Shown: positions 1 to 64,000 of the stretch, piece by piece
How positions within the stretch are numbered: position 1 is the first letter of the stretch
Layout: every line of letters begins with the position of its first letter
IMG/VR virus record: IMGVR_UViG_3300032093_000005
Reading direction: 5' to 3' (one strand)
Source of the DNA: a virus
Lineage: Duplodnaviria > Caudoviricetes
Length of the DNA stretch: 64,000 bases
Position numbers and translations under genes: made by a program
Notes under the pieces: model-generated
What the model saw: only the letters and a program-made list of their open reading frames with translations
Databases searched by the model: none
Told to the model about the DNA's origin: nothing

Positions 1-187
1 TATATTTTAGAAACTTTATAAAACCTGGCGGAGTTTGTGTGGTGCCGTGAAACCCTCTTTCAGACCACTCTTCAAAAATTTCTATCCCACGAGCACCATA
101 CTCTGAATAGTTTATATTTTTTGGATCTTTACATCTGCGTATCATACCATTCCAAGTATGATATAGGGGGTGTTGTGATACTTTCAT
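1..187 (-). CDS. HNH-family homing endonuclease, N-terminal part (runs off window edge)
   Basis: Manual translation from ATG at 187: MKVSQHPLYHTWNGMIRRCKDPKNINYSEYGARGIEIFEEW...F, the LY-W--M--RC--P----Y--YG-RGI---EW pattern of phage HNH endonucleases. Confidence 0.75.
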   Translation of the reverse strand, partial: MKVSQHPLYHTWNGMIRRCKDPKNINYSEYGARGIEIFEEWSERGFHGTTQTPPGFIKFLKY

Positions 188-211
188 TGTAAGTCTTGGC
201 GTGACTGATAC

Positions 212-219
212 TATTTATA
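212..219 (-). promoter_or_regulatory. T4-type late promoter TATAAATA
   Basis: Exact consensus on minus strand 25 nt upstream of the HNH start codon. Confidence 0.7.
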
Positions 220-281
220 ATAACATATGTGTGGGTCTTACGCAACATAATTCCGCCAAGACTTATTGTTGCTGCCCACCA

Positions 282-605
282 TCAATCACGAGTGCGCCAA
301 TCAGTGTCATCTTCATCTCTCTTAAACCAATCGTGTAAGTCATCAGGAGAATCAAAACCACGACGACCAAATCTTTCGTGACCCAATCCACCAATATCTA
401 ATTGATTCATAAAGTCGTCTAAGTCACCTTCTACCATATCTGGATTCTCTGCTCTCCTTCTTGCCTGACGAAGGATTGTTGCAGCACTTCGGTTTGCTTT
501 GGCGAGTTTTTCACACCAAATCATTTCACTTAATTCAACTGACTCACCTTTTACAATCTTATCACAAATTGATTCAAGTCTGAGTCTGTATTGTGTGGAA
601 AGCAT
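282..605 (-). CDS. hypothetical protein (107 aa)
   Basis: ORF track; packed in a same-strand gene run. Confidence 0.8.
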   Translation of the reverse strand: MLSTQYRLRLESICDKIVKGESVELSEMIWCEKLAKANRSAATILRQARRRAENPDMVEGDLDDFMNQLDIGGLGHERFGRRGFDSPDDLHDWFKRDEDDTDWRTRD

Positions 606-625
606 ATTCTAACTCCAGATATGGG

Positions 626-859
626 TTATTTATTTTTGTATTCATCCATTAACTCTTTTGCGAGTTTCATAGACCGACGCCACATAAGATACTTCACAAT
701 CGGATTTGCAGGATTATGTAATATCCACCACTTTGTCTTTTCATATTGAACTCTTGCAAGTTGAGTGAGCATATAAAACCCTCTTGCGACTGATTGATCG
801 GTGATAATCAGATATGCGATGCAAAAGAATATGATAAAGTAAATGTATGAGGTACTCAT
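626..859 (-). CDS. hypothetical protein with N-terminal hydrophobic segment
   Basis: ORF track; ATGA overlap with upstream ORF. Confidence 0.75.
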   Translation of the reverse strand: MSTSYIYFIIFFCIAYLIITDQSVARGFYMLTQLARVQYEKTKWWILHNPANPIVKYLMWRRSMKLAKELMDEYKNK

Positions 860-1029
860 TGTCTTAGAGTTTTGAGATATTCTAACACATGCTCACGAAC
901 AATCATGAGTTCGTTGTAACATTCTTGATTATGAGCACAGTTTCTCAATTCATGATCTGGTTTCAGAACACTCTCTTCAAATAAAGTCAAACCACGATTC
1001 CATTTATCGGATTGAGATTCATTTTGCAT
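856..1029 (-). CDS. small hypothetical protein (57 aa), not in ORF track
   Basis: Manual translation MQNESQSDKWNRGLTLFEESVLKPDHELRNCAHNQECYNELMIVREHVLEYLKTLRQ; stop overlaps next ATG. Confidence 0.7.
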   Translation of the reverse strand: MQNESQSDKWNRGLTLFEESVLKPDHELRNCAHNQECYNELMIVREHVLEYLKTLRQ

Positions 1030-1189
1030 CTTTTTTAATCACCACAGGGCAGGATGGAATAGTTTCACGAATGAGATTGATAAGTTCTACTTTGATTTCA
1101 TTCGATAACATTTTATGTGTTCGAATTCGATTGATAACATCATGAGCTTGACCGCAGGTGATAATCGTAGTGAGAAACAGAGCAGTCAT
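1019..1189 (-). CDS. small hypothetical protein (56 aa), not in ORF track
   Basis: Manual translation MTALFLTTIITCGQAHDVINRIR...IPSCPVVIKKDAK; GGAGAG RBS-like sequence upstream. Confidence 0.65.
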   Translation of the reverse strand: MTALFLTTIITCGQAHDVINRIRTHKMLSNEIKVELINLIRETIPSCPVVIKKDAK

Positions 1190-1213
1190 AGCTCTCTCCT
1201 ATTCTCAAAATAT

Positions 1214-1420
1214 TTATTGACCAAATCCCTTGCTCTTAACCTTTTGTTTATCTTTTACGATGATAACATCTAAAAAATCGGGGATCTGGCAGTTCTGGAA
1301 CCAGAACCCCTGAGCATCCGTCCAATTGTCGAAAAATACCTTTTTGTCATTTTTCAGGACAACTTCATAGGTATGTCTATCATAAGGGACATCAGATGTG
1401 ACTTTAAATGTCTGAGTCAT
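1214..1420 (-). CDS. hypothetical protein ending in KGFG motif
   Basis: ORF track; ATGA-coupled to upstream gene. Confidence 0.75.
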   Translation of the reverse strand: MTQTFKVTSDVPYDRHTYEVVLKNDKKVFFDNWTDAQGFWFQNCQIPDFLDVIIVKDKQKVKSKGFGQ

Positions 1421-1638
1421 AGAAATTTGTCCAGTGATGAGACTGATTTGCCGTTCATTGCCTTCTGAATATAAGACTTGGCAGTCTTATAGGTGCTGGC
1501 AGTGTGAACTTGCTGCCCATTGTGAATGATAACAAACTTTTTACCATAAGGAACGGCAGCCCACATGCCATCCTTAGTCACATATCCGTTGGGGTCTCCT
1601 GGTTTAGGATTCAGAATACCTTCATTTTGTATATTCAT
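1417..1638 (-). CDS. hypothetical protein
   Basis: ORF track; tight packing. Confidence 0.75.
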   Translation of the reverse strand: MNIQNEGILNPKPGDPNGYVTKDGMWAAVPYGKKFVIIHNGQQVHTASTYKTAKSYIQKAMNGKSVSSLDKFL

Positions 1639-1639
1639 T

Positions 1640-2428
1640 TCAGTTAAAAAATTGATCTAAAGGATTAAAAGATCGGATTCGTTCCATTGCCATATTAACA
1701 TACTCCTCATGAATTTCAACTCCAAGATACTTCCGTTTCAAATCAATACATGAAATTGCAGTTGTCCCAGATCCCATAAAAGGATCAAGAACTAAATCAC
1801 CAATGTAACTGTAATACTTAATGATACGATCAGACAGTTCTTTTGGATAGGGCGCTAAATGATCTGAATGTGTTTCTGGATTGATCTTCCATACGTTAGA
1901 TCGTTCATAGTCTTCATTGACAAGTGATTGCTCTAATACATCACCATCATAAGATCGAACAACTTTATCAATTAAGAATGGTGCTGGTTTCTGAAATACA
2001 AAGATAGTCTCAGTTACAATGTTTGGTTTGTATGCAACTGGTTTGCGATGTTGAAAGAATCCACCATTACGATTAATTGATGCACCCTCAGGTTTTAACC
2101 AGATAATATCATCAATGTATTTCCATCCCATTTGTTCCATTAAAGTAAAAAAATGAAATGGAATTGCAAGACGTTTACTCTCATGTGCCCGTGATTGTCT
2201 TGCCTCAATCACTGGAGAAAGATTTACAACACACATTCTACCTGGTTGAGTGACTCTTAACACTTCAAGAAACACATTTCTCAAGAAGTCAAGATACTCT
2301 TGGTAAGTTGGCCAAGTTGAATATTCTCTGGCGTTATAATATGGAGGAGAGGTGCAAGTAAGATGCACACTCTCACTTTCTATTTCTTTTAAAAGTCGGG
2401 ATGAATCTCCCTGTAAGATCTGATCCAT
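1640..2428 (-). CDS. DNA methyltransferase, N4-C/N6-A family, beta class
   Basis: Catalytic motif IV TSPPY precedes SAM-binding motif I LDPFMGSGTT; H-APYP motif; SPPY suggests N4-methylcytosine. Confidence 0.92.
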   Translation of the reverse strand: MDQILQGDSSRLLKEIESESVHLTCTSPPYYNAREYSTWPTYQEYLDFLRNVFLEVLRVTQPGRMCVVNLSPVIEARQSRAHESKRLAIPFHFFTLMEQMGWKYIDDIIWLKPEGASINRNGGFFQHRKPVAYKPNIVTETIFVFQKPAPFLIDKVVRSYDGDVLEQSLVNEDYERSNVWKINPETHSDHLAPYPKELSDRIIKYYSYIGDLVLDPFMGSGTTAISCIDLKRKYLGVEIHEEYVNMAMERIRSFNPLDQFFN

Positions 2429-2853
2429 TGAATTTTTCTACTCGATGCTTTGTTACTATCACAATCACCGTTAATTAGTGATTTTCGACCATGACACAGT
2501 TTACAATAAGTTTTAACATTGTCTGGAATATTGTTATGATGATCGCCATCTAGATGGTCAAGATCCAAACTGTTTTCAAATCCAACCCATCCATCTTTAG
2601 GAACTGGACAAGTCCATCCAAGATGTCCATCATGATTTTCACAATATGATTTCTTATGAATTGTAACTCCAGGAATTACTTTACCATTCTTTCGAGCACT
2701 AGTGCAACGGGAACATTCGGATTTGAAAGACCAATACTTCCATTCTCGCACAAGAACTTTATTATTACAACCATCATTGACACATGTAGGAAGTTCATGC
2801 CCTTCGACAAAGAACTTCTCTTTCATTTGTTTGGAAAGACTCAACATAATCAA
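2389..2853 (-). CDS. HNH endonuclease with Cys-rich N-terminus
   Basis: LDLDHLDGDHHNNIPDNVKTYCKLCH HNH motif; several CxxC-like pairs; start codon uncertain. Confidence 0.8.
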   Translation of the reverse strand: MIMLSLSKQMKEKFFVEGHELPTCVNDGCNNKVLVREWKYWSFKSECSRCTSARKNGKVIPGVTIHKKSYCENHDGHLGWTCPVPKDGWVGFENSLDLDHLDGDHHNNIPDNVKTYCKLCHGRKSLINGDCDSNKASSRKIQWIRSYREIHPDF

Positions 2854-2990
2854 AATACAATGTTAGAGGACATTACACGGGCATTTGGATATTGTGCAAG
2901 AGCAACTTGTATTGCTTCTTGACGATTGCGGGCATAACACTCAACATAGAATGTTTGTCCACTAACCATGCAGGTGACACGATGCTTCAT
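2850..2990 (-). CDS. small hypothetical protein (46 aa)
   Basis: MKHRVTCMVSGQTFYVECYARNRQEAIQVALAQYPNARV; GAGGT RBS before ATG at 2990 (longer tracked ORF overlaps the helicase). Confidence 0.7.
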   Translation of the reverse strand: MKHRVTCMVSGQTFYVECYARNRQEAIQVALAQYPNARVMSSNIVF

Positions 2991-2997
2991 AATTACC

Positions 2998-4260
2998 TCA
3001 GCGTTTGATGGTGGAGATTGCAGGTTCGCCTTGAACAAAGATCGTCTCAGCGACACTCTGCAAACGTTTGGCAGTTGCGATGCCAACGTTACTATACACG
3101 GGAACATGAATGAACCCATAGGACTTGTGATAGTCCTTCAACTGTCCAGGCACCAAAGAACCCTCTGAGAGGCGCTTAGAATCGTCTGGATGGAGGCGAA
3201 TCACACGCCCAATGGTCTGTGCCATAGCAATGTAATCCATGTTCCTCATGAGGACGCAGGAGGTCAATCCAGGACAGTTGATACCCTCAGAAAGGATGCT
3301 GTAGTGAAGAATGATGAACTTCTTCTCAGGATCCTTACCCCATGCAGTCAGAGTGTCAAAAAACAGTTCACGGGAAACCTTTTTGTTGTTGATGAATGCA
3401 CCATACTTTGCAGTCACCCACAATACATCATAACCATGTGACTGAACTTCTGTCATAAAATCAGTCTCAGCAAGCATTCGAACCAACACTTTAGTATTGG
3501 GTGCTGCTACCAAAACCTTCTGCATATTGTCCTCATTGAGAATCTTATCCAGAAGAGTCATGCAATCACGCTCTGCTGCATCATCTTTGTCACGAATTGC
3601 ATTGATCTGACTCACACAAACCTGAGGAGGAACAATGAAACCACCTTCAACCAATTCAGGTGCAGCAACATTACAAATTACTTGACCATATACAGATCCA
3701 TCATTCATGCCAGGTTTGGAAATAGTAGCAGAATGCTTAGGAGTAGCAGTGAAGAAATAGCAGCGGTTAGCAGTAGCAGAGAAGTGTTTTGTAGCAGGGA
3801 AAAAATGACTCTTAACACTGTTGTGTGCTTCATCAAAGTAAATAGTGTCAATATGAATGTCTGCTTGCTGTAGACGCTGTAGAGAGTTGTAGGTAGTGAA
3901 GATCAGTTTGTGTTTGGGAGCATCAGGATTGAATGCACTAGTCACAATTTGATTCCAATACTGAATCTCAGAGGGTTTTGTAGTGCTAAAATGCCTTGTT
4001 TCCCCCGAATGGATATGAATAACAGATGCATTAGTAACATACTCCAAGAATTCAGCAGACAACTGTTCACTCAAAAGAATACGAGGAGCAACTACAACAA
4101 TAGTTTGAGGATCGCTATTGGAAAACTCTTTGATCGCATCAGCAATCATGGTCAGAGTCTTTCCAGCACCAGTCGGCATGATCAATTGACCAATACGATA
4201 CTTGAGCATTGCTTCAAGACCGCGTTGCTGGTGAGGACGGAGTTGAATCACAGGGATCAT
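2998..4260 (-). CDS. superfamily II (DEAH) helicase, ResIII-like domain
   Basis: LRPHQ Q-motif, MPTGAGKT Walker A, FDEAH, FTATP, LSEGIN, QTIGRVIR motif VI; start set at ATG 4260. Confidence 0.9.
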   Translation of the reverse strand: MIPVIQLRPHQQRGLEAMLKYRIGQLIMPTGAGKTLTMIADAIKEFSNSDPQTIVVVAPRILLSEQLSAEFLEYVTNASVIHIHSGETRHFSTTKPSEIQYWNQIVTSAFNPDAPKHKLIFTTYNSLQRLQQADIHIDTIYFDEAHNSVKSHFFPATKHFSATANRCYFFTATPKHSATISKPGMNDGSVYGQVICNVAAPELVEGGFIVPPQVCVSQINAIRDKDDAAERDCMTLLDKILNEDNMQKVLVAAPNTKVLVRMLAETDFMTEVQSHGYDVLWVTAKYGAFINNKKVSRELFFDTLTAWGKDPEKKFIILHYSILSEGINCPGLTSCVLMRNMDYIAMAQTIGRVIRLHPDDSKRLSEGSLVPGQLKDYHKSYGFIHVPVYSNVGIATAKRLQSVAETIFVQGEPAISTIKR

Positions 4261-4273
4261 TGCGTATGAGACT

Positions 4274-4317
4274 ATCATAGCAGAAAACCGTCCCTGATGC
4301 GACTCAGTGGACGGTTT
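4274..4317 (-). promoter_or_regulatory. extended -10 promoter (TGcTATGAT) with an upstream GC-rich inverted repeat
   Basis: TGCTATGAT at 4282-4274; AAACCGTCC-CTGA / TCAG-T-GGACGGTTT stem at 4285-4317. Confidence 0.5.
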
Positions 4318-4374
4318 CCTAAGTGTCCTATGAAGCTTTAGATTCTCATCTTCAACCGGGACAAAGGTAGTCTA

Positions 4375-4707
4375 CTAGGATTGTTGTTTTTTGTCAATAT
4401 CTTCAGCAATTTTTTGAAATTTTGAATCCCAAGTTTCTTTATCAGCATCCCATTTACTTAGTGGGCATGAGTCAAGGATAATTTTTGCCTTTGCAGGAAC
4501 ATAGCATCCACATTCTCTGCAACGATTTTCTAATTCATCATACTTATCACAACCTTTGCATGTTTCAATTCTTTGTTTATAAATTTCGTCAGAAACAAAG
4601 AGAATTGCATCACGATTTTGAGTTATGTATTGAACTAATTCCCAAGAAAAATTAGCAAGATTTTTGGTTTGTTCTATAAGAGAAGGATAATTTTTATCTT
4701 CAGACAT
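4375..4707 (-). CDS. Cys-rich small protein (DUF6171-like, putative metal binding)
   Basis: RIETCKGC...RCRECGCYVPAKAK....CPLSKW pattern. Confidence 0.7.
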   Translation of the reverse strand: MSEDKNYPSLIEQTKNLANFSWELVQYITQNRDAILFVSDEIYKQRIETCKGCDKYDELENRCRECGCYVPAKAKIILDSCPLSKWDADKETWDSKFQKIAEDIDKKQQS

Positions 4708-4733
4708 TGTTTTTATATTTCAACTAAAAATAT

Positions 4734-6275
4734 TTATTGTGGTTGATAAGATCCCTTTATAGTTGATGCATTTATTGATCCTGATATTGTATAATTTGAT
4801 CCAACAATTGCCGATCCACCATTTCCTGCACCTGTAGCTCCTGTGGTGCCAGATCCAGATGTTGCCCAATCTCCACCAGAACCACCGGATTCTCCATTTG
4901 ATCCACGAGTAGCACCACAAGTTGATGGGCTATACGACAAAGTATATTGATCAACAGAGGTTATATAAATTCTTGCATTTGTATCATCTCCACTATTGTC
5001 TCTCAACTTAACACCATTATCTCTAATTAGAACATTTCTTGGATTTCCAGAAATTTGCACCATATATGTCTTTGGAGATACATTAAAAGTATATCTTCTA
5101 ATTCCATTTTTAAAATTCCATGAGAATATTTCTGCATACGCTGCAGTATTACCATCACGAACTCTAATCGTATCGTAACATCTACCATTAGTATTTGGAT
5201 TATCATTTGTATCAATTTCCATAGTAATTCGGGCAGATCCACTCCCAGTTACATTTAAGAAAGCATCATCATTATTTTCTGTCCAGTAATATCCGATAGA
5301 TGATAAGGAATATCCAGCACCTGCAGGATCCGAACCAAGACCTCCAGGAGACCCTAATAAAGTTCCATCTTGATTATTATATCCTCTACCATATCCACCT
5401 GTTCCTCCATATCCACCTGCTCCAGCAGTGATTGTTGAATATTGAGTACATCGACGATACTGAGTATTTTTCACACATCGTTCACAACAACCCCAGCACC
5501 AATCGCAAGTAGATTGACAACAATTCCCACCCCAAGTTCCAGCATCATTATAACCACTACCGCAACCAGGAGCTCCGCCACATCCTTGAGTCGTATATTC
5601 ATTATAACAAGATCCTGCGCCTCCAGGAGCACCTTGAGATCCTCTCTCACCTCCACCGCCGCCACCATATACTTGTGCCGATGGTCTTAATAAAACATTA
5701 ACATTATTTCCACCGATGGGAGATAACGAAAAAGCGTTTCCACCATTCTCACCTCCAGGATCAGGTGCGCCATTACCAGTTCCACCTCCTCTTCCAGAAG
5801 CACCAAAAATTTGACCAAAAACATCAATTACCAAATTATGTGCAATTGTATTCAATATTGCAGATGGAGTAGAAGTATTTACAGATCCACAGATTCCATC
5901 AATAAACAAAAATTTTCTAATGTTCTTATTTAAATTATTATTCCAAGATTGATTTGAGATATCAAGATTAAGTTCAGTATCACTTTGAGTAAGATAATAA
6001 TATTTTACTGAATTTCTAAATTGTGATGTTTTCCAATTATTTGATGTTGAAATATTGGCATTTTCGGTAGAATCTGGAACAACTGGGTCTGTATTTGTTG
6101 TACTTATGATTCTTTTTAGTTCTGAAACACTAATTTGACCAGTATCACTATTAAATGTCTCAGTTGTAGAAGAGGTTTGTTTTCTCTGCTGAGCACGAAA
6201 ATTAGATCTTAAAGAACTAAAGGAAATAGCACCTGAAGAGTAATAAGGACCAGCTTTTGATACTGTTACTGCCAT
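4734..6275 (-). CDS. Gly-rich virion fibre/structural protein with Cys/Trp-rich insert
   Basis: GAISFSSLRSNF N-terminus, GGGGGG segments, internal CCQSTCDWCWGCCERC segment. Confidence 0.6.
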   Translation of the reverse strand: MAVTVSKAGPYYSSGAISFSSLRSNFRAQQRKQTSSTTETFNSDTGQISVSELKRIISTTNTDPVVPDSTENANISTSNNWKTSQFRNSVKYYYLTQSDTELNLDISNQSWNNNLNKNIRKFLFIDGICGSVNTSTPSAILNTIAHNLVIDVFGQIFGASGRGGGTGNGAPDPGGENGGNAFSLSPIGGNNVNVLLRPSAQVYGGGGGGERGSQGAPGGAGSCYNEYTTQGCGGAPGCGSGYNDAGTWGGNCCQSTCDWCWGCCERCVKNTQYRRCTQYSTITAGAGGYGGTGGYGRGYNNQDGTLLGSPGGLGSDPAGAGYSLSSIGYYWTENNDDAFLNVTGSGSARITMEIDTNDNPNTNGRCYDTIRVRDGNTAAYAEIFSWNFKNGIRRYTFNVSPKTYMVQISGNPRNVLIRDNGVKLRDNSGDDTNARIYITSVDQYTLSYSPSTCGATRGSNGESGGSGGDWATSGSGTTGATGAGNGGSAIVGSNYTISGSINASTIKGSYQPQ

Positions 6276-6292
6276 TACACTGAGTTTTTCCT

Positions 6293-7750
6293 TTATTTAT
6301 GAATGGCGTTTATAATTTCTTTATGTGATATTCTTTGATTTTCTAATTTTTTAATTTTCGTATATTCATAATGTTCTTTTGCAAATTCTAAAATCTGTTG
6401 TTTATTTCTTTTTGAATTTAAGAAATCTCGAATTGCATTTTTATCAAACATATTTAATCCGTTTGAAACTTGAATAAAATTATCAAGTGACCAAACAAAT
6501 TTGGTTGAATTATTGCCTAGATTTTTAGCATCTAAAAACTCGTACTTACATTTTTCCTCAAAATCTCTGACCCATTCAGTTTTATTTTCAGTCATGTATT
6601 TCCAAAAGTCAGAATCAAATCTATTTGTATTATAATGAAGACAAATAAAATCCACGATGACTTTATAAGCATTTAGGTTTATTTCATTAAATTTTTTTCT
6701 ATTATATTCCAAGAAGGTTAAATTTGAATTTAAAGAAATAAAATCTTTAATTTGATTTATGATAATGTGAATACCAGTAGACTCTAGCGGTTCTACAAAT
6801 CCACTTGAAAGACCAATTGCTAAACAATTTCCAACCCATGCTTGATCATAATATCCAGGTTTATAGTAAATAATTTTGTCTGTTTGCAATCTAACTCCAA
6901 ATTTTTCTAATAGCCAACAATTATATTTTGTTTTTGCTTCTTCATCTGAAGTAAATCTGGAAGAATAAAGATATCCAGTTCCATATCGATTTCCAATTGG
7001 TATCTGCCATATCCATCCATTATCTGTCGCTTCTGCTAACGTGTAAGATGGCACTTCTTCAAAATCATATGGAATTTGTTGTGGAATTGCTCTGTCAATT
7101 GGCAAATAATCTGTAATGTCATTCCACTTTACCTTTAAGTTTTTAATTAACATAGAGTTAAATCCAGAGGCATCAATATAAAAATCTGCTTTTACATTTC
7201 CACTATTTTTGAAATCTATACTTTCAATTTGATTATTTTCAATATTAATTTTTTCAGCAATATCATCAATAAAATCAATCTCGTTATTCATCTTTCCAAA
7301 AATATAATTTGAAAATTCTTGTGTATCAATGTGCAGCGCATGACTATAATCAAAAGTTTTTTTTGGTAATGTAGATGTTGCTTCATTATAAAGTAGACCA
7401 CCATTATAGCAATCGTTTAGAATAGAATAGATTGCACTTGATTGATCCGACTCCCCCCAAAAAGAAACTTCTTTAAATCCATGAAAATATTCTGTATTGG
7501 GAATCCAATTTTTAAAATTTATTCCTAATTTTACACTTACATTTAAGTCTCTAATTAAATCTTCAGTTTTTATTCCCAGAGAATTAAGGAATAAATGAAT
7601 AATTGGTGTAGTACTTTCACCAACACCTATATTTTTTCTTTTGGCATCAAAATATAGAGAAACTTGAACTTTATCTCCCCAATATTTTTTAATCATTGAT
7701 GCTGCAATCAATCCAGAGGTTCCTGCCCCCAAAACAATAAATTTTTTCAT
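6293..7750 (-). CDS. flavin-dependent halogenase (tryptophan halogenase family)
   Basis: VLGAGTSG FAD motif, GVGEST, IDASG, GWIWQIP (WxWxIP), GFVEPLESTG (FxxPxxSxG). Confidence 0.9.
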   Translation of the reverse strand: MKKFIVLGAGTSGLIAASMIKKYWGDKVQVSLYFDAKRKNIGVGESTTPIIHLFLNSLGIKTEDLIRDLNVSVKLGINFKNWIPNTEYFHGFKEVSFWGESDQSSAIYSILNDCYNGGLLYNEATSTLPKKTFDYSHALHIDTQEFSNYIFGKMNNEIDFIDDIAEKINIENNQIESIDFKNSGNVKADFYIDASGFNSMLIKNLKVKWNDITDYLPIDRAIPQQIPYDFEEVPSYTLAEATDNGWIWQIPIGNRYGTGYLYSSRFTSDEEAKTKYNCWLLEKFGVRLQTDKIIYYKPGYYDQAWVGNCLAIGLSSGFVEPLESTGIHIIINQIKDFISLNSNLTFLEYNRKKFNEINLNAYKVIVDFICLHYNTNRFDSDFWKYMTENKTEWVRDFEEKCKYEFLDAKNLGNNSTKFVWSLDNFIQVSNGLNMFDKNAIRDFLNSKRNKQQILEFAKEHYEYTKIKKLENQRISHKEIINAIHK

Positions 7751-7761
7751 AAAATTATAAA

Positions 7762-9546
7762 TTAATGGAAATCAGTCCACCCAACTCCAGTATATCCTTG
7801 AAATTTATTTGTATCCGTATTAAAAATAAATGCTCCAGCAACAGTTACTAAACCCACTCTTTGAGCAGTTGTTAGTCTTGGAGGTAACATATATGCTCTA
7901 GATCCAACGCCTTCACCGGGCAATAAACCTGGTGAAGATTTCCCAGCATCAGAAAAATCAACTGCAGAACGAACCGCTGTTGTTCCTACACCTACACCTC
8001 CAGATCCTCTTATATAAAGTACAGAATTATATAAGTTTGTTGTTGCATTATATTGGACAATTGATTTTCCTTCTATATACAATCCCTCACCATTAGTGGT
8101 TGTAGTTCCAATTCCAACGTTATCACTAATAGTTTGCCCAGAAACTTTTAAAGCGACGGTAGGAATTTGTGCTGTTCCAACTCCTACATTTCCAAAAAGG
8201 GCAGTTTTTTCTCTAACATCTAGATTAGCAATTGGGATGGTTGTTCCAATACCAACACTATTAACAACACTCAAATTACTTGATATACCAACATTAAAGA
8301 ATGTGGATATTCCAGATGTATTGCTAATATTTTTATTGTTAAGGATCGTTGGTAAATCAAACGTTCCGGCTGATATTGTACCAAGTATATTTACATTTCC
8401 ACTAAAAAATCCAGTTCCATTTGCATTAATTGTAACTCCAGTTCCAACTTGTAGATTTCCTTGTGGATCTGTATTCCCAATACCTAACCTTCCATCATAA
8501 GTTAGTGTCATTAATTCGACAAATGTTTGTCCATAGAACCAATTAAACCTACCAGTGCCAATTCCCATAGGACCAGCATGTAAGTACATACTGAAATCAC
8601 CAGTATCATTGTTTAAAATCTCAAGTGTCCTGTCTATATCACCAAATCTTAAAAGTGCTGTGCTTTTTCCTACTCCAACAGATTGACCAATACTAATTCT
8701 TGCATTTCCACTATTGGAAATAACTTCTAAGAGTGATCCAGATTCTTTTCTAATTTGCAATTCTGATGTTGGTAATGCTGTTCCAACACCAATTCTCCCA
8801 GAATTAAGAGCAGCAAATGCAGTTCCTCCAGTTCCAACATGAGATCTTGTAAATACTGTTGATACTCCAGTTGTTGAAAATCCACTATTAATTGAATTGA
8901 CTGTAATATCTGCTGTTGTTGTAATTGAAGATGCAGTTGATGCTATTCCAGTTAAATTTCCATAAAAACCCGTTGTTGCTGTTATAATTCCAACATTAAT
9001 ATTTGATGGTAATCTTGCATTATCAATTGTTCCAGTTAATTGTGGAGCATTAAGACCAGTAAGACCAATACCAGAACCAGTGAAACTTGCTGCAGTTATA
9101 ATTCCAGAATATGATGCATTTCCATTTGAATTAATTGTAACTCCAGTTCCAATTTGTAAATTTCCTCTTGGAATCGTAGTTCCTATACCAACGCTGAAGG
9201 ATGTAGAAATTGTAGAATTACTGCTGTTTACATACCATCCATCAACAGCAATTGCATAGATGTCAGTTAATCCAGATGCACTTCCTGAAAATAATTCTGC
9301 TGTAACAACACCAGAAACTGATACATTTTGTGTTACACTCAAAATTCCTACTGTTGTAACACCAGAAACATTTAGATCTTTTGTTACTGTAGCACCAGTA
9401 ACTCTAGTATCGCCATAAACATTTAACAAATATTCGGTAGGAACGGAAGTTCCAATTCCCACCAAACCATTTGCATTTACAACGAAATTATCATCATCAA
9501 CTTGAACACCATTTCTAAGGTTAAATGACTTTCTATAATTTGCCAT
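7762..9546 (-). CDS. tail fibre-like protein
   Basis: Repeated VGIGT/LQIGTG beta motifs; C-terminal GAFIFNTDTNKFQGY.G.GW. Confidence 0.75.
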   Translation of the reverse strand: MANYRKSFNLRNGVQVDDDNFVVNANGLVGIGTSVPTEYLLNVYGDTRVTGATVTKDLNVSGVTTVGILSVTQNVSVSGVVTAELFSGSASGLTDIYAIAVDGWYVNSSNSTISTSFSVGIGTTIPRGNLQIGTGVTINSNGNASYSGIITAASFTGSGIGLTGLNAPQLTGTIDNARLPSNINVGIITATTGFYGNLTGIASTASSITTTADITVNSINSGFSTTGVSTVFTRSHVGTGGTAFAALNSGRIGVGTALPTSELQIRKESGSLLEVISNSGNARISIGQSVGVGKSTALLRFGDIDRTLEILNNDTGDFSMYLHAGPMGIGTGRFNWFYGQTFVELMTLTYDGRLGIGNTDPQGNLQVGTGVTINANGTGFFSGNVNILGTISAGTFDLPTILNNKNISNTSGISTFFNVGISSNLSVVNSVGIGTTIPIANLDVREKTALFGNVGVGTAQIPTVALKVSGQTISDNVGIGTTTTNGEGLYIEGKSIVQYNATTNLYNSVLYIRGSGGVGVGTTAVRSAVDFSDAGKSSPGLLPGEGVGSRAYMLPPRLTTAQRVGLVTVAGAFIFNTDTNKFQGYTGVGWTDFH

Positions 9547-9563
9547 CTTATATGGTTTTTTAG

Positions 9564-12500
9564 TTATTTATCCGTAAGTTTTTGTTCAAGGTTTTCAACC
9601 TTCGCAGAAAGTTCCTTGATTGCTTCAACAAGAAGTGGAACGACCTTATGATAATCAACTGCCAAGTAACCATTATCTCTTGTTACAACCGCCTCAGGAA
9701 GAACTTCAAGAACTTCTTGTGCGATTACTCCAACATCATTTCCTTCCTTGCCAGACTTTTCATTCCAAGTATAAGTATTACCACTAATGGAAAGAACTTT
9801 TGCAAGAGGATCATCAATTGGAGTAATATTATCTTTTAGTCTCTGGTCAGAGGTATAAAATGCAGTAATATCACCAGTTACATTTAAATCGGAATTGATT
9901 TGAGTTGTTGTATTAATTGCTACCTTTGATCCAGATACTGCACTTAATTTAAGATCTCCAGATGATGTGTCAATTGTATTATCATCAGTTTGTGCTAATT
10001 TAATATTTCCAAGTTGAACAGTAGAACAATTTAATGTGCCATTAATATAAACATTTTTACCAATTCCTACTCCACCAGAAATAATTAAATCCCCAGTTGT
10101 TGAAGAAGTAGACTCTGCTCCTTGTGTCAGTCTGACTGTATTATTAAATGTTGTTTGTGATTTTGCTCTAATTTCTTTATTAAATGTTACGGGACCATCA
10201 AACTGAGAAAGAACTTGTCCAGATGCACCACCTTCTACAAGTAATCTCTCTTTAATTGTAACTTCATCAAATACGGCACTTAAACGATTAGGATTTTCAC
10301 CAGTAACTGTTGGTTTTGGAATATCATAAGAAACAACCTCTCCACTTGCTGCAGATGTTTTGGTATTTCCATTATAAAAATCTCCAGAATTGTTCATTCC
10401 AGTATATACAACAATACCACCAGAACGTTCCTGAGAGTTCGCTAAAAAGTTTTCTTGATCATTTAGTGTTTTAACCTGAACTTGTGGCAATCCAGTCGAA
10501 TAGTTACCTGGACCATATCCAAGATATTCAAAGGTGTGCCCTGACGCACGAAGAATAGAAGGTCTTCTGAACTCAATTGCAATTGGATTAATTCTACGAA
10601 TCAACGAGTTGACATCATGATTTTCTTGAACTGTTCCAAGAGATCCACGAATTACAGTTGCAGAAGTATCATTACCACTGCTGGTAATTCTCATAATTTC
10701 ATTATCAATTTGAATATAACATCCAAGTGGCAATCTTTGTGCTGTTCCAATACCAGTATGACTAATATTAATTGTGCTTCCTGTTGTTAACTCAGATGTT
10801 AAAATAAATGTTTGATTATCATAAAAAGAGACATTACGTGTTCCAAAATTTTCTCCATTTTCATCAGAAATTGCATTATTTGAAGAAAGTCCATGTTTTA
10901 AAACATATCCATTTGTTGCCGAAATTGAAGAGTTTGTAAGTGCTGTAAATGTCGTTACACTTTCTCTCTTATCGACAATGTAATCTCCTATATTATTATT
11001 ATTAGAATCAATTACACGGAAACGATTTCCAGAAAGAAGACCATGAGCATCGTAAGTTGTAAATGTTGTAATACCTGCTGAGGAGTTGTATGCTGTCCCG
11101 CTAATTCTAATTGATGAGTTAACGACAAAAGCGTATTGTCCAGTTTGTATTGTTGGATCTCCAACAGTTTTAGCGATTGCAATTGATGTTGAAGATCCAA
11201 TAGAAGTAATTCGATAATAACCATCTGTTACTGTTCCTGCACCGGTGATTTGAACAACGTCACCAATGTTTGTAGAAATTCCTGATGTTGAGACTGTGTA
11301 AAGAGCACCACTTCCAGCACCAATTTTACTTTGATCAAAATATAGAGATCCAGCAGTATAACCAGATCCAGGTGCCATAATTTCAACAGAAGTTACAATT
11401 CCACTACTCACAATTACTTTTGAAGTTGCACCACTCCATGAACCTGTTTGAGATCCATTAAGAAGTTTAACATTATAATATGTTCCATTTGTATAAGATG
11501 TTCCACCATTTGAAATTGAACCAGTTACAATTCCTGAAAGACCATGAAATCTTGCAAAAGTTAATGTTGCAATTCCAGAACTTGATTCAACAGAAGAAAT
11601 TGTAAGAGCAACTCCAACATTTTTAAGAGAGAGATCTGTTGTTTCACGTGTAATACTTTTCTTTAGATCATTTGTCTCAACCGCACCAATTGGAGCACGT
11701 TTTGCAAATGTTTTTGCTGCTTGAGGGTTATCATTTACATTATCTCTATCTAATTGAGGATATAAATCGACAGGTAATTGTCCATACTTAAGATTTGTAA
11801 AAAGATTTGCACTAATTGCATTACTTGAGTTTAAAACATATAAGTGATAAATTCCATCTTGTTGATTGAAAATATATGGAGAAATAATTTCATTTCTGTA
11901 AACAAATAAATTACTTTGCCAATCATTCCTTTCAAATCTTGGTAGATTTTGATCTCTAGTTGATGTTGTATCTGTAAATGTTCCAGCAGATTGTGTTACG
12001 CCCGTAATTGTATTTGTTGTTGTATATCTAAAGGTATATGCATCAATAATATTAGATACAATGAATCTACCATTGTATCCAGAATCAAATCTTCCCGTAG
12101 AATTTGTTGAACTTTTAACATTTCTAATTGTTACTACTTCACCAACTTGAACATTATGTGGAAGTTCAGTTAATACCGTAACTACATTTGAACTTTCTGA
12201 ACAAGATGCAATCAATCTTGGATTTTTTAAATATGCATAATCAGTGCTTGCAATGCTAGTTCTTGTAAAATCAGTGTCAGTTCTAACACCTGTAGTGCTG
12301 GATTCTTGAAGAATAAATCCCGTTTCTGGATCTTTTGCGTTTGCAAATTCTTTTGGAATAACAACTCTCAACTTATAAATTTTTTCGTCTAAACTTCTTT
12401 CATCAGAAATACGCTTCACATAAGCAAGATCTGTTGTTGGACCAAAAGTTATCGTTCCACCAATACTCAATGCATTATAAATTTCATTGTTTTGATTAAC

Positions 12501-14774
12501 GTGAATAAACCAGTTATTATTTTGACTATCAAATTGAATAGGTGATCCAAGTTCTCCAGATTCCCTGTCAGAAACTCTACTTAAAATGTGAAGATTTGTA
12601 CCACCTACAACTTGAATTGGTTTGTTTTGAAGAGCATTTGTATACGATGCTGCAAGTTTTACTGTATTATTATCTCCAGGATTAATTGCATAGTAAATTT
12701 GATGAGGATCAATATTTTCTGGCAAATCTCCATCATCACTTATGATTATGATCTTTTCACCCGTTAACAGATTGTTAGATCCAATTGTAAATGATGTCGT
12801 AAATCCAGTTGGAGGTGTAGTGGTTGCATCATAAAATTTAACAGAACTTGTTGTTCCTAATGCAGTTGTAAGTCCAGAAGAACTAATTGCATTATTACAC
12901 ATGTAAATATTTGCTTCACTAGTTCCAGTTCCCAAAGGAACGTATAACTTATCATTTAATTTTGCACCGATTCGATATCCTTGTGTAAGAGATGATGGGG
13001 CAACATTAATTGAGTTAAATCCAAAAAGATAAAGGTGACTTGAGATACCAACTTGAGTTGTAAGTCCTACGTTTAAAGATAACCACTCAATGTTATCTTC
13101 AACAGAAGAAACTGATCTTGGTGTGACTATAGAGGTAATAAAAGCTTTATTATCCTTATCAAATGCTTCTTTTTTAAATCCAGAAGAATTTAATGAAATT
13201 TGACCAAAGTTTGAGTTTGAGTTTGTAATTGATGCATCACCACCAGTTTCTGCATCAAAATGCTTATTAAATCCAATTGCAAATACAGAAACAATTTGAA
13301 TGAAAGCATCATTTGTAATTTTAATATGACTTGTTTCCCATCCTTGACGATAGATAGCGTCTGGATCTAAATGATAAACTCTATTTGTATCTGTTTGAGA
13401 TGCTCCATTTGGAAGATCTCCACCAGAAACAGTAGTGTAATCAATTTTTTCATAAGATCTAGAAGATTTATTATATTTTGCAAAGGCACGATCATCCTTT
13501 TGAAGAGATACTGCAGTAAATTGTGCAACAACGGTGCTTCTAAATCCTGATGCTTTGCTACCATCAGCATGAAGACCATTCATACCCCAGACAGAGCGTA
13601 ATGAACAGTTAAAAATGTAAGGGGATGCGCCAGATACAGTATCAGTCTCAACTGTTACTGTCGCTCCGGCAGCACTTGGACTTGGAATTGTAGGAACTGT
13701 TGAAAGAAGGTAAGTAAATGATGTTGAACTTAAAACAGATTGAACAGTTGTTGAAACATTATAAACCCCTACACCAACTCCTTTAACTTTAATTGGAGTA
13801 CCTACGTTTAAACCATGCTCTGTTGTGGTTGTAACTGTAACACGTGCGTCTGCAACACTGCCATTACCAGAAAATATTGAAGCAATTGTAATTGGATCTG
13901 AAGCAAAAGCACCGACAATTTGAAACTCTGGATCTCTCTTTGCAAAACCAAGAGGATTCGTTGGATATTTATCTTCTGCTTTAATTTCACGATATGCATT
14001 ATAAGCATTTGAGACTTTGCTATAATACATATCAAGATCGGTGAGACCTGTTGCAGTTCCACCAGCACCACCAATAGGCAATGTAATATTATTTACACCA
14101 TCACAAAATTCAAAACAAGTTACTTTATGGTGTGAAAAATTAGGTGTTGAGCGATAGATTGATGAAAAATCATCTGGATTTGTATATACCGTGCTACTTG
14201 CATCTGCATCAAAAATAGAAAATTGCCAAAAATAACAAGCACCAGTAATTCTAAAAATTGCAGATTTAGATACAGTATCATCTGTTGGATTTGGAACATA
14301 TTTTGGACGAATTTTGGTCTTTCTTAAATCAAGACCAACAATAGAAGTTCCTCTTGGAACAACAACACCACCATACCAACTATTAAACTTATAAAGAATA
14401 TTATCTTCTTGTGCAAGATCAAAGTTTGAATTTAATCCAAGTGAAAAAACATTTGTAGCAGTATCTTGACCACCAGATCGATTGACTGCTTTTGCTCCAC
14501 TGTTATTATAAACTGCATATCCAGGTCTATTATCAATTAAATGCTCACCGGGAAATAGTAAAATTGTGGTTTTTTCTACTAAATCATTATTATCTCCAGC
14601 AATATATGAGAATCTTGCCGCTTCTAATAATGCTCTTTGTATTGTTTTGAAAGGGCGAGCAAGAGAATTACCTTGATTCTCAATACTATCAGTTGAATCA
14701 AGATCATTTGGATTGACGTAAAGAATACGACCTTCTGTATTCTTGATAAAATTGTCAAGTTTATTCAGACCCAT
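9564..14774 (-). CDS. large virion structural/fibre protein with C-terminal S74 intramolecular chaperone
   Basis: SDQRLKDNITPI...TYTWNEK...VGVIAQEV..VLPEAV...VDY.K.VPLLVEAIKEL C-terminus; repeated T---HGL--G--V beta domains. Confidence 0.85.
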   Translation of the reverse strand: MGLNKLDNFIKNTEGRILYVNPNDLDSTDSIENQGNSLARPFKTIQRALLEAARFSYIAGDNNDLVEKTTILLFPGEHLIDNRPGYAVYNNSGAKAVNRSGGQDTATNVFSLGLNSNFDLAQEDNILYKFNSWYGGVVVPRGTSIVGLDLRKTKIRPKYVPNPTDDTVSKSAIFRITGACYFWQFSIFDADASSTVYTNPDDFSSIYRSTPNFSHHKVTCFEFCDGVNNITLPIGGAGGTATGLTDLDMYYSKVSNAYNAYREIKAEDKYPTNPLGFAKRDPEFQIVGAFASDPITIASIFSGNGSVADARVTVTTTTEHGLNVGTPIKVKGVGVGVYNVSTTVQSVLSSTSFTYLLSTVPTIPSPSAAGATVTVETDTVSGASPYIFNCSLRSVWGMNGLHADGSKASGFRSTVVAQFTAVSLQKDDRAFAKYNKSSRSYEKIDYTTVSGGDLPNGASQTDTNRVYHLDPDAIYRQGWETSHIKITNDAFIQIVSVFAIGFNKHFDAETGGDASITNSNSNFGQISLNSSGFKKEAFDKDNKAFITSIVTPRSVSSVEDNIEWLSLNVGLTTQVGISSHLYLFGFNSINVAPSSLTQGYRIGAKLNDKLYVPLGTGTSEANIYMCNNAISSSGLTTALGTTSSVKFYDATTTPPTGFTTSFTIGSNNLLTGEKIIIISDDGDLPENIDPHQIYYAINPGDNNTVKLAASYTNALQNKPIQVVGGTNLHILSRVSDRESGELGSPIQFDSQNNNWFIHVNQNNEIYNALSIGGTITFGPTTDLAYVKRISDERSLDEKIYKLRVVIPKEFANAKDPETGFILQESSTTGVRTDTDFTRTSIASTDYAYLKNPRLIASCSESSNVVTVLTELPHNVQVGEVVTIRNVKSSTNSTGRFDSGYNGRFIVSNIIDAYTFRYTTTNTITGVTQSAGTFTDTTSTRDQNLPRFERNDWQSNLFVYRNEIISPYIFNQQDGIYHLYVLNSSNAISANLFTNLKYGQLPVDLYPQLDRDNVNDNPQAAKTFAKRAPIGAVETNDLKKSITRETTDLSLKNVGVALTISSVESSSGIATLTFARFHGLSGIVTGSISNGGTSYTNGTYYNVKLLNGSQTGSWSGATSKVIVSSGIVTSVEIMAPGSGYTAGSLYFDQSKIGAGSGALYTVSTSGISTNIGDVVQITGAGTVTDGYYRITSIGSSTSIAIAKTVGDPTIQTGQYAFVVNSSIRISGTAYNSSAGITTFTTYDAHGLLSGNRFRVIDSNNNNIGDYIVDKRESVTTFTALTNSSISATNGYVLKHGLSSNNAISDENGENFGTRNVSFYDNQTFILTSELTTGSTINISHTGIGTAQRLPLGCYIQIDNEIMRITSSGNDTSATVIRGSLGTVQENHDVNSLIRRINPIAIEFRRPSILRASGHTFEYLGYGPGNYSTGLPQVQVKTLNDQENFLANSQERSGGIVVYTGMNNSGDFYNGNTKTSAASGEVVSYDIPKPTVTGENPNRLSAVFDEVTIKERLLVEGGASGQVLSQFDGPVTFNKEIRAKSQTTFNNTVRLTQGAESTSSTTGDLIISGGVGIGKNVYINGTLNCSTVQLGNIKLAQTDDNTIDTSSGDLKLSAVSGSKVAINTTTQINSDLNVTGDITAFYTSDQRLKDNITPIDDPLAKVLSISGNTYTWNEKSGKEGNDVGVIAQEVLEVLPEAVVTRDNGYLAVDYHKVVPLLVEAIKELSAKVENLEQKLTDK

Positions 14775-14806
14775 TTTTATTGATTTTAACTCTTATTATC
14801 TTCTAT

Positions 14807-15112
14807 TTAGTTAGTCAAATCTTCCTCATCATACTCATATTCTATCTCTTCTGGCATATCTTCAGGATTTTCTAACTCAACTGGAAAGAGACAGGGGTGT
14901 GCCTCCTCATCAATCAAGTAGAAAGAACTTCTATATAAATCGTCTGGTTCAAATGTGCGATTCTTATCTGCTTCTCTGCACAAATCTTGATCGTATAAGT
15001 GTCCCTCTGGCAACTCATCGAAGGTAAATGGAACAGAGTTGATAAAATACATCTTCACAATCATACTGCCGTCATTGTACCAGCAGTATGCAGAATCTAT
15101 ACGATAAGACAT
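14807..15112 (-). CDS. conserved-looking hypothetical protein
   Basis: Start reset to MSYRIDSAYCWY (ATG 15112); the longer tracked start lies inside the tRNA. Confidence 0.75.
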   Translation of the reverse strand: MSYRIDSAYCWYNDGSMIVKMYFINSVPFTFDELPEGHLYDQDLCREADKNRTFEPDDLYRSSFYLIDEEAHPCLFPVELENPEDMPEEIEYEYDEEDLTN

Positions 15113-15145
15113 AGGGGTTTTCCCATATCTTATATTTATTTTTAG

Positions 15146-15427
15146 TAGGAGCGGCGAGACTTGAACTCGCATAGCCGAAGCCGACGGATTTTCTTACCAC
15201 TACGACTTTCGCCGCCTCATAGAGTTTGTGGTCTGGACTATACCTTCACCATATCTTGTGATTTAGGTGCTCCCCGTCTAGTCTCTACACCTTCATCTTT
15301 CGATGCTTGGCTCGGTATTGCCATTTTACAGGTTTCACCGAATTTGAGGAGTTACACTCATGAGGTTTCCCAAATGAGGCTCAATTTTACATAAGTCCGT
15401 TGTGTCTACCAATTCCACCACGCTCCC
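15146..15427 (-). tRNA. trnL: tRNA-Leu(UAA), split by a group I intron (exons 15427-15393 and 15192-15146)
   Basis: Exon 1 GGGAGCGTGGTGGAATTGGTAGACACAACGGACTT + exon 2 AAAATCCGTCGGCTTCGGCTATGCGAGTTCAAGTCTCGCCGCTCCTA gives anticodon arm ACGGA-CTTAAAA-TCCGT, a long variable arm and a paired acceptor stem; no encoded CCA. Confidence 0.93.
15193..15392 (-). ncRNA. group I (IC3-like) self-splicing intron, 200 nt, no ORF
   Basis: P AAATTCGGTGAAA, Q AATACCGAGC, R GTGTAGAGACTAGACGG, S GAAGGTATAGTCC; P7 GACTA/TAGTC; terminal G; U.G at 5' splice site with TTGAG guide. Confidence 0.92.
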
Positions 15428-15440
15428 GTGATGTGAGACC

Positions 15441-15469
15441 ATTATAACTCAAAGAGTTGTAGTGGTCAA
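15441..15469 (-). promoter_or_regulatory. sigma70-type promoter for tRNA-Leu
   Basis: TTGACC-N17-TATAAT, 13 nt upstream of the tRNA 5' end. Confidence 0.75.
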
Positions 15470-15470
15470 G

Positions 15471-15544
15471 TGCAGGTTGTGGGGATCGAACCCACCTTAG
15501 CCGAATTATGAGTTCGGTGCTTTCAACCAGAGAGCTAAACCTGC
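15471..15544 (-). tRNA. tRNA with CAU anticodon (elongator Met or lysidine-type Ile2)
   Basis: GCAGGTT/AACCTGC acceptor, CCGAA-CTCATAA-TTCGG anticodon arm, GGTTCGATCC T-loop; lacks the initiator C1:A72 mismatch. Confidence 0.9.
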
Positions 15545-15548
15545 ACGA

Positions 15549-15620
15549 TGGGAACAGCGGGAGTTGAACCCGCGCTAAGCACTTATAAGGTGCCCGCTCT
15601 AACCATTAAGCTATGCTCCC
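15549..15620 (-). tRNA. trnI: tRNA-Ile(UAU)
   Basis: GGGAGCA/TGTTCCC acceptor, GGCAC-CTTATAA-GTGCT anticodon arm, GGTTCAACTCC T-loop. Confidence 0.88.
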
Positions 15621-15637
15621 ATAAAAAACTCAGAGTA

Positions 15638-15811
15638 TCACTGAGCTTCGTTGTTTAATTCAGTGTGTATTCGTATCAGATCGTCGTCTGCGGGCATCAT
15701 TACTGCTGCCTTTCCATTCTCATCCACAATACCTAAAGTTTCTCCATTTTCAACTCGTCCCATCAGTTCATCAAACCTCTCTTGAAACTCTTCCACTGTG
15801 AAAATTTCCAT
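15638..15811 (-). CDS. Phd/YefM antitoxin-like small protein (57 aa), not in ORF track
   Basis: Manual translation MEIFTVEEFQERFDELMGRVENGETLGIVDENGKAAVMMP matches the Phd-fold pattern (E-----F-EL---V--GE---I---G-----L-P). Confidence 0.6.
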   Translation of the reverse strand: MEIFTVEEFQERFDELMGRVENGETLGIVDENGKAAVMMPADDDLIRIHTELNNEAQ

Positions 15812-15817
15812 TTCCGA

Positions 15818-15833
15818 TATTTATATTATAGCA
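15818..15833 (-). promoter_or_regulatory. overlapping extended -10 (TGCTATAAT) and late (TATAAATA) promoter motifs
   Basis: Minus strand reads TGCTATAATATAAATA immediately before the Phd-like gene and tRNA cluster. Confidence 0.6.
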
Positions 15834-16034
15834 TCACTCGCCATAAACTGCAAGGTCTGCGTATTCAATTTGATCGGGTTCAAGATTAGCAGTGACAACT
15901 TCAAGGACGTTCATAAACTCTTGAACAGTATCACATTCTACCAGACGCTCGTTGCCTTGATCACTCAGGAGCAAGAAGGTACGACTGCATACATCAATTA
16001 CAATGCCCTGTACGGTCTCTTGTGCAGTGCTCAT
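15834..16034 (-). CDS. hypothetical protein
   Basis: ORF track; consensus promoter upstream. Confidence 0.8.
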   Translation of the reverse strand: MSTAQETVQGIVIDVCSRTFLLLSDQGNERLVECDTVQEFMNVLEVVTANLEPDQIEYADLAVYGE

Positions 16035-16059
16035 GGGGTGTTCCGTTGATTACCCCCAT

Positions 16060-16088
16060 ATTATAGGGGGTCTTGGTGCTGGTGTCAA
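16060..16088 (-). promoter_or_regulatory. consensus sigma70 promoter
   Basis: TTGACA-N17-TATAAT, perfect match. Confidence 0.85.
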
Positions 16089-16095
16089 GAGGTCT

Positions 16096-16773
16096 TTAAG
16101 AGTAATTTTTAATTACACCAATGGACCCAACGATTCTTGTGTTTTCTTCTTGAAGATCTTTAATTGTAAAATTCTGCCCATATCTCTCAAACTCATATTC
16201 TCTTCTTTCAGTTTTAATTTGATTTGAGCTAGTAATTAAACTTGTTAGTTCACTTCTTAAAGATACAATTTGCGATTGCTTTGATGTTATAGATGATGCG
16301 TGTGAGACGCAAACTGAAGATGTACAAGGTATTCTGTAACAAGAAGACAAGTTACCATATAAACTTCCGATTCCAGACTGTGTAGAATCATTTTGTGTGT
16401 AAACTAACCACGTACCTATACCTACATTTGATGTGACCAAAAATGTGCTAGTACTATCAAAAGGATCTTCACCGTTATAAGTTGGTGAGGACATATTTTC
16501 ACTATAAACTCTTACAACATCAGGAAAAACAGTTGAAACGCCAACAGTTGTTCCACACCCAACAGCATATGCATTTTGTGAAAGAGATACTATTTCCGTT
16601 TGAAGAACAACTATTGATGCTGCAATAGAAACTATCTTTTTATCAATGTTTGTACAAGGGGGTGAAAATGATTCGATGCTTTCTTGCGATTCTCCTTTAC
16701 TCTCATTGAGGAAAGAGATTGCATCCGTATTTGCAGATAATTTTTCACTTAATATTTCACTTAGAAATTTCAT
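16096..16773 (-). CDS. hypothetical protein in baseplate/tail block
   Basis: ORF track; coiled-coil ends around a Ser/Thr/Gly-rich core. Confidence 0.75.
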   Translation of the reverse strand: MKFLSEILSEKLSANTDAISFLNESKGESQESIESFSPPCTNIDKKIVSIAASIVVLQTEIVSLSQNAYAVGCGTTVGVSTVFPDVVRVYSENMSSPTYNGEDPFDSTSTFLVTSNVGIGTWLVYTQNDSTQSGIGSLYGNLSSCYRIPCTSSVCVSHASSITSKQSQIVSLRSELTSLITSSNQIKTERREYEFERYGQNFTIKDLQEENTRIVGSIGVIKNYS

Positions 16774-17431
16774 TTATTTTCTCCTTCAGTTCTTCAATTT
16801 GTTTTTGTTGTTCTTTAATTGCTTCAATTAAAAGACCGACAATGTTTCCATATTGGACACCTTTGTATCCATCAGGATTTTCTCCAACAACTTCTGGTAT
16901 GATTTGTTCAACTTCTTGTGCAATAACTCCAATTTGTGGTTGTTTAGTTTCTTTAAAGTCAAAAGATACTCCACGAAGAGCAGAAACTTTATCTAGTGCA
17001 TTTTCAATTGTATGAACATTTTCTTTGAGTCGTATGTCGGAAGTTGGGAGTTTCTTACCTAATGCAAGTTCTGCTTCTAGATCCTTACCATTAATTCTAA
17101 CCTTTCCAAAAAAATTAGTTCTACCAATAACGGTTAATCTTCCAGATATGTAACTTAGTCCAAATAGATAAACTCCAGAAAAATTCAGAATTTTTCCCCT
17201 AGTTCCTATAATATTTGGAGGTGCTTTTAAATTAAATGGATTTTTAAGCATCCATAAATTTCCACAAACAGCTTGCTCACCAAGAATTAAAGAATTACTT
17301 TGTCCTATTAACTGCCCAGTGACTTTTACATTTTGATTAAAAGTGCTATTATCGTGATAAAATTTTTCTTTACCTTTTTCAGGAAGAGTTGGAAATCCAA
17401 TTAAACTGAATAAAGTATTTACTACTGACAT
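16757..17431 (-). CDS. short fibre/spike-associated protein with S74 chaperone domain
   Basis: SDIRLKENVHTIENALDKVSALRGVSFD...IGVIAQEVEQIIPEVV...VQYGNIVGLLIEAIKE. Confidence 0.85.
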   Translation of the reverse strand: MSVVNTLFSLIGFPTLPEKGKEKFYHDNSTFNQNVKVTGQLIGQSNSLILGEQAVCGNLWMLKNPFNLKAPPNIIGTRGKILNFSGVYLFGLSYISGRLTVIGRTNFFGKVRINGKDLEAELALGKKLPTSDIRLKENVHTIENALDKVSALRGVSFDFKETKQPQIGVIAQEVEQIIPEVVGENPDGYKGVQYGNIVGLLIEAIKEQQKQIEELKEKINEISK

Positions 17432-17997
17432 TAACCTACTCCTACAATTGCTTTAATTGCGCCAATTACATTTAATCCACCAACAAACACATCAGTAATA
17501 TATTCATTTCCTACAGGTGAGAGTGAGAATGCTCTCTTTCCAAAAGAGTCAAGAATAGCATTACCAGTCAGTGCTACTTGATCTATTTTGTTTGCTTTCA
17601 TAATAATGCGACCAGATCCTGATATTGCATTAATATTTCTACCCGCTTTTAAATCTAAATCTTCTACTGCCTCAATCATAATAGTTTTTCCTTTGATCTT
17701 CACTGTACCATTACTCATTGCAGTGATACAAATATCTCCACCCATTCCAGTGAGACAAATATCAACATTTCCCTCAGATCCTGTATTTCCAGCGACGATT
17801 TCAATTCCTTTATCATTTAAAATCTTATAAGACCCTGTTTCAGTAAAAGTCTGCAAATGAACATCATTATCATTTGTATAAGCATACATGTGATAAACAG
17901 ATGTTCCATCCATTCCCATTAAGGGATCATTTGTAGTAATTCTAAATTTTGGTCCTACACTAATATAATCTCTTGCTTCGTAATTTCTATGAGTCAT
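17431..17997 (-). CDS. gp5-associated spike/beta-helix protein
   Basis: Directly follows gp5; alternating beta-strand pattern (DICITAMSNGTVKIKGKTIMIEA). Confidence 0.55.
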   Translation of the reverse strand: MTHRNYEARDYISVGPKFRITTNDPLMGMDGTSVYHMYAYTNDNDVHLQTFTETGSYKILNDKGIEIVAGNTGSEGNVDICLTGMGGDICITAMSNGTVKIKGKTIMIEAVEDLDLKAGRNINAISGSGRIIMKANKIDQVALTGNAILDSFGKRAFSLSPVGNEYITDVFVGGLNVIGAIKAIVGVG

Positions 17998-17998
17998 T

Positions 17999-20029
17999 TT
18001 ATGTTGGACAATCTATTGATGTTTGAATACCTACTTTATCTCTAATTGTTTGTTGAGATATTGTACCAAGAATTGGTTTCAAGATAGCACCAAATCCAGT
18101 GTCTGAGTTAACTGTAATTACAGGAATATCAGAAACCTCCAAAATATTTAGAGGTGTTGCCGAAAGTATTCTACCATTATCAACTGTTAAACTATAAGTA
18201 TTTCCAAGATTATCGGTTGCAGTATCATTGTTAGAGTATTCTAATCCAGCAGTTTGTACTATAACATCAGTAACACCATAAGCATCTTGATTTTGCACTA
18301 ATGGATATCCTTCACCAGAAGATAGCATATAAATTGCAGTTACTTCTCCAGCATCATTGATTACTGCTCTACCTTTTGCACCATATCCTAATCCACAACT
18401 ATCACTAAATTCAACAAAGGGTGGAAACCGATATCCAGAACCAGGATTTGTAACTACAGATCCAATAATACTTGCAGTCTGTGTTACATTATTGATTGCA
18501 TTTATGAGTGGATTTCTAGCACCAAGAATGGCAATTGCTGTTGCTCCAGATCCTCCTCCACCAAAAATGTTAATTGTAGGAGAACCACAAGTCGCTGGGA
18601 ATGTTGGAATACACTCACCCAATCCGTTGACAGCATCCTGTAAGATATCGTTTGAGAATACATCTGCAATTCCTGCAACACCTTCAACTGCAGAAGTTAC
18701 ATCTCCAACAACACTACCAATAGTGTTTGCAATATCAAAAATACTATTAAATGATTCTAGAGGATCTATACTACTCTTTGGACCAACTCCAACTACCCAT
18801 TCTTTAGTTCCATCACACTTATTATTGCTTTGATTACAGTCAAAGAGACCACCAGATCCACTAAATAAATCTTTTGCACTTTTAATAAAATCAACAACAC
18901 TAAAAACACCACCCAATAAAGCAGAAATACCATCTAAAGCAGAAGATAATCCATCAGCAATCGCATCGGTAATTGTATTAATAAGAGATCCGATGAATTG
19001 CTCTGCTATACAAGTTACAAATCTTTCAACATTTTCGAGAAGTGATTCAAGTAACTGAATAATCAAATCTTTAAGACCCTCAACAATTGCATTTGCGACA
19101 CAAGAAAGTGCTTCTTCTAGAACTTTAATCGGAATTACAAAAACTTCATTAGACTTATATCCTGCAGTATGTGCTGCTGCTGGACTACCAGTTGCAGCAA
19201 GAACTGACCCATAAACACTAATATACAGTGCTTGTAATGCTTTTGGAATAATTCCTGGATTTTTCTCATCACCAACTAGATACTCATAAATTATATTAAA
19301 AATTTCACCAACTAACCAGTTGACTGCACCTTTAATTACCTCAGCAGTATTTTGAATTGCCTGTTTAAAATCAGAAATTTTTCCTTGGGCATCTTGTATA
19401 TCTTTAAGTAAATTATCAACTTCGGATTTTACTGTTTTAATTGTTGTATCTTCACAAGTATCGGCAAATACAACTTTTTTTCCAATACCACTATAAGCAG
19501 ATATTTCTTTTAATCTTGCTGCTACTTCTGGAGGAACTGCTCTTGGACTTTTTTGAGATTGCTCTGTTGCTTCATTTGATTCATCAGATTCTATTCTACC
19601 AGTTCCTTTTGGACTTTTTACTCTAGATGTGTGTCCAGTAAAAGGAGTAAAAGGATTTTTATATTCGGCAGTTGACCAATCACTTGTATGACCAAGTGTT
19701 CCCATAATAACTGGGATTTGTGCATTATCACCATCCATGAAAAATCCAATGACCATATCGCCAGGTCTTATTTTTGGATTTACTGCATACTTTGCTGCAC
19801 CACTTCCAGTAGTAGTTGGGAACATAACCTGCGCCCATGGAAGATCATCATTTGATAATTCAGAAACGTCTAAAGGATGGTATCCTATAATTCTAACTTT
19901 GTATCTGTATCCCCATCCACCACCATTTGCTTGCTCTTCCCACGATTCTACCGGTGCAATTTGACCTAACCACCAACGAAAACCGTCTCTACCAATAAAA
20001 TGACTTTGAAGTAATGATTGATCTAACAT
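17999..20029 (-). CDS. gp5: baseplate hub protein gp5-like (N-terminal OB domain, no lysozyme domain seen)
   Basis: FRWWLGQI...YKVRIIGYHP...LPWA...GDMVIGFFMDGDNAQIPVIMG. Confidence 0.85.
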   Translation of the reverse strand: MLDQSLLQSHFIGRDGFRWWLGQIAPVESWEEQANGGGWGYRYKVRIIGYHPLDVSELSNDDLPWAQVMFPTTTGSGAAKYAVNPKIRPGDMVIGFFMDGDNAQIPVIMGTLGHTSDWSTAEYKNPFTPFTGHTSRVKSPKGTGRIESDESNEATEQSQKSPRAVPPEVAARLKEISAYSGIGKKVVFADTCEDTTIKTVKSEVDNLLKDIQDAQGKISDFKQAIQNTAEVIKGAVNWLVGEIFNIIYEYLVGDEKNPGIIPKALQALYISVYGSVLAATGSPAAAHTAGYKSNEVFVIPIKVLEEALSCVANAIVEGLKDLIIQLLESLLENVERFVTCIAEQFIGSLINTITDAIADGLSSALDGISALLGGVFSVVDFIKSAKDLFSGSGGLFDCNQSNNKCDGTKEWVVGVGPKSSIDPLESFNSIFDIANTIGSVVGDVTSAVEGVAGIADVFSNDILQDAVNGLGECIPTFPATCGSPTINIFGGGGSGATAIAILGARNPLINAINNVTQTASIIGSVVTNPGSGYRFPPFVEFSDSCGLGYGAKGRAVINDAGEVTAIYMLSSGEGYPLVQNQDAYGVTDVIVQTAGLEYSNNDTATDNLGNTYSLTVDNGRILSATPLNILEVSDIPVITVNSDTGFGAILKPILGTISQQTIRDKVGIQTSIDCPT

Positions 20030-21376
20030 TTACGTTTTTCTTGCCTCTACATTGACTCCAAATGTATCACGAATGAGTTTCATAGATGTATATGAATTCT
20101 CAACATCAAAATGATGACATAGTTCTTTAATCATATATAGACCACTTGTTTCAGGGTCAAATTCTTTTGCATTTGATTGAGTGATTTTTGGAAAGTTGCA
20201 TTCAATGATATCACCAGCTTTTAGATTTGTATTTGACGGTACAACAATATTAACAACCTGAGTAAACAATGTGTTATATCTCATGAGTGATTGTGATTGA
20301 TAATCTATTGGATCTGCATTTAGATTTTTAGATACATCTTTTTCCATTGTTCCAACATCTAAAATTCCAGTGATAATTCTAGTTGGAATATCTCCAAGAG
20401 TTTGACTTGAATTATTATCTAATCTTGGAAGATTAAATGATTTTCTTCCAAGATTACTTGTTTTTCGATCATAATTACTTTGTTTGAATACTTCTTTACC
20501 TGGAGATGTGATTGTTCCATTTAATGGATTAAAGAAAATTCTATAATTTGCATAAGTTCCTAAACGAAGTTTTTCAAGTAAATTTTGATTTTTATCAACA
20601 TAGTAATTCAAAATTTTAAAATCATTATTTACTTTTTTATCATTCTCATCATAAGATGTTTGAGATTCTGTATAAGTATAAGTTGCTTTTGGACTTTGTT
20701 TCATTAGTTCATCAAGAGATCTAAATTGAAACCCATCTTGAGTTTGATAGAAGACAAAACCAGCAGTAGCACTTCCAGAACTTTCAGGAACTGCTTTTGA
20801 TGCTAACCAAACTAAAACTGTAAATGGTTTTCTTAGATTGCCAATGAAACCATATTTGTTAGATGAAGGATTTATTGTTCCTAATTTATTTGTTTTTAAT
20901 GTATCCCTTAAAATTGCCGATACAGAATCACTAATTCTTAAAGAAGTTGGAAATTTTTTAGAAACTCTTACTGTTTCATTCGTGATTGCTTCTCTTGATA
21001 CTAAATGCAAAGTAAATGTTTCTCTGTTTGTTTCAGATATTACATCAGTGATGCTTGAAACATAAAAATAGTCATCTGCTTTCTTAGAAAAATTTAATCC
21101 TGGATTTGTTGCTGAGTTGCCAGCGATATTTAAAGAAACCCTTTCTCCCCCACGAAGAGGAAGACCATTATAAATTGACTGCTTATCCCCACTTTTACCA
21201 TCTGCTGGTGTGATAACATTTCCATTATCAATGACTTTAAGTTTTGCAGTGATTGTTGGTGAAAAAATATCTTCATAATACTCAAATAAAATAGCACCAG
21301 TTATTAGATCAATCGTTCTTGATCCGTCATTTGATTCTAAAATAAGTTCATTGTATAAGGACTTTTTAATTGACAT
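20030..21376 (-). CDS. baseplate hub / tail protein (gp27-like position)
   Basis: YYEDIFSPTITA, FVFYQTQDGFQF, L.AGDII, SGLYMIKELCH.F typical of contractile-tail hub proteins. Confidence 0.7.
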   Translation of the reverse strand: MSIKKSLYNELILESNDGSRTIDLITGAILFEYYEDIFSPTITAKLKVIDNGNVITPADGKSGDKQSIYNGLPLRGGERVSLNIAGNSATNPGLNFSKKADDYFYVSSITDVISETNRETFTLHLVSREAITNETVRVSKKFPTSLRISDSVSAILRDTLKTNKLGTINPSSNKYGFIGNLRKPFTVLVWLASKAVPESSGSATAGFVFYQTQDGFQFRSLDELMKQSPKATYTYTESQTSYDENDKKVNNDFKILNYYVDKNQNLLEKLRLGTYANYRIFFNPLNGTITSPGKEVFKQSNYDRKTSNLGRKSFNLPRLDNNSSQTLGDIPTRIITGILDVGTMEKDVSKNLNADPIDYQSQSLMRYNTLFTQVVNIVVPSNTNLKAGDIIECNFPKITQSNAKEFDPETSGLYMIKELCHHFDVENSYTSMKLIRDTFGVNVEARKT

Positions 21377-23304
21377 TATAGATACGCCAGATCGAGCAAG
21401 AGTTTGTTCTTAATAAAATTATTTAACAGTTTAAATTCGGTGATTGTTGGAGTAACTGTAGGTTGTTGAGATGGGTATGATACTTGTGGTGCTTGTGCCT
21501 GTGGTTGTGTATCATCAATGAATATTATTTGTGATCCTTTTCTTTCGGGAGTCATTGCCGCTGGTTGTCCCATTCGTGAAGATGGGAAAGAAATTTGTGC
21601 GGGTGGAGTACTAGGTTGTGATGTTATTGCTCCAGGTTTAGCATATTTTAAAGGGTGTCTTTTTAACCAGGATCCTGGATCTTCAAAAGAAGTAAACTGC
21701 CCATTACTTTGTGGAGGATTATTTGAGATTTCCCAGTGTAAATGTGGTCCAGTTGATTCACCTGTGCTTCCAACATAACCCATCAAAGTTCCCTGATTAA
21801 TAACTTGTCCAACACTTACAGAAGGACGATTTCTCATATGACCAAAGAAATGATATGCACCATACATATCATCTTGCCAAACAACCCAGTTTCCGTAACC
21901 AGCAGAAGATGCAGTTCCATCTATACCAATATGAGTTACTTTTCCAGGAAAATATGCATATAAAGGAGTTCCACTAGCAGCAGCAATATCATATCCTTTA
22001 TGTTGTTTTCCCCATCTCATTCCTTTTCCTGAGGTTATTGTTGCTCCAGAACCAGGTTTAAATGGACTATATGGAACACTTAAAGGTTTATTACCCATTG
22101 ATGCACCACTTGTTCCAGTTACAGGTGTAAAACTTGTTGCTAAAGGAGTTTGTGGAGTAACCGATGGTTTTTGTGGTTGTCCTGATGAAGGTTTAAAGTT
22201 TTTAATAAATTGATTGTGTTTTCTTCTCCGTTCAGCATAAACTCCTTTAGATGGATTCTCCCATTGTATCATCCAGTCATCTGCCGCCTCTTCTGGAGTA
22301 TTAAACTGTTTTCTTAAATATAATGGAGTATTTGGATCATTCTTTATTGCAAAATCAACTTGTCCTTTCCAATTAGTTTTATAATCAGGAACTGCTTTTA
22401 AAAATGCGTTTTTTCTTGACGGAAAAGAATATTGAAATAATCCAACACCAGATTTTGTCCCACCTTTTTCAGTAACTCCAATTTGAAATCCACTTTCTCC
22501 TTGTATATTTGCCAAAATACCAAGTGCATGAATATGGGGCACTCCCAACTGTCTTAAATATGAATAAACTGCCTGAGGACTTACTGTTCCACTACTAGCA
22601 GTATCTTCTTCAGGAAACATAGTATCAGGTCTTTCTTCATCAAGAGCAGGTGCTTGTTCTCCGGTTTCTACAGATTCATTAAGTGGTGTGGTAAAAAGTC
22701 TGAATGTTTCTGTAATTTCATCACCTAAACCTTGAACTGCAAGATTAAGTTCATCAAAAGATTGTGCAACACTTCCCTCACTAAACGAATTAAAATCAAG
22801 TGTAATAATTGCATTGAATGAATTCTCTAAAACAGATCCAAATGATTTGATAATATTTTGCATATTACCGACCATATTATACATCGTTCTACCAAATATC
22901 TGAATTCTAGTTACAAACTCTTGACCCATAAAAATCCAAGTCGGTAGATTTTCTACAATCCATCCAGCAGTTATAAATCCTAAAAATCCAACCAATCTCC
23001 CTAAAGGTCCCTTATCACTTCTCCCTGCAAAGGCAAGTCCTCTTGAAGGAGATGTTGATACTCTAGAAGATTCTAACTGATCCTCAATTTCTTGTCTTTT
23101 TGCTGCTTCTCTTCTTCTAGATTCAATAAGTTGAGTATTTGCAAATAATTCTCTTTTAACTCTAGTATTTGTCGCAATAATTTTAGAGATATTACTAACA
23201 GAATCATTAACAGAAGAAACACTTCTCTTTGTTTCAAACAAAGATTTAGAAATATTGGTAATATTAATTGATGATGTTCTAAGTGAATCTGATATTGATG
23301 CCAT
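21376..23304 (-). CDS. tail/baseplate hub protein with phage-tail-lysozyme-like and M23 peptidase domains
   Basis: ALGILANIQGESGF...GLFQY (tail lysozyme family); HKGYDIA...GTPLYA...YGNWV...VGSTGESTGPHLHWE (M23 HxxxD/HxH). Confidence 0.85.
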   Translation of the reverse strand: MASISDSLRTSSINITNISKSLFETKRSVSSVNDSVSNISKIIATNTRVKRELFANTQLIESRRREAAKRQEIEDQLESSRVSTSPSRGLAFAGRSDKGPLGRLVGFLGFITAGWIVENLPTWIFMGQEFVTRIQIFGRTMYNMVGNMQNIIKSFGSVLENSFNAIITLDFNSFSEGSVAQSFDELNLAVQGLGDEITETFRLFTTPLNESVETGEQAPALDEERPDTMFPEEDTASSGTVSPQAVYSYLRQLGVPHIHALGILANIQGESGFQIGVTEKGGTKSGVGLFQYSFPSRKNAFLKAVPDYKTNWKGQVDFAIKNDPNTPLYLRKQFNTPEEAADDWMIQWENPSKGVYAERRRKHNQFIKNFKPSSGQPQKPSVTPQTPLATSFTPVTGTSGASMGNKPLSVPYSPFKPGSGATITSGKGMRWGKQHKGYDIAAASGTPLYAYFPGKVTHIGIDGTASSAGYGNWVVWQDDMYGAYHFFGHMRNRPSVSVGQVINQGTLMGYVGSTGESTGPHLHWEISNNPPQSNGQFTSFEDPGSWLKRHPLKYAKPGAITSQPSTPPAQISFPSSRMGQPAAMTPERKGSQIIFIDDTQPQAQAPQVSYPSQQPTVTPTITEFKLLNNFIKNKLLLDLAYL

Positions 23305-23305
23305 C

Positions 23306-24922
23306 TTATGTTACCACATTATAATTTAACTGAGAATATAAAACATAAAAATTATCAGGATTTGCAGAGTTAATCAAAGGAACATCAGATAATGCTCCAC
23401 TTGTCAATGGAACATTTGCTTGTTGATTAGCATTATTTGATGATTTAATCATTGTTATTGATGGTTGTGGTTCTGGCAACTGACCAACCTGTGTTGGTGG
23501 TTTTGCAGGTGGTGTAACTTCTGCTGGAGATGCTACAACAGCATCTGGCAATCTCATTTCGGACCAATTGTATCCTTTAGATGCTGCCCAAGATTTTGCT
23601 TGTTGCTTTTCTTCTGGAGTCATTTTACTCCATGCATCTTCAATTCTCCCTCTTGCAAAGGGATTATTTCTATATTGCCATGCCTGTTCAAATTTTGAAA
23701 CCATTTCTGGACTTGGAGCAGATGGCATCATGGTAGTTTGTGGTTGCACTGCAGCAGGAGCAGGTGCTGGTGCGGCCGCAGGTGCAGGTTCTGCTGCTGG
23801 TTTTGGAGATTCTTTTGGTTTTTCTTCTGCTGCTGGTTTTAGAGATTCTTTAGGTTTTTCTTCTGTTAAAATTCTAGTATTTGTTTCAGTTTTTCCAAAA
23901 AACTTATCATAAATTTCTTTTCCAAACTTTTGACCTGGACCATATGCAAGAGCACCAGAAATAAGTCCTGTTCCTGGAATAGGTATTAAAGATCCTAAAC
24001 CAAAAGCGGCAGCAGAAGTAATCATACCGCTCGTGGCACCTGCAACTGCTCTGGCAGGATTTTCTCCTCCAGCAATGTCAAGTCCTGTCATCAATGCACC
24101 AATTGCAATATTACTTCTTACATTAAGACCACTACCAGGTTTTGGTCCAGCAGGTTTTGGTCCAGCAGGCTTTGGACCGCCAATACGAGGGAGTAATGCT
24201 GCTGCAATTGCTAAAGGTTTTGCAATTAATAATCTTGTTAATCCAAAAGCAATTCTACCAATTGTATTTTTAACAATCGAAAATCCTGCACGAATTGCTA
24301 GTAAACCACCACCAATGATTGCAAGATTTTTAATAATATTAAATTTAATATTATTAAAGAGACTTGTATTCTTATCTTCAGATGCTTGTATTGCTTGGAC
24401 AACTTGATTTGTTAACCAACCACCAAATAAAATTCCAAGTGCAGCACCAATTCTACCAAAGACATCATCTACCTTTGGAGTTAATTTCTGAACTGGAGTA
24501 ACAAGAGCATTTTGTATCTTTTGCTCTAATTCATTCTCTTTACCAATTCTAACTTGTTGTTCTGCTAATCTTCTTTCTTTCTCTTGTTCTGCTCTTGTTC
24601 TAGATATTTCTTCAGCATTATCTTGTTGGAGAAGTGTTGCAATGCTTGCAAGACCTGTTCCTAACTTACCAATATCAGATCTTAATGCTTGAATATTAGA
24701 ATTAAATCCTAAGAGTGCTTGCTCTTGAGACTGAATCACTCTAACATTCTGGTTATCAATTTCTCTTTTTCTATTTTCAGATTCTATTAATTGATTTCTG
24801 AAAACAGATTGATCAATTATTGATTTCTTTAAAAGTGCATTTCTAACTTCTTGAGACAGAGGAGATCCCGTGCCTGGATCTATTCCAGATCTACCAACTT
24901 TTTCGGGATCTAACTCAGCCAT
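23306..24922 (-). CDS. gp29-like hub/tape-measure-type protein
   Basis: Coiled-coil N-terminus, Gly/Ala-rich hydrophobic middle, Pro/Ala/Lys low-complexity repeats; position next to gp51/gp26. Confidence 0.6.
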   Translation of the reverse strand: MAELDPEKVGRSGIDPGTGSPLSQEVRNALLKKSIIDQSVFRNQLIESENRKREIDNQNVRVIQSQEQALLGFNSNIQALRSDIGKLGTGLASIATLLQQDNAEEISRTRAEQEKERRLAEQQVRIGKENELEQKIQNALVTPVQKLTPKVDDVFGRIGAALGILFGGWLTNQVVQAIQASEDKNTSLFNNIKFNIIKNLAIIGGGLLAIRAGFSIVKNTIGRIAFGLTRLLIAKPLAIAAALLPRIGGPKPAGPKPAGPKPGSGLNVRSNIAIGALMTGLDIAGGENPARAVAGATSGMITSAAAFGLGSLIPIPGTGLISGALAYGPGQKFGKEIYDKFFGKTETNTRILTEEKPKESLKPAAEEKPKESPKPAAEPAPAAAPAPAPAAVQPQTTMMPSAPSPEMVSKFEQAWQYRNNPFARGRIEDAWSKMTPEEKQQAKSWAASKGYNWSEMRLPDAVVASPAEVTPPAKPPTQVGQLPEPQPSITMIKSSNNANQQANVPLTSGALSDVPLINSANPDNFYVLYSQLNYNVVT

Positions 24923-25088
24923 TTGTGTTGTTCTTTAAGTTTTCTTCTTCAATATATTGTTTGAGAAGAGCAATATAAACTTCCCTTTCCCAAGGTATAA
25001 GATTTTCTATTTCTGTCAATGAATATTTATGGTGTTGAACAAGAGAAAAGTTAGTTTTATAATATGACTCAAGATTTTCATGAGCCAT
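24915..25088 (-). CDS. gp51: baseplate hub assembly catalyst gp51-like (57 aa), not in ORF track
   Basis: Manual translation MAHENLESYYKTNFSLVQHHKYSLTEIENLIPWEREVYIALLKQYIEEEN. Confidence 0.85.
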   Translation of the reverse strand: MAHENLESYYKTNFSLVQHHKYSLTEIENLIPWEREVYIALLKQYIEEENLKNNTNG

Positions 25089-25090
25089 TC

Positions 25091-25810
25091 CTAAGCGAAA
25101 AAACTTGATAACCCTTCCAGTAATACTTCACTCTCAACTCCAGTATTTGGATTCTTGACTTTAAGTGTATGAGAAAGTTTAGGCATCGTTGCAAAAAACT
25201 TTTCAACTTCTTTGAATTGCTTTGAACTTAACTGATCAATAAATTCAGAAAGTTCTTTTGCTGTGCAATCAGATGCTGACCAAGATTCTTCTTCATTATA
25301 AACTTGTTCCACACAAGACATAATCAAATCAAAAGTATCATCAACACTCATGTTAAAGTCATTTCCAAAGTTTGTTTTGATAAACTCTTTCATTGATGGA
25401 TACTTCATTCTAAGAGTTAGATTAGAATCTAATTTAATATCTCTAGAATGTTCTTCATTTACACTAATTTTAATATCATCAAGATTAATGCTGATTGGAA
25501 CTTGTGTTTGACCATCATCAGGACAAGTAATTAAAACATCAACATTTTCACCAACAGACTTTCCACGAATATTAAGAAACAAATATTCAATATCAAAGGT
25601 TGCAAGTTGATCAACCTTAATTCCTTTTGTTAAAATACAATTGCTAATGACATTTTTAACAGCATCAGCAATTTGTTTTGAGTCTTCACTCTCCATTGCA
25701 ATAATCAAGATCTTTTCTTCTTTTACAAGAAAAGGGCGATATTTGATTTCTTTTTTAAGAGATGGAATTTCTAAACTATAAGACGGAGTTACAACAGTGG
25801 GTAATGGCAT
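25091..25810 (-). CDS. gp26: baseplate hub subunit gp26-like
   Basis: MPLP...YRPFLVKEEKILIIAMES...LATFDIEYLFLNIRGKSVGE...CPDD. Confidence 0.9.
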   Translation of the reverse strand: MPLPTVVTPSYSLEIPSLKKEIKYRPFLVKEEKILIIAMESEDSKQIADAVKNVISNCILTKGIKVDQLATFDIEYLFLNIRGKSVGENVDVLITCPDDGQTQVPISINLDDIKISVNEEHSRDIKLDSNLTLRMKYPSMKEFIKTNFGNDFNMSVDDTFDLIMSCVEQVYNEEESWSASDCTAKELSEFIDQLSSKQFKEVEKFFATMPKLSHTLKVKNPNTGVESEVLLEGLSSFFA

Positions 25811-25837
25811 ATTCACCTACAAATCAGATAAAATTAT

Positions 25838-26656
25838 TTATCTATACTTTTGCAGATCCGTCCCGTAAAGAGACTCATATAAAGTTTGACCAGCAGGTAA
25901 CAATTCTACACCATTTGAAGGAATAGATCCAGGAGATCTTGGAACTAATCTTGGTTTTGGATCTCTTTGTGGTTGTTGTGGAGGTTGCCCGACTTCGTTA
26001 TTATTATCAATATTCTCAAAAATATCTTTACTATAAGATTTACCAACTACATAACGCTCAATTTTAAATGTTGCTTGCATAGACATCACGTTTGATTGTG
26101 AGTATGAAACTGGAATTGATGCAATATTATAAGGATACAAACCGATAAAAGTATATTCCAATTCTCTCTTATAATCACGATCAAATTTAATAATACGAGT
26201 GCGATTTGATTTGTAATATTCCGGATACTGCATTCTAGTAAAATATCCTTGATCAACATTATTATTGATTGGATTTAATTGACTATCAATTGGATTAGTA
26301 GATCCACTTGCGATGAATTCCATCCAATGTTCAAGAAACTTCAAGGTTTTATAATTTTTATCGACATAAAATTCTAGACTAATATCTTGATAGACTCTAC
26401 GATGAGCAAAATTTTCTGTGATTCCAATATAGTTTCCAGAAACTTCTGCTACTGAAAGTTGTGTTGTTGGAAGAGCAGCATTATTACATAAAAGTCCAAC
26501 ATCTTCTGCAATGAATCGACGATCAATTCCTTTTCTACTTAGATAAGATAATAATTGTGGAGGAAGACCACCAAACTTTACTTCATAATGAGAAGTTTGA
26601 GCAAGGTTAGTGAATAATGGTTTTATATCCGATATTCTACGGGGTCTAACTGCCAC
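25838..26656 (-). CDS. tail tube-family protein (gp19/gp54-like)
   Basis: LCNNAALP...FYVDKNY..LKFLEHWM...YPEYY...YTFIGLYPYNI; GTG start. Confidence 0.75.
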   Translation of the reverse strand: MAVRPRRISDIKPLFTNLAQTSHYEVKFGGLPPQLLSYLSRKGIDRRFIAEDVGLLCNNAALPTTQLSVAEVSGNYIGITENFAHRRVYQDISLEFYVDKNYKTLKFLEHWMEFIASGSTNPIDSQLNPINNNVDQGYFTRMQYPEYYKSNRTRIIKFDRDYKRELEYTFIGLYPYNIASIPVSYSQSNVMSMQATFKIERYVVGKSYSKDIFENIDNNNEVGQPPQQPQRDPKPRLVPRSPGSIPSNGVELLPAGQTLYESLYGTDLQKYR

Positions 26657-26657
26657 T

Positions 26658-26696
26658 CTAAATACCTTATATGAGTCTTATAGTATAAGTATTTAG
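26658..26696. promoter_or_regulatory. divergent late-promoter-like CTAAATA motifs
   Basis: CTAAATA at 26658-26664 (+) and 26696-26690 (-) in the 40-nt gap between divergent structural genes. Confidence 0.5.
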
Positions 26697-27134
26697 ATGT
26701 CATACAAAGGAAAATATAAACCATCATTTCCAGATAAGTATCGTGGAGATGTTACAAATATCATATATCGTTCTTTATGGGAAAGAAAATTTTGCACTTA
26801 TTGCGATCTAAATGAAAATATAATTGAATGGCAATCTGAAGAAAAAGCGATTCCCTACCGTTCTCCAGTGGACGGGAAGATACATCGTTACTTTCCAGAT
26901 TTTCTTATTAAAGTCAAAGAATCGAATGGGTCAATCAAAAAATATATGATTGAGATTAAACCATCAAAGCAAACGGTTCCTCCTATCAAACCTCAAAGAC
27001 AAACGAAGAGATATATCAGTGAGGTTTATGAGTATGCTAAAAATCAATCAAAGTGGGAAGCAGCAAAAGAATGGTGTGCTGATCGTGGATATGAGTTCAA
27101 AATCATCACAGAACACGAACTAGGTATCAAGTAA
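26697..27134 (+). CDS. gp4: head completion protein gp4-like (TnsA-like nuclease fold)
   Basis: YKGKYKP..P.KY.GD..NIIYRSLWER...W.SEE..IPY.SP.D..HRYFPDF...EIKP. Confidence 0.92.
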   Translation: MSYKGKYKPSFPDKYRGDVTNIIYRSLWERKFCTYCDLNENIIEWQSEEKAIPYRSPVDGKIHRYFPDFLIKVKESNGSIKKYMIEIKPSKQTVPPIKPQRQTKRYISEVYEYAKNQSKWEAAKEWCADRGYEFKIITEHELGIK

Positions 27135-27730
27135 TGGCACTCACAGGATACGAAAAACCATTAGATCAATATAACCAAAAAGAATTAGTAGAAATTGCTA
27201 AAGAATATAATCCTTATTATCAGACAGCAAGTGGAAAGGGAAAACTTGCAGGATATGAAAGATTAACTAAGCAACAACTGATTAATATTATTAAAGTTGA
27301 TATTGATTATATTGAAGCAAATCCAAAACTTCCTAGAAGAGTTAAAGGTCCCACTTATAGTAAAAGTAAATCAAAAAGTCTTACTGAGTTAAAAGAATCT
27401 TTATTAGGAGTAGAAACCCCCGATGAGCTCATGAATGAAATATTATCCAGACTTAGTGGAAGTGAAACACCTCTTCCACCTGCTCCTGGAAGATATTATA
27501 CTTATGTTTATTATGCTAAAACTCCAAGAATTCTTTATGATCGATACCCATTAATTATTGTTGATAGTTTATTACCAAAAGGATTTAGAGGTTTTAATTT
27601 TCATCTTGGAAAATATAGACAATACAATACTCAAGATGGAGATCGATTAGTTAGCGGATTATATGAATTGAGCAGAGATGAATTTTCAATTTTACTAAGA
27701 ATTCCCTACGGAAAAATAATTCAAAACTAA
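27134..27730 (+). CDS. DNA end protector gp2-like
   Basis: PGRYYTYVYYAKTP..LYDRYPLI...GFRGFNFH in the C-terminal half; follows gp4. Confidence 0.6.
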   Translation: MALTGYEKPLDQYNQKELVEIAKEYNPYYQTASGKGKLAGYERLTKQQLINIIKVDIDYIEANPKLPRRVKGPTYSKSKSKSLTELKESLLGVETPDELMNEILSRLSGSETPLPPAPGRYYTYVYYAKTPRILYDRYPLIIVDSLLPKGFRGFNFHLGKYRQYNTQDGDRLVSGLYELSRDEFSILLRIPYGKIIQN

Positions 27731-27753
27731 CAATAAATAGTTAGAAAAAATAA

Positions 27754-28647
27754 ATGGCAGATTACTTCCGATATCCGATTAAAAATATTGGAAATCAAGA
27801 CGACTATTTTAAGATTCAGGTGATTGAATATAAAGCACCTGGTCTTAATTTAACGGGTGGTTTTGCATTAAGAACAACAGAAGAAGCATTAAATCAATCT
27901 GGAAATATCAAAAATTCTCTGGCAACAATTATACTTCCAATGCCAGCAAATATTCAAGACAATAATGCTGCAGATTGGACATCTGGAACTATGAATCCAG
28001 TTCAAGCAACTCTTGCTGCAGGTGGAAATAGTGCTATATTAAGTTCCAATCTTGTAGGATCGGTTGGGGAATCAATTACAAAAGCATTTGGAAATATTAC
28101 TGAAGCCATAAAATCTGGAGAAGGTCAAAAAGCAACTGCAGCAGGTGCAGCAGGTGCAGCAATGGCGGCAGCATTAGGTCAAGGAGATATTAATTCAATT
28201 ATTTCCAGAGCAACTGGACAAATTTTTAATCAAAACGTTGAACTACTATTTAATGGTGTAACTCTTCGCCCAGCATATCAATTTTCTTTTGATATGGTCC
28301 CAAGATCTCAAAAAGAGTCTGAAATGATTAAAAATATTATTAGAATATTCAAAAAGAATATGACTCCTCGAAAAGGGACACCAGACCAAAATGGTGGTGG
28401 TTTATTTGTTAAAGCACCAAATGTATTTAAGTTAGAATATATGAGTGGTGGAAAGCAGCATCCATTCTTACATCGTTTTAAACCATGTGCTTTAACACAA
28501 ATAAGTATTAATTATAATGGTTCTTCACAATATGCAACATATGCTGATGCAACTCCTGTTCATATGCAAATGACGTTACAATTCCAAGAACTGTCTCCAA
28601 TTTACAATGAAGATTACAAAGAAACCGATATTGGAGTTGGTTACTAA
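27754..28647 (+). CDS. gp48: baseplate tail tube cap gp48-like
   Basis: I.LPMP.NIQD.N...W, N.N.ELLF.G..LR...F.F...PRS..E, P.L.RFKPCAL....NY, P....MTLQFQEL.PI. Confidence 0.88.
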   Translation: MADYFRYPIKNIGNQDDYFKIQVIEYKAPGLNLTGGFALRTTEEALNQSGNIKNSLATIILPMPANIQDNNAADWTSGTMNPVQATLAAGGNSAILSSNLVGSVGESITKAFGNITEAIKSGEGQKATAAGAAGAAMAAALGQGDINSIISRATGQIFNQNVELLFNGVTLRPAYQFSFDMVPRSQKESEMIKNIIRIFKKNMTPRKGTPDQNGGGLFVKAPNVFKLEYMSGGKQHPFLHRFKPCALTQISINYNGSSQYATYADATPVHMQMTLQFQELSPIYNEDYKETDIGVGY

Positions 28648-29297
28648 TGTCTTATTTTAGAACACTACCAAACTTAGAATATCAATCATTCTTATCAGAT
28701 AAGACTTCTGTTGATGAGTATTTAACTGTAAAAAACTTATTCCGTAGAGTCAAACTTCGTGATGACTTACAAAATGTTTTTACAGTTTTTGACAAATATC
28801 AAATCATTGATGGTGCTCGACCAGATACTATTGCGGAAGAACTTTATGGTAGTTCGCAATATGATTGGGTTATTTTAATTACTGCAGGAATTACTAGAGT
28901 TAGAGATCAATGGCCGCTGTCTGATGCACAAGTTTATGATTATGCAGAGTCAATTTATGGTGCAGATTTAAATTCAATTCATCATTATGAAACAACGGAA
29001 GTCAAAGATTCTGAAGATCGTTTAATTCTTCCAGCAGGTAAAGTTGTTGATGTTGACTTTACAATTCCAAAACCAGGAGATCCAACTGCATCTTTAAATC
29101 CAGTTGTTGGTATTTCAAACTATGAGTATGAAGTTCTAAAAAACAATGACAAAAGAACCATTTATGTTCTCAAACCAGTTTATTTGCAACAAGTTTTAAA
29201 TGATGTAAGAAAGGAGATGACTTATGATCAATCATCTCAGTATGTTAATGATAAAGTAATTAGAACTGAGAACACAAGAGCGTCAAGTCCACAATAA
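28647..29297 (+). CDS. gp53: baseplate wedge subunit gp53-like
   Basis: YF..LPN..Y, KNLFRR, Y.I..G.RPD.IA..LYG....DWVIL, IHHYET. Confidence 0.9.
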   Translation: MSYFRTLPNLEYQSFLSDKTSVDEYLTVKNLFRRVKLRDDLQNVFTVFDKYQIIDGARPDTIAEELYGSSQYDWVILITAGITRVRDQWPLSDAQVYDYAESIYGADLNSIHHYETTEVKDSEDRLILPAGKVVDVDFTIPKPGDPTASLNPVVGISNYEYEVLKNNDKRTIYVLKPVYLQQVLNDVRKEMTYDQSSQYVNDKVIRTENTRASSPQ

Positions 29298-29873
29298 TTT
29301 TAATTTCTTATCAAAAACCATCACATATCGGTGTTTGCGGGAGCGTTCTTTCCATTCTCCTGCAGCACCTTTAACTTTGCCTCTAGAGTGTTTAGTTCCG
29401 TCTGCATAATAGAAATCTTTCTTTGGATCTGAAAGTCCGCAATATTTAAAATTACAAGCGCGATAGATTGTACCATTGTGGAAATCACTATCAGCGTAAG
29501 AGATGATTGCTTTAACTTCAGTATCCTTCCGTAACTGTCTAATCGATCTTGAAACAAACCAAGAAGTGATATTATGCTCGGTTCCTTGTGTTTCGGGGTG
29601 TATGCAAAGACGGGAAAGTTCAAAGAGTCCTTCTTGTTCATTCCGTTCTAATCCAAATGCTCCTTTTGCAATTTCAGGTACAGGAAGTCCAGTAAAGATA
29701 CAGACTCCCTGAATACCACCAATATTCAACGGGCAAAAGTCATTGCCCTTATAAAGACCGTAGTTGTAACCTGACTTAAAGGATTTGGAAAAGTCCTTAA
29801 GATAATGAAACCGCAGAAGTAACTCTGCGGCTTCGGATTTACTTACACGGTCAATGTAGTAATCTGTTTTCAA
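29283..29873 (-). CDS. Mom-like (GNAT-fold) DNA modification protein
   Basis: HYL, ELSRL, SWFVSRS, IISYADSDFHNGTIYRACNFKY.G motifs characteristic of the Mu Mom family. Confidence 0.75.
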   Translation of the reverse strand: MKTDYYIDRVSKSEAAELLLRFHYLKDFSKSFKSGYNYGLYKGNDFCPLNIGGIQGVCIFTGLPVPEIAKGAFGLERNEQEGLFELSRLCIHPETQGTEHNITSWFVSRSIRQLRKDTEVKAIISYADSDFHNGTIYRACNFKYCGLSDPKKDFYYADGTKHSRGKVKGAAGEWKERSRKHRYVMVFDKKLKLLWT

Positions 29874-30793
29874 TCTTCGGCAAGACGGGCGAAATACGAC
29901 AACGCATCATCATCGTCATCCTCCACAGGTGCCGCAGCACGGCGAGTAGGTTGAAGATTGTTGAGTTCACTGCGAAGATCTTCATCAAGGTCTTTCACAG
30001 GACCACGAGTATTATCCTCATCAAACTCTTCAGGGTCCTGATAGCGAGGAGTGCCTTTGGTGCCAAGCACATAGTCCAGACGCTTCTTCAAATCATCATA
30101 AGACTTGAACTGATCGGCAGCAACGAGTTCAGCAAGCGAATACTGCTTTTTCCAGATTGCTTCCATTGCGTCATCGTCGTCCAGAAGAGGGGCAGATGCA
30201 GCAAACTCAGAGGAGTCATAGTTACGATAACCAGCAACGTTCTTTGCCTTCAGTTTGAAGTTGGCACCTTGCCAGAAGTCAAATGGATCAATTGCTTCCT
30301 CATCTTCAAACTCAGGTTGCATTGCAGCGGTAAGTTTATCAAAGATCTTCTTACCATACTTGAACAGGAAGACCTTACCTTCGTTGGCGGGGTTCGCAGG
30401 GTCCTTCACCACGTAGATGTTGGAGATATAAGTCAGTTTACGCTTTTGCTTACGTGCCAGTTCTTTACCAGCATCAGTGCCGTTGTTCCACAGTTCGGAG
30501 TTCAGTTCGGACACAGGATCCTTCTGATTCAAAGTGGTGAGACTGTTTTCAATATACCAACCACCAGAACCCTGAAATGCGTGACTGTAGAGTTTCACGA
30601 ACGGCAGGTCTTCACCGTTAGGAGCAGGGAGGAAACGGATCACGGCATAACCATTATTTGCTTTGTCGCATTCTAATTTCCAGAAGCGTTCATCACTAGA
30701 ACCGCTACTAGTATTCATTTTTTCTACTTCTTTGACCAATTTGGCAGTAAGATTGCCCAGCTTGGACTGTTTTTTAAGGTCGGAAAACGACAT
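29870..30793 (-). CDS. gp32: single-stranded DNA binding protein gp32
   Basis: MSF.DLKK...D.RFWK...NGYAVIRFLPAP...WYIENSLTT...GKVFLFKYGKKIFDK; acidic tail ending YFARLAED. Confidence 0.95.
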   Translation of the reverse strand: MSFSDLKKQSKLGNLTAKLVKEVEKMNTSSGSSDERFWKLECDKANNGYAVIRFLPAPNGEDLPFVKLYSHAFQGSGGWYIENSLTTLNQKDPVSELNSELWNNGTDAGKELARKQKRKLTYISNIYVVKDPANPANEGKVFLFKYGKKIFDKLTAAMQPEFEDEEAIDPFDFWQGANFKLKAKNVAGYRNYDSSEFAASAPLLDDDDAMEAIWKKQYSLAELVAADQFKSYDDLKKRLDYVLGTKGTPRYQDPEEFDEDNTRGPVKDLDEDLRSELNNLQPTRRAAAPVEDDDDDALSYFARLAED

Positions 30794-30837
30794 TTGGATT
30801 ACCTCGGATAGTTTGGATTCGGGGGATTTACTTAGAT

Positions 30838-30866
30838 AGTATAGCGAAGATTGAATCACCTGTCAA
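30838..30866 (-). promoter_or_regulatory. sigma70 promoter for gp32
   Basis: TTGACA-N17-TATACT. Confidence 0.75.
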
Positions 30867-31188
30867 TATATTGCTTGAGTGATTCAATGGTCTTGTTCAT
30901 ACTACTGAATAAAACTTGCATATCAGTCTCTGGTGGGAAACCCATCAAGGCAACTGACTTGCGTAGGTTCTCTTTCATTTCAACCGCTTGAGGGTCGTCT
31001 GAAAGGGACAACCTAGTATACATCACTCTCTGCTTTTCTAGCAAGAGCTCAAGTTTCTCAATGTGCTCCAATTTGGTCTCACGGGACATTCCACCGAAAG
31101 TTAAAATACTTCCGTAGATTTCTTCTTGTAACTTGTTAATTTCTTTCAGTTCTTCCTGAATAATATCAGAATCGAAAAAGCTACTCAT
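30856..31188 (-). CDS. conserved cyanophage protein (DUF1825-like)
   Basis: FFDSDIIQEEL...LEKQRVMYTRLSLSDDP.A. Confidence 0.7.
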   Translation of the reverse strand: MSSFFDSDIIQEELKEINKLQEEIYGSILTFGGMSRETKLEHIEKLELLLEKQRVMYTRLSLSDDPQAVEMKENLRKSVALMGFPPETDMQVLFSSMNKTIESLKQYIDR

Positions 31189-31777
31189 CTATAATGTCCC
31201 TTAAAATTTTCTTGTAATTGAACACGTCAATATTTAGAAATGGTTTATACTTTGAAATTTTCAAACTGACGGTTTCCCACACTGGGTCCAGGAGTTGCTT
31301 ATCAAAGGTCTTCCCGAACAGGAATATTCTATCCCATATAGTAAAGGTTTCTATACTAATCTTCCCGCTCAGGAACTTTTTTAGAATGACTGGATGTTGC
31401 TTTGAAGCATCAAGAACCTGCTTTAAGTTGCTTTCAGACAACATATCTTCCGATTCTTGCTTGAAGATATAAGACAAACTTTGCTGGCGTCTCATCCAGT
31501 CAGCATAAGTTCTCTCACCCGAATTGATGATCTCACCGATCCAGAGATTACCAGGCGTGTCTGATGCTACAAAGTTTGATACTAGAAAATCTACAATTTC
31601 CTTGTCCGAAAATTTGCGACTCGTGCGTTCGAAGAAATACTTATCTTTGCGTCGATTAAAGGACGTTATACTCGCACGAGTCTTCGCACCGTACTTAAAG
31701 AAGTCGTATTTTGGATTTGTAAAATGATTTTTGAGTGACAGATAATGTTGATAAGTTTCAAAGGGTGTCACGGTCAT
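31181..31777 (-). CDS. gp59: helicase loader gp59-like
   Basis: PFETYQHYLSLKNHF...YDFFKYG...F..RKDKYFFE..S. Confidence 0.85.
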   Translation of the reverse strand: MTVTPFETYQHYLSLKNHFTNPKYDFFKYGAKTRASITSFNRRKDKYFFERTSRKFSDKEIVDFLVSNFVASDTPGNLWIGEIINSGERTYADWMRRQQSLSYIFKQESEDMLSESNLKQVLDASKQHPVILKKFLSGKISIETFTIWDRIFLFGKTFDKQLLDPVWETVSLKISKYKPFLNIDVFNYKKILRDIIDE

Positions 31778-32034
31778 AGAGGCAGTTTTGCTTTCGAAGT
31801 TCGCTTCATAAAGTTCAAACGGGTTGCATCCCATTTGAGTCGCTCTTTCAGAGGTTTTGAAATGAGTTTTGTTACTGATTCTACTTCAAGACTATTGATT
31901 TCACAATAGTGAACGATTGCGTCAATATAGTTGAAGTTTTCTTCTGCAACAATCTTTTCAATCTCAAGAGCAAACTTAGAAGGAGTTAAAAACTTATTTT
32001 CGATTGCCTGTTCCAGTTCTTTATTTGGTTCCAT
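31774..32034 (-). CDS. gp33: late transcription coactivator gp33-like
   Basis: FALEIEKIV.E...YIDAIVHYCE.N.LE.E...KLIS.PLKE.L. Confidence 0.88.
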   Translation of the reverse strand: MEPNKELEQAIENKFLTPSKFALEIEKIVAEENFNYIDAIVHYCEINSLEVESVTKLISKPLKERLKWDATRLNFMKRTSKAKLPL

Positions 32035-32701
32035 AGAGTTCCAGTTTATCTCTAACAAACTTTCTAATGTATTCTGTGAGAAGTTTGATGTACTTTGATT
32101 TGTTTCTTTCTTCATAAACGACGCATTCTCCATTTTCACAAGCCATAATGATTACAAGTTTTTTGACTGAAATACCAGTCAGTTCGTATAGCATACATCC
32201 GTAAGCCATACATTGAACAAAGTAGTGTTCGATCCACTCTCGTGGTTTTGGTTTTTTAGAAGTTTTAAAGTCAATTATTGCTAACTCGCCGTCATATTCA
32301 GCGATACAATCAACTGTCCCAGCAATACCTAATTGCTTACTATATAGGGACCCTTCTAGGGCGTAAATATTATTTATGCGATTGAGTTCTGTTTTTGAGA
32401 TTTTAAAGAGAAAGTCTGAAAGAGGTTGAACTGAGGGCAGGTCACGATTATAAAGATAGTTCTCTACAAGCGTGTGCATATCAGTTCCACGACTCGTTGC
32501 CGCTTTCGTGACACGATCCGCTTCTTCATCTCCAACTTTCTTACGCCAATTAACAAAGATCTCCTTATTAAAATGACTGGTCACCGAAGTAATGGAGACC
32601 AGTCGGAGAAGTTCTTCTTCATCAGGAATTGAGTAGTATCTTACACCATCAATTGTCTCACGCTCCAACTTAGGGAGTTCAATATCAATATGTTTGAACA
32701 T
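32021..32701 (-). CDS. PD-(D/E)XK exonuclease
   Basis: SITSV, A..RGT.MH..VE, AGTVDCIAEY.G.L.IIDFKTS, Q..AY. Confidence 0.88.
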   Translation of the reverse strand: MFKHIDIELPKLERETIDGVRYYSIPDEEELLRLVSITSVTSHFNKEIFVNWRKKVGDEEADRVTKAATSRGTDMHTLVENYLYNRDLPSVQPLSDFLFKISKTELNRINNIYALEGSLYSKQLGIAGTVDCIAEYDGELAIIDFKTSKKPKPREWIEHYFVQCMAYGCMLYELTGISVKKLVIIMACENGECVVYEERNKSKYIKLLTEYIRKFVRDKLELYGTK

Positions 32702-33459
32702 TAAAAACCAGCATCCAATTTAGCAATAATGTACTCTTTAACAAGTCCAGAACGAACAATGTCTTCTACACCAAATTCAATTATATCAAAAGATGGCATT
32801 TTACGCAAGACAGTCATAAAATCAACAATACCATTTCGTTCGTTAGTCTTCTGTAAGTCTGATTGAGAAGCATCACCACAGAAACAAATCTTGGTATTCT
32901 CACCAACACGAGTGATAATAGAATCCAATTCGTGAAAGTTTAGGTTTTGGAACTCATCCACAATAATGATAGCGTTATCAAGGGTCGTTCCACGCAAGAA
33001 TGAGGTGCTCCAAAACTTAATGGTTTCTTGAGACTTTAAGTTACCATAAAGCATCTCAAAGTCAGCATCAGAAGGCATCTGGAACATATACTTCACCATA
33101 TTCTTATAAGGAATCTGGTAAATATCTGCCTTATCATCGTGAGTTCCAGGCAGAAATCCAATCTCTCTGGTTGCAACAAGTGAACGAACAAGATAAATTC
33201 TTTCGTATGGTGTTCTTTCATCGAGAACATCTGCAAGGGCATTATAGAGTGTGATAAAGGTTTTACCTGTCCCAGCACATCCATAGGCAACAATATGTTT
33301 ACCATCATTATAAGACTCAAACAAACGTTTTTGATTGTCTGTAAGGGGATCAATGTCAACTAAGTAATCAGCACTTAGAGGTTTTCTCCTCTTCATCTGC
33401 TTTGCAGTCAAACCAACTCCGATAGGTTGATCAACGTTGCCTCTTTTTCTTCTTGCCAT
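32701..33459 (-). CDS. phoH: PhoH-family ATPase
   Basis: GCAGTGKT, IGFLPG, LRGTT, VDEFQN, TRVGE, GD..QSDL, IVRSGLV. Confidence 0.95.
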   Translation of the reverse strand: MARRKRGNVDQPIGVGLTAKQMKRRKPLSADYLVDIDPLTDNQKRLFESYNDGKHIVAYGCAGTGKTFITLYNALADVLDERTPYERIYLVRSLVATREIGFLPGTHDDKADIYQIPYKNMVKYMFQMPSDADFEMLYGNLKSQETIKFWSTSFLRGTTLDNAIIIVDEFQNLNFHELDSIITRVGENTKICFCGDASQSDLQKTNERNGIVDFMTVLRKMPSFDIIEFGVEDIVRSGLVKEYIIAKLDAGF

Positions 33460-33477
33460 TAGATTTTATTCAGATGT

Positions 33478-33726
33478 TTAAATTTTCTTTACTCTTGAGC
33501 CCGGAGCCTTGCTGGCTTTCGCAAGCACATCGTTCCATCCGGGGTTCCTTGCAACCAGTTTGTCCCGCCATTCCCCAATTTCACAGGCACTTGGTGCGGT
33601 TGATGGATCACTCCAGTCCCTAATCCAGTCAACATTATCCTTTGACCATTGATCCCAGTCGTGAATACTCATAACAACTTCTTTTTGTTCCCCAGTTTTT
33701 TTATTAATGATTGGGTATGTTGGCAT
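33478..33726 (-). CDS. conserved hypothetical protein
   Basis: MPTYP..NK.TGE.KE..MS...W; start at ATG 33726. Confidence 0.75.
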   Translation of the reverse strand: MPTYPIINKKTGEQKEVVMSIHDWDQWSKDNVDWIRDWSDPSTAPSACEIGEWRDKLVARNPGWNDVLAKASKAPGSRVKKI

Positions 33727-33758
33727 TTTTTTTACTCTCAAAACTTGTATATAAAAAA

Positions 33759-34406
33759 TTATTTATTGGTATTTCTTGTAAAGGTTCTTCCTCTCCTCCA
33801 ACCTTGAGGTATTTCATTTTCCTTAAAAACATATCTACTTTCATTGCCATCAGTAATCCACATCATAACACTTTTCCCACTATTCCAAGATTTTTTACCA
33901 TACCTATGATTTTTTTCACCAATTTGTCTCTCACTCAATTTTCTTTTAGTTTCTTCACTCCTTTTTGATCCATAGGATGGATGATCTTTACCAAACTTAC
34001 CATACATATGATTTTTTTCACCTTTTTGGCGGTCACTAAACATTTGTAAAACATCTTTACTATGTCTATATCCGTAGGCAGGATGTTTCTCTCCTATTTT
34101 ACCATACATTGGGTTATTTTTTCCATTCAAACAATAGTAGAATTTAGTTGAAGTCTGTTTTGCTCTATTCGCAAAATGAGGATTTTTATCTACTTCATAA
34201 AAATTGTGAAGAATTATTTCTGCTTCAAGTGCTTCTTCTACACTATCAAAAGTTTCTAAAATAATCTTTTGAGATGGATTAAAGTTCTTATCGTGAAAAC
34301 TTCCAAAGTAATTTACATCTTTTTCTGGAAGACAATCACATTCTCTTTTTCCAATATAACCCCTCCCATATTCCTCATAGGAATAATACACATAAAAATG
34401 TTTCAT
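33759..34406 (-). mobile_element. free-standing GIY-YIG (Seg-like) homing endonuclease with NUMOD3-type repeats
   Basis: YVYYSYEEYGRGYIGKR N-terminus, repeated NPMYGK/HPAYG and HS.ET..KLSE motifs. Confidence 0.85.
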
Positions 34407-34412
34407 ACTACT

Positions 34413-34494
34413 CTTAACTTGGTGACATAAGTATTTATAATAGAAAGGGGCATTTCTGCCCCCTTATTCTGCCTTAAATGTGTCACCAAGTTAA
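34413..34494 (-). promoter_or_regulatory. late promoter TATAAATA and terminator hairpin nested in a 15-bp inverted repeat
   Basis: CTTAACTTGGTGACA 34413-34427 / TGTCACCAAGTTAAG 34480-34494; TATAAATA 34439-34432; AAGGGGCA-4nt-TGCCCCTT stem 34445-34464. Confidence 0.75.
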
Positions 34495-34505
34495 GGCACA
34501 TTTAT

Positions 34506-35258
34506 TTATGGACTCAGACGAGCACGATGCAGTCTTTTCTCTTCATAATACTTCCAAACATTTGGTGACCATTTTTGAAGAAGAGGGACAAATTGCTCAC
34601 ACAATGCTTGAATCTCTAATTGTGCATCCATTTTTGCTCGCAGATCCATAATATGAAGAACAGAACGTAAGTTAAAAGAAACCACAAAGTTCTGACGAAT
34701 TGCTTGTGCAAGATAGTCCCTAATGTGCTCTTCGCACATTCCTTTTTCGTATTTTGTCGCATAACGCTTGCAACCTTCTACAATCCAGTTTAGTTCGTCT
34801 TGATAATCTTCTGCTGTCCAATCATACTTCTTACCATACCGATTAGTATAAAATCCAGGAGGACGCACAAAAAATACATCTTCTGGTTTAAGTTCACCGC
34901 TTGCAACTTTGATTACTCGCTTACCAGTGTAACGTTGAGATTGAACATCGAAAGTTACACCCACTCTATGAGTTCGTGCCTGCATCGCAACATTATGAAC
35001 ATACCCAGACACTGAAAAAGTAATAGAAGGGTGTTCTAGGGGGCCCCAGTGCCCTTTCTCATTGCTTAGTAGACGCTCTACAACCCATTCACCACATTCA
35101 TTTGGACTAGGAATAGTTTGGTTGTGAATTGGAGTTTCAGAATAATCACATTTACCTGCCTGATAAATGACTTGTTCTGGAAGTGCATAGCATTGAAGAA
35201 CTACTACTTCAAGATTTTTATCAAGTTCAAGAAGATCTTTTGCTTTAATAGGTTTCAT
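34506..35258 (-). CDS. thyX: flavin-dependent thymidylate synthase
   Basis: GHWGPLEH, QARTHRVGVTFDVQSQRY, E.IRDYL, N.RS..H..DLR...AQ.EI. Confidence 0.93.
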   Translation of the reverse strand: MKPIKAKDLLELDKNLEVVVLQCYALPEQVIYQAGKCDYSETPIHNQTIPSPNECGEWVVERLLSNEKGHWGPLEHPSITFSVSGYVHNVAMQARTHRVGVTFDVQSQRYTGKRVIKVASGELKPEDVFFVRPPGFYTNRYGKKYDWTAEDYQDELNWIVEGCKRYATKYEKGMCEEHIRDYLAQAIRQNFVVSFNLRSVLHIMDLRAKMDAQLEIQALCEQFVPLLQKWSPNVWKYYEEKRLHRARLSP

Positions 35259-35422
35259 TTCTTTCCAAATCCTTTTGATGTTTTTGCTTCCAGTTCTGCG
35301 AGTTCTTCTTTCAATGCTCGCAGTTGTTGTTTCATTTCTATAATTTTTTCAGCAGTGTAAAGATGCTCTTGTTTTGTAAGTTTCTCAAGCAACTTTACCA
35401 GTTCTTTTGCTCTATTAGTCAT
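35255..35422 (-). CDS. small coiled-coil protein ending KGFGKK (55 aa), not in ORF track
   Basis: Manual translation MTNRAKELVKLLEKL...EAKTSKGFGKK; ATGA overlap with thyX. Confidence 0.75.
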   Translation of the reverse strand: MTNRAKELVKLLEKLTKQEHLYTAEKIIEMKQQLRALKEELAELEAKTSKGFGKK

Positions 35423-35588
35423 CTAAATCAGAGTCCTCAAAAATTTCGTCGTAATCTAAAATTGGTCGTTTTCTTACTTCTGGTTCTGTGTACTTATATG
35501 CAGATGTATCAGAATAAATTTCTGCCTTAAGAGAATCAACCAAGAGTTCAAGATTACGAACAATCAGTTTTAGTTTGTCTTTGTCCAT
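35415..35588 (-). CDS. small hypothetical protein (57 aa), not in ORF track
   Basis: Manual translation MDKDKLKLIVRNLELLVDSLKAEIYSD...DYDEIFEDSDLDD. Confidence 0.75.
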   Translation of the reverse strand: MDKDKLKLIVRNLELLVDSLKAEIYSDTSAYKYTEPEVRKRPILDYDEIFEDSDLDD

Positions 35589-35619
35589 AAGATATCATTC
35601 TCTCTCAAGATTTTAGCAT

Positions 35620-35646
35620 AAAAAAAGGAGGGGATCAACCCTCCTT
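35620..35646 (-). terminator. intrinsic terminator
   Basis: AAGGAGGG/CCCTCCTT stem followed by T-run on minus strand. Confidence 0.8.
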
Positions 35647-35650
35647 AATG

Positions 35651-35743
35651 TCATCGCATTGCCATTGCAAGTTGTGCTTTGTATTTACGATCTTCTTTTT
35701 TCTTTTGATCTTTAATAAGTTGAAGTACATTAATTTTCTTCAT
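35651..35743 (-). CDS. 30-aa basic peptide, not in ORF track
   Basis: MKKINVLQLIKDQKKKEDRKYKAQLAMAMR; start overlaps stop of upstream gene; followed by terminator. Confidence 0.55.
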   Translation of the reverse strand: MKKINVLQLIKDQKKKEDRKYKAQLAMAMR

Positions 35744-35880
35744 CACTTATGCCCCTCCTTTACAAACTTAACACCACGATAGGTTTCGTTGTATTGTTGG
35801 GGTTGCTGCATCATCTGTTGTTGATACTCAAGACGCTTTTGAGTATCATATTCAATGCCGCGATATACGACTTTAGACAT
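35743..35880 (-). CDS. DUF4278-like small protein (45 aa), not in ORF track
   Basis: MSKVVYRGIEYDT...NETYRGVKF, two YRG motifs; strong AAGGAG RBS. Confidence 0.8.
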   Translation of the reverse strand: MSKVVYRGIEYDTQKRLEYQQQMMQQPQQYNETYRGVKFVKEGHK

Positions 35881-35912
35881 TAGGTTTCTCCTTAGTTTTT
35901 TAGGTTAAAGAG

Positions 35913-35963
35913 CGTTCCTTCAGTCGGCGTTTGCGTTCGGTATTTGCGAATACCGAATGAACG
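35913..35963 (-). ncRNA. glutamine riboswitch-like aptamer (downstream copy)
   Basis: CGTTC...GAACG closing stem, ATTCGGTATT/AATACCGAA hairpin, CGCAAACGCCGACTGAAGGAACG core resembling glnA/Downstream-peptide RNAs. Confidence 0.75.
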
Positions 35964-36510
35964 ACCTACTCTTTTTCCACCTACGAATAGAAGTATGACT
36001 AGTCCCATACATTTCACCAAGTTCTCTAATAGGTATATCTAAGATAGAAGGATTTTTATCTACGTCTTCCAAGAAAACTTTATATCCACCACCCCTTCTT
36101 CTATCATTTAGATATTTTTCAGGAGTGTTGATATAAGTAGATAAATCTCTCAGTCTACCTTTAACCCAACCATTAGGTATTTGGTTTTTATGGACTAGTT
36201 TTTCTTCTATTCCATTATTCACACGAACCATACCATAGGAGCATAGACCAACTTTTGTTGACTTCACCTTATTAGCGAAGTGTTGATTCTCATCAACAGA
36301 GAAGAACTCATGGAGTTTTATTTCTGCTAAGTGTGCATCTTCTCTAGTCTCGTGGATGGATAGGATAATTTTTTCAGTTGGACTGAAAGTTTCATCCGTA
36401 TAACTCCCCATATAAAAATCCATAGAAGGTTCTACAGAAGAACCCCTAGAACCAATATATCCACGACCATAAGGTTCGTATGAGTAGTAGGTATAGAAAA
36501 ACATAGGCAT
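35920..36510 (-). mobile_element. GIY-YIG (Seg-like) homing endonuclease with C-terminal HTH
   Basis: FYTYYSYEPYGRGYIGSR, HFANK, IPNGWVKGR, IRELGEMYGTSHTSIRRW; similar N-terminus to 33759-34406. Confidence 0.82.
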
Positions 36511-36512
36511 CC

Positions 36513-36553
36513 CGTTCCGCGTCGGCTTACTTCCGTCTGTTTCCAGATGAACG
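36513..36553 (-). ncRNA. glutamine riboswitch-like aptamer (upstream copy)
   Basis: CGTTC-A-TCTGGAAACAGA-CGGAAGTA-AGCCGACGCG-GAACG; CGGAAGUA loop-E element typical of glnA RNAs. Confidence 0.78.
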
Positions 36554-36560
36554 TAAGGTC

Positions 36561-36589
36561 ATTATAGACCTTTTCAGATTATATAGCAA
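36561..36589 (-). promoter_or_regulatory. sigma70 promoter for the riboswitch leader
   Basis: TTGCTA-N17-TATAAT ending 7 nt before aptamer 1. Confidence 0.7.
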
Positions 36590-36673
36590 TATTACTGTGT
36601 ATAAAATGTTACACTTTTACAAATCTTAAGGGGGCAAAAAAATTGCCGGGATTTTTTCCCAGCATTTTGTAAA

Positions 36674-37027
36674 TCACTTTCGCTTTTTCTTTTCGGGGGA
36701 TTTGTAACCCCAGAGTTTTGGATTGACTCGTCCGTATCCAAAGTCAATACTCTTCAGATTGCCACGAAACTTATCCCAGTACATATCAAACAATTTAATT
36801 CTACTTCCTCTTGTAAGATCAAAACAGATCTTTTCATCTACAAAATACTTTATGATATAAGCATCATTTGGAGCTTCTTTAGTACAAACGTCAGTATATG
36901 AACCATTTTCAATCAGAATATCACAACCATAACGTGACTTACAAGTTTCTTTTTCTGCTGATGTCCAATGGTCCATATTATTTTCCGTATTTTGCTTTAC
37001 TCCAATTACATCATGAACTTGACTCAC
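36674..37027 (-). CDS. conserved hypothetical protein (start uncertain)
   Basis: ORF track; FDMYWDKF...YG..NPKLW. Confidence 0.7.
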   Translation of the reverse strand: MSQVHDVIGVKQNTENNMDHWTSAEKETCKSRYGCDILIENGSYTDVCTKEAPNDAYIIKYFVDEKICFDLTRGSRIKLFDMYWDKFRGNLKSIDFGYGRVNPKLWGYKSPEKKKRK

Positions 37028-37629
37028 GAACGACCTCCCCAGTGAATATCAGGATATGCCTCAGAGACAATTTCCTTTGTGAGTTTATATTTTTCTCCAA
37101 GTTTTTTATCCTTACATAAAATTAGGATTTCTGCTTCAAGAGGATGAAGTCCTTGAAGAATATTAATAAACATTGTTTCTCTACGAAGAGAACTCAGACT
37201 ATCATTCCCACCTTTAATAAAATTATAAAATTTATCATATTCTTTACGAATTGAAGAAAATCCTTGATCTTGTGATCCAAGAGAATTACTTCCTACCTCT
37301 TGCATTTTAGTAACAGCATCTCCAATTTTTTCACTCATGGTGCCGCTAAATGAATTTTGTTCCCCAACACTTGCATAAGGAACGTCTCCAGGTGGAAGAA
37401 TTGAAATAACACTTTCATCAAAATTCCAAATAAAAATCGCTTTCAATGAAAGATGTTCATATTTTTTTAGAACTTCAACTTTTTTTACATTTGATCTTTG
37501 TTTCGAAACAAGTTGAAGAACTTCAAATGCAAAAGGATTGGTTGGCAATTCTTTAATTTGGTCGTCTGTTGTTTTAACAGAAATAACTTTTGCTTTAGTC
37601 GATGCTTTTTTTTGTGTTGTCGTAGTCAT
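37024..37629 (-). CDS. conserved T4-like hypothetical protein
   Basis: LPPGDVPY, L..RRETMFINILQGLHP.EAEIL. Confidence 0.75.
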   Translation of the reverse strand: MTTTTQKKASTKAKVISVKTTDDQIKELPTNPFAFEVLQLVSKQRSNVKKVEVLKKYEHLSLKAIFIWNFDESVISILPPGDVPYASVGEQNSFSGTMSEKIGDAVTKMQEVGSNSLGSQDQGFSSIRKEYDKFYNFIKGGNDSLSSLRRETMFINILQGLHPLEAEILILCKDKKLGEKYKLTKEIVSEAYPDIHWGGRS

Positions 37630-37665
37630 AAAAATCCAGAATCTAAAATCATTTACAATATTTAG

Positions 37666-37899
37666 TTAATCTTCATCATCCTCATCTAAATCCTCATCAA
37701 GGAAATAATCAGGATTAAAACTTACTGCTAAAACTTCATCTGCAATTACATTTCCTTTGTCATCAAAAAATTCTGGATGAAGTTTAGGTGTATCTTGATA
37801 ATTCATCATATATTCTCTTGCTACCCAACCAGTTATAAGTCCCACTATAAGAAACAGTATGGTTAGAAAGGAACCAAAGACTAAACTAACTGCTAACAT
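37666..37899 (-). CDS. small membrane protein
   Basis: N-terminal transmembrane helix, HPEFFD..GN, acidic tail. Confidence 0.75.
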   Translation of the reverse strand: MLAVSLVFGSFLTILFLIVGLITGWVAREYMMNYQDTPKLHPEFFDDKGNVIADEVLAVSFNPDYFLDEDLDEDDED

Positions 37900-38101
37900 T
37901 TTTCTTTCTCCGGGAAATTACTTTTCTTTTCCTTGCCTTAAAGGAAAACTCAAAATAGATAGTAACTTCCCGATTCAGAAAGCAAACTATCTTCTCAAAA
38001 ATGATATGGAATGGTTGAGTTTGCTTTCGTTTGCCTCCATTAAGAATGAGTTCAACACCACGATTTCTGTGGTCAGAGTTATTTATGTTTTTATCAGACA
38101 A
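37886..38101 (-). CDS. hypothetical protein
   Basis: ORF track; RGVELIL.GG. Confidence 0.65.
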   Translation of the reverse strand: MSDKNINNSDHRNRGVELILNGGKRKQTQPFHIIFEKIVCFLNREVTIYFEFSFKARKRKVISRRKKNVSS

Positions 38102-38330
38102 TTTGTTTCTCTTTCAAAAACTTAACTGTATCAGTACATCCTCCTAGTTTTTTATCATCACAAATGACTTGAGGAAATGTGGAACTTTCTCCAAATTCTG
38201 CGTAAAATTCGTCTTTGGTAAAATGTTCTCCTAAATTATACACTACAAAGTTACTTCCTGTCAATTCTAATACTTGTTTAACTTTATAGCAATATGGGCA
38301 ATTTTCTTTTGAGTATACAGTAAAATTCAT
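38094..38330 (-). CDS. nrdC: glutaredoxin
   Basis: CPYC active site, TFPQV, GGCTD. Confidence 0.92.
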   Translation of the reverse strand: MNFTVYSKENCPYCYKVKQVLELTGSNFVVYNLGEHFTKDEFYAEFGESSTFPQVICDDKKLGGCTDTVKFLKEKQIV

Positions 38331-38363
38331 AAGTAGCAAAAGATTTATAGTAATTTATAATAG

Positions 38364-38389
38364 AAAAAAAGGAGGGTAATACCCTCCTT
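38364..38389 (-). terminator. intrinsic terminator
   Basis: AAGGAGGG-TATTA-CCCTCCTT followed by T-run. Confidence 0.8.
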
Positions 38390-38463
38390 ATGAACCACCA
38401 ACTCACCTCTCCCACCACAGAGAAGTGGTCTTCATTCCCAAAGTTACAAGGATTGTGAAGACT
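38364..38463 (-). ncRNA. candidate small RNA (~100 nt), family not recognised
   Basis: Bounded by a perfect promoter and an intrinsic terminator; GTCTTCA/TGAAGAC and ACCAC/GTGGT stems; only a 10-codon ORF inside. Confidence 0.5.
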
Positions 38464-38468
38464 TGAAT

Positions 38469-38497
38469 ATTATAAAGGATTTTGAATCAGGTGTCAA
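38469..38497 (-). promoter_or_regulatory. consensus sigma70 promoter
   Basis: TTGACA-N17-TATAAT, perfect match. Confidence 0.85.
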
Positions 38498-38498
38498 G

Positions 38499-38894
38499 TT
38501 AAAGAGCATGAAGAGCAGCAGATGCTTCAGAAAGTTTTTCTGTGGCCGCGGTCTGTTTTTCCAATGCAGTTTCTTCATCACCAGAACTTCTTGCTGTTTC
38601 AGATTCTAAAAGAAGTGATATAGACTTCAAGTAAAAATTTGCAACTGAGTTATATTCTTCTTCAGTCAAAACTTGAACACTATTTTTTCCACAAGGACTT
38701 ACAATCGTCGTTACTGCAGTTGAGTCTGGAACTTCAGAAAGACAAACATCTACACCTTCGGAATCTTTTAACCAAACTTTCACGTCCAGTCCAGCATATT
38801 CTTTATAAGGATGTCTCTTATAATTTGGTTCTGAAAGTTCACAACAAAAAGAATTATTGTTATCATCAACATAATAATGTTTGATATATTGCAT
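38499..38894 (-). CDS. hypothetical protein at distal end of the repeat-protein island
   Basis: ORF track; ATAAATA late-promoter-like motif upstream. Confidence 0.75.
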   Translation of the reverse strand: MQYIKHYYVDDNNNSFCCELSEPNYKRHPYKEYAGLDVKVWLKDSEGVDVCLSEVPDSTAVTTIVSPCGKNSVQVLTEEEYNSVANFYLKSISLLLESETARSSGDEETALEKQTAATEKLSEASAALHAL

Positions 38895-38911
38895 TGTAAT
38901 TTGAAAAATCT

Positions 38912-39577
38912 TTAATTATTTATGGCAATCCCATACTTTTGAGAGAGTTCCTTGTTTTGATCATCCATTGTAGGAAACCCTTTGACCTTTGCCCAGCAAA
39001 CAATCGAATATCTTTTTCCTTTTGTGACTGGTTCGACTCCATGCTTATAATGATGATTAGATGGGAAGCAAACCATCATTCCTGGTTCTGGTCTCACACG
39101 AATCTTGAGATCTGGAAATATAAAATCGCCACCTTCAAAGTCATCGTTCAGATAAAAGACCATTGATAGATCTCGTTCGGTTGATTTCTTCCAAATCAGT
39201 TCACCATCAGGAGTCTGCCAAAGAGATTCACCATCAATATGTGGGCAGTAGTGACCTCCAATTCCATAGGACAAAATCTGAGGAACTTCACTTTCGCAGA
39301 TTTCTACACCATAAAAAGGATTGACAACTTCTTTGACGACATTGTGCATCAACTCAATGATCTTTGGTTGAATCGGGCCCATCTCAATATGTTGTGTGTC
39401 ACGAATGGTCTTATCGACTCTCCATTCCTTACCACCAGTCTCATTTGACTTATGTGGATCAAAGACTGCTAGATCAGTTGCTGTTGAAGACTTGATATGT
39501 TGAACTATTTCTTGAACACCATGTTCATTGATCACATTTGGTTTGATCAAAACATAAGATAAAGGATTTTCAATCAT
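38912..39577 (-). CDS. 2OG-Fe(II) oxygenase, prolyl 4-hydroxylase-like
   Basis: Y..GGHYCPHIDG (HxD), LSMVFYLNDDFEGGDFIF, HGVEPVTKGKRYSIV (H, RxS). Confidence 0.92.
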   Translation of the reverse strand: MIENPLSYVLIKPNVINEHGVQEIVQHIKSSTATDLAVFDPHKSNETGGKEWRVDKTIRDTQHIEMGPIQPKIIELMHNVVKEVVNPFYGVEICESEVPQILSYGIGGHYCPHIDGESLWQTPDGELIWKKSTERDLSMVFYLNDDFEGGDFIFPDLKIRVRPEPGMMVCFPSNHHYKHGVEPVTKGKRYSIVCWAKVKGFPTMDDQNKELSQKYGIAINN

Positions 39578-39589
39578 AAGTTTTTGAAT

Positions 39590-39598
39590 ATTATAACA
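39590..39598 (-). promoter_or_regulatory. extended -10 promoter TGtTATAAT
   Basis: Part of a 38-bp block identical to 44880-44917. Confidence 0.6.
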
Positions 39599-39602
39599 CT
39601 AA

Positions 39603-42600
39603 TTATACGTTAAATGATGCAGGGTATGTCGGTTGTGGCAATGCGTTTGCTCTTGCGCTTGATGCTGCAAGAGACCTACGAGCAACACTTAATGCTGCAC
39701 CAGGAACTGCTGCTGTTGTATCTGATGAATAAGTGACCTTATCCATTGTTGAGAATGTACCAGGACCACCACCACCAAAATAACCAGCAGTTGAGTTTCC
39801 TGATGCTGCCAGACGATAACGTGTTCCACTTAATGCGGCACCAGGAACTGCTGCTGTGGTGTCTGATGAATAAGTGACCTTATCCATTGTCGATGGTGCA
39901 GGAGAACCACCACCAAAGTATCCAGAAGATTGATTACCTGTTGCAGCAAGTTGAGAACGAGCAACACTTAATGCTGCACCAGGAACTGCTGCTGTTGTGT
40001 CTGATGAATAAGTGACCTTATCCATTAATGATGATGTAGGAAGACCACCACCAAAGTATCCAGCAGTTGAGTTTCCTGTTGCGGCAAGATAACGACGAGC
40101 AGCACTTAATGCGGCACCAGGAACTGCTGCTGTGGTGTCAGATGCATAAGTAACCTTATCCATTGTTGAGTAATTGGGTATAGGGAATGCTGATCCCACT
40201 CCACCACCGAAGTATCCTGCAGTTGAAGATCCTGTTGCAGCAAAACTAAAACGACCAACACTTAATGCTGCACCAGGAACTGCTGCTGTTGTATCAGTGG
40301 AATAAGTAACCTTATCCATTGTTGACTGGGGACCAGGAAAACCACCACCAAAGTATCCTGCGGTTAAGGATCCTGTTGCAGCAAGTCCATAACGTGCTGC
40401 ACTTAATGCAGCACCAGTAACTGTTGCTGTTGTATCTGTTGAATAAGTAACTTTATCCATTGTTGATCTTGTACCACCAGGATTAAAACCACCACCAAAG
40501 TATCCAGTGTTCGGAGTCGGTGCGAATGATGGGGTCTCAAAGGTTGGTTGTGGCAATGCATTTGCTCTGGCACTTGATGCAGCAAGATCACTACGAGCAA
40601 CACTTAATGATGCACTAGGAACTGCTGCTGTTGTATCATTAGAATAAGTGACCTTATCTATTCTTGAAAAAAGAGGAAGACCATAAGACGCTCCACCACC
40701 AAAATATCCTGCATTTGAGTTTCCTGTTGCAGCAACTTTACAACGATTGGTGCTCAAAAATGCACCAGGAACTGCTGCTGTAGTATCAGTCGCATAAGTG
40801 ACCTTATCCATTGTTGATCGATCAACACCAGTCAATCCCGGACTGGGTGGAGTGCCACCACCAAAGTAACCTGCGGTTGAGTTTCCTGTTGCTGCCAGAT
40901 GATAACGTGCTGCACTTAATGAGGCACCAGGAACTTGTGCTGTAGTATCAGTAGAATAAGTTAACTTATCCATTGTCGATCTTAGTTCTGTACTAGTACC
41001 ATAACCACCACCAAAGTATCCTGCGGTTGAGTTTCCTGTTGCAGATCCGTAAGTGCGACCTACACTCAAAAATCCAGCAGTAGGAAGTGCTGCTGTGGTA
41101 TCAGATGAATAAGTTACCTTATCCATTGTTGATATTTGTGAGGGAAATCCATATCCACCACCAAAGTATCCTGCTGTTGAAGATCCTGTTGCACTTGATA
41201 TTTCACGAGCACTAGATAGTTTAGCCAATGGAACTGCTGCTGTGGTGTCTGATGAATAAGTGACCTTATCCATTGTTGAATAATTTCCGACACCAGGAAC
41301 CTGACCACCACCAAAGTATCCTGCGGTTGAGTTTCCTGTTGCTGCCAGACGATAACGAGCAGCACTTAATGCTGCTCCAGGAGCTGCTACTGTTGTATCA
41401 GTTGAATAAGTGACCTTATCCATTGTTGATCTTACACCAGGAGCAGAACCACCACCAAAGTACCCAGTGTTTGGTGCTGTTACATTAACTGTTCCTGGTG
41501 TTGCAGTGAGTGCTGGTGGTTGTGGTAGTGCATTTGCTCTTGCGCTTGATGCAGCAAGACCAAATCGGGGATAACTTAAGTTTGCACCAGGAACTGCTGC
41601 TGTGGTATCTGATGAATAAGTGACCTTATCCATTTCTAAGAATCCAGGACCACCACCAAAGTATCCTGCTGTTGAATTACCTGTTGCACCAAGATAACCA
41701 CGTGCTGCACTTAATGCGGCACCAGGAACTGCTGCAGTGGTGTCTGATGAATAAGTGACCTTATCCATTGTTGAGAATGTTTGACCACCACCAAAGTATC
41801 CTGCTGTTGAGTTTCCTGTTGCGGCAAGACCATAACGAGCAGGAACACTTAATGCGGCACCAGGAACTGCTGCAGTGGTGTCTGATGAATAAGTGACCTT
41901 ATCCATTGTTGATCTTGGACCAGGATTACCACCACCAAAGTATCCTGATGTTGAGTTTCCTGTTGCGGCAAGATAGTAACGAGCAACACTTAAGGATGCT
42001 CCAGGAACTGCTGCTGTTGTGTCGGTTGAATAAGTGACCTTATCCATCAATGTAAGTCCTAAACCACCACCAAAGTATCCTGCTGTTGAGTTTCCTGTTG
42101 CGGCAAGATAAGAACGACCAACACTTAATGCGGCACCAGGAACTGCTACTGTAGTATCAGATGCATAAGTAACCTTATCCATTATGTCTGTAAAATAACC
42201 ACCACCAAAATATCCTGCTGTTGAGTTACCTGTTGCTGCCAAACCATAACGTGCAGCACTTAATGATGCACCAGGAACTGCTGCTGTAGTATCAGACGCA
42301 TAAGTAACCTTATCCATTGTTGTATGAAATCCACCACCAGATCCACCACCAAAGTATCCAGTGTCTGGTGCTGGTGTTGCATCAGTAAATCTTGTTGGTG
42401 GGTCTGATGGAGCAAAGAAAAATGCACTTGATGCTGCAAGATTAACCCGAGCAACACTTAATGAGGCACCAGCAACTGTTGTTCGTGTGTCAGTAGAATA
42501 TGATACCTTATCCATCGTCGATCTTACTGGTATGGGAAATCCTGGAGAACTATTTCCACCACCAAAGTATCCTGCTGTTGAATTTCCTGTTGCGGCAAGA

Positions 42601-43439
42601 TTATAACGATCAGCACTTAAAAATGTGCCAGGAATTACTGCTGTGGTATCAGACGCATAAGTAACCTTATCGATTATTGATCTTGCACCACCAGAAGATG
42701 TTCCACCACCAAAATATCCTGCGGTTGAAGATCCCGTTGCAGCAAGACTAAAACGAGCATCACTTAAAAATGCACCAGGAACTGCTGCTGCTGTATCAGA
42801 TGAATAAGTCAACTTATCCATTATCGAATATATTGGTTGAGGAACTACATTTTGAGTACCACCACCAAAGTATCCAGCGGATGAAGATCCTGTTGCAGCA
42901 AGATAATAACGAGCAGCACTTAATGCGGCACCAGGAACTGTTGATCTAGTATCAGTTGAATAAGTGATCTTATCCATTGTTGTCACATATGCTGGTTCAG
43001 ATCCACCACCAAAGTATCCTGCGGTTGAGTTTCCTGTTGCTCCAGATCCATAACGAGGAGAACTTAATGAAGCACCAGGAATTGTTGATCTTGTATCAGT
43101 CGAATAAGTGACCTTATCAGTTGTTGAGTGAATTGGTCCGGAGGAATTTCCACCCGCAAAATATCCAGCAGTAGAAGATCCCGTTGCTCCTAAACTATTA
43201 CGAGCAACACTTAAGTTTGCACCAGGAACTGCTGCTGTTGTATCAGATGCATAAGTAACCTTATCCATCGTTGATCTTGGAGCAGGAGAAAGAAAACCAC
43301 CACCAAAGTATCCTGCAAGTGGCAGTGCTAATGGAGAAGGAGATATCCAAACATCAGATAATGAAATCCATCCATTAGTAAAAGGTATTTTTTCTTCTCT
43401 AATATATGTTAATGTAAATACTCCTCTGGTGTTTGGCAT
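39603..43439 (-). CDS. Kelch-like repeat protein 1 (24 repeats in 4 modules of 6)
   Basis: Counted 24 GYFGGG-x(n)-STMDKVTY..DTTAAVPGAALS.AR..LAATGNST units; modules end AASSA(RANALP). Confidence 0.85.
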   Translation of the reverse strand: MPNTRGVFTLTYIREEKIPFTNGWISLSDVWISPSPLALPLAGYFGGGFLSPAPRSTMDKVTYASDTTAAVPGANLSVARNSLGATGSSTAGYFAGGNSSGPIHSTTDKVTYSTDTRSTIPGASLSSPRYGSGATGNSTAGYFGGGSEPAYVTTMDKITYSTDTRSTVPGAALSAARYYLAATGSSSAGYFGGGTQNVVPQPIYSIMDKLTYSSDTAAAVPGAFLSDARFSLAATGSSTAGYFGGGTSSGGARSIIDKVTYASDTTAVIPGTFLSADRYNLAATGNSTAGYFGGGNSSPGFPIPVRSTMDKVSYSTDTRTTVAGASLSVARVNLAASSAFFFAPSDPPTRFTDATPAPDTGYFGGGSGGGFHTTMDKVTYASDTTAAVPGASLSAARYGLAATGNSTAGYFGGGYFTDIMDKVTYASDTTVAVPGAALSVGRSYLAATGNSTAGYFGGGLGLTLMDKVTYSTDTTAAVPGASLSVARYYLAATGNSTSGYFGGGNPGPRSTMDKVTYSSDTTAAVPGAALSVPARYGLAATGNSTAGYFGGGQTFSTMDKVTYSSDTTAAVPGAALSAARGYLGATGNSTAGYFGGGPGFLEMDKVTYSSDTTAAVPGANLSYPRFGLAASSARANALPQPPALTATPGTVNVTAPNTGYFGGGSAPGVRSTMDKVTYSTDTTVAAPGAALSAARYRLAATGNSTAGYFGGGQVPGVGNYSTMDKVTYSSDTTAAVPLAKLSSAREISSATGSSTAGYFGGGYGFPSQISTMDKVTYSSDTTAALPTAGFLSVGRTYGSATGNSTAGYFGGGYGTSTELRSTMDKLTYSTDTTAQVPGASLSAARYHLAATGNSTAGYFGGGTPPSPGLTGVDRSTMDKVTYATDTTAAVPGAFLSTNRCKVAATGNSNAGYFGGGASYGLPLFSRIDKVTYSNDTTAAVPSASLSVARSDLAASSARANALPQPTFETPSFAPTPNTGYFGGGFNPGGTRSTMDKVTYSTDTTATVTGAALSAARYGLAATGSLTAGYFGGGFPGPQSTMDKVTYSTDTTAAVPGAALSVGRFSFAATGSSTAGYFGGGVGSAFPIPNYSTMDKVTYASDTTAAVPGAALSAARRYLAATGNSTAGYFGGGLPTSSLMDKVTYSSDTTAAVPGAALSVARSQLAATGNQSSGYFGGGSPAPSTMDKVTYSSDTTAAVPGAALSGTRYRLAASGNSTAGYFGGGGPGTFSTMDKVTYSSDTTAAVPGAALSVARRSLAASSARANALPQPTYPASFNV

Positions 43440-43441
43440 TA

Positions 43442-44260
43442 TTAATAATACTTATGATTAGAATACTTCCAGTATTCCAAGTTACTATACCTATTTAGAA
43501 TCTCATCACTCAAAATACTTTCTGGTTTTGAGGACACTTTTTCCAATTTACCACGAACATGATGCATGTCTTTGAGATACCACTGATCATCAATCTCACG
43601 ATGTGTATTCTCAATGTGATCAAAGTTATGAGTATAAGAATCTACTCCCAGAAACTCATAGATTCGATTCATGGTTTCATTGGGTTTTTCAATCAAATCA
43701 TCATACTCAACCATTAACAGATGCTTTTGATCACCACGAATGAATGCCTGTGATTGTGCCCAGAGTGCCTGTTCCACAATACCTTCTTTACTCATCAGAT
43801 AGTGACACCGATTGTCATCCGTGATTGGATATCCTTTTTCAATCAGGTGCTGATCAATAAAAGAAACCTGATCTGAATTGCGTCGGATCATGGTAATAAA
43901 GGAAGTCAGAATCTCTGTGATGTTTCGAACAGGACAGATAATCTTTGGTTCTGGTGTGATATAAGTTTTGATGCGTTCAATATTATTACTCCATGCCCTA
44001 CAGTGATCGATGATGATAGGTTTCTCCACATCAAAGTAGTAGTCTTCAATGATCGTGGAAACAATCCGATGTGCCGATTTTGGTTTTGGATACCCAAGAT
44101 ACTGCTCACTATCAGAAAAGTAATGATCGTTCCAATACATCAGTTCCATGACAGGACTCACTGGTTCTGTATGAAGTTCTGGATTCTGATTCAAAATACT
44201 TTTCAATAGAGTGCTGCCAGATCGTGGAAGACCTGCCATAAAATAATAAGTTTTATTCAT
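43442..44260 (-). CDS. sulfotransferase
   Basis: GLPRSGSTLL PAPS-binding loop, IICPVRN...I..S, VEYDDL...P..T...I..FL. Confidence 0.9.
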   Translation of the reverse strand: MNKTYYFMAGLPRSGSTLLKSILNQNPELHTEPVSPVMELMYWNDHYFSDSEQYLGYPKPKSAHRIVSTIIEDYYFDVEKPIIIDHCRAWSNNIERIKTYITPEPKIICPVRNITEILTSFITMIRRNSDQVSFIDQHLIEKGYPITDDNRCHYLMSKEGIVEQALWAQSQAFIRGDQKHLLMVEYDDLIEKPNETMNRIYEFLGVDSYTHNFDHIENTHREIDDQWYLKDMHHVRGKLEKVSSKPESILSDEILNRYSNLEYWKYSNHKYY

Positions 44261-44261
44261 A

Positions 44262-44876
44262 TCACCATTCAGTAGGATTAAAGAAAAATAATTGAACTAG
44301 ACGACCATTTTGTAGATTGGTTCCGAAGTTATAATTATGAGAGTGCCACAGATTTGTTTTGAATATGACTATTCTATTATACTTCATGGGTGAAAGCAAG
44401 TATCGAGTCCATTTAGAACGATCTAAACCTTCACCATAAACTGTTGTCCACCATGCTTCTTTTGCCGATGAGTATCCATGATACTTTGCTTCATCATCTG
44501 TGCGTGGACAGGTTTCTGTATGAGTTTTATTATGGACCCAGAATGATGTGCCACCCTCATTAATGACTTGTTCTGGTGGATTGAGATAACAGACGGCACC
44601 AAACTCCCAGACAGGATCGACATGAACATCCTGACGGTAGGTATCCGTCTCTAATGACAAACGAAAATATCCGTTTGGTTGTGCAGGAGTCAGTTTACGA
44701 TTCAGAACTGACTCAAACTTTTGATGTAGTGATTCTGGGTAGTAACCGTCTCTTGAGTTCTTTCCAGGATAAGTGTACCCATCCGTTGGTTCTGGATATG
44801 ATTCATTCAGAGCAAACTGTCGAATCTCATCAGGGTTTGAATAGAAATCATCAATGACAATAATATTACGTCTCAT
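44262..44876 (-). CDS. 2OG-Fe(II) oxygenase superfamily (DUF6445-like)
   Basis: IIVIDDFYSNPD.IR.FAL, YPG, HVD, GGTSF, YNRIVIF....WHS, GRLVQLFF. Confidence 0.82.
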   Translation of the reverse strand: MRRNIIVIDDFYSNPDEIRQFALNESYPEPTDGYTYPGKNSRDGYYPESLHQKFESVLNRKLTPAQPNGYFRLSLETDTYRQDVHVDPVWEFGAVCYLNPPEQVINEGGTSFWVHNKTHTETCPRTDDEAKYHGYSSAKEAWWTTVYGEGLDRSKWTRYLLSPMKYNRIVIFKTNLWHSHNYNFGTNLQNGRLVQLFFFNPTEW

Positions 44877-44888
44877 AGTTTTTTGAAT

Positions 44889-44897
44889 ATTATAACA
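44889..44897 (-). promoter_or_regulatory. extended -10 promoter TGtTATAAT
   Basis: Same block as 39581-39618. Confidence 0.6.
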
Positions 44898-44901
44898 CTA
44901 A

Positions 44902-47900
44902 TTATACGTTAAATGATATTTGTGAATTACCTGGTAATGCATTACTAGTTGCACTTGATGCTGCAAAATTATTACGAGCAACACTTAAAAATGCACCAGG
45001 AACTGCTGCTGTTGTATCAATGGAATAAGTGACCTTATCCATCGTTGATCTTGAACCACCACCACCAAAGTATCCTGCCACTAAAGATGATGTTGCAACA
45101 ACACTATCACGAGCAGCACTTAATGAGGCACCAGGAATTGTTGATCTTGTATCAGTGGAGTAAGTTAATTTATCCATTGTTGAATATGCATTGGGATTAA
45201 CAAAACCACCACCAAAGTAACCTGCTGTTGAGTTTCCTGTTGCGGCAACATTACTACCAACACTTAAAAATCCTGCAGTGGGAAGTGCTGATATAAAATC
45301 ATTTGAATAAGTGATCTTATCTACTGTTGTTCTTGCACCTGGAAGTGGAGTAAAGTTATTTCCACCACCAAAGTATCCTGCAGTTGAGTTTCCTGTTGCA
45401 CTAGCACCATAACGAGGAGAACTTAAGGAAGGAATTTGCGAAATAATTTCAGTAGAATATGTAAGTTTACTTGCATTTGAATATGGTCCAGGTGCAGCGG
45501 GAAAACCACCGCCACCAAAGTATCCTGCTGCTGGAGAACTTACTGCAGCAATATTTCTACGATCTCTGGTTATACTGGATCCAGATATAATTGTTTTTGT
45601 ATCTGTTATATAATAAATTTTATCCATTAAAGAATAATCCGAACTAGACCCTGGCTGGGGACCTCCAGAAAAATATGCTGTTGTTGAATTTCCGGTTGCA
45701 CAATGATTATAACGAGCACCATTTAATGCTGCACCAGGAACTGCTGCTGTTGTATCTGATGCATAAGTAACCTTATCCATTGTTGAATATACGAAAGAAG
45801 CAATACCACCACCAAAATATCCAAAATTTGAAAATATTGTTCCTGTCTGAAAAGTCGGTTGAGGTAGTGCATTTGCTCTGGCACTCGCTGCTCCAAGATA
45901 AGTGCGAGCAGCACTTAATGCGGCACCAGGAACTGCTGCTGTGGTATCTGATGCATAAGTAACCTTATCCATTGTTGCCACTATGGCACCACTAAAACCA
46001 CAACCAAAGTATCCAGCGGATGAAGATCCTGTTGCAGAAAGAGAATAACGTGTTGCACTTAATGCGGCACCAGGAACTGTTGATCTAGTATCAGTTGAAT
46101 AAGTCACCTTATCCATTGTCGATGATGCAGGAACACCACCACCAAAGTATCCTGCTGTTGAAGAACCTGTTGCGGCAAGAGAATAGCGAGCAATACTTAA
46201 TGCTGCACCAGGAACTGCTGATGTAGTATCGGTCGAATAAGTGACCTTTTCCATTGTTGTTAATGGACCAGGAAAACCACCACCAAAGTATCCTGATGTT
46301 GAGTTACCTGTTGCAGCAAGACCACTACGAGCACTTAATGAGGCACCTGGCAGCGCAGCAGTGGTATCTGATGAATAAGTCAATTTATCCATTGTCGATG
46401 CCACAGGATTACCACCACCAAAGTATCCTGCGGATGAAGATCCAGTTGCGGCAAGGTATTTACGAGCAGCACTTAAAGCAGCGCCAGGAACTACTGCTGT
46501 TGTATCTGATGCATAAGTCACTTTATCCATTGTTGAATATAAATTAGGAGATACAATACCACCACCAAAGTATCCTGATATTGAATTTCCAGTTGCAGCA
46601 GAACCTCGACGTGCCACACTTAATGAAGCACCAGGAACTGCTACGGTAGTATCTGATGAATAAGTAACCTTATCCATTGTTGATGATGATGTTGAAGGAC
46701 TAGGACCTCCCCCACCAAAGTATCCAGTGTTTGGTACAGATGCATTGAAAATTGTAGGTGTTACTGTCGTTGCTGGTGGTTGAAACAATGCATTGGCTCT
46801 GGCACTTGATGCGGCAAGATCATAACGAGCAACACTTAATGCGGCACCAGGAACTGCTGCTGTGGTATCTGATGAATAAGTGACCTTATCCATTGTTGAG
46901 CTTACAGGACCAGAAGTACCACCACCACCAAAGTATCCTGCTGTTGAAGATCCTGTTGCGGCAAGACCATAACGAACAGCACTTAATGCAGCACCAGGAA
47001 CTGCTGCAGTAGTATCAGTAGAATAAGTGACCTTATCCATTGTTGAATGATAATTAAATGCAGATCCCGTAAAATAATAACCACCACCAAAGTATCCTAC
47101 TGTTGAGTTACCTGTTGCAGCAAGAGCGGCTCGAGCCGCACTTAATGAAGCACCAGGAACTGCTGCAGTAGTATCAGTCGAATAAGTGACCTTATCCATT
47201 CTTGATATATTATTAAATCCACCACCAAAATACCCTGCCGTTGAGTTTCCTGTTGCGGCAAGTTTACTGCGACTAATACTTAATGCTGCTCCAGGAAGAT
47301 CAGACATAGTATTTGAATTATAACTTAATTTAGACATTCTAGTGCCAGGACTACCACCACCAAAGTATCCTGCTGTTGAGTTTCCTGTTGCGGAAAGACC
47401 ATAGTTGATTGAACTAAAAAATGCTGTGGTTGGTGCTACTGCATTTGTATCTGCCGCATAAGTTATTATCTGTACCGATGAAACAAAATTTGATATACTA
47501 TAATCAAATCCACCTCCAAAGTATCCTGCTGTTGTGTTACCTGTTGCACCTTGTTGAGCTCTTGCAACCGCAAAAAAAGCACTAGGAATTGCTGCAGTTA
47601 AATCTGTTGAATAGTTTAATTTATCAACTGTGGCGCTGGAAGCACCACCTGCAAAATATCCTGTTTGTGGAGATAAAGTTCCATCAATAAATTTTGATGA
47701 TGCAGATGATGGTAAAGTACTTACTACTCCCGGCAGTGCATTTGCTCTTGAACTCAGTGCAGCAAGAGTATTGCGAGGAATACTTAAAGCTGCTGTAGCA
47801 ACTGCTGAAGTATTTTCTGTTGCAAAAGTCAACTTATCCATCGTCGAACTTACGCCAGGTGAATTTCCTCCACCAAAGTATCCTGCTGTTGAGTTTCCTG

Positions 47901-48741
47901 TTGCAGCAAGACTACTACGTACAGTGCTTAAATTTGCGCTAGTTGGTGCTAAAGCAGTTGTATCTGATGAATATGTAAGTTTATCCATCGTAGATACGTT
48001 AGAAGGAGATAATCCACCTCCAAAGTATCCTGCTGTTGAAGAACCTGTTGCGGCAAGAGAATAGCGAGCAACAGTTAAGTTTGCACCAGGAATGAGACTA
48101 CATGTGTCATAAACATATGTAACCTTATCCATTGTCGATCTTGGAGATCCCTCAAAACCACCACCAAAGTATCCTGCTGTTGTGGATCCTGTCGCACCAA
48201 AACCAAAACGAGCAACATTTAATGCGGCACCAGGAACTGCTGCTGTAGTATCAGTTGAATAAGTCAACTTATCCATTGTTGAATATGTACCAGGAACACC
48301 AGGAAATAGACCACCACCAAAGTATCCTGCCGTTGAGTTTCCTGTTGCAGCGAGAGCACGACGAGCAACACTTAAGAATGCACCAGGAACTACCGCAGTA
48401 ATATCAGTAGAATAATTAAGTTTATCTACTGTCGAATAAGCACCAGGAGCAAAACCACCACCAAAGTATCCTGCTGTTGAGTTTCCTGTTGCAGCAAGTT
48501 GATAACGAGCAGCACTTAATGCAGCACCAGGAACTACCGCAGTAATATCAGTAGAATAATTAAGTTTATCTACTGTCGAATAAGCACCAGGAGCAAAACC
48601 ACCACCAAAGTATCCAGTATTTGATGCTACTGATTGTAGTGGTGATGGTGAAACCCATATATCAGTTAGCGGAACATAATCTCCTGCTAATGAATTATCA
48701 ACAACATCAAATAGTCCAAAAACCCCCCGTGTATCAGGCAT
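44902..48741 (-). CDS. Kelch-like repeat protein 2 (24 repeats in 4 modules of 6)
   Basis: Same repeat; counted 24 units; several repeats more divergent. Confidence 0.85.
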   Translation of the reverse strand: MPDTRGVFGLFDVVDNSLAGDYVPLTDIWVSPSPLQSVASNTGYFGGGFAPGAYSTVDKLNYSTDITAVVPGAALSAARYQLAATGNSTAGYFGGGFAPGAYSTVDKLNYSTDITAVVPGAFLSVARRALAATGNSTAGYFGGGLFPGVPGTYSTMDKLTYSTDTTAAVPGAALNVARFGFGATGSTTAGYFGGGFEGSPRSTMDKVTYVYDTCSLIPGANLTVARYSLAATGSSTAGYFGGGLSPSNVSTMDKLTYSSDTTALAPTSANLSTVRSSLAATGNSTAGYFGGGNSPGVSSTMDKLTFATENTSAVATAALSIPRNTLAALSSRANALPGVVSTLPSSASSKFIDGTLSPQTGYFAGGASSATVDKLNYSTDLTAAIPSAFFAVARAQQGATGNTTAGYFGGGFDYSISNFVSSVQIITYAADTNAVAPTTAFFSSINYGLSATGNSTAGYFGGGSPGTRMSKLSYNSNTMSDLPGAALSISRSKLAATGNSTAGYFGGGFNNISRMDKVTYSTDTTAAVPGASLSAARAALAATGNSTVGYFGGGYYFTGSAFNYHSTMDKVTYSTDTTAAVPGAALSAVRYGLAATGSSTAGYFGGGGTSGPVSSTMDKVTYSSDTTAAVPGAALSVARYDLAASSARANALFQPPATTVTPTIFNASVPNTGYFGGGGPSPSTSSSTMDKVTYSSDTTVAVPGASLSVARRGSAATGNSISGYFGGGIVSPNLYSTMDKVTYASDTTAVVPGAALSAARKYLAATGSSSAGYFGGGNPVASTMDKLTYSSDTTAALPGASLSARSGLAATGNSTSGYFGGGFPGPLTTMEKVTYSTDTTSAVPGAALSIARYSLAATGSSTAGYFGGGVPASSTMDKVTYSTDTRSTVPGAALSATRYSLSATGSSSAGYFGCGFSGAIVATMDKVTYASDTTAAVPGAALSAARTYLGAASARANALPQPTFQTGTIFSNFGYFGGGIASFVYSTMDKVTYASDTTAAVPGAALNGARYNHCATGNSTTAYFSGGPQPGSSSDYSLMDKIYYITDTKTIISGSSITRDRRNIAAVSSPAAGYFGGGGFPAAPGPYSNASKLTYSTEIISQIPSLSSPRYGASATGNSTAGYFGGGNNFTPLPGARTTVDKITYSNDFISALPTAGFLSVGSNVAATGNSTAGYFGGGFVNPNAYSTMDKLTYSTDTRSTIPGASLSAARDSVVATSSLVAGYFGGGGSRSTMDKVTYSIDTTAAVPGAFLSVARNNFAASSATSNALPGNSQISFNV
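48380..48615. repeat. 92-bp perfect direct repeat, period 144 bp (repeats 1 and 2 of protein 2)
   Basis: 48380-48471 identical to 48524-48615, including the normally variable loop FAPGAY. Confidence 0.85.
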
Positions 48742-49240
48742 TTCTTATTATTATCTTCTGATAAAGCATAGAGTTATTTAGTTTACTCTCATAAGAATGC
48801 CAACGATTTCCGCGGAACAAAACCATTCGATTATACCTTGCAGGAATGTTACCGTACTCTTTCCACAAACTCAGATCAGAAGAGAAGACTTGACTCAGTT
48901 GACTCTCATCAATCTGATATTGAATCATCTCTTCCTTTGTTGGAAATGTTTCTAATCCCGTTGCAAGGTGAGAGTAAAACTTGACTCCAAACTCACCAAA
49001 TGACTCAAGAGGTAGAGTCAAATAAATCAGAGCGATCCAATCACACTCAAGGTGTGCAACTACACCAGGAAGACTTCCAGTTTGATTGGATGCTGATATA
49101 ATTTCAATCGGATTCCCAATGATCTGTGAGATTTTTCCTACAGTCTCATCAGTAATCACACACTGGTTTTCAAAAAAACCTTTATGATACTGGTGTGCAA
49201 TATCATAAAGGTCATCAACGATAATGATCTGTTCGGTCAT
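48734..49240 (-). CDS. shortened DUF6445-like / 2OG-Fe(II) oxygenase-like protein
   Basis: IIIVDDLY, HLE..WIALIYL, YNRMVLFRGNRWHS; resembles 44262-44876. Confidence 0.65.
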   Translation of the reverse strand: MTEQIIIVDDLYDIAHQYHKGFFENQCVITDETVGKISQIIGNPIEIISASNQTGSLPGVVAHLECDWIALIYLTLPLESFGEFGVKFYSHLATGLETFPTKEEMIQYQIDESQLSQVFSSDLSLWKEYGNIPARYNRMVLFRGNRWHSYESKLNNSMLYQKIIIRNA

Positions 49241-50112
49241 TCTTCGGTATAGGTTCCAGAAATCTTTTTCTGTTCTTCTGCAGGTTTGATTGCGGCACCA
49301 TAACCAAGATCAGCACCAGTGATCTTCTCATAACCTCTCATCACTTTACCCTGAAGATCATTGATAAACTCCATTCTTCCCTGATGATCAAGAAGTTTAT
49401 TCATTGGCAGATAACCTTCCTTGAAATTGTTTCTTGGATCAACCATTGCAGGAGCAGATGCACGACGCATTGCCTGTAGGTTTGCACCAGAGATACCAGT
49501 CTGTGCTGCCATCAGATCGTCCAGTGCCTGTTCTGCAAGACGAGTATCCCAATACTCTTGGTTCTCTTCCAGGAACTGCTCTCTGGTAGGAGGAGTACCA
49601 CCGTTCTGTTCGACCAGTTTTGCAAGCATCTTATCCAGGTGCTGCATCTGGTGTAGACGATCACGAATTTCCATCTCACTACCTTTCAGATAATGAGTTA
49701 GTTCAAGTTCTTCAAGATCATACCAGCAGAGTTTCTTACCACCACCAGGACCACCAGTTTCCCACATGATGGGTTGAGTCTTATCCTTATCGTTCCACTT
49801 GTACTCAAACTCACGAACTCTCTCTTTCATTTCGATGAGTTTGAACATGTATCCCGATGCCATGATACGACGTTCTTTTAGAATGTGCTCGAAAGATACA
49901 GAGATATTATGAGTATTCAGACCAATGAACTTTTCAATTTGGAAGTTGGTTCTTCCCTGTGCCATTTCCTTATCACTTTCTTCCCAGGCAAAAACATTCT
50001 GAGATGCCTGTGCCAGGTAATCATCATTCAGAACTGCTTCTTGTGCGTTGATTGGTGTATAAGTCAATGCAAAATTTTCTTTAGTCATAACTTCTGTCAA
50101 ATGTATAGACAT
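49237..50112 (-). CDS. hypothetical helical/coiled-coil protein
   Basis: ORF track; RTNFQIEKF; no catalytic motif recognised. Confidence 0.8.
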   Translation of the reverse strand: MSIHLTEVMTKENFALTYTPINAQEAVLNDDYLAQASQNVFAWEESDKEMAQGRTNFQIEKFIGLNTHNISVSFEHILKERRIMASGYMFKLIEMKERVREFEYKWNDKDKTQPIMWETGGPGGGKKLCWYDLEELELTHYLKGSEMEIRDRLHQMQHLDKMLAKLVEQNGGTPPTREQFLEENQEYWDTRLAEQALDDLMAAQTGISGANLQAMRRASAPAMVDPRNNFKEGYLPMNKLLDHQGRMEFINDLQGKVMRGYEKITGADLGYGAAIKPAEEQKKISGTYTEE

Positions 50113-50120
50113 TTTATCAT

Positions 50121-50149
50121 ATTATATAGGGTAATTTCAAGAGACGCAA
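50121..50149 (-). promoter_or_regulatory. possible sigma70 promoter
   Basis: TTGCGT-N17-TATAAT upstream of 50112. Confidence 0.45.
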
Positions 50150-51840
50150 CTTTGAGCAAGAACTTGATTAGCAATTTCTTTTCCCCACTTCTGTTCAAAA
50201 TAATTTCGATAATTTTTTTCTCGCTCTAAGGTTACTTCTTTTGATTCAGATCCTCTCCAAGTTGATTTACCACAAAAATGAAGTAGATAAGATTCGCAGT
50301 TAATATCAACATCAAATCCAAGTTGTTGTGCTCTTAATCGATAGTCCGTATCTTCAGCACCGTTCTTAAAGTTTTCATCTAGAAATCCAACTTTTAATAG
50401 AACTTCACAAGGAATATAAAAACAATAAAATCCAATAATTGTTTTATTAAGATTTAATGTTTTTGAATCGATCAACTTAGAAAATGTATTTAACTCCTGT
50501 TCTTTATTATCATAATCTTCAATATCCATCACTGATTTAATTTTCAAACTCCCATATTCTCCAGGTAATTTTTGGTTACACAATGGAACTAAAATTTTGT
50601 TTCTAGCAGTGAAGTTTTGATTCCAGTCTTCAGTAAAAACTATATCATTACTTAAACCAAAAAAGTCAACTCGATCAACAGCAGCAAGTTTCATGATAAA
50701 GTTCATATTCTCCGCAAAAGTTTTTGGAGTATTATTTGAAATTACAGTGATTTTATTTTGATAATTTGAAAGTTGATATTGATTGTCATTATCAATTAAG
50801 AAAAATTTATCATGTTCATTTAAATCAGTATTTTTGAAGAAAGAATCAATTGCCAAGTTAGTGTATTGCTCTGTATCATGAGTGCTTACCATACAATAAT
50901 ACACTGGTCTTTTCTCTACACTTTTATTTTGTATCGTATCAATCAGATTTTTCCATTGCTCTGCAATCTTTTTCCAGTCATATTTTTCGGTCACATAATC
51001 CGAAATGATCTTAGAAACTTCTTGATAGAACTTCGGTTCCTTTTCATAATAATCCAATGCCAGGCAACAGGCATTAGCAAAGTTAACCAGGAAATTCTCA
51101 GTGACCTTCCAACCTTTGGATGTATTCTCACCTTCAATTGGAACCACAGTTGCATTCTTCTCTCCAGCAACCTCTGCGAGTGCTCCAATATTTGTGATGA
51201 TTGGATAAGCACCACAACGCATTGCCTCACACATTGATTGGCAAAATGTTTCTTCCCAAATATTCGGATGAATAAAAAATGCAGACTCTTGATAATGTTT
51301 TACTAATTCTTCCTGAGTAACTGCGCGGGAGTATTCTACATTTGGTAATGTTTTAATATGTTCATAAAGTTCAATAAAAGGATCATTTGAAATTCCATAC
51401 AAAGACATCGAAGAAAAAATCTTAAACTTTGTATCTGGATGAAATTGTTGGATCAATGGGATCACTTTTGATAATACTTCAAGACCCTTATAAGGAATTG
51501 AAGTAAAGATCATTGTTTTTGTTTTTTGAATTGAATGTGAAAAAATATCATAGATTCCAACTGGAATTACTGTAATTTTGTGTTCAGGAACATTTAAGTA
51601 TTTTACAAACTGATCCTTATTCCATTGAGAAGGAGATACAATATGATCTACAATTGTATGATCAAAATTTAAAAATATTGGTTGATCATAAGCATGATGT
51701 GCCCAAAGAATTTTATATTGATGATTCGATTTTTTAATTTCTTCTGGTAAGTGTGATACAAAAACATTTTCAGGTAACTGATAATGTTCTGCCAATCGAA
51801 TATAACATTTTTCAGTTCCACCTGTAATTTGAGTTGCCAT
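50137..51840 (-). CDS. bifunctional glycosyltransferase (GT4-like N-terminal + GT2-like C-terminal)
   Basis: GGTE, FTSIPYKGL, ETFCQSMCEAM.CG.YPI.T..GAL.E; then IDN, NDIV, GFLDENF....EDTDY.LRA. Confidence 0.88.
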   Translation of the reverse strand: MATQITGGTEKCYIRLAEHYQLPENVFVSHLPEEIKKSNHQYKILWAHHAYDQPIFLNFDHTIVDHIVSPSQWNKDQFVKYLNVPEHKITVIPVGIYDIFSHSIQKTKTMIFTSIPYKGLEVLSKVIPLIQQFHPDTKFKIFSSMSLYGISNDPFIELYEHIKTLPNVEYSRAVTQEELVKHYQESAFFIHPNIWEETFCQSMCEAMRCGAYPIITNIGALAEVAGEKNATVVPIEGENTSKGWKVTENFLVNFANACCLALDYYEKEPKFYQEVSKIISDYVTEKYDWKKIAEQWKNLIDTIQNKSVEKRPVYYCMVSTHDTEQYTNLAIDSFFKNTDLNEHDKFFLIDNDNQYQLSNYQNKITVISNNTPKTFAENMNFIMKLAAVDRVDFFGLSNDIVFTEDWNQNFTARNKILVPLCNQKLPGEYGSLKIKSVMDIEDYDNKEQELNTFSKLIDSKTLNLNKTIIGFYCFYIPCEVLLKVGFLDENFKNGAEDTDYRLRAQQLGFDVDINCESYLLHFCGKSTWRGSESKEVTLEREKNYRNYFEQKWGKEIANQVLAQSCVS

Positions 51841-51844
51841 AATA

Positions 51845-52498
51845 CTATCCTTGATAAATGTGATAACCAGTATGATTCAGTTTGATTGTTGTGTCTAACC
51901 AGATACTATAACCGACTGATTGTGCTCTGTGGAAAAAACTCTTATCCTCTGACATAAATCCATTCTGACTCTGATGCTCCGCAAAGTAATGATAAGAATT
52001 ATTCATCTCTGCTGGAGTATGTGGAGTATCAGAATGATAGTCTGATGGAATGTATTTAAGATTTGGATATTGTTTTGCGATGTCTAGAAACACCTGTCGA
52101 TGAATCAGAACAAATCCCATTCCATTTCCATTGATCTTGACTAGATCTCCGTGTCGTTCTTCTGGTTGAACGATATCTACACAGTATCGTTCTGGGATGA
52201 TCTTCATTGGATAGGCACCAGAAACAATTGGAACTTGATGTGCCATTAATTTTAGCACATCTTCTGGATTAAATCCAATGTCACTATCCAGGAAAAAGAG
52301 ATACTCGTGTTCTGTATTGTTAATGAAAAAGTTGGCAACCTTAGATCTTGCCTGAGTAATCAGAGAAGAGTTTGTCAGGGTCAGGAGTCCGTGATGAACA
52401 TTGTTACGGACTAGTGCTTTCCCTAGATTGAAAAGTCCAAGAGTTGTTTTTTCACTCACAATTCCTCCCATGCAGGGAAGACCAATCATTAAAGTCAT
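51845..52498 (-). CDS. GT-A fold (GT2-like) glycosyltransferase
   Basis: IGLPC, SLITQARS, LFFLDSDIGF (DxD), GMGF.LIHR.VF, SED..F. Confidence 0.75.
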   Translation of the reverse strand: MTLMIGLPCMGGIVSEKTTLGLFNLGKALVRNNVHHGLLTLTNSSLITQARSKVANFFINNTEHEYLFFLDSDIGFNPEDVLKLMAHQVPIVSGAYPMKIIPERYCVDIVQPEERHGDLVKINGNGMGFVLIHRQVFLDIAKQYPNLKYIPSDYHSDTPHTPAEMNNSYHYFAEHQSQNGFMSEDKSFFHRAQSVGYSIWLDTTIKLNHTGYHIYQG

Positions 52499-52513
52499 AT
52501 AGTCTTTTTGATT

Positions 52514-52522
52514 ATTATACCA
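52514..52522 (-). promoter_or_regulatory. extended -10 promoter TGgTATAAT
   Basis: TAATTAGTGGTATAATAATCAAAAA, homologous to the blocks after the other two repeat genes. Confidence 0.55.
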
Positions 52523-52526
52523 CTAA

Positions 52527-55500
52527 TTATACAACAAATGGTCCAGGTGCTGTTTCTGGAAGTGCATTTGCTCTGGCACTTGATGCTGCAAGACCATTAC
52601 GAGCAACACTTAATGCTGCACCAGGAACTGCTGCTGTGGTATCTGATGCATAAGTAACCTTATCCATTGTTGATCTTATGCTACCACTAAAACCACCACC
52701 AAAGTATCCTGCTGTTGAGTTACCTGTTGCGGCAAAAGCAAAACGTGCAACACTTAATGCGGCACCTGGAACTGCGGCGGTGGTGTCTGATGCATAAGTG
52801 ACCTTATCCATTATTGATGATGTAGGTGAACCACCACCAAAGTATCCTGCGGTTGAGTTTCCTGTTGCAGCAAGAAGATAACGAGCAACAGTTAAGTTTG
52901 CACCAGGAACTGCTGCTGTGGTGTCTGATGCATAAGTAACCTTATCCATTGTTGATACTAAACTAGGGGAAGCACCACCACCAAAGTATCCTGCTGTTGA
53001 GTTTCCTGTTGCAGCAACACCATGTCGTGCTGCACTTAATGCGGCACCAGGGACTGCTGCTGTGGTATCTGATGAATAAGTGACCTTATCCATTGTTGAA
53101 TAAAAACTAGGAGGTACAGTGCCACCACCAAAGTATCCTGCTGTTGAGGATCCTGTTGCAGCAAGACCATTACGAGCAACACTTAATCTGGCACCAGGGA
53201 CTGCTGCTGTGGTATCTGATGAATAAGTGACCTTATCCATTGTTGATACTGGACCAGGTTCGCCACCACCAAAGTATCCTGCTGTTGAGTTTCCTGTTGC
53301 AGCAACATATCTACGAGCAACACTTAATGCGGCACCAGGAACTGCTGCTGTTGTATCTGATGCATAGGTCACCTTATCCATTGTCGATGCCACAGGACTA
53401 CCACCACCAAAGTAACCAGTGTTCGGAGTAGGTGCGAATGATGGAGTCTCAAAGGTTTGTGGTAATGCATTTGCTCTTGCGCTTGATGCAGAAAGAGTAT
53501 TACGAGCAACACTTAATGCAGCACCAGGGACTGCAGCAGTAGTATCAGATGCATAAGTGACCTTATCCATTGTTGATCTTGGACCAGGATTACCACCACC
53601 AAAGTATCCTGCACTTGAGTTCCCGGTTGCAGCAAGAAAATATCGAACAGCACTTAATACAGCACCAGGAACTGTTGATCTTGTATCAGTAGAATAAGTG
53701 ACCTTATTCATTGTTGATAATGGACCAGGAGCACCACCACCAAAATATCCATCAGTTGCATTTCCAGTAGATCCAGTTCCACCAATAGTAGTGCTAAATG
53801 ATGCACTAGGAATAGCACTATTAGTATCCGTTGAATATGTCAACTTATTCATTGTTGATAAAGTACCACCAGGAGAAGTACCACCACCAAAGTATCCTGC
53901 ATCTGAATTTCCTGTTGCAGAAAATTCACCACGAGCAGGATTAAATGCGGCACCAGGAACTGCTGCTGTGGTATCAGTCGAATAAGTAACCTTATCCATT
54001 ATTGAATAATTATTTGGTGAGACACGACCACCACCATAATATCCTGCTATTGAGTTACCTGTTGCTGCTAAATAAGCACGAGCAACACTTAATGCGGCAC
54101 CAGGAACTGCTGCTGTTGTGTCTGATGAATAAGTGACCTTATCCATTGTTGAATATATTGCAGGAAAAGCAAGTCCACCACCAAAGTATCCAGCGGTTGA
54201 GTTTCCTGTTGCAGCAACACCATAACGAGCAGCACTTAATGATGCACCAGGAACTTGTGCTGTTGTATCTGATGAATAAGTGACCTTATCCATTGTTGAT
54301 ACTGGACCAGGAGAACCACCACCAAAGTATCCAGTGTTTGGTGATGATGCGAATACAGTTGCTGGTGTGGGTGTTGCTGCTGGTGGTTGAGGTAGTGCGT
54401 TTGCTCTGGCGCTTGATGCGGCAAGACCATAACGAGCAACACTTAATGATGCACCAGGAACTGCTGCTGTGATGTCTGATGCATAAGTGACCTTATCCAT
54501 TGTTGATAATGGACCAGGAGCACCACCACCAAAGTATCCTGCTGTTGAGGATCCTGTTGCAGCAAGAGTATCTCTAGCAACACTTAATGCAGCACCAGGA
54601 ACTGCTGCTGTGGTGTCTGATGAATAAGTGACCTTATCCATTGTTGAGTATAATACTGGTCCAGGAGTATTGCCACCACCAAAGTATCCGGCAGTTGAGG
54701 ATCCTGTTGCAGCAAGAGCATAACGTGCTGCACTTAATGCGGCACCAGGAACTGCTGCTGTGGTGTCTGATGCATAAGTGACCTTATCCATTGTTGATCT
54801 GGGACCACTACCACCACCAAAGTATCCTGCTGTTGAGTTTCCTGTTGCAGAAAGTCCATATCGTGCCGCACTTAATGCGGCACCAGGAACTGCTGCTGTG
54901 GTATCAGATGAATAAGTGACCTTATCCATTGTTGATCTTGAACCACCACCACCACCACCACCAAAGTATCCTGATGTTGAGTTACCTGTTGCAGCAAGAC
55001 CACTACGAGCAACACTTAATGCTGCTCCAGGAACTGCTGCTGTGGTGTCTGTTGAATAAGTGACCTTATCCATTGTTGATCTTATAGGAAACCCACCACC
55101 ACCAAAGTACCCTGCGGTTGAAGATCCTGTTGCGGCAAGAAGATAACGAGCAATACTTAATGCTGCTCCAGGAACTGCTGCAGTGGTGTCTGATGAATAA
55201 GTAACCTTATCCATTGTTGATCTTGCAGGAAACCCACCACCACCAAAGTATCCAGTGTTTGGTGATGGAGTTGCATCAGAAAATCTTAGTGAAGGTCCTG
55301 ACTGGAGAGGTAATTCTGGAAGTGAATTTGCTCTGGCACTTGATGCAGCAAGTCCATAACGAGCAGCACTTAATGCGGCACCAGAAACTGCAGCGGTAGT
55401 TTCTGATGAATAAATTAATTTATCCATTGTTGATCTTGGAGAAGCGCCGCCACCACCAAAGTATCCTGCTGTTGAGTTTCCTGTTGCACTTAAATAATTA

Positions 55501-56318
55501 CGAGCAGCACTTAATGATCCAGTAGAAGGAAGAGTAGTTCTAGTATCATTTGAATAAGAAATCTTATCCATTGTCGTTAAATCTACATTAGTAGGTTGCC
55601 TACCACCACCAAAATACCCTGCAGTTGAGTTTCCTGTAGATGCTGCACCACGTCTACCACCACTTAAAGCAGCGCCAGGAACTGCTGCTGTGGTATCTGA
55701 TGAATAAGTGACCTTATCCATTGTTGAAATTGAAGAAAATCCACCACCAAAGTATCCTGCAGTTGAGTTTCCTGTTGCAGTAAGTCCTTGACGAGGGATA
55801 CTTAATGCAGCACCAGGAACAGCAGCAGTAGTATCAGTTGAATAAGTAACCTTATCCATTGTTGAATAAGTTGCTGGTGCAGGAGTACTACCACCACCAA
55901 AGTATCCTGCTGTTGAGTTTCCTGTTGCAGCAAGAGCACTACGAGCAACACTTAAAAGTCCTGAACCAGGAAGTGCTATGGTTGTATCTGTTGAATAAGT
56001 TACCTTATCGAGTGTTGAGTAATTTGGGCCGACGGAACTTCCACCTCCAAAATATCCTGATGTTGAGTTTCCTGTAGCAGCAAGAGTATAACGAGCAACA
56101 CTTAATCTGGCACCAGGGACTGCTGCTGTGGTATCTGATGAATAAGTGACCTTATCCATTGCTGATTGTACTGCTGGACCAGGAACAACACCACCACCAA
56201 AGTATCCAGTGTTTGGTATTGGTGCCAATAACCAAACATCATTTAGTGGAACCCATTCATCAAGACGTTTTATCTTATATGCAAGTTTTAAACTAAAAAC
56301 ACCACGAGTATCTGCCAT
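52527..56318 (-). CDS. Kelch-like repeat protein 3 (24 repeats in 4 modules of 6)
   Basis: Same repeat; counted 24 units. Confidence 0.85.
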   Translation of the reverse strand: MADTRGVFSLKLAYKIKRLDEWVPLNDVWLLAPIPNTGYFGGGVVPGPAVQSAMDKVTYSSDTTAAVPGARLSVARYTLAATGNSTSGYFGGGSSVGPNYSTLDKVTYSTDTTIALPGSGLLSVARSALAATGNSTAGYFGGGSTPAPATYSTMDKVTYSTDTTAAVPGAALSIPRQGLTATGNSTAGYFGGGFSSISTMDKVTYSSDTTAAVPGAALSGGRRGAASTGNSTAGYFGGGRQPTNVDLTTMDKISYSNDTRTTLPSTGSLSAARNYLSATGNSTAGYFGGGGASPRSTMDKLIYSSETTAAVSGAALSAARYGLAASSARANSLPELPLQSGPSLRFSDATPSPNTGYFGGGGFPARSTMDKVTYSSDTTAAVPGAALSIARYLLAATGSSTAGYFGGGGFPIRSTMDKVTYSTDTTAAVPGAALSVARSGLAATGNSTSGYFGGGGGGGSRSTMDKVTYSSDTTAAVPGAALSAARYGLSATGNSTAGYFGGGSGPRSTMDKVTYASDTTAAVPGAALSAARYALAATGSSTAGYFGGGNTPGPVLYSTMDKVTYSSDTTAAVPGAALSVARDTLAATGSSTAGYFGGGAPGPLSTMDKVTYASDITAAVPGASLSVARYGLAASSARANALPQPPAATPTPATVFASSPNTGYFGGGSPGPVSTMDKVTYSSDTTAQVPGASLSAARYGVAATGNSTAGYFGGGLAFPAIYSTMDKVTYSSDTTAAVPGAALSVARAYLAATGNSIAGYYGGGRVSPNNYSIMDKVTYSTDTTAAVPGAAFNPARGEFSATGNSDAGYFGGGTSPGGTLSTMNKLTYSTDTNSAIPSASFSTTIGGTGSTGNATDGYFGGGAPGPLSTMNKVTYSTDTRSTVPGAVLSAVRYFLAATGNSSAGYFGGGNPGPRSTMDKVTYASDTTAAVPGAALSVARNTLSASSARANALPQTFETPSFAPTPNTGYFGGGSPVASTMDKVTYASDTTAAVPGAALSVARRYVAATGNSTAGYFGGGEPGPVSTMDKVTYSSDTTAAVPGARLSVARNGLAATGSSTAGYFGGGTVPPSFYSTMDKVTYSSDTTAAVPGAALSAARHGVAATGNSTAGYFGGGASPSLVSTMDKVTYASDTTAAVPGANLTVARYLLAATGNSTAGYFGGGSPTSSIMDKVTYASDTTAAVPGAALSVARFAFAATGNSTAGYFGGGFSGSIRSTMDKVTYASDTTAAVPGAALSVARNGLAASSARANALPETAPGPFVV

Positions 56319-56322
56319 AAAA

Positions 56323-57489
56323 TTATAAAGTTATTTTTTTACCTGATACTTGAACGTCGATTGTAGAAGTTTGGTCAACTTGAACTTTAATTATATCATT
56401 TGGATTTAATCTTTTCTGTGTATCTAAAATTTCTACACTTGCATATTTTGGAATAATTAAATTATCAACTAAATTAATTGTTGTAAGTCCACTTGTTATT
56501 GAAACTGAAATTGGATAACCACCAGAGTCTGTTCTATTTGCTAATCGAATAGATTGTACAACACTTGGAAAAGTTGTTGATGTATATAATGTAGAAAGAT
56601 CCGTTGTTCCAATTCCAACAGTTCCCAGTCCAACACCAAAATAATTTGTATCTATTCTTTCCTGATAGGTAACATAAACTTGAGCAATACTGTCAATTCC
56701 AACTCTATTGTAATCAGTGGATCTCATTACAATGCTATCAGATGGATTCAAAACTTGAGGTTGTTTTAAAAGTTCTACGGATGTTCCTGTTGGGACGGGA
56801 ATATTGTAAGCAAAATAACTTCTTTCCCCACCACTAAAATCAAAGGCACCAATAACATTAATTTCTGTGTTTCCAGCAGCAACATTTGCAACGTTAATTG
56901 AATAAATTAAATATCGCCTTTCAGTAGTTGATGGTAAACTAAGAATGTTTGCACCAAGACCAGTCAGTGTTGTTGAAAAAGCACTTGTAACTCCAACATT
57001 AAAATTTGTCCCATCAACGGCACGAGTTGCATCACCATAATATGTTATAATTCCAGTGGTTGCACTAGCAATTCCAGAACTAATTTTCAGAGTTCCTAAT
57101 GTCGATACACCTGATACAAATAATTGAGATGTTGATGTTCCACTACCAGTTACTGTAAGAGTATTCGTTGCATTTGTTGTTCCAATACCCAGATTTCCTG
57201 TTGATGGAACGAAAACAAGTGGAGTTGATGTTGAAGAAATTCCAAGTACAGATGTTGATGAACTTGCTACTAGTGTTACATAATTAAAAGATGAAGATGT
57301 TGTGGTTGAAATATTTAAATTAGCAGTAGGACTAACAATGTTTGTTAATTTAGATCCATCTCCATAGTATGTAACAACACCAGCAGTTGCAGTAACAATA
57401 CCTGATCCAATTTGTATTGTTCCTACAGTAGCACTGGTATCAATAGTCGCTGTTCCGTAAATCCTTGTACCAGATTTGAGTTTTGCCAT
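56323..57489 (-). CDS. fibre/structural protein
   Basis: GIVTAT/YYGDGS/LGIGTT motifs; C-terminal tandem beta-sandwich repeats (PxxxSVELL..PQ.L). Confidence 0.7.
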   Translation of the reverse strand: MAKLKSGTRIYGTATIDTSATVGTIQIGSGIVTATAGVVTYYGDGSKLTNIVSPTANLNISTTTSSSFNYVTLVASSSTSVLGISSTSTPLVFVPSTGNLGIGTTNATNTLTVTGSGTSTSQLFVSGVSTLGTLKISSGIASATTGIITYYGDATRAVDGTNFNVGVTSAFSTTLTGLGANILSLPSTTERRYLIYSINVANVAAGNTEINVIGAFDFSGGERSYFAYNIPVPTGTSVELLKQPQVLNPSDSIVMRSTDYNRVGIDSIAQVYVTYQERIDTNYFGVGLGTVGIGTTDLSTLYTSTTFPSVVQSIRLANRTDSGGYPISVSITSGLTTINLVDNLIIPKYASVEILDTQKRLNPNDIIKVQVDQTSTIDVQVSGKKITL

Positions 57490-57492
57490 TTC

Positions 57493-60400
57493 TTATGCCT
57501 GTGCCTCCGTCCAAGAAAGTCTACCTAAAACATCTGCAGATCCAGAAGCTGCTAAGTTAGTAACAACAAACGTAAGAACATCAGGACCATCTGGATAAAT
57601 TTGTTCTCTAGATGTTACTCCTCCACCACCAAGAATTGAATTACCAAGATCTCTAAGTCCTGTAAGATCGAGTCTATCAGTGCTACTTACATAGAAACCA
57701 GCAATCGTCTCACCTCCAGAAACTGTTGTTGTTCCTCCTGCATAGTTTGCAATTTGAGCAAGAGAAGAGTTTACAGCACCAGTAACGTTACCAACAGCAT
57801 TTGTCCAGTTCGTTGTTGACGATGGAGTTCCGTTTAGAATTGCAGTAATCAGCAAGTTACCAGTACCACCACGAATTGAAATACCAATACTGTCCAGAGT
57901 CAATTGAAGTCTATTAACAAGTTCTCTTGCCCCAAATGCTGCTGCAATTCCATTATCAACCGATGGTGCAACACGAATCGAAAACAGTGCTCTCGATGCA
58001 CCAGCAGCAACGGCAGTTACTGTTTGTTGTCCGAACGTAAAGATCAAAGATTTATCATCGTCAAATCTTCCATCCATAATCACCGATGTACCCCAGTGTG
58101 AAATAGAGGGACCAAATGTTGGGAATGCAAGTTCAACAGCAACAGGATCAGCAGGTGAATAAGTAAATGAAGATCCTGCAATACCAGTTCCCATTGGTGC
58201 AGCGATTACAGTTGGATTTTGAGATGTTGCTCCTTGACTTAAAACAATAGTTCCAACTCCAACAGAACTAATAAATGTACCTTCTGGGAATCCTCCAATA
58301 ACTCTTTGACCGACTTGAAGGTTTGTTGTAGTTGCTGTTGCTACATTTTGACCTGTAATAATACCTGTTAATGATAATGATGCATTTCCAGATCGGGCCC
58401 GAGTAACATTTGTAAATGATGTTGTTCCAATACCAGCATAATTTACATACTCATAAGTGGATGCATTTCGAATCAATATAGTTCCTGAGGGAGGGAATCC
58501 TGCAGTACTTGCAACACCAACATAGTTATCAGATTCTGCAACATTGCTAGAAATTTTTGTTGTTGGAGGTCTGCTTTCAGATTCATAACGTCCAGGTAAG
58601 TTTCCTGAACGCATATATGCTTCTGCATTGACATTATTATTAATCAGTTTATGACAATAAATGACATCGCCAGTTGATCCTCTAAGTCCCCAACGAATAA
58701 ATCCAGCACCATACCAAGAGTAGTCAATGTAGAACATCTGCATCTTGGTGAGATCTATATTATATCCAGAAGGACCAGTGCCGTCACACTTATCAATATT
58801 CCATTGAGATTGTGGAATTCTTGTTTCTGTTGTTTTGGACATAATCACATAGTCTGAGCTTGCTCCTCTGTATGAAGGAGAAATAGTCATCGATGTATCA
58901 CTTGCAATATCAACAACACGATAAGATTGACCACGAATGACAACAAAGTCTCCAATATCTAATTGTTTTGAGAAATATGTTGGAAATGATGCATTTGTTT
59001 GAGAAATTGTATTAATACCACTAGTGGCAGTAACCTTTCCAGAAAGTTGGAATGTTGAACTTCTACGAACTGCATAAAGTTGTTGGCCATCAAACTCAAA
59101 GAAAAGACCATTTTGAGAGTCAAAGATTCCAAGTCTATTTACACACCCATACCAAGAAGATACTGATGCATTATAAGATCCTGATGCTGGAGTTGCAGTT
59201 GGAACAGTTGATGCAGTATATTGAAATGTGTTATATCCAGTAATGTTATTAATAGTAAATGTTCCATTATATCCAGATTCATTTGCTCCAGAAACAGTAA
59301 TGACAGTTCCTGGTTGAATATTATGCTGCTCTTTTGTCTGAACCGTTACTGTTGTACCAATAGATGTTAAAGAGTCTAATTGTAGGTTTGGTTTTAAAAT
59401 TGTACCAGAACTGACCTGAATACCTTTACCAGACTGATAACGGAAATATCTTCTTGTTTGACGAATCGCAGTCTCAAAGTTAGCATTCGCATTACTTGAA
59501 AAAATAACTCCACCATCAAATGGTCTATGTAAAAATTGTCCTTGAGGTCTTACAAAAATTCTTCCACCTGTTGGGTTTGCTGCTGGTGCTGTTGTTGAAT
59601 AATAAGTGAACTGGGTATTGCTATTGATTCTTGCAACAACATATGATCCATTTGCATTTACTTGAGATGATCCAACAATTGCAACCTCATTTCCAATAGC
59701 AAGACCATGAGGAACTGTTGTCGTTACTGGGATTGCTGTTCCAGAAGTCCATCCAAATGTTGGAGTTCCACCAATTGCAGCATTTGTATAAGTGCTTCCA
59801 CTAAAAATACCAGTTTTATTGGAATCAAGTAATTGATTAATTGATGTTGTATTTGATGCTCTTGAAGTATATGTAAATATTGTGTTTCCCGAACCAGTTA
59901 CAGTCTCCACAATAAAATTACCATTTGCAATGGAAAGATATGTGTCCTGAACTGTAATTGCTGTTCCAACTCCAGGAGCAGCTGCCTGCAATCCTACACT
60001 CACTGTTCTAGAATTTGTAGGTAATGAAATATAATTAATTGTTGCAATACCTACAGGAGATGAAAATACAAATGGACGATTATTAATCATTGCCAAGTTT
60101 TCCCACTTGGTGATCTGAGTACCATATTCAAAGTCGGTATCAATCAGTGCCTGTGGTTCTGATACTCTGAACTTATTAACAGGATCAGTGACAATCTCAG
60201 CTGGTAAGAACTTCTCCTCATATTCATCTACAATGATTTGAAGTTTATCAGTGCTGCTCATTGAAGCAGTACTATAATTTAAAACGAGTGTCGTAGTTGT
60301 AACTCCAGCACTTGAAGTTGCGATTGTATAAGAAGTTGCTCTTAAGTTATTATCAGAAAAATTATAAATTACTGTATTTGTCGTTACGTTTGTAATTAAA

Positions 60401-60495
60401 ATTAATCTTTCTCTAGGTATTGCACGAGGAATGACTACAGTATTTGTAGAAGGAGTAAATGTATATCCAGTTTCCAGTATTGCTTTTCTAGCCAT
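57493..60495 (-). CDS. large virion structural protein
   Basis: ERLILITNVT...IYNFSD N-terminus; DPVNKFRVSEPQALIDTDFEYG.Q.TKWE; repeated T...HGL..G..V.I.G domains. Confidence 0.8.
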   Translation of the reverse strand: MARKAILETGYTFTPSTNTVVIPRAIPRERLILITNVTTNTVIYNFSDNNLRATSYTIATSSAGVTTTTLVLNYSTASMSSTDKLQIIVDEYEEKFLPAEIVTDPVNKFRVSEPQALIDTDFEYGTQITKWENLAMINNRPFVFSSPVGIATINYISLPTNSRTVSVGLQAAAPGVGTAITVQDTYLSIANGNFIVETVTGSGNTIFTYTSRASNTTSINQLLDSNKTGIFSGSTYTNAAIGGTPTFGWTSGTAIPVTTTVPHGLAIGNEVAIVGSSQVNANGSYVVARINSNTQFTYYSTTAPAANPTGGRIFVRPQGQFLHRPFDGGVIFSSNANANFETAIRQTRRYFRYQSGKGIQVSSGTILKPNLQLDSLTSIGTTVTVQTKEQHNIQPGTVITVSGANESGYNGTFTINNITGYNTFQYTASTVPTATPASGSYNASVSSWYGCVNRLGIFDSQNGLFFEFDGQQLYAVRRSSTFQLSGKVTATSGINTISQTNASFPTYFSKQLDIGDFVVIRGQSYRVVDIASDTSMTISPSYRGASSDYVIMSKTTETRIPQSQWNIDKCDGTGPSGYNIDLTKMQMFYIDYSWYGAGFIRWGLRGSTGDVIYCHKLINNNVNAEAYMRSGNLPGRYESESRPPTTKISSNVAESDNYVGVASTAGFPPSGTILIRNASTYEYVNYAGIGTTSFTNVTRARSGNASLSLTGIITGQNVATATTTNLQVGQRVIGGFPEGTFISSVGVGTIVLSQGATSQNPTVIAAPMGTGIAGSSFTYSPADPVAVELAFPTFGPSISHWGTSVIMDGRFDDDKSLIFTFGQQTVTAVAAGASRALFSIRVAPSVDNGIAAAFGARELVNRLQLTLDSIGISIRGGTGNLLITAILNGTPSSTTNWTNAVGNVTGAVNSSLAQIANYAGGTTTVSGGETIAGFYVSSTDRLDLTGLRDLGNSILGGGGVTSREQIYPDGPDVLTFVVTNLAASGSADVLGRLSWTEAQA

Positions 60496-60532
60496 AACTA
60501 TTGGTACTTTTTATTTTATTTATGTTCATGTC

Positions 60533-62098
60533 TTAATAATCAGTTCCAGAAACATAATAACCAGTATAAATTGTCCAAGACGTTCCAGTGCTATTTCCTT
60601 CAAAAACATAACTTTGATTTGCTGCTTGTGTATAAGTTGCATATGCTGTAGATGTATTTGCAACGTTTGCTACCCCACCCGTTCGATTATGATTTCCAAC
60701 TAATAATTCAAGAACATTTTTATTGCCAAATAAAGATGGATTAAATAAAGTAATTTCAAGAGTGATTCCAGGAGATCCTACCGTTCCACTTGTCGAACCA
60801 TTTCCTTCATAACGAATGCGAACATAATTTGTTCCAGAAGCAAAACTTGAAACTCTTTGAAAAGAATTATCAGAAGCACCAAACATAAATTTATTTAATG
60901 CTGGGTTGGATGCAGACAAACCATTAAAAGCTGACGATCCAGAACCAAATGTAAGATATGTATTTGATCCCATATACGTTGTTGTATATCCAGTTGAATT
61001 GAATGTAAATGTAAATGGAATGTTAATTGTTACAAAACTATCATCAGCAGAAGCATTTTGAAGTCCTGTCCAACTTCCTGTTGGGGGATAAGTACCTCCA
61101 CCTGCACCATAAACAGGTGCTTTTGTTCCCAATGCAATTGAATAAAGAGATGCTGGTGGTTCAGTAATCTCAATTACATCACTTCTTCCAATAATTGTTC
61201 CTGTGATACTATCTGTTCTCACCTCTAATAAAAATTTATCTCCAGGATCTGTAGAATCACTTGCTACACTTAATGTTACACTTCCTGATCCTGAAGTAAT
61301 TGTAAATGATCCTGACAATGCTGCTGGAGAAAAGTCTGCTGCTACAATTGTACCTGCAGCAGTGTATATGGTCCAGTATAAAGTTCCAGAAGAAAAATTA
61401 TTAGTATAAATGCTAAAAGTTACAGAAGATCCTTCAGCAACAGATCTAGTGCTTGCAAAAACTCCTGCTGATGGAGGAGTAGATGTATCTTGGATGGTAA
61501 CAACAGAACTTGTTCCAACTACATTTCCAGTGAACGTATCTTTTCTAAGTAAAAGTTGAAAACTTTCTGTCCCTTCTAGAGTTGTATCGTTTGCCAATGT
61601 TAAAGAAACACTTCCACTACTCGAAGTAATTGTAACCGTTCCTTGTATTGCTCCACCAGAAAAATCAGATCCTGTTAATGTTCCACTCAGAGAATTGAGT
61701 GTCCAATATAAAGTTCCAGACGTAAAATTTGTTGTTGCAATTGTAAATGTAACTGAAGATCCCTCATTTAATGTAGAAACTGATGGTGTTACGGTAGCAC
61801 TAATTGGATCAAATTGTGTAATCTCATCAATCTCAGTATAGATAATTGCACTCTTATCTGTATTATGTCTCATATATCTACCCCGTCCTGGACCATAAAC
61901 TGCTCCAGCAAAGTCATCATACACAATATCATATGGTGCAAAAATATTTGCAGTGATTGTTGTAACACCAACATTCTCAGAAAATTCAGAAGAATAGAAT
62001 GTACTTAAACCAGTTACACCAATATTATTAGCGGTCGTTTCATCAAATTCAGTCGCTACTAACGCTGCATATTGATCTAGTCGTCCTACAACTGGCAT
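60533..62098 (-). CDS. Calx-beta-like domain fibre/adhesin
   Basis: Two units EGSSVTF.I.T.NF.SGTLYW...DF...G...I......L...D...E.F.L..R. Confidence 0.75.
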   Translation of the reverse strand: MPVVGRLDQYAALVATEFDETTANNIGVTGLSTFYSSEFSENVGVTTITANIFAPYDIVYDDFAGAVYGPGRGRYMRHNTDKSAIIYTEIDEITQFDPISATVTPSVSTLNEGSSVTFTIATTNFTSGTLYWTLNSLSGTLTGSDFSGGAIQGTVTITSSSGSVSLTLANDTTLEGTESFQLLLRKDTFTGNVVGTSSVVTIQDTSTPPSAGVFASTRSVAEGSSVTFSIYTNNFSSGTLYWTIYTAAGTIVAADFSPAALSGSFTITSGSGSVTLSVASDSTDPGDKFLLEVRTDSITGTIIGRSDVIEITEPPASLYSIALGTKAPVYGAGGGTYPPTGSWTGLQNASADDSFVTINIPFTFTFNSTGYTTTYMGSNTYLTFGSGSSAFNGLSASNPALNKFMFGASDNSFQRVSSFASGTNYVRIRYEGNGSTSGTVGSPGITLEITLFNPSLFGNKNVLELLVGNHNRTGGVANVANTSTAYATYTQAANQSYVFEGNSTGTSWTIYTGYYVSGTDY

Positions 62099-62102
62099 AA
62101 TC

Positions 62103-63089
62103 TTATCCTGCTACAAAGTCTAAACTATTATTTGTTGAATTATATTGTATATAAAAATTTGTTGTACCAGTAGTTCCACCGAATCTTAAAGTATTTGTAG
62201 ATCTAATTCTTAAGTCTCCCGTAACATCTGCAGTAAATGCTGGATTTGTATTTCCAATTCCAAGTCTTGTTGTTGATGGATTAAATACAAGACTTGATGT
62301 AGTAACTCCTAATCCAGTTGTTGTTCCTGTAGAAACTGCATATGTTAAAAATTGTGCCTGGTTTGTAGTATTAGTTGAAATTGATACGCCACTACTACCG
62401 CCACTACCAGAAATACTAATATCAACAATTTTAGTTGTGGAATTGTAACTAAAGGTATTTCCTGCTCCAATAAAGTTTAAAGCAGTAATGACTCCGGTAA
62501 CAACATTAAGTCCACCAGATTGAATACCAATATTAAATCCACCAGTTGCGGTGACGATACCACTAATATTAATATTAGTACCACGTAGATTAGTGATGGT
62601 TCCAACACCAGTATAATTAACGTTGGTTCCACCTAAGTTAGTAATTGTACTAACAGTGCTGTTGAGTGTCGCAATTGTACCGACACCAGTATAATTAACG
62701 TTGGTTCCACCTAAGTTAGTAATTGTACCAACACCAGTGTAGTTAAGATTAGTACCCTGAGCATTTGTGATAACACCAGTAACAATATTTCCAGTTGTTA
62801 CATTGAGTGTTCCAAAAGATGCTGTAGTTCCACTTAACGTTGTGATTGTACCAATGCCTGTAATTAATGCATTACCTTGAACAGTCAACAATGATGATGG
62901 ATTTGTGGTTCCTATACCGACAGAACCAGAAACATAAGCACCACCAGTTACTTGAAGAGTTTGTGATGCTGTTCCTGTTGAAGTTGCTGCTCCAATGAAT
63001 ACAGGTCCATTCGTAAAAGTTGATACACCAGTAATTCTCAGACCTTGATTATCATCGATTACATTTGTACCCTGTATCTTAATTGCCAT
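62103..63089 (-). CDS. tail fibre-like protein
   Basis: VGIGTTNP, GTN(V/L)NYTGVGTI repeats, LGIGNTNP. Confidence 0.75.
   Translation of the reverse strand: MAIKIQGTNVIDDNQGLRITGVSTFTNGPVFIGAATSTGTASQTLQVTGGAYVSGSVGIGTTNPSSLLTVQGNALITGIGTITTLSGTTASFGTLNVTTGNIVTGVITNAQGTNLNYTGVGTITNLGGTNVNYTGVGTIATLNSTVSTITNLGGTNVNYTGVGTITNLRGTNINISGIVTATGGFNIGIQSGGLNVVTGVITALNFIGAGNTFSYNSTTKIVDISISGSGGSSGVSISTNTTNQAQFLTYAVSTGTTTGLGVTTSSLVFNPSTTRLGIGNTNPAFTADVTGDLRIRSTNTLRFGGTTGTTNFYIQYNSTNNSLDFVAG
62605..62728. repeat. 46-bp perfect direct repeat, period 78 bp, in fibre shaft
   Basis: 62605-62650 identical to 62683-62728. Confidence 0.75.
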
Positions 63090-63125
63090 CTACCGTCCTC
63101 GTATACACTAGGTAGTTTTTAGTAT

Positions 63126-63524
63126 TTAGGCAAATACTCTATAAGGGTTCTGTGGTTCTACAGAGTAAGATTGCAGAATTTCTGGAAGAGAACCTTCAAG
63201 AATAATATTGATATAATACCCATCCTTTTTTGTAGGAGGACTGATGACTTCCATAGTTTCCTCATCATAAACACCATCATTATTCCAGATATCACCAACA
63301 ATATCAATATCTCCTACTTGGTCTGTAACTGAATACCAGACTCTTGTAAGAAGTTCTTCACCATAAGTAATATCAAAAGTTGGGTTTCCGTATTCATCAG
63401 ATTCTCCTTCTGTTATGATTTGTTCGTGATATTGTTCTTCGTGTCTATATTCAACTTCTGTGAGTTTTGCTTCTGCTTCTTCTTGTGATTCGAAACGAAG
63501 ATAATAAGTTTTATAAGTTCTCAT
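63126..63524 (-). CDS. small acidic protein, possibly fibre-associated
   Basis: YLRFESQEEA...IDIVGDI...G..INI...P.NPYRVFA; follows a fibre gene. Confidence 0.7.
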   Translation of the reverse strand: MRTYKTYYLRFESQEEAEAKLTEVEYRHEEQYHEQIITEGESDEYGNPTFDITYGEELLTRVWYSVTDQVGDIDIVGDIWNNDGVYDEETMEVISPPTKKDGYYINIILEGSLPEILQSYSVEPQNPYRVFA

Positions 63525-63536
63525 AGTCTTTTTTGA

Positions 63537-64000
63537 TTATTTAGTGAGGGTTACAAGTTGATTTGAAGGAAGTGCTGTTGGATAGTATAGTAACTGTTGA
63601 ATAGTTCCTCCCCATTTCCCATCTCCACCAATAATAAGTTGATTTGGTGCAACGGGCATTTCAACGGAAGTATCAGTTGTAGTCATCACACCATCAACAC
63701 CAAAAGTTGAACTATCTTTTTTGAGTGCTTGTATCATCTTAAATGGTGCAGTAGTTGGAATACTTCTTGCAACATAAGTGGTATAACTTACTCCACCAGA
63801 AGTTATACTGTTGTTTGTGAGTTGATTACTTGCATCTGCACCATAAAAAGCAATATTATTGTTATTCGTTCCATCATTTATTCTTGCAAGATTTGGATAA
63901 CCAAGAAAGTTTCCAGCATAGTTTCTTCTTGCACCAATCATTAAAGTCCATTCTGTTGGATTATAAAAACTAGAGAATGCTGTTCCGTCTATTTTTGCGT
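63537..64000 (-). CDS. C-terminal part of a fibre protein (LamG/ConA-like), runs off window edge
   Basis: Frame stays open to the edge (...AKIDGTAFSSFYNPTEWTLMIG...); ends WGGTIQQLLYYPTALPSNQLVTLT. Confidence 0.7.
   Translation of the reverse strand, partial: AKIDGTAFSSFYNPTEWTLMIGARRNYAGNFLGYPNLARINDGTNNNNIAFYGADASNQLTNNSITSGGVSYTTYVARSIPTTAPFKMIQALKKDSSTFGVDGVMTTTDTSVEMPVAPNQLIIGGDGKWGGTIQQLLYYPTALPSNQLVTLTK

What the first reader, a model, noticed from the sequence alone, without database searches (positions are those of the whole stretch)
15146..15427. Phage tRNA-Leu(UAA) interrupted by a minimal 200-nt group I intron
The intron sits at the same anticodon position (U^AA) as the classic cyanobacterial/plastid trnL intron. 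It keeps P/Q/R/S with compensatory changes: P4 is TTCGGT/ACCGAG versus the usual TTCAG/CTGAG. It also shows P7 GACTA/TAGTC, GAAA tetraloops on P2, P6 and P9, and the terminal G. At 200 nt it is about the size of the ~205-nt Azoarcus ribozyme, among the most compact group I introns. It has no ORF and its own sigma70 promoter. Standard tRNA scans would probably miss it. Presence in a phage suggests virus-host intron exchange and possibly splicing-gated tRNA supply.
Basis: partly seen in the sequence, partly recalled or inferred. Interest (0 to 1): 0.85.

Follow-up and report, generated by a model that had tools for sequence, protein, structure and literature searches.

The report
Self-splicing intron in phage leucine tRNA
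A freshwater cyanophage carries a leucine tRNA gene split by a small self-splicing (group I) intron; it belongs to a large, apparently undescribed phage-borne lineage of this classic intron, which sits in unrelated tRNA bodies and often lies beside a DNA-cutting enzyme gene.

Summary
On the minus strand, 15427-15146 is a tRNA-Leu(UAA) gene split between U34 and A35 by a 200-nt ORF-less group I intron (15392-15193). Rfam scores it 58.5 bits against a cut-off of 50. ARAGORN finds it only with introns allowed. In 32 related phage introns, 99.8% of cells in 39 core pairs are standard pairs, and 19 pairs show compensatory changes.

The window is a freshwater T4-like cyanophage related to S-SRM01. 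The intron is not a one-off and not the smallest: phage copies run 185-263 nt, and 73 IMG/VR contigs share its exact 34-nt P4-P5 core.

Its nearest relatives are all viral. One 97.5%-identical intron sits at the same locus in a different, short-armed tRNA(UAA). S-SRM01 has that short tRNA without an intron. In 401 cyanobacterial genomes the best partial matches were 76-81% identical, so I found no recent host donor.

A homologous HNH endonuclease gene lies just downstream of the tRNA in 21 of 60 relatives, and inside the intron in a huge phage. This window has neither.

Self-splicing is inferred, not shown. This scan has flagged similar phage elements before on other DNA.

The parts
15441..15469 (-). 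Sigma70-type promoter-like site, TTGACC-17 nt-TATAAT. The -10 element ends 13 nt before the tRNA 5' end.
   Evidence: 11 of 12 matches. The 45 nt containing it are 98% identical to S-SRM01. It is kept in sister contigs although the tRNA body downstream differs.
15393..15427 (-). 5' exon of tRNA-Leu(UAA): G1 to U34. Its last three bases (CUU, 15395-15393) form the exon strand of P1; the U at 15393 makes the U.G wobble at the 5' splice site.
   Evidence: The U.G pair is kept in 31 of 32 related introns.
15193..15392 (-). Group I intron, 200 nt, no ORF. Internal guide GAG 15382-15380. P2 15378-15357 (GAAA loop 15369-15366). P3 15351-15346 with 15275-15270. P4 15342-15337 with 15316-15311. P5 15332-15331 with 15322-15321. 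P6/P6a 15310-15290. P7 15283-15279 with 15240-15236. P8 15269-15247 (CCUAAA...UAUGG motif). P9 15231-15197 (GAAA loop 15210-15207). Terminal G at 15193.
   Evidence: Rfam 58.5 bits. Helices mapped on the sequence. Covariation and controls.
15146..15192 (-). 3' exon of tRNA-Leu(UAA): A35 to discriminator A73, with a long variable arm closed by a UUCG loop and a G1.U72 wobble at the acceptor end. CCA is not encoded.
15470..15621 (-). Upstream members of the same small tRNA cluster: tRNA-Met(CAU) 15544-15470 and tRNA-Ile(UAU) 15621-15547.

Best explanation
This is a working gene for tRNA-Leu(UAA) carried by a freshwater T4-like cyanophage. It is interrupted by a compact group I ribozyme of the kind found in bacterial pre-tRNAs (the Azoarcus/Anabaena-like architecture).

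How it most likely works:
1. Inferred: transcription starts at the early, sigma70-type promoter.
2. Shown by sequence: the last bases of the 5' exon (CUU) pair with the intron's internal guide GAG to form P1, with a U.G wobble at the splice site.
3. Inferred from how this intron family works: a free guanosine attacks the 5' splice site, then the terminal G (15193) docks in P7 and the exons are joined.
4. Inferred: host enzymes trim both ends and add CCA, and host LeuRS charges the tRNA.
5. Shown: UUA is the commonest leucine codon in this 37%-GC phage (36% of Leu codons in long ORFs). That a phage-supplied tRNA for UUA helps translation is inferred.

The intron belongs to a lineage that circulates among phages and moves independently of the tRNA body it sits in. 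The likely vehicle is a homologous HNH endonuclease. It is free-standing just downstream of the tRNA in many relatives and sits inside the intron in a huge phage. This fits the published 'collaborative homing' scenario, in which the intron disrupts the endonuclease's target site and so protects the gene. The window's copy has the intron but no adjacent endonuclease.
For: Identity and fold:
- Rfam hit above the gathering score.
- Exact U(-1) and terminal-G boundaries give a canonical tRNA-Leu.
- 99.8% standard pairs, with 19 of 39 pairs showing compensatory changes in 32 viral relatives. P7 covaries A-U (23 sequences) with U-A (9).
- The GAAA loops of P2 and P9b and the P8 CCUAAA/UAUGG motif are conserved; the P6a loop varies.

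Phage setting: tail-fibre and baseplate neighbours, and 77.5% identity to S-SRM01.

Codon use: UUA is 36% of Leu codons; window GC is 37%.

Mobility:
- A 97.5%-identical intron sits in exons only 54-60% identical to the window's, between flanks 84-96% identical.
- At least 6 switches between short-armed and long-armed tRNA bodies on the intron tree.
- At least 5 tRNA(UAA) bodies hold introns with the same 34-nt core.
- S-SRM01 has an intronless allele in the same slot.

Endonuclease:
- The intron ORF in LR756511 is an HNH.
- Homologues start about 40-60 nt after the tRNA, on the same strand, in 21 of 60 assessable relatives.

RNA:
- A freshwater metatranscriptome holds a 165-nt contig 100% identical to the intron interior, but essentially none of the flanking genes.
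- The same run holds a 235-nt contig with a 205-nt period from a related intron. That is the form a circular molecule takes in a k=31 assembly.
Against: - No splicing assay exists, and no spliced junction of this exact tRNA was seen. Only assembled contigs, not raw reads, could be laid.
- P5 is only 2-3 pairs, so splicing might need a protein helper or high Mg.
- No HNH or GIY-YIG gene matching the Pfam models was found in the 85-kb record, which is only about 36% complete. Mobility of this particular copy is therefore inferred from relatives.
- The mosaic among window, L100 and L067 could come from ordinary homologous recombination between intron copies, without any endonuclease.
- The bootstrap in the tree had not fully converged.
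Confidence: 0.8

Rival explanations
1. Recent capture from the host: the phage picked up the split trnL(UAA) gene, exons and intron together, from a cyanobacterium it infects.
For: - The exons are of the cyanobacterial class II type. They are 85% identical to a small-genome picocyanobacterial tRNA-Leu(CAA), with the same acceptor stem and D arm.
- In the tree the window's intron clade groups with cyanobacterial trnL introns (99/95).
Against: - In 401 sampled cyanobacterial genomes the best partial matches were 76-81% identical, against 97.5% in other phages.
- The small-genome picocyanobacteria examined have intronless tRNA-Leu(UAA) genes.
- The same intron sits in short-armed tRNAs that look nothing like cyanobacterial tRNA-Leu.
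- The cyanobacterial clade lies across a long branch of 1.03 changes per column.
Confidence: 0.1
2. Regulatory gate: splicing is slow or conditional (for example dependent on GTP or Mg level, or on a host or phage protein), so the intron times or limits the supply of tRNA-Leu(UAA) during infection.
For: - The intron lies behind an early-type promoter, and UUA codons are frequent in the phage's long ORFs, which include tail-fibre and baseplate genes.
- Sister phages carry either intron-bearing or intronless alleles, so the intron is not required for the tRNA as such.
Against: - Nothing in the sequence points to a sensor.
- The presence/absence pattern, and the link with an endonuclease gene, fit a selfish element better.
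- By general knowledge, compact introns of this architecture (Azoarcus, Anabaena) splice fast on their own in vitro.
Confidence: 0.1
3. Dead relic: the intron no longer splices, and the split gene is a pseudogene carried along passively.
For: - P5 is very short.
- The acceptor stem has a G1.U72 wobble.
- No direct evidence of spliced tRNA.
Against: - Near-perfect maintenance of all core pairs through compensatory changes across 32 diverged copies.
- Exons conserved at 96-97% between the window and L067.
- G1.U72 is also kept in the short-armed tRNAs.
- The promoter is conserved.
- The intron sequence is present in RNA libraries.
Confidence: 0.04
4. Assembly artefact: host DNA carrying a split trnL gene was joined to phage DNA in the metagenome contig.
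For: The record is a metagenome-derived fragment, about 36% complete.
Against: - The same slot, with the same promoter and downstream flank, is found in the isolate S-SRM01 and in several independent contigs.
- 13 runs hold at least half of the sampled words of the 2-kb stretch, the best 97%, and the listed holders come from 15 studies.
- Phage structural genes flank it on both sides.
Confidence: 0.01

Closest known systems
Cyanobacterial and plastid tRNA-Leu(UAA) group I intron (Anabaena/Nostoc type; 'Leu.3Ug' in Williams 2020, bioRxiv 10.1101/2020.01.27.920355)
   Same: - Same insertion site (CUU/AAAA, after U34).
- Same U.G wobble at the 5' splice site and same terminal G.
- Same overall helix plan, P1 to P9.
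- The internal guide/P2 start UUGAGCC is seen in the window, in its close relatives and in the one cyanobacterial intron I read in full.
- The two groups join in the tree with 99/95 support.
   Different: - It sits in a phage genome.
- It is shorter: 200 nt, against 217-312 nt in the cyanobacterial copies examined.
- P4 is UUCGGU/ACCGAG rather than CUCAGG/CCUGAG.
- P5 is cut down to 2-3 pairs.
- Partial-match identity to cyanobacterial copies is at most 76-81%.
- The same intron also occupies short-armed tRNA(UAA) genes.
Azoarcus pre-tRNA-Ile group I intron (about 205 nt, subgroup IC3)
   Same: - Similar size and no ORF.
- Located in a tRNA anticodon loop.
- GAAA loops on P2 and P9, and a CCUAA./UAUGG receptor-like motif in P8. 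The architectural comparison is from my own knowledge of the Azoarcus structure; the motifs themselves are read.
   Different: Different tRNA, different insertion position and a bacterial host. No direct sequence comparison was run here.
Collaborative homing: cyanophage psbA intron plus a free-standing endonuclease (Zeng, Bonocora and Shub 2009, cited in PMC3984707; the scenario is described in PMC2988022)
   Same: - An ORF-less group I intron in T4-like cyanophages.
- A free-standing endonuclease gene next to the interrupted gene in some genomes.
- An endonuclease inside the intron in others.
   Different: - The target is a tRNA gene, not a protein-coding gene.
- The enzyme here is an HNH whose cleavage site is untested.
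- The window itself carries only the intron.
Phage T4 SegB, a free-standing homing endonuclease acting in the T4 tRNA gene cluster (Brok-Volchanskaya et al. 2008, cited in PMC2988022)
   Same: A free-standing endonuclease associated with phage tRNA genes, promoting their preferred inheritance in mixed infections.
   Different: - SegB belongs to the GIY-YIG family (my own knowledge).
- No intron is involved in T4.
- No homology was tested here.

Membership tests
Group I intron (Rfam RF00028) | Covariance-model score at or above the curated gathering score | tested here: met
   58.5 bits against 50, E 2.9e-12, full model 1-253 (repeated).
Group I intron (Rfam RF00028) | P1 formed by the 5' exon and an internal guide, with a U.G wobble at the 5' splice site, and a terminal G at the 3' end | tested here: met
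   CUU pairs with GAG. The U.G pair is kept in 31 of 32 relatives. The intron ends in G at 15193, and G at the aligned position is invariant in all 32 introns.
Group I intron (Rfam RF00028) | Conserved core P3-P8 including the P3/P7 pseudoknot, supported by covariation | tested here: met
   P3, P4, P6, P7 and P8 are paired in 31-32 of 32 sequences at every position. Compensatory changes occur in P3, P7 and P8. Slid-partner and shuffle controls are far lower.
Group I intron (Rfam RF00028) | Guanosine-dependent self-splicing | not testable with these tools
   Needs an in vitro transcript and GTP. The only hints are intron-only RNA contigs and one contig of a related intron with circular form.
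trnL(UAA) anticodon-loop intron, type Leu.3Ug | Insertion between U34 and A35 of a tRNA with anticodon UAA | tested here: met
   The spliced anticodon loop is CUUAAAA, with the intron after loop position 3.
trnL(UAA) anticodon-loop intron, type Leu.3Ug | Exons form a class II tRNA-Leu (long variable arm, A73) | tested here: met
   ARAGORN cloverleaf of the spliced sequence. Several close relatives of the intron fail this feature: they sit in 73-nt tRNAs with a short variable arm.
trnL(UAA) anticodon-loop intron, type Leu.3Ug | Phylogenetic affinity with cyanobacterial/plastid trnL introns | tested here: met
   A 17-row clade (6 viral, 11 cyanobacterial) with support 99/95. Caveats: 213 columns, a pattern-selected sample, and a bootstrap that had not fully settled.
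Mobile group I intron with its own homing endonuclease | Endonuclease ORF inside the intron | tested here: not met
   The longest sense-strand stop-free stretch is 37 codons. The antisense 77-codon ORF 15161-15394 is a mechanical call over a structured RNA. An HNH ORF is present inside the related LR756511 intron.
Collaborative homing pair (ORF-less intron plus adjacent free-standing endonuclease) | Endonuclease gene next to the interrupted gene | tested here: not met
   The window runs from the tRNA straight into the phrog_4134 gene. The feature is met in 21 of 60 assessable relatives.

The most novel reading that the evidence does not exclude
Phages maintain their own lineage of miniature trnL-type group I introns that recognise little more than the anticodon stem-loop of any tRNA(UAA). 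Together with one family of HNH endonucleases, it forms a complete natural series for the birth of a mobile intron in tRNA genes:
1. an intronless target (S-SRM01);
2. an intron alone, acting as immunity (this window);
3. an intron plus an adjacent free-standing HNH (L078, L116, L118);
4. an HNH inside the intron (LR756511).

The contest between these forms would also drive replacement of whole tRNA bodies at a conserved phage locus.
Probability: 0.4. Interest if true: 0.65.

Novelty: new member of a known kind. Interest (0 to 1): 0.5.

Why it matters
A 2014 review stated that every intron then known in phages sits in a protein-coding gene, despite the many phage tRNA genes (PMC3984707). This window and my survey show that group I introns in phage tRNA genes are real and common, and are missed by default annotation. 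Examples:
- at least 42 of the first 118 viral contigs holding the core motif;
- 73 contigs sharing this intron's exact core;
- the isolates Agrobacterium phage Atu_ph07 and Gordonia phage Daredevil.

Practical consequence: phage tRNA counts are underestimates.

Conceptual consequences:
- Near-identical introns in unrelated tRNA bodies at one syntenic locus, together with intronless, HNH-adjacent and HNH-inside forms, give a tractable natural system. It could be used to test how ORF-less introns spread and how mobile introns arise.
- These 185-205-nt ribozymes are also candidates for small, naturally optimised splicing or circularising scaffolds.

Tried and rejected
- Rfam at gathering threshold found nothing in the two huge-phage loci L001 and L002. 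Alignment and ARAGORN with introns allowed show they hold the same split gene. Absence of an Rfam call is therefore not evidence of absence.
- I first took L014 to be Gordonia phage Daredevil because both records are 90,490 bp. They differ: Daredevil carries a GC-rich tRNA-Lys(UUU) with a 238-nt intron. I withdrew that link.
- RNA evidence: all four RNA runs are held as assembled contigs only. None shows the spliced junction of this tRNA. X22 record 12 reads across ...CGGACUU/AAAAUCC, but its variable arm differs, so it comes from another organism's intronless or spliced tRNA-Leu. Several contigs span unspliced junctions of relatives; these could be precursor RNA or contaminating DNA.
- No Pfam HNH or GIY-YIG hit in the window's own 85-kb record. 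The ORF at 2389-2853 shares only the HNH motif with the tRNA-linked family.
- No near-identical donor in 401 sampled cyanobacterial genomes.
- Single-sequence MFE folding of the precursor is unremarkable (z -1.85), as expected for a pseudoknotted ribozyme. I relied on comparative analysis instead.
- Ten literature searches found no description of group I introns in phage tRNA genes. Subscription journals are not covered.
- I did not build a covariance model or use the count of structure pairs. Pair counts and controls were scripted instead.

Full report
**1. What is there**

On the minus strand the window reads, in order:
- tRNA-Ile(UAU), 15621-15547;
- tRNA-Met(CAU), 15544-15470;
- a promoter-like site TTGACC-17-TATAAT, 15469-15441 (11 of 12 matches);
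- a split gene: 5' exon 15427-15393, ending ...ACGGACUU;
- a 200-nt insert, 15392-15193, ending in G;
- 3' exon 15192-15146, starting AAAAUCCGU and ending at A73, without an encoded CCA.

Rfam's group I intron model matches 15402-15216 at 58.5 bits (gathering score 50, E 2.9e-12). Default ARAGORN and the Rfam tRNA model see only the two upstream tRNAs. ARAGORN with introns allowed reports tRNA-Leu(taa) with a 200-nt intron. The spliced sequence folds as a canonical class II tRNA-Leu(UAA), with a G1.U72 wobble and a UUCG-capped variable arm.

**2. Is the ribozyme fold real?**

I mapped P1 to P9 on the sequence:
- P1: CUU pairs with GAG, with a U.G wobble at the splice site.
- P2: GAAA loop.
- P3: CUCCUC/GGGGAG.
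- P4: UUCGGU/ACCGAG.
- P5: a minimal helix of 2-3 pairs.
- P6/P6a: GAAA loop.
- P7: GACUA/UAGUC.
- P8: contains CCUAAA...UAUGG.
- P9: a three-way junction whose P9b arm has a GAAA loop.

In an alignment of 32 distinct phage-borne relatives, 39 core pairs are standard in 99.8% of cells, and 19 pairs show changes on both sides. When the 3' partner is slid by 1-3 columns, pairing falls to 28-42%. Shuffling letters within columns gives 86.4% (sd 0.6, max 88.1). P3 switches among C-G, U-A, G-C and A-U at four positions. The last pair of P7 is A-U in 23 sequences and U-A in 9. P8, P9 and P9b covary throughout. The GAAA loops of P2 and P9b and the P8 motif are conserved, while the P6a loop varies. 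From my own knowledge of the Azoarcus structure, that is the pattern expected if L2 docks on P8 and L9 on P5. This is selection for a folded, active ribozyme. Catalysis itself was not tested.

**3. Whose genome?**

The record is an 85-kb IMG/VR fragment, about 36% complete. Neighbouring genes are a 1736-aa tail fibre, a gp5-like baseplate hub with lysozyme, and other tail genes. The region is 77.5% identical to freshwater Synechococcus phage S-SRM01 (Kyanoviridae). The DNA recurs in freshwater and lake metagenomes: 13 runs hold at least half of the sampled words, and the listed holders come from 15 studies. The window has 37% GC, and UUA is its commonest leucine codon (36% in 35 long ORFs). 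A phage-supplied tRNA reading UUA therefore makes sense.

**4. It is one of a large phage-borne family**

I applied ARAGORN with introns plus the rule of U before the 5' splice site and G before the 3' splice site. That gave the CUU/AAAA arrangement in 42 viral contigs, 2 GenBank huge phages (LR756501, LR756511) and 54 bacteria. Other viral contigs carry introns in tRNA-Met, tRNA-Arg, tRNA-Lys and other genes.

Viral trnL-type introns are 185-263 nt (median near 202). Bacterial ones are 202-847 nt (median near 240). So 200 nt is normal for phages and is not the minimum: L093 has 185 nt.

Two isolated phages also carry unannotated split tRNAs:
- Agrobacterium phage Atu_ph07: tRNA-Leu(UAA) with a 278-nt intron, overlapped by a CDS annotated 'hypothetical protein'.
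- Gordonia phage Daredevil: tRNA-Lys(UUU) with a 238-nt intron.

A 2014 review says all phage introns known then lie in protein-coding genes. Williams 2020 surveyed bacterial and archaeal genome assemblies, not phage genomes. My other searches found no description of phage tRNA introns. Earlier notes of this scan report similar elements on other DNA.

**5. The intron travels separately from the tRNA body**

The nearest introns are all viral. Identity of relatives to the window:

| Relative | Intron | Exons |
|---|---|---|
| L100 | 97.5% | 57% |
| L078 | 94% | 63% |
| L091, L118, L053 | 92.5% | 57% |
| L067 | 90.5% | 96% |
| Best bacterial (L211) | 78% | 75% |
| Bacterial mean | 65% | 74% |

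L100, L091, L053 and S-SRM01 share the window's promoter and downstream flank. L118 shares the promoter only, because an HNH gene follows its tRNA. L067 shares the downstream flank (96%) but has a more diverged promoter region (73%). So one syntenic slot holds three states:
- an intronless 73-nt short-armed tRNA(UAA), in S-SRM01;
- a homologue of that short tRNA (88% identical), with the intron, in L100 and others;
- a class II tRNA-Leu(UAA) with the intron, in the window and L067.

Segment by segment, window against L100: promoter 84%, 5' exon 60%, intron 97%, 3' exon 54%, downstream flank 96%.

On the intron tree, the short-armed and long-armed body types switch at least 6 times among 34 viral introns. 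A 34-nt exact P4-P5 pattern finds 73 contigs. The 36 that I could parse have introns of 198-201 nt in at least five different tRNA(UAA) bodies.

**6. Relation to cyanobacteria**

In an 85-intron tree, the window's clade of 6 joins 11 cyanobacterial trnL introns with 99/95 support. The cyanobacteria sit on a long branch (1.03 changes per column, 100/100). Twenty-six other viral introns form their own clade (93/93). The Pseudomonadota/Acidobacteriota group is separate, apart from one bacterial intron (L211) and two viral ones (L062, L066) that fall outside their groups.

A BLAST of the gene against 401 evenly sampled cyanobacterial genomes found nothing better than partial matches of 76-81% identity. 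Small-genome picocyanobacteria matched only in the exons. The copies I examined have intronless tRNA-Leu(UAA) genes. The window's exons are most like their tRNA-Leu(CAA), at 85%. So kinship with cyanobacterial introns is deep. I found no recent donor, and the direction of transfer cannot be told without a root.

**7. A linked endonuclease**

The 700-nt intron of huge phage LR756511 carries an HNH ORF in P6. A tblastn search with that protein found homologues (41-59% identity over about 148-155 aa) starting about 40-60 nt after the tRNA, on the same strand, in many viral loci. Among these are the window's close relatives L078, L116 and L118. Among the 73 clade contigs, 60 have enough downstream sequence to judge, and 21 of those have the gene. 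The window, L100 and L067 do not.

This series matches the published 'collaborative homing' scenario for how mobile introns form (the cyanophage psbA precedent is cited). I infer that the HNH cuts intronless tRNA(UAA) genes and that the intron protects its carrier. Neither step has been tested.

**8. RNA evidence**

One freshwater metatranscriptome (X17) holds 54% of the sampled words of the tRNA gene but only 7% of those of the 2-kb surroundings.
- Its 165-nt contig is 100% identical to 15208-15372. That stretch includes the window-specific P8 sequence and lies wholly inside the intron.
- A second X17 contig of 235 nt maps in permuted order with a 205-nt period and a 30-nt terminal overlap. 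That is the form a circular molecule takes in a k=31 assembly. It comes from a relative that is 91-95% identical over the two aligned pieces.

I read this as a hint of a circular intron RNA, which is a known fate of group I introns. I could not see the junction letters. No spliced junction of this tRNA was recovered.

**9. Verdict**

The element is a new member of the known trnL(UAA) group I intron class. Its interest lies in the setting: a phage-circulating, miniature, endonuclease-associated lineage that is widespread yet unannotated.

Noticed in passing
L003 2553-2625 (S-SRM01); L100, L091, L053, L118 exons: A 73-nt tRNA with anticodon UAA but a short variable arm (not the class II shape of tRNA-Leu) occupies this slot in S-SRM01 and several relatives. 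In the intron-bearing relatives (L100 and others) its acceptor end is a G1.U72 wobble; in S-SRM01 it is G1-C72. Which synthetase charges it is unknown.
   Followed up: partly
window 15134-15145: Directly after the tRNA lies AAAAATAAATA, close to the T4-type late promoter TATAAATA. It is conserved in S-SRM01, L100 and L067, just upstream of the phrog_4134 gene and the tail-fibre gene. The tRNA may be early-transcribed and the downstream genes late-transcribed.
   Followed up: no
window 15638-15811 (-): A 57-aa ORF just upstream of the tRNA cluster matches the Phd/YefM antitoxin family (Pfam 28.9 bits, just under the 29.8 cut-off; PHROG 375, E 3e-12). No toxin partner is evident next to it.
   Followed up: no
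window 1640-2853 (-): A 154-aa ORF (2389-2853) with an HNH-like motif (DHLDGDHHNN...CKLCH) overlaps the end of an N6/N4 DNA methylase gene (1640-2428). It shares only the motif (43% over 49 aa) with the tRNA-linked HNH family and has no Pfam hit.
   Followed up: partly
L267 953-1314 (Agrobacterium phage Atu_ph07, MF403008.1): This isolated 490-kb jumbo phage has a tRNA-Leu(UAA) with a 278-nt group I intron at the same site and an encoded CCA. The GenBank record instead annotates a 'hypothetical protein' CDS across part of it.
   Followed up: partly
L266 1039-1350 (Gordonia phage Daredevil, NC_048021.1): An unannotated tRNA-Lys(UUU) is split after U34 by a GC-rich 238-nt group I intron. It lies between the integrase gene and small ORFs, with an annotated HNH endonuclease (gp51) about 450 nt downstream.
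   Followed up: partly
L005-L122 (IMG/VR contigs with the core motif): Besides tRNA(UAA), viral contigs carry introns with the same core in tRNAs whose anticodon loops read CUCAUAA (Met), CUUCUAA (Arg-UCU) and CUUUUAA (Lys-UUU). Fourteen more have the loop UUAUAAA, whose register I did not resolve.
   Followed up: no
L268 (Pelagibacter phage HTVC120P, MH598807.1) 1163-1355: A 78%-identical match to the intron core lies between two adjacent CDSs that are both annotated 'capsid protein'. This looks like an unannotated group I intron splitting the capsid gene.
   Followed up: no
run X17, record 2 (laid on window 15224-15294): A 235-nt metatranscriptome contig of a related intron has a 205-nt period and a 30-nt end overlap. 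That is the signature of a circular molecule and may be a full-length intron circle.
   Followed up: partly

Follow-up and report, generated by a model that had tools for sequence, protein, structure and literature searches.

Two glutamine aptamers flank a 196-codon gene

The locus lies on the minus strand of a 64,000-nt stretch of phage DNA (hereafter the window) and reads, in the order of transcription, terminator, sigma-70-type promoter, aptamer 1, 196-aa open reading frame (ORF), aptamer 2, Shine-Dalgarno (SD)-masking hairpin, DUF4278-like gene, 31-aa ORF and terminator:

36644-36664, minus strand: intrinsic-terminator-like hairpin at the end of the upstream 117-aa gene (8-bp stem, then a T run)
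36561-36589, minus strand: sigma-70-type promoter (-35 TTGCTA, 17-nt spacer, -10 TATAAT at 36566-36561; 10 of 12 consensus matches)
36509-36555, minus strand: glutamine aptamer 1, position-1 type (ACGGAAGUAAG...CGGAACG), from RF01739 and model R1
35965-36511, minus strand: inserted cassette, 547 nt in place of the single A of a 3-nt linker G-A-U, from the X13 empty contig
35920-36510, minus strand: putative homing endonuclease ORF, 196 aa, from the ORF listing, 95 homologues and phrog_314
36256-36510, minus strand: N-terminal GIY-YIG-like nuclease domain, residues 1-85, from invariant motif residues, pLDDT and a structural match
35953-36108, minus strand: predicted C-terminal helix-turn-helix (homeodomain-like) DNA-binding domain, residues ~135-186, from a structural match and a conserved motif
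35909-35965, minus strand: glutamine aptamer 2, position-2 type (ACGCAAACGCCGACUGAAGGAACG), from RF01739 and model R1
35888-35912, minus strand: expression platform, a predicted 7-bp hairpin of anti-SD CUCUUUA (35912-35906) with Shine-Dalgarno UAAGGAG (35894-35888)
35743-35880, minus strand: regulated gene, 45-aa DUF4278-like protein, from a weak PF14105 match and phrog_5049
35651-35746, minus strand: 31-aa Lys-rich ORF overlapping the stop of the 45-aa gene, from the ORF listing and synteny
35625-35646, minus strand: intrinsic-terminator-like hairpin at the end of the unit (8-bp stem, then a T run)

An earlier, sequence-only reading had placed the elements from the promoter to the DUF4278-like gene in this order, and each was recovered where that reading had put it. 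Transcription is predicted to start at about position 36554, one base ahead of the P1 helix of aptamer 1. The -10 element sits in the loop of a palindrome (AAGGTC/GACCTT), and this palindrome-framed -10 is also found upstream of the riboswitch in S-PM2, S-H68, L009 and L012. Small ORFs syntenic with the 31-aa ORF occur in S-SRM01 and L142.

The gene adjoins aptamer 1 and runs into aptamer 2, as the same reading had described. The ATG of the ORF lies 2 nt beyond the 3’ strand of aptamer 1 P1 (5’ strand CGUUC, 36553-36549; 3’ strand GAACG, 36517-36513), and its last 14 codons and UGA stop (35922-35920) consist of aptamer 2 sequence (P1, 35963-35959 with 35917-35913; P2, UUCGGUAU/AUACCGAA). A second ATG, at 36504, is where the marine homologues begin in the alignment. 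The name given to the downstream gene held only in part: the 45-aa protein matches phrog_5049 (E 1.6e-10), whereas its match to PF14105 (DUF4278) is weak (E 0.0015, 19.3 bits) and falls below the Pfam cut-off of 25.3. The predicted anti-SD/SD hairpin (7 bp, -5.9 kcal/mol) was equalled by 12 of 200 shuffles. The predicted masking of the SD would follow the logic proposed for the Synechocystis gifB leader, in which a DUF4278-type gene lies downstream and an aptamer-adjacent segment masks the ribosome-binding site (PMC6212724).

Both RNA elements match glutamine riboswitch models

The sequence-only reading depended on the two RNAs being glutamine riboswitches, and both were matched by two covariance models. 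With Rfam RF01739, aptamer 1 scored 30.1 bits (E 3.3e-4 when 1.2 kb was searched and 5.6e-6 for the virus record of 85 kb) and aptamer 2 scored 29.5 bits; neither reaches the gathering cut-off of 35 bits, and a default Rfam scan missed both while the E-value mode found both. Homologous aptamers of relatives scored 35.6 bits (DSL-LC02), 33.5 bits and 33.3 bits. Model R1, which comprises 38 aptamers taken exclusively from endonuclease-free phage loci, gave 49.8 bits (E 3e-13) for aptamer 1 and 26.5 bits (E 6e-6) for aptamer 2, with no further match in the 64-kb window. A weak preQ1 match over the SD region (17.5 bits, E 1.2) was taken as chance.

Covariation agrees with the model matches. The P2 helices of both window aptamers are fully paired, that of aptamer 1 covaries among alleles, and that of aptamer 2 shows a compensatory G-C to C-G swap relative to its relatives; across filled alleles, too, the P2 helices are fully paired and carry compensatory changes. 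Of the cells in the reference set, 99.7% are paired, and all four P2 pairs change on both sides, with double changes in 33 cells, a pattern matched in none of 500 shuffles. Together with the conserved core CGUUCA...ACG(G/C)AA...GGAACG flanked by P1 and P2, this is a pattern expected of a type-1 glutamine riboswitch. An apparent loss of the 5’ half of aptamer 1 in L010, L011 and Sf-CH5 was rejected as a reading: a 62-67-codon ORF sits in the aptamer 1 P2 loop of these phages, closed by UCCUA/UAGGA or UCUCAUG/CAUGAGA.

The P1/P2 architecture and conserved core are those of the type-1 glutamine riboswitch (glnA RNA, RF01739), whose tandem arrangement was already known (Weinberg et al. 2010, PMC2864571; see also PMC6212724 and PMC11477058 on tandem aptamers and the ligand pocket). 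What sets the locus apart from these is that both copies in the window score below the gathering cut-off, that the two cores differ systematically by position and that a 547-nt protein-coding insert keeps them apart.

The inserted ORF resembles GIY-YIG nucleases

The ORF matches phrog_314, annotated as homing endonuclease (E 1.8e-5), and 95 homologues were found. Its earlier designation as a GIY-YIG ORF is supported by motif conservation and a structural match and not by Pfam: GIY-YIG PF01541 gave no match to the ORF at E <=1 and is absent from the precomputed annotations of the 95 homologues. A family profile likewise had no match among PDB sequences at E <=10, and Foldseek against the PDB returned none for the nuclease domain and weak helix-turn-helix rows alone. 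Residues Y6, Y8, R16, Y18-I19-G20, Y33, E63 and N80 are nonetheless invariant in 48 homologues and all present in the copy of the window, forming GIY- and YIG-type strands about 10 residues apart, an arginine, a catalytic-type glutamate and a distal asparagine. In our own reading, rather than by a computed alignment, these would correspond to I-TevI Y6/Y17/R27/E75/N90.

The nuclease domain is predicted with pLDDT above 90. In a comparison with 48,161 PDB chains, 1ln0_A, the catalytic domain of I-TevI, ranked first, with 74 of 92 residues aligned at rmsd 2.5 and a Z of 6.3; the calibration of the tool treats no Z under 8 as decisive, and matches in this range can reflect a mere common arrangement. 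The UvrC GIY-YIG domain 1ycz_A has a Z of 5.5. Residues 135-193 of the C-terminal part match homeodomains at VIA-align Z 5.0-5.6, and the motif TSHTSIRRWKK within this domain is kept in every linker-resident copy, while relatives bear NUMOD3 or HTH_7. Site specificity tracks the C-terminal part, as expected of a separate sequence-specific DNA-binding module, and the tail encoded by aptamer 2 is predicted to be disordered. Sequence and structural models together point to a divergent GIY-YIG nuclease that carries a helix-turn-helix domain at its C terminus. Purifying selection acts on the ORF, with dN/dS of 0.10-0.18 over dS of 0.18-0.85.

A tblastn match in S-PM2 had raised possible kinship with F-CphI; this was rejected, the match being to the neighbouring S-PM2p181, the gene after F-CphI.

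The gene is present in or absent from a single site with base precision

If the gene entered a pre-existing tandem riboswitch, as the sequence-only reading supposed, related cyanophages should carry the two aptamers side by side, and isolates, IMG/VR and a lake metagenome all yielded such empty alleles. S-PM2 and S-CREM1 read core 1, GAU, core 2, a 3-nt linker; the S-CREM1 element was annotated by its authors as a glnA riboswitch (PMC9964418). In IMG/VR, at least 93 plus at least 12 unique endonuclease-free junctions occur in uncultured phages. The precise empty form of the locus in the window was recovered in a DNA contig from a lake metagenome (run X13), in which a single base separates positions 35964 and 36512, with 60 nt on the shorter side of the junction; the minus-strand sequence there, GGAACGG-A-TCGTTCAT, agrees with that of S-PM2 and S-CREM1. 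Further empty forms were present in X14 (DNA) and X15 (RNA library, depth 230). Contigs of X15 cover the endonuclease ORF at a depth of 3.4 only, whereas depths of 100-1000 are reached on the aptamers and on the DUF4278-like gene; the deep contigs are empty alleles of relatives, the library could contain DNA, and contigs do not show transcription, starts or levels.

Residence in the linker goes with the full-length protein. Among the best 80 IMG/VR relatives, all 38 full-length ones lie in the linker, and none of the 42 that share only the N-terminal domain lies near an aptamer; relatives with other C-terminal domains are found elsewhere, for example after nrdA. The isolates S-H68, S-B43 and Sf-CH5 and contigs from ENA/NCBI also carry the gene in the linker, down to 47-50% identity. 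Lateral transfer is visible in S-H68 and Sf-CH5, which have in common a 626-bp tract with 7 mismatches (98.9% identical) whose ends fall in conserved aptamer segments and whose flanks are 25-50% identical. L235 is identical to the filled L138 in promoter and core 1 but lacks the gene. Distinct filled alleles number about 15 among the matches listed, against more than 100 unique empty junctions. Base-exact presence and absence at one site, combined with lateral transfer, is the pattern of a homing element, and sequence comparison thus strongly supports an insertion. Our literature search agreed with the earlier impression that no such arrangement had been described: we found no account of an endonuclease lineage residing in a riboswitch linker in the searchable literature.

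How the gene meets the aptamers differs between branches. In six of six freshwater alleles and in L142, the start abuts P1 (GGAACGG-R-AUGCCUAUG) with no SD site, and the ORF of the freshwater branch, having lost its own stop codon, extends through 14 codons of core 2 sequence to the UGA found there. Marine copies have an 11-18 nt A/U-rich spacer between aptamer 1 and the start, and a TAA of their own just before aptamer 2. Abutting aptamer 1 and ending in aptamer 2 are therefore traits of the freshwater branch only and not of the family.

Covariation across the joint

The P1 strands are invariant except for one pair, which covaries in trans, across the aptamers, and not in cis. This inner P1 pair is G-C in at least 93 junctions and C-G in at least 12, with no one-sided variants of either kind and no cis-compensated allele among the matches listed. 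Covariation of this top P1 pair from one core to the other, and not inside either, sets the phage RNAs apart from the type-1 glutamine riboswitch. The P1 changes of L138-141 had been considered as decay, which was rejected, since they are compensated in trans and common to endonuclease-free alleles.

These patterns suggest a helix in which the 3’ strand of core 1 pairs with the 5’ strand of core 2 and the linker makes up the terminal loop, as far as can be read from one variable pair and possibly few independent events. The picture of two aptamers in series would accordingly need amending. More than 0.5 kb is accommodated precisely at this joint, and this, with the covariation that spans it, speaks for a single composite fold of the two "aptamers". 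An inter-core helix with 547 nt in its loop may not form co-transcriptionally.

Discussion

We propose that the 196-aa ORF is very probably a free-standing, site-specific homing endonuclease whose site is the joint of a double glutamine riboswitch in the DUF4278-like operon of T4-like cyanophages; that it cleaves DNA is inferred from conservation and population patterns. During co-infection by a carrier and an endonuclease-free phage, the enzyme would cut the intact joint of the empty allele, in the GGAACG-GAU-CGUUCAU region, and recombinational repair would copy in the 547-nt cassette, with the conserved aptamer segments, where the observed transfer tract ends, serving as homology. The insertion would destroy the target and so leave the carrier genome immune. 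The joint is a 3-4 nt linker and, by the covariation, a likely terminal loop, and the insertion leaves both sensor cores and the SD-masking platform intact, an anatomy under which the riboswitch may tolerate it. The endonuclease gene would be transcribed from the promoter of the riboswitch, within the leader, and because it has no SD site and a start abutting core 1, its translation is probably weak. In the freshwater branch, a ribosome terminating at the core 2 UGA would sit over the anti-SD and the 3’ strand of P1, so that the downstream start could be transiently unmasked.

The closest parallels are the free-standing GIY-YIG homing endonucleases SegA-G of T4-type phages and the intron-encoded I-TevI. 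These share with our protein an N-terminal domain with the conserved Y..YIG..Y..E..N residues of GIY-YIG-type nucleases, a modular C-terminal DNA-binding domain (helix-turn-helix here, NUMOD3 in relatives), presence/absence polymorphism, co-transfer of short flanks and a T4-like phage host. Unlike theirs, the site here is a riboswitch leader rather than a protein-coding gene, intergenic gap or intron insertion site, the ORF lies within a transcribed structured RNA with no intron, and the domain is too divergent for PF01541. Endonuclease ORFs in the peripheral loops of group I introns likewise occupy an RNA-tolerated loop or linker with a covarying closing helix and leave the functional core intact, but the host RNA here is a metabolite sensor and not a ribozyme. 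As nothing is spliced out, the ORF would stay in the mature leader, where its ribosomes would compete with folding of the sensor. F-CphI, from the T4-like cyanophage S-PM2, is a free-standing homing endonuclease, as our protein is proposed to be; the two are unrelated, F-CphI being an Endo VII-motif 'DHHRN' enzyme with the Endo VII catalytic motif (PMC6083498).

The main alternatives differ in what they make of the gene and its position. A decaying, immobile endonuclease carried passively in the leader might be suspected from the stop codon lost in the freshwater branch and from a domain that Pfam does not recognise; the purifying selection on the ORF, the retention of every family-invariant residue in the window, the filled and empty alleles occurring together in near-identical backgrounds and a 99%-identical cassette between unrelated flanks make such a relic improbable. 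Selection of that strength, and a long-lived tie to one site across copies 47-50% identical, would also suit a domesticated protein now of use to the phage (a regulator binding riboswitch DNA, for instance, or a nitrogen-linked nuclease) that is kept at the site for its expression pattern. Most tandem riboswitch loci, however, lack the gene (about 15 filled alleles against more than 100 empty junctions), which is therefore dispensable, and its patchy, mosaic distribution is that expected of a selfish element; we consider domestication highly improbable. Presence and absence on their own give no direction to the event, and two separate single riboswitches, each controlling a gene, one of these the nuclease gene, could in principle have come first and been joined by deletion of the latter. 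This order of events is scarcely credible given that empty forms are far commoner and more diverse, spanning cyanophages of several genera with a constant 3-4 nt linker, that the boundaries are base-exact, that the relatives of the gene are mobile nucleases at unrelated sites, and that the systematic difference of the cores by position is expected of one composite RNA.

A further question is whether the endonuclease has come under metabolite control. Glutamine-stabilised core 1 would then hide a start 2 nt (or 8 nt) past P1, homing would follow the nitrogen status of the host, and termination of translation within core 2 would in turn act on the switch downstream. The SD-less start abutting P1 in the freshwater alleles and L142 is consistent with this, as are the stop inside core 2 and an anti-SD no more than about 15 nt from it, within the footprint of a terminating ribosome. 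T-even phages, in which the start sites of endonucleases are masked by RNA structure, provide a precedent. Against it, the start spacer and TAA of the marine copies mean that coupling between endonuclease and riboswitch is not conserved in the lineage, and the aptamer-encoded tail is disordered by prediction. Single-sequence folding of the region around aptamer 1 and the start gives a local minimum-free-energy structure of no unusual stability (z 0.51) in which the aptamer is not recovered, a kind of folding that is uninformative for a small aptamer with tertiary structure, and the low X15 depth on the ORF may even stem from DNA. We therefore hold metabolite gating to be doubtful. A broader scheme, which we offer as speculation and think rather unlikely as a whole, would treat the double sensor as one interlocked RNA whose terminal loops serve as landing pads for genes (the endonuclease in the inter-core loop, small Cys-pair proteins in the two P2 loops), and the endonuclease as the intron-less counterpart of intron-encoded ones, its translation gated by glutamine-dependent folding and its terminating ribosome unmasking the DUF4278-like gene. 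If the interlocked, gated reading were true, homing and the nitrogen response of the phage would be wired together.

The distinct tandem loci now number more than 100, set against earlier work in which two glutamine aptamers were noted in cyanophage genomes and phage riboswitches were thought very rare (PMC5473149). Filled and empty alleles coexist in lakes and in cultures (S-H68 and S-B43 filled; S-PM2 and S-CREM1 empty), so that homing, target recognition and any nitrogen-dependent control are directly testable, and the locus is a tandem riboswitch on which nature has carried out an insertion experiment. The targets known for homing endonucleases are the best-conserved parts of protein, rRNA and tRNA genes. 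A riboswitch would join these, with one endonuclease lineage specialised on one regulatory RNA in marine and freshwater cyanophages alike.

A predicted glutamine riboswitch leader on the minus strand

The window belongs to an IMG/VR record of 85 kb from a T4-like cyanophage whose nearest isolate is Synechococcus phage S-SRM01, and its surroundings contain thyX, DUF6433 and tRNA genes. The region forms a single compact transcription unit on the minus strand, and the order proposed in the sequence-only reading (promoter, aptamer 1, ORF, aptamer 2, DUF4278-like gene) was right to the base:

36664-36644, minus strand: terminator-like hairpin upstream of the promoter
36566-36561, minus strand: TATAAT of a sigma-70-type promoter, in the loop of a small palindrome
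36553-36549 with 36517-36513, minus strand: P1 of aptamer 1
36510-35920, minus strand: ORF of 196 aa
35963-35959 with 35917-35913, minus strand: P1 of aptamer 2
between aptamer 2 and the DUF4278-like gene, minus strand: 7-bp hairpin, CUCUUUA paired with the Shine-Dalgarno UAAGGAG
35880-35743, minus strand: DUF4278-like gene of 45 aa
between the DUF4278-like gene and the 3' terminator, minus strand: 31-aa ORF
35646-35625, minus strand: terminator at the 3' end of the unit

The 196-aa ORF begins with an ATG 2 nt beyond aptamer 1, and its final 14 codons and UGA are encoded by the sequence of aptamer 2. The palindrome AAGGTC TATAAT GACCTT framing the promoter -10 box (window 36556-36575; compared loci L004:1136-1155 and L006:1122-1141) is kept in distant cyanophages, in filled alleles (ORF in the linker) and empty alleles (adjacent cores) alike. 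Elsewhere in the window, RF00028 (group I intron) matches 15216-15402 (minus strand) with 58.5 bits, which exceeds the cut-off; the match lies directly downstream of two tRNA genes (15471-15544 and 15549-15620).

A default Rfam scan detected neither aptamer, and in E-value mode RF01739 scored them at 30.1 and 29.5 bits, below its cut-off of 35, with E = 3-5e-4 locally and about 6-8e-6 across the 85-kb record. To avoid circularity, we built an independent covariance model from 38 aptamers of endonuclease-free phage loci only, a set in which P1 and P2 are 99.7% paired and double changes occur at 4/4 P2 pairs. Under this model aptamer 1 scored 49.8 bits (E 3e-13) and aptamer 2 scored 26.5 bits (E 6e-6); the rest of the 64-kb window contained no further match. 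Homologous aptamers in S-CREM1 were annotated as a glnA riboswitch by its authors (PMC9964418), and tandem glnA RNAs are an arrangement already known (PMC2864571). Taken together, these scores and precedents place the window aptamers, at the level of sequence, among the glutamine riboswitches, as a divergent type found in phages; the claim that both RNAs match glutamine riboswitch models is thus upheld by the RF01739 E-values and the independent model, but both formally fall under the family's curated threshold. In the alignment of the 38 aptamers the cores differ systematically by position, with …AAGUAAG(CCGAC)NCGGAACG and no GAAGG element at position 1 and …AAA(N)GACUGAAGGAACG at position 2, which suggests that core 1 and core 2 differ as sensors.

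Empty and filled alleles

The 196-aa ORF is an insertion into a tandem glutamine riboswitch, split at its linker as originally proposed, on four lines of evidence: empty alleles in isolates and metagenomes, an exact empty junction, recurrence of the filled form, and site specificity. Adjacent-aptamer alleles are present in related cyanophages: S-PM2 and S-CREM1 carry core 1, the linker GAU, core 2 and then a small gene, and an IMG/VR pattern scan returned at least 93 unique empty junctions. When public metagenome contigs were aligned to the window, a DNA contig of run X13 joined 35964 to 36512 with one base between; its minus-strand junction, GGAACGG-A-TCGTTCAT, is the base-exact empty form of the window locus, so that the cassette comprises 547 nt (36511-35965) in place of one A. 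Two more empty forms with other P2 sequences were found, one in a DNA run and one in an RNA library at depth 230. The filled arrangement recurs in six IMG/VR contigs (proteins 82-94% identical), an NCBI metagenome contig (68%), isolates S-H68, S-B43, RN05-S, RB11-B and Sf-CH5 (53%), and marine metagenome contigs (47-50%).

An IMG/VR profile survey yielded 346 relatives; among the best 80 of these, all full-length copies (38/38) lie in the riboswitch joint, versus none (0/42) of the nuclease-domain-only relatives near an aptamer. Relatives with other C-terminal modules occupy other classic sites, for example after nrdA, so site specificity tracks the helix-turn-helix module.

Nuclease and DNA-binding domains

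A Pfam search of the 196-aa ORF gave no match and PHROGs a weak 'homing endonuclease' match. The ORF has 95 homologues, and in an alignment of 48 of them Y6, Y8, R16, Y18-I19-G20, Y33, E63 and N80 are invariant, which matches the GIY-YIG nuclease pattern. With a mean pLDDT of 83 (residues 1-80 above 90), the AlphaFold model has the strand-strand-strand-helix layout expected of GIY-YIG, and exhaustive structural comparison with 48,161 chains ranked the I-TevI catalytic domain first (Z 6.3, rmsd 2.5, 74 residues), with the UvrC GIY-YIG domain also high. Because Foldseek and a PDB sequence-profile search returned no match for the nuclease domain, the GIY-YIG assignment in the sequence-only reading, favoured by the invariant residues and the structural ranking, is probable rather than proven. 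In the predicted model, residues 135-190 make up a homeodomain-like helix-turn-helix, and the tail encoded by aptamer 2 (residues 187-196) is disordered.

An apparent kinship with F-CphI of S-PM2 proved spurious, the match being to the gene adjoining F-CphI. The uncharacterised S-PM2p181 (L506:907-1536, in the S-PM2 region), between F-CphI and psbD, has the GIY-YIG-like N-terminal domain in common (57% identity over 85 residues), so two different endonuclease genes may lie in the psbA-psbD gap of S-PM2. Just downstream of thyX, the window contains a paralogue of the 196-aa ORF, a nuclease gene of 215 aa (33759-34406, minus strand). Its N-terminal domain (…YVYYSYEEYGRGYIG…) is that of the 196-aa ORF, and NUMOD3-like repeats take the place of the helix-turn-helix; the phage thus has two family members at different sites.

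The joint as the probable loop of a helix

Since almost no allele differs in its four P1 strands, which are alike, pairing within a core normally cannot be distinguished from pairing between cores. The sole variable P1 position, the pair nearest the core, provides one informative pair only.

Bases at the variable P1 pair in endonuclease-free loci, in the order core 1 5', core 1 3', core 2 5', core 2 3' (counts are unique loci, not independent events)
C,G,C,G: at least 91
C,C,G,G: at least about 10
U,C,G,A: at least 2

Among the matches listed, within-core pairs are broken in every quartet variant, and all variants keep Watson-Crick pairing of core 1 3' with core 2 5' and of core 1 5' with core 2 3'. 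One-sided joint variants with an aptamer core numbered 0 and 0, versus 93 and 12, in equal-sized scans (again among the matches listed). Correction of a quasi-palindrome in the DNA could mimic the inner component of this covariation, but not the outer one. Given the between-core covariation and the lack of one-sided variants among these matches, the joint is probably more than a spacer: it would form the terminal loop, 3-4 nt long, of a helix supported by covariation, with the endonuclease lodged in that loop. That the top P1 pair covaries between cores and not within them implies an outer and an inner helix, and hence a candidate double sensor of strand-swapped or interlocked form. The covarying pair is seen in the junction regions of L154, L162, L169, L199, L225, L228, L235, L246, L251 and L138-L141.

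Mobility and selection

S-H68 and Sf-CH5 have in common a 626-bp tract with 7 mismatches. It starts 25 nt before the end of core 1 and continues through a spacer and the gene to nt 14 of core 2, within flanks that are only 25-50% identical and hold different nested genes. Locus L235 is the empty twin of filled L138, with identical promoter and core 1, and dN/dS among close copies is 0.10-0.18. Together with the coexistence of filled and empty alleles in lakes, these observations give the gene the signature of a functioning homing element, whose cleavage itself we infer.

Possible coupling of the endonuclease to the aptamers

In the freshwater branch, which includes the window copy, the start lies right against core 1 and the reading frame continues into core 2; the marine branch of this lineage has an 11-18 nt spacer after core 1 and a TAA of its own just ahead of core 2. 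A simple stop loss would account for the freshwater form (…KKSL-stop vs …KKSRSF…) and its disordered tail. In mechanical terms it is reasonable that core 1, once folded, would impede initiation at the endonuclease start, which has no Shine-Dalgarno site, and that a ribosome halted at 35922-35920 would sit over the P1 3' strand and the anti-Shine-Dalgarno (35912-35906) and thereby expose the downstream start. The RNA data are contigs alone, which cannot show transcription. The proposed reuse of both aptamers is not established, and metabolite control of the endonuclease seems rather unlikely.

In many alleles the P2 loop of aptamer 2, of aptamer 1 or of both (Sf-CH5) houses an entire small gene, as at L001:2091-2265, L003:1354-1528, L006:1775-1989, L005:951-1183 and 1775-1962, L010:1275-1498 and at least 70 IMG/VR loci. 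Among the matches listed, 70/70 unique long aptamer-2 alleles have an ATG at aptamer nt 9-16 with a 49-69-codon frame; in 65/70 the frame ends at the core's own stop, so that conserved core bases encode a C-terminal (W)DAND or DAKAD. The encoded proteins begin with a hydrophobic stretch and contain two Cys ~40 residues apart, and the window endonuclease tail has a frame and stop identical to those of these genes. Marine alleles (L135:1330-1400, L138:1985-2050) carry a conserved extra hairpin, GGAUCCUG…CAGAGAAGG, between aptamer 2 and a downstream gene that encodes a different small protein (MNTL…), not DUF4278-like.

Relation to known homing systems

In a 2017 census (PMC5473149), cyanophage genomes accounted for just two glutamine aptamers. 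Our full-text literature searches found no description of an endonuclease in a glutamine riboswitch of a (cyano)phage, in agreement with the initial impression that no example had been described. The window element works like the free-standing GIY-YIG homing endonucleases of T4-type phages and its topology resembles that of group I introns with an endonuclease ORF in a peripheral loop. Unlike in those cases, its site is a riboswitch leader, with no intron and no coding gene interrupted, and the ORF stays inside the sensor RNA; the novelty is the target and the host structure, a riboswitch leader.
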